Shown here one piece after another: positions 1-8,910 of a stretch of 8,910 bases of DNA. The notes below the pieces were generated by a model. That model had not been told where the DNA came from and searched no databases. It worked only from the letters and a program-made list of their open reading frames with translations. Source of the DNA: Amoeboradix gromovi X-113 (Eukaryota > Fungi > Sanchytriomycota); NCBI GenBank assembly GCA_018985225.1, contig JADGIF010000419.1:1-8910 (forward strand), written 5' to 3'. Position 1 is the first letter of the stretch; each line of letters opens with the position of its first letter. The translations under genes were made by a program, and so were the position numbers.

Positions 1-95
1 GGAGATACCACGTATTGTCTCTGAGTGGTACCAAATAAATGACGAGAACTGGTTATTTGGAACCAAAAAGTTGTCATACAAATAATAAAAGATAA

Positions 96-1010
96 TTATT
101 TATTATATAGATCAAGTTTCTTTCCAATGAGCCATAACTCGTTCAGAGTATTTATTTTTTCCTCATCATTTTTTAGCAGTGTAGCTTCAAATTTTAGTGC
201 CCTGTTATTTAGTCTATTTAAAATATCAACAGCATCCTTCTCAGTGCCATTTAACTTGATATGCAAATCAATATTTATTTCTTTTTTTATTAGCAACGCA
301 TCTATCAGCACTTGGCTAAAGACAATCCCTTCTTTTGAACAATAAGCATTTAAGACCTCTAGTATTAATAGAGGATACGTCCCTTTAATTGATTCTACAT
401 CTATTTCATTAATAAACTCTTCAGCATCAGTTTTGGCCTTTGACAAATTTTTCTTGCTATACAAAATACCCCATTGTATATCTGCTTCTTTTGACTTGGA
501 TAAAAGTGATTTGGGAATATCAAACATGTGACAATTCCCTTTGTAGAACTCTGCCAATCTATCTGGCAGGTGTTTGATCATATCACTAATACAAATGCCA
601 TAAATTAGATCTTCTATAGTTATTTTCAGCAAGTTGGCTTTCTTTTCCCATTCCTTACTTTCCTGCTCACATTTCATTCTTTCCTGCTCACATTTCATTC
701 TTTCCTGTTTTTCTGTTTCTAACAGTGTCTTAATGTCTCTGATTTCCCTCATTAAAACCCGTACACTGGACATGTTAGCACTTTCTAAACTAACTAGGAC
801 TTGCATCGAGGGCTCCTTTTCTAATGCTAGATCATAAATTTCCTGCAATTTTTCCTCTGATATACCTTCAAATTCCATCTTGATAACTCTTAACAAATTA
901 TTCTTTAACTCATCTTTGGATTGCACCTCTTTAATATCAGAAAGTTCCTCTACAAACACCAATAACGCCTTATCAATTTTTTCCAATTCTTGAGATGACA
1001 GAGTTGGCAT
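96..1010 (-). CDS. Hypothetical 304-aa helical protein with central coiled-coil segment
   Basis: Long uninterrupted ATG-TAA ORF rich in E/K/L. Heptad-like stretch (IRDIKTLLETEKQERMKCEQERMKCEQESKEWEKK). Ends AAT AAA TAA like neighbouring genes. No family motif recognised. Confidence 0.8.
   Translation of the reverse strand: MPTLSSQELEKIDKALLVFVEELSDIKEVQSKDELKNNLLRVIKMEFEGISEEKLQEIYDLALEKEPSMQVLVSLESANMSSVRVLMREIRDIKTLLETEKQERMKCEQERMKCEQESKEWEKKANLLKITIEDLIYGICISDMIKHLPDRLAEFYKGNCHMFDIPKSLLSKSKEADIQWGILYSKKNLSKAKTDAEEFINEIDVESIKGTYPLLILEVLNAYCSKEGIVFSQVLIDALLIKKEINIDLHIKLNGTEKDAVDILNRLNNRALKFEATLLKNDEEKINTLNELWLIGKKLDLYNK
658..707. repeat. Perfect 21-nt tandem repeat (about 2.4 copies) inside the 304-aa ORF
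   Basis: ctttcctgctcacatttcatt at 658-678 and 679-699, plus partial ctttcctg at 700-707; encodes QERMKCE-QERMKCE-QE on the - strand. Confidence 0.95.
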
Positions 1011-1797
1011 GAATCATATGGGGAGATTTTTGATTTATTACATTTGAGCAACCAATCAAATTGAGAAGAGCTGGAAAGGTTGACTGAGTTAGAATATAGT
1101 TGCAAAGATACCTTGATTAAAGAAATAAATAATTAACTACAGCGTTTAGTTTCCTATCTGGCTTGTTCTATCATACTTGCGCAGCCAGTGGCAGGTAATG
1201 TTACATCAGCTTTACTGTCGACGGCAAGCCATTGCAATCATTCTTTCTTATTTTCAATAAGGTCTATCATAATTGCTCAATAGACCACTCTGTCTTGAAA
1301 AGTGTCTAATACGCATTCTCATCTAGATCCACGACTATAGCACTATATGTACACTGGCGTAACTAGCATTGGGCCACTTCGGGATAACTGAACTCTACAA
1401 TTCCTTCTATCGCTTCTATAACAGCTGGAGTACTCTTTGGTTTTTTTAATTTCATTAGTATGCAACCTCATTGTGTTTCTACAAAGCGCATAACATATTA
1501 TTTCGTTCGGGGTGCTATAATGGCCCTCTATGCTGTTCCTTTGTTTTAAACTCACATAGTAGATTGCTATTCTTCAATTTCTAATCTTGCTTGGCTGAGG
1601 ACAACGCTGGAACTATTTTGATTACTTATGAGTTTTTGAGTGTAACAAGATTTGTGCTGTAAAGCTTTGAACACCTGTTGGTAGGAATTTAGAGTTTTGG
1701 AAGTGAACATCTCTTTTTCTTATTGTGATCCCATTGCCCTTCCAGTATTCCCTTCCTATAGCATTTCCATTTATTTAAAACTTGGAGTGTATTTCAA

Positions 1798-2409
1798 ATG
1801 AGCGATACTCACGTTTTAGCAAGACTGCACGAGATAATTGACTTTTTAAAGACATCTGGTCAACCGCAATCGATAGAAACACTTTACAAAAGATTCAAAA
1901 TTGATGATACTCTTCAAGGGCTAATAAATAAAAGTGATCAAATAATTTACAATAGATCAACTAGAATGCTAACGTTCAAACAGCCATTTACCTTTACAAA
2001 CCGAGAATCTGTGTATTTGTATTTAAAGGACCATTTCTATTTAGATTTGTCGGCTGCCAAAAAGTATTATCCACAAGTTATTGATGACTGCTTGTCACTT
2101 GAATCAGAGAATAAAATTTTTGTCTTAAAGACTAAGGACCAACCCAAACAAGCATTTATGAATCTACATCCTGACATCCCTCAAGCTGATGAAATGTTTA
2201 GAGAGGCATGGAATAAAATTAGAATTCCAGATGAGGAAGGGTTGAAAAAAGAGTTAGTAAAGCGGGGACTTGTTAAAGTCAACAAATCACTGGTGCAAAT
2301 TGTAAGTACCGCAGACAAAGAACACGTCCCTAAAATTAAGAAAGTTAAGCGTCGAATGTTCCAAAAGAAGAGAACTAACATTCACATGGGTGGTGAAGAT
2401 ATGATTTAA
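1798..2409 (+). CDS. TFA2: General transcription factor TFIIE beta subunit
   Basis: Family motifs recognised: N-terminal winged helix (IIDFLK...P), FKQPF..N between the two winged helices, DEMFREAWNKIRIP (DEEF...W...I.P), and a basic C-terminal tail ending KKRTNIHM (TNTHM). Confidence 0.9.
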   Translation: MSDTHVLARLHEIIDFLKTSGQPQSIETLYKRFKIDDTLQGLINKSDQIIYNRSTRMLTFKQPFTFTNRESVYLYLKDHFYLDLSAAKKYYPQVIDDCLSLESENKIFVLKTKDQPKQAFMNLHPDIPQADEMFREAWNKIRIPDEEGLKKELVKRGLVKVNKSLVQIVSTADKEHVPKIKKVKRRMFQKKRTNIHMGGEDMI

Positions 2410-2430
2410 TAAATGATAAATGTATTTATT
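2407..2430. terminator. Convergent 3' ends of TFA2 and RPL30 with a putative AATAAA polyadenylation signal overlapping each stop codon
   Basis: AATAAA at 2408-2413 (+) and at 2430-2425 (-); only 16 nt separate the two stop codons. Confidence 0.6.
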
Positions 2431-2764
2431 CCTTATCATCTTTTGACCCGAGGATATCTGAATCACCGACATCAGTAATAGTAACTGTACCGACTCTGAA
2501 ATATTTACCACAGGCAGTACCTAAATCGACATTATTACCAGCATAATAAAATACTTGAGATTTTGCCAACATAGCATAATATTCAATTTCTGATTTGCGC
2601 AAAGGTGGGGTGTTGTTGGCCAATAAGACAACCAATGCTTTACCTTGACGCAAGTTTTTTAACGCTTGTTTGTATCCTAAAGCATATTTGCCGCTCTTCA
2701 TAACCAGAGCTAGTTTCACATTGATGTTCTCTTTTGTACTTTTTGATTTCTTCGAAGCTGCCAT
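2426..2764 (-). CDS. RPL30: 60S ribosomal protein L30 (eL30), intronless CDS
   Basis: Highly conserved: [56 protein letters not shown]. Confidence 0.99.
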
Positions 2765-3046
2765 ATTTCCGAAATCGAGCGCAATGATTTAATTTTTTAT
2801 GCTGGTAATTTTGCACACGTGGAAACCACTCCGTTTGGATGATACAAAGTACCTAAAGGAGTTTTAAAGTACACAAATACCAGTAGAGCTAAAATGCCGT
2901 GTTACTGCAACATAACATTACAGGACGCTCTATGATATAAAGTGAGAAGCCAATTTAAAGCGCAAGGCTAAAAATAAATCGGCCTCTACTGGGGTAAAAT
3001 ATAACTTGTTGGCATCTCTCCTGTATCTGGGGTTTAAGAGTTTTAA

Positions 3047-4294
3047 ATGATTGTTCTCCATTTTGCGACAATTGCAATCGCAGCTTGCGAATTCGAACTC
3101 AGTCAGAATGCCATGATTTCTAAATTAATAGAACTGTCCGAAAGCGCAAGAATCGATGGCCTAACGGAATCCTACTTTAGCCGCAATAACGCTCAAACCA
3201 AACACAAGCAAGAAACGTTCTCTAAATTATTAAAGGACTGCCATGAGTTTGTGCCACAGTGCCCTAACTCAAATCGTCATCAAAATACAGCTTTAGATTT
3301 TTGCCAGAAAATTGCCTCCAACATCCAAGAAATATCTTGGTTAAAACTAGTATTAAACTACCCGAAATTTCAATCCAAGCAAGTTCTTATTACTTTACTA
3401 AATAATGAATTGCAGTATAAAGGTTTTAATTTTCAGGCTAGCACTGGTACAATCAGCTCTCAGTACCTTAGTGCGATTGGACCTTACCTTCAAAATTACT
3501 TTTTTCAGATGTCTGATTTTCCTTATAGTGCTCAAACATATTTTAAAGTAGGTGTTGATGAGATATTTGATTATTTGCGGAATCATAAAGAGTCAAATGT
3601 CGGCTATTGTAGAGTAGTAGTTTTTTTTTTGATTCTCGATAAATCACTCCATTCTGTGGAATTTTGGTCAAATTTGTGGTCATACTTGTACTTGTGCAAT
3701 AACCACCATGTTCATTTAGAAAATTTTATTGCAGAAAACAGTGAAGCGTTCGATAGATATTTAGTCAATGGACGGTATTCCAATAAGCCCACATACGATA
3801 TGCGAATATATGCTGTCTATTACCGTTGCTTAGATGATTCCCGCTGCGGCCTTGAAGAATATGAATTCAGTAAAAAAGACTGGATATATCTCCTGTCGCT
3901 TTACGTTGTAAATGAAAGCTATTTCACTGTCGGAATAAGAAATACGCTTACTTTGGATGATTTGGCTACCAATATTGAATCAATACATTTGCTCAGATAC
4001 ATAACACCAGATTTTTCCAATAGCCAATTGGAATACCAGAGAAGCGGTGAAGACGAATATTGTTTTTCGAGAAATATGGAAGTCATATTCAGATTCCAAA
4101 AAGTTAAATGGTATCGAGAAATGAAAAAGAAAGTTTTGAAAGCGATTGCAGACAAAGACCAGTTCGGTGCAAATAACATTGAGCTCATAATTAACATATA
4201 CAAACATATAGATAAAGTAATCGTTCTTTCCCCTGAAGAAACTTATAAGATAAAATCAGAGTTGACAGAGCTAGAATACATAAAAGGGGAATAA
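3047..4294 (+). CDS. Hypothetical 415-aa protein with probable N-terminal signal peptide
   Basis: Uninterrupted ORF with ttttaaATG context and GAA-TAA-A end. Short hydrophobic N-terminus MIVLHFATIAIAA ends in small residues, resembling a signal peptidase site. No family recognised. Confidence 0.8.
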   Translation: MIVLHFATIAIAACEFELSQNAMISKLIELSESARIDGLTESYFSRNNAQTKHKQETFSKLLKDCHEFVPQCPNSNRHQNTALDFCQKIASNIQEISWLKLVLNYPKFQSKQVLITLLNNELQYKGFNFQASTGTISSQYLSAIGPYLQNYFFQMSDFPYSAQTYFKVGVDEIFDYLRNHKESNVGYCRVVVFFLILDKSLHSVEFWSNLWSYLYLCNNHHVHLENFIAENSEAFDRYLVNGRYSNKPTYDMRIYAVYYRCLDDSRCGLEEYEFSKKDWIYLLSLYVVNESYFTVGIRNTLTLDDLATNIESIHLLRYITPDFSNSQLEYQRSGEDEYCFSRNMEVIFRFQKVKWYREMKKKVLKAIADKDQFGANNIELIINIYKHIDKVIVLSPEETYKIKSELTELEYIKGE

Positions 4295-4384
4295 AACTTC
4301 TTCATGCAAGTAAATAGCTTCTCAGAAAGAATAATAAATAAAGTTTGAACTTTGAACTGAATGCTGAAACACGGTAACTAATGC

Positions 4385-5365
4385 ATGTTCACTTTTCTTT
4401 CTGTTACTCAAGTTACATTGGTTTTAATCTCTGCTACCGTATTTACAAGATACTCCAGTAAGCAATTTGATTTTGGAATAATTAGTGTATTCTGTGGCAT
4501 TTTAAACGAGCGCCTTGGGTTATATTTGAAATATGTTGCTTGCTATATATATATTCCACTTATGTATTTTTACTATGAGAATGAATCAAAATTTATTGCT
4601 GTGATAGAGTATTTAAACATTGGTATATTGTTGTTTCCATTTGTTGTGTGCTATCCCTTGGCGACCTTGCGTACAGTGATTGAATTAACCTCAATCTTAA
4701 CAGCACCATTTGTTCACGCTGTTGGATTTCTCTGTTTCTTCAAATGGGTTATTCATCTTCCAATTCCATTGAATTATGTTGCCAATACAAACAGGATGAT
4801 TATAAACTTATCAATGGAACTTCATAAGCTGAGATTTCAAGTGCTTTACTATTCAAAGTTCAAATTGTTGCTTCCAGCTCAAATAAAATCGCGAATACTA
4901 AAACTTGAAGGTAAGTTCAACGATTTCAAATCACACCTAAAGGAGATAAATCCGGCAAAGGAAAACATGCTGTTTTTGTTTTGCTGCATTTCAATCATAT
5001 TTAGCTGCTTTTTAACATTAACTTTGCGAGTATCTGCGGTATTTGGAATGCCATATTTCTCCAAGCTTTGGTCAGCCTGTGAATTCATGGAGTCTCTTTT
5101 AAAGATACTGGGCTCTGGTACTATACTGAAAGAACACTTCCATTTGGAACCCATTTATTATCTGAAATATAGAAAAAGACTGAAAAAAAAGCCAAAGCAA
5201 AGCAATCACAAGAAAAAAGTTGAACTTAATAAGAATGGTGCATTCATGTTTAATTCAAGTCTAATAGTACTGTCCAGCTTAAAATTACCAGAATTTGAGG
5301 ATTGGAAATATCAGTTTTATTATGTCTTGATGTTTATTGTTACCCTGCTGCTGAAAAGTAAGTAA
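4385..5365 (+). CDS. Hypothetical multi-pass membrane protein (326 aa)
   Basis: Uninterrupted ORF with several ~20-aa hydrophobic segments, a lysine-rich loop (KYRKRLKKKPKQSNHKKK) and a C-terminal hydrophobic segment followed by KSK, reminiscent of a di-lysine ER retrieval end. Confidence 0.75.
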   Translation: MFTFLSVTQVTLVLISATVFTRYSSKQFDFGIISVFCGILNERLGLYLKYVACYIYIPLMYFYYENESKFIAVIEYLNIGILLFPFVVCYPLATLRTVIELTSILTAPFVHAVGFLCFFKWVIHLPIPLNYVANTNRMIINLSMELHKLRFQVLYYSKFKLLLPAQIKSRILKLEGKFNDFKSHLKEINPAKENMLFLFCCISIIFSCFLTLTLRVSAVFGMPYFSKLWSACEFMESLLKILGSGTILKEHFHLEPIYYLKYRKRLKKKPKQSNHKKKVELNKNGAFMFNSSLIVLSSLKLPEFEDWKYQFYYVLMFIVTLLLKSK

Positions 5366-5471
5366 ATAATATACATGTAAGATTAACGTTGTCTTCCACA
5401 CTATTTTGCTACATTTCTGTGGCAAGTTGCGCCAGGTTTATTTCTTTTCGTTTCTATTTTTTGCTACAAGA

Positions 5472-6371
5472 ATGTTCGCCATACCTTTCCATGATGAGAT
5501 GTTAAGTAAAATCAAGGAATGTCCAACAAGATCTGTGTTGGTGTTAAAAGACCCAAGTTTGGTTAGCTTTTACGATGACTTATCCAATTGCAAAATAATA
5601 CTGCCGACGCTAGATAACTTGGAAATATCCGAAGACTTGCTAAAAGATTTTGACTATATAGTAATAGAAGACGCAGAAGAAGTCATTGGTCATCCTATAT
5701 TATATACTGTGTTAGATCAGATACAATACACAAAATGTAAAATTATAATTTCTACTTGTAAAACTGATATATTGGATTCATTTGAAAAGAGAATAAAAAG
5801 TAGGTTTAACAATTCAGTCATTAATCTCTTTGAGCTATATTCCAAAAAAACTGGGTCTGAATTAGTTTATGAGATGCTAATTAGCGTCAAATCTAACAAG
5901 GCTGTTTTGTTAAGATTGCAGGAAGTGAGTGCTGTTATAGATGAGAATTGGAGAATGTGCCAGTGCTATGGTATATTAAATCCAATAGCAAGCCTAATTT
6001 ATGATGGCTTGCCCATTTCAAACTTGCTCCCAAATCGACAAGATGTGGAACAACTTCATGATATGGACAAAGACATATTAAAGACATGTATATTGCAGAA
6101 CAGAATACACCCGTATATTACTAGTGCACTAATTATCAAGTTTTTAAAGAAACAATACCAATTTAGTGTTTTGGTGCTACAACAGCGAATGGACGTATTA
6201 TGTGAGCTAGGATTCCTGTTACCATGTGAATTAAACTGGGAAACATCCATGCTTCCAAGAGAATATCATCCATTCCAGTGTATTGCCAGCATTTATGATT
6301 TGGAATGTTTAAAACCGAAGAAAATTGAGTTGGCTTCTGAAATTCAAATGTATATGACAAGAGAAGAATAA
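5472..6371 (+). CDS. ORC4: Origin recognition complex subunit 4, reduced and divergent (299 aa)
   Basis: LYTVLDQIQ...STCKTDILDSFEKRIKSRF..SVINL matches the Orc4 block LYNLFD...TCRLDILELLEKRVKSRF. Walker B-like YIVIEDAE. C-terminal winged-helix-like segment (DVLCELGFLLP...REY). First ATG is 5472; the track's 5406 start is a TTG. Confidence 0.85.
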   Translation: MFAIPFHDEMLSKIKECPTRSVLVLKDPSLVSFYDDLSNCKIILPTLDNLEISEDLLKDFDYIVIEDAEEVIGHPILYTVLDQIQYTKCKIIISTCKTDILDSFEKRIKSRFNNSVINLFELYSKKTGSELVYEMLISVKSNKAVLLRLQEVSAVIDENWRMCQCYGILNPIASLIYDGLPISNLLPNRQDVEQLHDMDKDILKTCILQNRIHPYITSALIIKFLKKQYQFSVLVLQQRMDVLCELGFLLPCELNWETSMLPREYHPFQCIASIYDLECLKPKKIELASEIQMYMTREE

Positions 6372-6403
6372 ACCGTATAGATAACAGTTTTTATTTAAAT
6401 CTT

Positions 6404-6764
6404 TTACATTTCCTGCATGTTTAAATGCGCAGTCGGTTTAGGCAATTCTATGTTCTCACTTGTACACTTCTCAAGAACAAATTTGCTTCTATCTAAAGGA
6501 CAGCTATAATTAGACGACTGCTGCTGAAGCCATTGGGATATACAATGGAAATGAAAGACGTGTTTACATTTACCAAAAGCAATAGGACAATTTTCTGGAT
6601 TATCGCAGTTTGGGCAGCCGTATTGAAAAGTTTGTCTACATATTCCACAATGCTCCTGATCAGAGTCATATTTCCAACTAGCTACTGCAGATATCGATTT
6701 TATTTTTACTTTGAAAGGATTAATTTTTGAGGAAAACGTCGTTGTTTTAAAAATTGAAATTCAT
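6404..6764 (-). CDS. APC11: APC11/Rbx1-family RING-H2 protein, most like anaphase-promoting complex subunit 11; start site unresolved (absent from the ORF track)
   Basis: Hand translation of the - strand frame 6760..6404: ISIFKTTTFSSKINPFKVKIKSISAVASWKYDSDQEHCGICRQTFQYGCPNCDNPENCPIAFGKCKHVFHFHCISQWLQQQSSNYSCPLDRSKFVLEKCTSENIELPKPTAHLNMQEM*. Matches the Apc11 pattern KVKIK...VA.W...CGICR..F...CP.C...CP...G.C.H.FH.HCI..WL...CP..R. An in-frame TGA lies at 6763-6761; the nearest ATG (6764-6762) is one base out of frame. Confidence 0.9.
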
Positions 6765-7564
6765 ATTATGTTCTCATCAAAAGTCCTAATTTAACACGAA
6801 ATTAAAAGTTTCCACAAAAACTGAAAATCCAGTCGCTCGGTTATAGTCGCTGCACACTGCCATTACCCTTAATCGTAATTGAATAAGGATCACATGCTTC
6901 AAGTAAATGTTCTTTGCAGCCACACGATCTCTATGTACTGTTGATGACAACTTTCAATGTTTTCAATAGTCCCGGTGCCTGTGAACTACTTAAAGAAAAC
7001 ATTAACTTGTCGTTCAAGATCTGCCTTTTTTTACTAGACGAGATACTCGCATATAAGACAACATGTCTTAAAAAAGATGTGAAGGTATCAAACGACTCTT
7101 GAGGCTCTTGCTACGGTACAGGAATCTCTTTTCTAGTCTTGAAAAGTCTCGTATTATGCCATCTTTGAACTAGTTTTCTGTGTCTAATATTGACTTCTTA
7201 GATCTCTCTTATTTAGCTTGAGACAACTTCGAACCATTTGCAATTGATATTGAAAGAATATTGGGTTTTTTCGGTCAGAAAAGTGTAGAAAGAGTTTTTT
7301 TATAGCGGCATAGCTCATTTATACAGAATAAATAATTTACTCGATTAAAACTTCAACTTGCCGAATGTGCTAAGTCAAGGCTCTGATTATTACCAGCAAA
7401 CAGAATATACTTATTTGTTTCATACACAATTTTCGCTAGTTATGTCTGCCATCCCAAATTCCAAAAAACTGATTTTGTAATTTTAAAGACTCAGTGACAG
7501 GAATCGAGGCGTAGGTTTAAGCATAATTTCATCTGCAGTTGCAATACTCGTTTATTTTTCAAAC

Positions 7565-8668
7565 ATGTCCCAACTTCAGAGCGCTTTAACTTCCAAAGAT
7601 TCTTCCATCCATTATCAATATGAAAAGTACAGCAGAAACAATCTCTTAAAAGATGAAAACTACGCCATTATTCAGCATATTATAGATAATTCATCAGATA
7701 TTAAAAGTGATATGACCTTAATTGCAAACAAGCATGGTTTGTTAAAAGCCAACATTTCTAAAATTGTGCAGCACATTTTAGATACCAAGAACCCATCAAA
7801 ACAGCTGTTGCTTGACCTTTATGAAATTACTACAAATAAAATTTATTTAGAAGGTCAATATGCCAAGATTGTTTTGGCACTTAGTAAATATGACCCTACA
7901 AAGCTACTAGATGTAAACATTGATACCATTCAACTCGATAGATATGAAAAGCTATGTTTTATTCTGCAGCAATTGGAATGTTTGTTGGCTGTGCAGCAAC
8001 ACAATAAAGTGGAATTACTAGCAAAGAAAGTGAATATGAACGTACTCAAAGATCATCCTGCTGAAAATAAAAGTTATTATCGTTTAATGGCCAATTACTA
8101 TTTGGCTGTTAAAGATTACTCCAAATTAGGTCTAGCTTATTCTACCTTGTACAAAATAGACAAGGACCAATCTAACTTGACTAATTGCTTTTACACATTT
8201 CTTGCGCAATACTCAATGGAGCAAGTTCTTCAGTTACGTCAGCTAATTGAATGGGATCATCCTTTTAAATCTTTTTTAAAACAGGTTTGTCAAAATGAGC
8301 TAATTACAGAAGGAGTCAAGTTTGAACACCCTTTGCTCCAAACCAGAATCAATGAACACGTAGCTTGCTTATTAACGTAGAATGTTAGAGTTATGAGTTT
8401 GTACTATTATAGAATTCATTTATCACATATGGCGTCATTGTTGAAAATGCCAATTGATCAGTTGGAGCAGATATTGTGTGAGTTGGTAACTAATAAAACA
8501 ATCGAGTGTAAGATTGACAGATTGACTATGGTTGTTAGATTTGAGAAACCAGAACACACAATTGGTGCATGGACTGAAAACGTTGATAAAATGTTGCAGT
8601 GCATTGATCAGGTATCACATTTGATGACAACAGAAGAGATGTTCCATAAGATTCACAATGTGGAATAA
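7565..8668 (+). CDS. RPN5: 26S proteasome lid subunit Rpn5/PSMD12 (PCI domain); exons 7565-8359 and 8381-8668; 360 aa spliced
   Basis: Motifs KIYLE..YAKI, EKLCFILQQ, RINEH|NVRVMSLYYYRI (consensus RVIEHNIRVISKYY.RI), KIDR...VRFEKP, W..NVDKML..I..VSHLM..EEM.H. The track ORFs 7565..8380 and 8393..8668 are in the same frame. Confidence 0.95.
8360..8380 (+). other. 21-nt phase-0 spliceosomal intron in RPN5
   Basis: gtagcttgcttattaacgtag: GT...TAG ends and a branch-point-like TTAAC at 8372-8376. Removal deletes the in-frame TAG and restores the conserved EH-N motif exactly. Confidence 0.9.
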
Positions 8669-8910
8669 ATAAAAACATGACTCTACTAACAGTTAAAGAT
8701 CGTATTCATTTCTATAAAAACATTCTTTTGCCTTATCCAGTTGTCTTTTCCTTCATTTACCGCTAATAACCTCAAACAAACGGGACATGCTCTGTAAAAA
8801 CTAGACTAGACAATTTGTATCGAAATTTCAAAAATAAACAGTCTGTATAGCTATTCTTTTGCCCTTTCATCCAGTCTTTATTTTAGAATTGCAGGATAAC
8901 TATTGACTTT

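Follow-up and report, generated by a model that had tools for sequence, protein, structure and literature searches.

APC11 of the sanchytrid fungus Amoeboradix gromovi lacks an in-frame AUG start and possibly begins at a near-cognate codon

Yeast GRS1 and ALA1 are non-AUG-initiated genes or isoforms, with UUG and ACG as their respective start codons, and 'shifty stop' sites of +1 frameshifting occur in bacterial prfB (CUU-UGA-C), in antizyme (UCC-UGA-U and GCG-UGA-C), and in Euplotes (AAA-UAA). Conserved AUU, ACG, and CUG starts have been documented in fungi, and in vivo reporters of Neurospora cpc-1 placed near-cognate starts below 1% of the AUG level (PMC5487733). A further known class is the low-level compensatory frameshifting by which indels are rescued (PMC5009743).

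The window analyzed here, by which we mean the whole stretch of 8,910 nt, is an entire contig (C680) of a genome that we searched over 10.5 Mb and 1319 contigs, and it carries on its - strand the RING-H2 frame of APC11. Amoeboradix gromovi is an alga-parasitising sanchytrid fungus, and APC11 is an essential cell-division gene that encodes subunit 11 of the anaphase-promoting complex (APC/C). Like cpc-1, GRS1, and ALA1, the window has in-frame AUU and ACG codons with A at -3 and no stop before the domain, and, as in those genes, low-level initiation with Met-tRNAi would be expected. In those cases, however, the non-AUG codon is conserved and lengthens a protein for which an AUG start exists as well, whereas in the window an essential gene would have no start other than a non-AUG codon, and its relatives use AUG. 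Non-AUG initiation is a known kind of decoding, as is shifty-stop frameshifting; APC11 would be an unusual new case in that an essential gene would rely on a non-AUG codon alone for its start. We found no literature joining APC11 with non-AUG initiation.

The window also shares with prfB, antizyme, and Euplotes a slippery P-site codon that can re-pair in +1 and that precedes a stop in frame 0. The known sites lie well within coding sequence and are conserved, regulatory or, in Euplotes, spread over the whole genome, whereas the site in the window lies five codons from an AUG, is present in one species, and has a UAA-A context, and no second case was found in 200 kb of the genome. As in compensatory ('corrective') frameshifting, a homopolymer lies beside the defect and little product may suffice (PMC5009743), but this would require that translation had started at the ATG at 6764 before the run gained a T, and to this the relatives lend no support.

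An intact APC11 frame without an in-frame AUG

The RING-H2 frame (6404-6760, - strand) has 118 open codons between an upstream TGA (6763-6761), which overlaps the ATG at 6764, and the terminal TAA (6406-6404), and its conserved body starts with KVKIK at 6712. In-frame ATGs are found only as the fourth-last and the last sense codons, and none precedes the RING domain. Reading out the - strand thereby bore out two claims of the preliminary description of this DNA, namely that the frame is closed upstream by that TGA and that no AUG is available ahead of the domain. In 20,000 shuffles, the chance rate for an open frame of the same length and composition was 0.00025.

The open frame matched the Pfam model zf-ANAPC11 (PF12861) at 8.9e-23 and 80.6 bits (cut-off 25), and its top match among solved structures was human ANAPC11 (2.5e-19), over residues 2-80. 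In this match, the KVKIK of the window (from K 6712) aligns with human residues 2-6. We recognized APC11 by a zf-ANAPC11-type RING-H2 domain and an N-terminal KVKIK strand directly ahead of it, and both are present. The protein has the complete domain and the strand of the APC11/RBX1 RING-H2 subunits of cullin-type ubiquitin ligases and is no different from known APC11; the start codon alone is missing. The runner-up in the genome was a 90-aa RBX1-like ORF on contig C692, which has a normal ATG and 42% identity, and the window gene is distinct from this RBX1 paralogue. The window therefore carries the real, single-copy APC11 of A. gromovi, intact as had been proposed and with no intact second copy elsewhere. 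A word search of protein sequences returned no protein identical to it.

Starts of the relatives and near-cognate codons in the window

We found two relatives of this protein: P0001, a EukProt protein that is 80% identical and came from a word search, and P0002, 70% identical, from the ENA metagenome contigs L004 and L005. In the JGI metagenomes, the closest APC11 relative was 40% identical. From its level of identity and its source, we infer that P0001 belongs to a sister species. P0001 begins MGL-KVKIK, P0002 begins MKQGL-SIKTK, encoded in L004 from an ordinary ATG, and the window reads K-I-N-P-F-KVKIK in the same register. The Met codons of the relatives lie three and five codons ahead of the motif, and an ATT in the window (6724-6722) falls between them. 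As both relatives have a Met start beside KVKIK, the state without AUG is lineage-specific and not a conserved recoding site. Neither a near-cognate start nor the shift site is conserved in them, and the conservation of ATG...TTT-TAA or of ACG for which the preliminary description had looked to orthologues gives way to ordinary Met starts. APC11 appears to be under purifying selection, judging from the coding sequences of the window and L004: 29 of 67 identical residues are encoded by different codons, dN is 0.20-0.25, and dS is saturated.

Among the candidate starts, the ATT (6722-6724, - strand) is placed best: in frame and four codons ahead of KVKIK, it stands at the Met position of the relatives and is one base off ATG, and its context is TCAAAA-ATT-A, with A at -3 and +4. 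A start there would give a protein of 106 aa, and the proteins of the relatives have 106 and 105 aa. Two adjacent in-frame ACG codons (6742-6740 and 6739-6737, - strand), both with A at -3, are alternative near-cognate starts and would yield 112 and 111 aa, respectively. From all three codons the frame is open to the domain, which no in-frame AUG precedes. Other ATGs in the vicinity also lie in A-rich contexts, such as CAAACATG and CAAAAATG. Initiation at ACG 6742 had been named earlier as an alternative to frameshifting; the non-AUG alternative does fit better than the frameshift, but ACG 6742 is not the sole candidate, and the ATT is better placed.

We tentatively propose, with somewhat less than even confidence, that the ATG start codon mutated to ATT and that translation begins at this AUU or at the ACG pair. 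In this lineage, the start codon would have been lost by a point change, and low-level initiation would most likely use one of the near-cognate codons of the RING frame, AUU 6724 or ACG 6742/6739, where the initiator tRNA would insert Met. The ATG at 6764, just beyond the end of a transposon relic, would then open only a short upstream ORF of the leader. The argument for the ATT is one of position and context only, and near-cognate codons are frequent in AT-rich DNA. If transcription started upstream of 6764, the ATG there, which has A at -3, would take most scanning ribosomes, and frameshifting or reinitiation would be favored; a transcription start downstream of 6764 would leave non-AUG initiation as the sole remaining route. 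Either non-canonical route would yield roughly 1% of the normal output.

Should the allele be genuine and functional, this essential gene, present in a single copy, would depend on a start or a recoding event whose usual output is about 1% of that of AUG, and it would show how little APC11 suffices and how the loss of a start codon can be tolerated. Because the published protein set comprises ORFs that begin with ATG (PMC8371127), APC11 cannot be in it, and studies of presence and absence would score APC11 as lost.

Two further candidates in the leader were rejected. An upstream ORF or leader conserved with L004, suggested by the resemblance of ATGAATTTCAAT to ATGATTTTCATT and of CTCAAAAATT to CTCTAAAATG, aligned no better than shuffles did (p 0.5-0.7). 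A small duplication, suggested by the likeness of ATGAATTTCAA (6764-6754) to ATTAATCCTTTCAA (6724-6711), was left as chance, as a tandem duplication fails to explain the frames.

The sequenced allele and other frames without ATG

The sequence might not be the working allele of the species but a private mutation of a single sporangium or an early amplification error, through either a G to T change at position 6722 or one T too many in the run, while the population has an ordinary AUG start. We regard this as unlikely, though as the least improbable of the rival explanations. The source data are Illumina 2x100 reads at 123.9x coverage from multiple displacement amplification (MDA) of one sporangium that held many zoospores, and the entire assembly thus stems from a single amplified sporangium (PMC8371127). 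A single base change would explain everything, and the case was chosen for its oddness among thousands of genes. On the other hand, many genomes are present in a sporangium, so that an amplification error should not reach the consensus, and the sporangium grew while carrying this allele. If the allele does turn out to be an artefact of a single sporangium, the case is a warning for single-cell genomes.

A second assembly bears on the same point. A Logan contig of 7651 nt (run X1, depth 27.1) covers positions 5400-8809 with 0 differing letters and 0 gaps, and there are no variant contigs over the APC11 gene among the Logan contigs of X1. X1, the only run with this stretch, is probably the source run, so that the contig is the work of another assembler on those reads and not an independent sample. 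An identical contig at depth 27 makes an assembly error or a homopolymer slip in the five-T run unlikely. The surplus T from sequencing error considered in the preliminary description is therefore weakened, as all five T are kept, with the single amplified sporangium behind the data throughout. At the end of the contig, positions 8700-8910 form a high-copy repeat, in which the Logan word depth rises from 27 to >10,000 and many contigs stop.

No other broken host gene was met, which counts against such an artefact. We surveyed 200 kb on eight contigs, with ~109 long ATG-initiated ORFs, for stop-to-stop frames of >=90 codons that had no usable ATG and were not shadowed by a longer ORF. Three such frames proved to be exons that follow introns of 19-20 nt, another belonged to a Fanzor relic, and the rest looked noise-like. 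APC11 and one doubtful candidate remained, the latter being a 140-codon frame without ATG (C986:11214-11636, -) that is preceded in the same frame by an ATG, five codons, and a TAG. This second frame had no Pfam match and is not known as a gene. With a single doubtful candidate in 200 kb, genes without ATG are rare in this genome.

The upstream reading frame and the remaining alternatives

On the - strand, ATG (6764-6762), AAT, TTC, AAT, TTT, and TAA (6749-6747) form a five-codon upstream ORF, MNFNF-stop (6747-6764), which is out of frame with APC11. The TTT lies within a five-T run (6749-6753; five A on the + strand), and a +1 slip from TTT 6752-6750 to TTT 6751-6749 joins the MNFNF and RING frames, exactly as had been described. 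In a programmed or compensatory +1 frameshift, translation would start at AUG 6764 and pause after MNFNF while UAA occupies the A site; peptidyl-tRNA-Phe would then slip from UUU 6752-6750 to UUU 6751-6749, with AAA read next and a putative product of 119 aa. An essential ligase subunit would then be made through non-canonical decoding only, by an obligatory frameshift at UUU-UAA-A five codons past the AUG, and this would be a new, species-specific recoding event, soon after a transposon remodelled the 5' flank, in a fungus with standard termination. We consider this improbable. The site itself suits a shifty stop well: AAU-UUU-UAA-A, with its five-U run, allows perfect re-pairing of the P-site codon in +1 and is followed directly by the 0-frame stop, an A occupies position -3 of the ATG at 6764, and no stop interrupts the joined frame. 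The relatives, however, have plain Met starts, and the L004 leader carries in-frame stops.

The surroundings of the site add little in its favor. Known sites have UGA-C or UGA-U, whereas the stop here is UAA-A, a context in which yeast terminates strongly. We found no stable RNA fold at 6790-6670 (z = +1.2). Neither a weak termination context nor a downstream structure is present to stimulate a shift. We know of no shift site only five codons past a start codon. The preliminary description had also proposed to look for other conserved genes broken at TTT-TAA; no second case was found in the 200 kb surveyed, and TAPT1, which was suspected of being a parallel frameshift in this genome, was rejected as it has an in-frame ATG. 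The frameshift at UUU-UAA-A thus kept its fit to a shifty stop and gained nothing from conservation, flank, or structure.

The flank in question includes the right-end segment of a decayed element of the Fanzor/TnpB type (~6770-6937, - strand), which lies in the same orientation as APC11 and ends ..GGACTTTTGATGAGAAC. The segment at 6773-6937 has at least 40 copies in the genome, at 70-73% identity, and its right end near 6770 is set by 13 other copies with unrelated flanks beyond (an alignment of nine, and a motif scan with inspection of the flanks). A relic ORF (6786-6950, - strand), the end of the transposon nuclease gene, contains the motif HRDRVAAKNI, which we take to resemble the RuvC-III motif of TnpB/Fanzor. 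The ATG at 6764 is host flank DNA, 5 nt past the right end of the relic, which counts against the frameshift. A second mini upstream ORF, ATG AGA ACA TAA (6766-6777, - strand), straddles the end of the relic, and the leader contains a 32-nt stretch (6750-6719) that occurs nowhere else in the genome.

Two ways of tying the element to the start of APC11 were tried and discarded. Next to ten other copies, the ATGs that lie no more than 50 nt from the element end open just 5-37 codons, so proximity to the element is no sign of a true start, and the transposon end was rejected as a marker of one. That ATG 6764 lies within the transposon, or that the transposon lies inside the coding sequence, was rejected on account of the 13 copies that share the endpoint and have unrelated flanks. 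The spacer of ~800 nt between APC11 and RPN5 (6770-7564) holds, on the - strand, a decayed relic of the Fanzor/TnpB type, of which only the last ~170 nt match other copies, and no protein-level trace of the transposon gene was found in 6938-7564.

It is very unlikely that APC11 is a very young pseudogene or dispensable in a reduced parasite. The absence of an AUG would suit such decay, and so would the rearranged 5' flank with its transposon relic: on the 3' side, synteny with L004 extends to the gene next to APC11 (58% identity), whereas the 5' neighbour is RPN5 in the window (7565-8668) and an unrelated 485-aa gene in L004 (1414-2871), which indicates that the 5' flank was remodelled in one lineage. 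The Pfam models APC2 (PF08672), APC10, and APC8 had no match in the genome, a result for which the controls were uninformative and no positive control was valid. Three full-length cullins were found, and the unfound APC/C subunits may be too divergent for detection, or reduced. Against decay, all 118 codons are open at the low chance rate given above, all residues shared by the two relatives are retained in the window too, and the sole APC11 copy is accompanied by a CDC27-like TPR protein and by two CDC20/Fizzy co-activators (on contigs C411, 218 bits, and C385).

Last, an unrecognized RNA-level step, be it non-canonical splicing, trans-splicing, or editing, is highly improbable as the source of an AUG: the genome does have unusual splicing, with introns of 19-22 nt, and the length for removal, 3n+1, is compatible with 19 or 22 nt, but its mini-introns are all GTA..TAG, no such pair brackets the stop, no solution lies in the 19-22-nt range, and the only acceptor (6710-6709) would cost KV. 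These statements come from an enumeration in which each upstream ATG was joined to the RING frame via GT/GC..AG or AT..AC introns, as a check of frame only. No intron of 19-22 nt that supplies an ATG to APC11 appeared, and between any ATG and KVKIK there was no frame-restoring mini-intron of the form GTA...T(A/G)A(T/C)..TAG. The solutions were otherwise three AT..AC oddities of 26-32 nt and introns of 85-814 nt, and all of the GT/GC..AG type used the acceptor at 6710-6709, the sole AG acceptor ahead of the body, which deletes the conserved KV. A splice rescue of APC11 was rejected on these grounds, and the earlier statement that no splice solution gives an ATG while keeping KVKIK holds for the full set of ATGs and introns.

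True mini-introns of this kind were seen at several other places. In RPN5 (+ strand), the ORFs 7565-8380 and 8393-8668 are separated by a 21-nt mini-intron, GTA..TTAAC..TAG (8360-8380), whose excision joins ..INEH to NVRVM.., a junction that presumably fits the RPN5 family. Three more, of 19-20 nt and of the form GTA..TAG (C722:20937-20955, +; C722:15004-15022, -; C397:14212-14231, -), each link a long ORF to a downstream exon without ATG. The CDC20/Fizzy-type WD40 gene on C385 is likewise in two pieces (1712-2263 and 2277-2639, +), and the 13-nt gap between them is probably another mini-intron.
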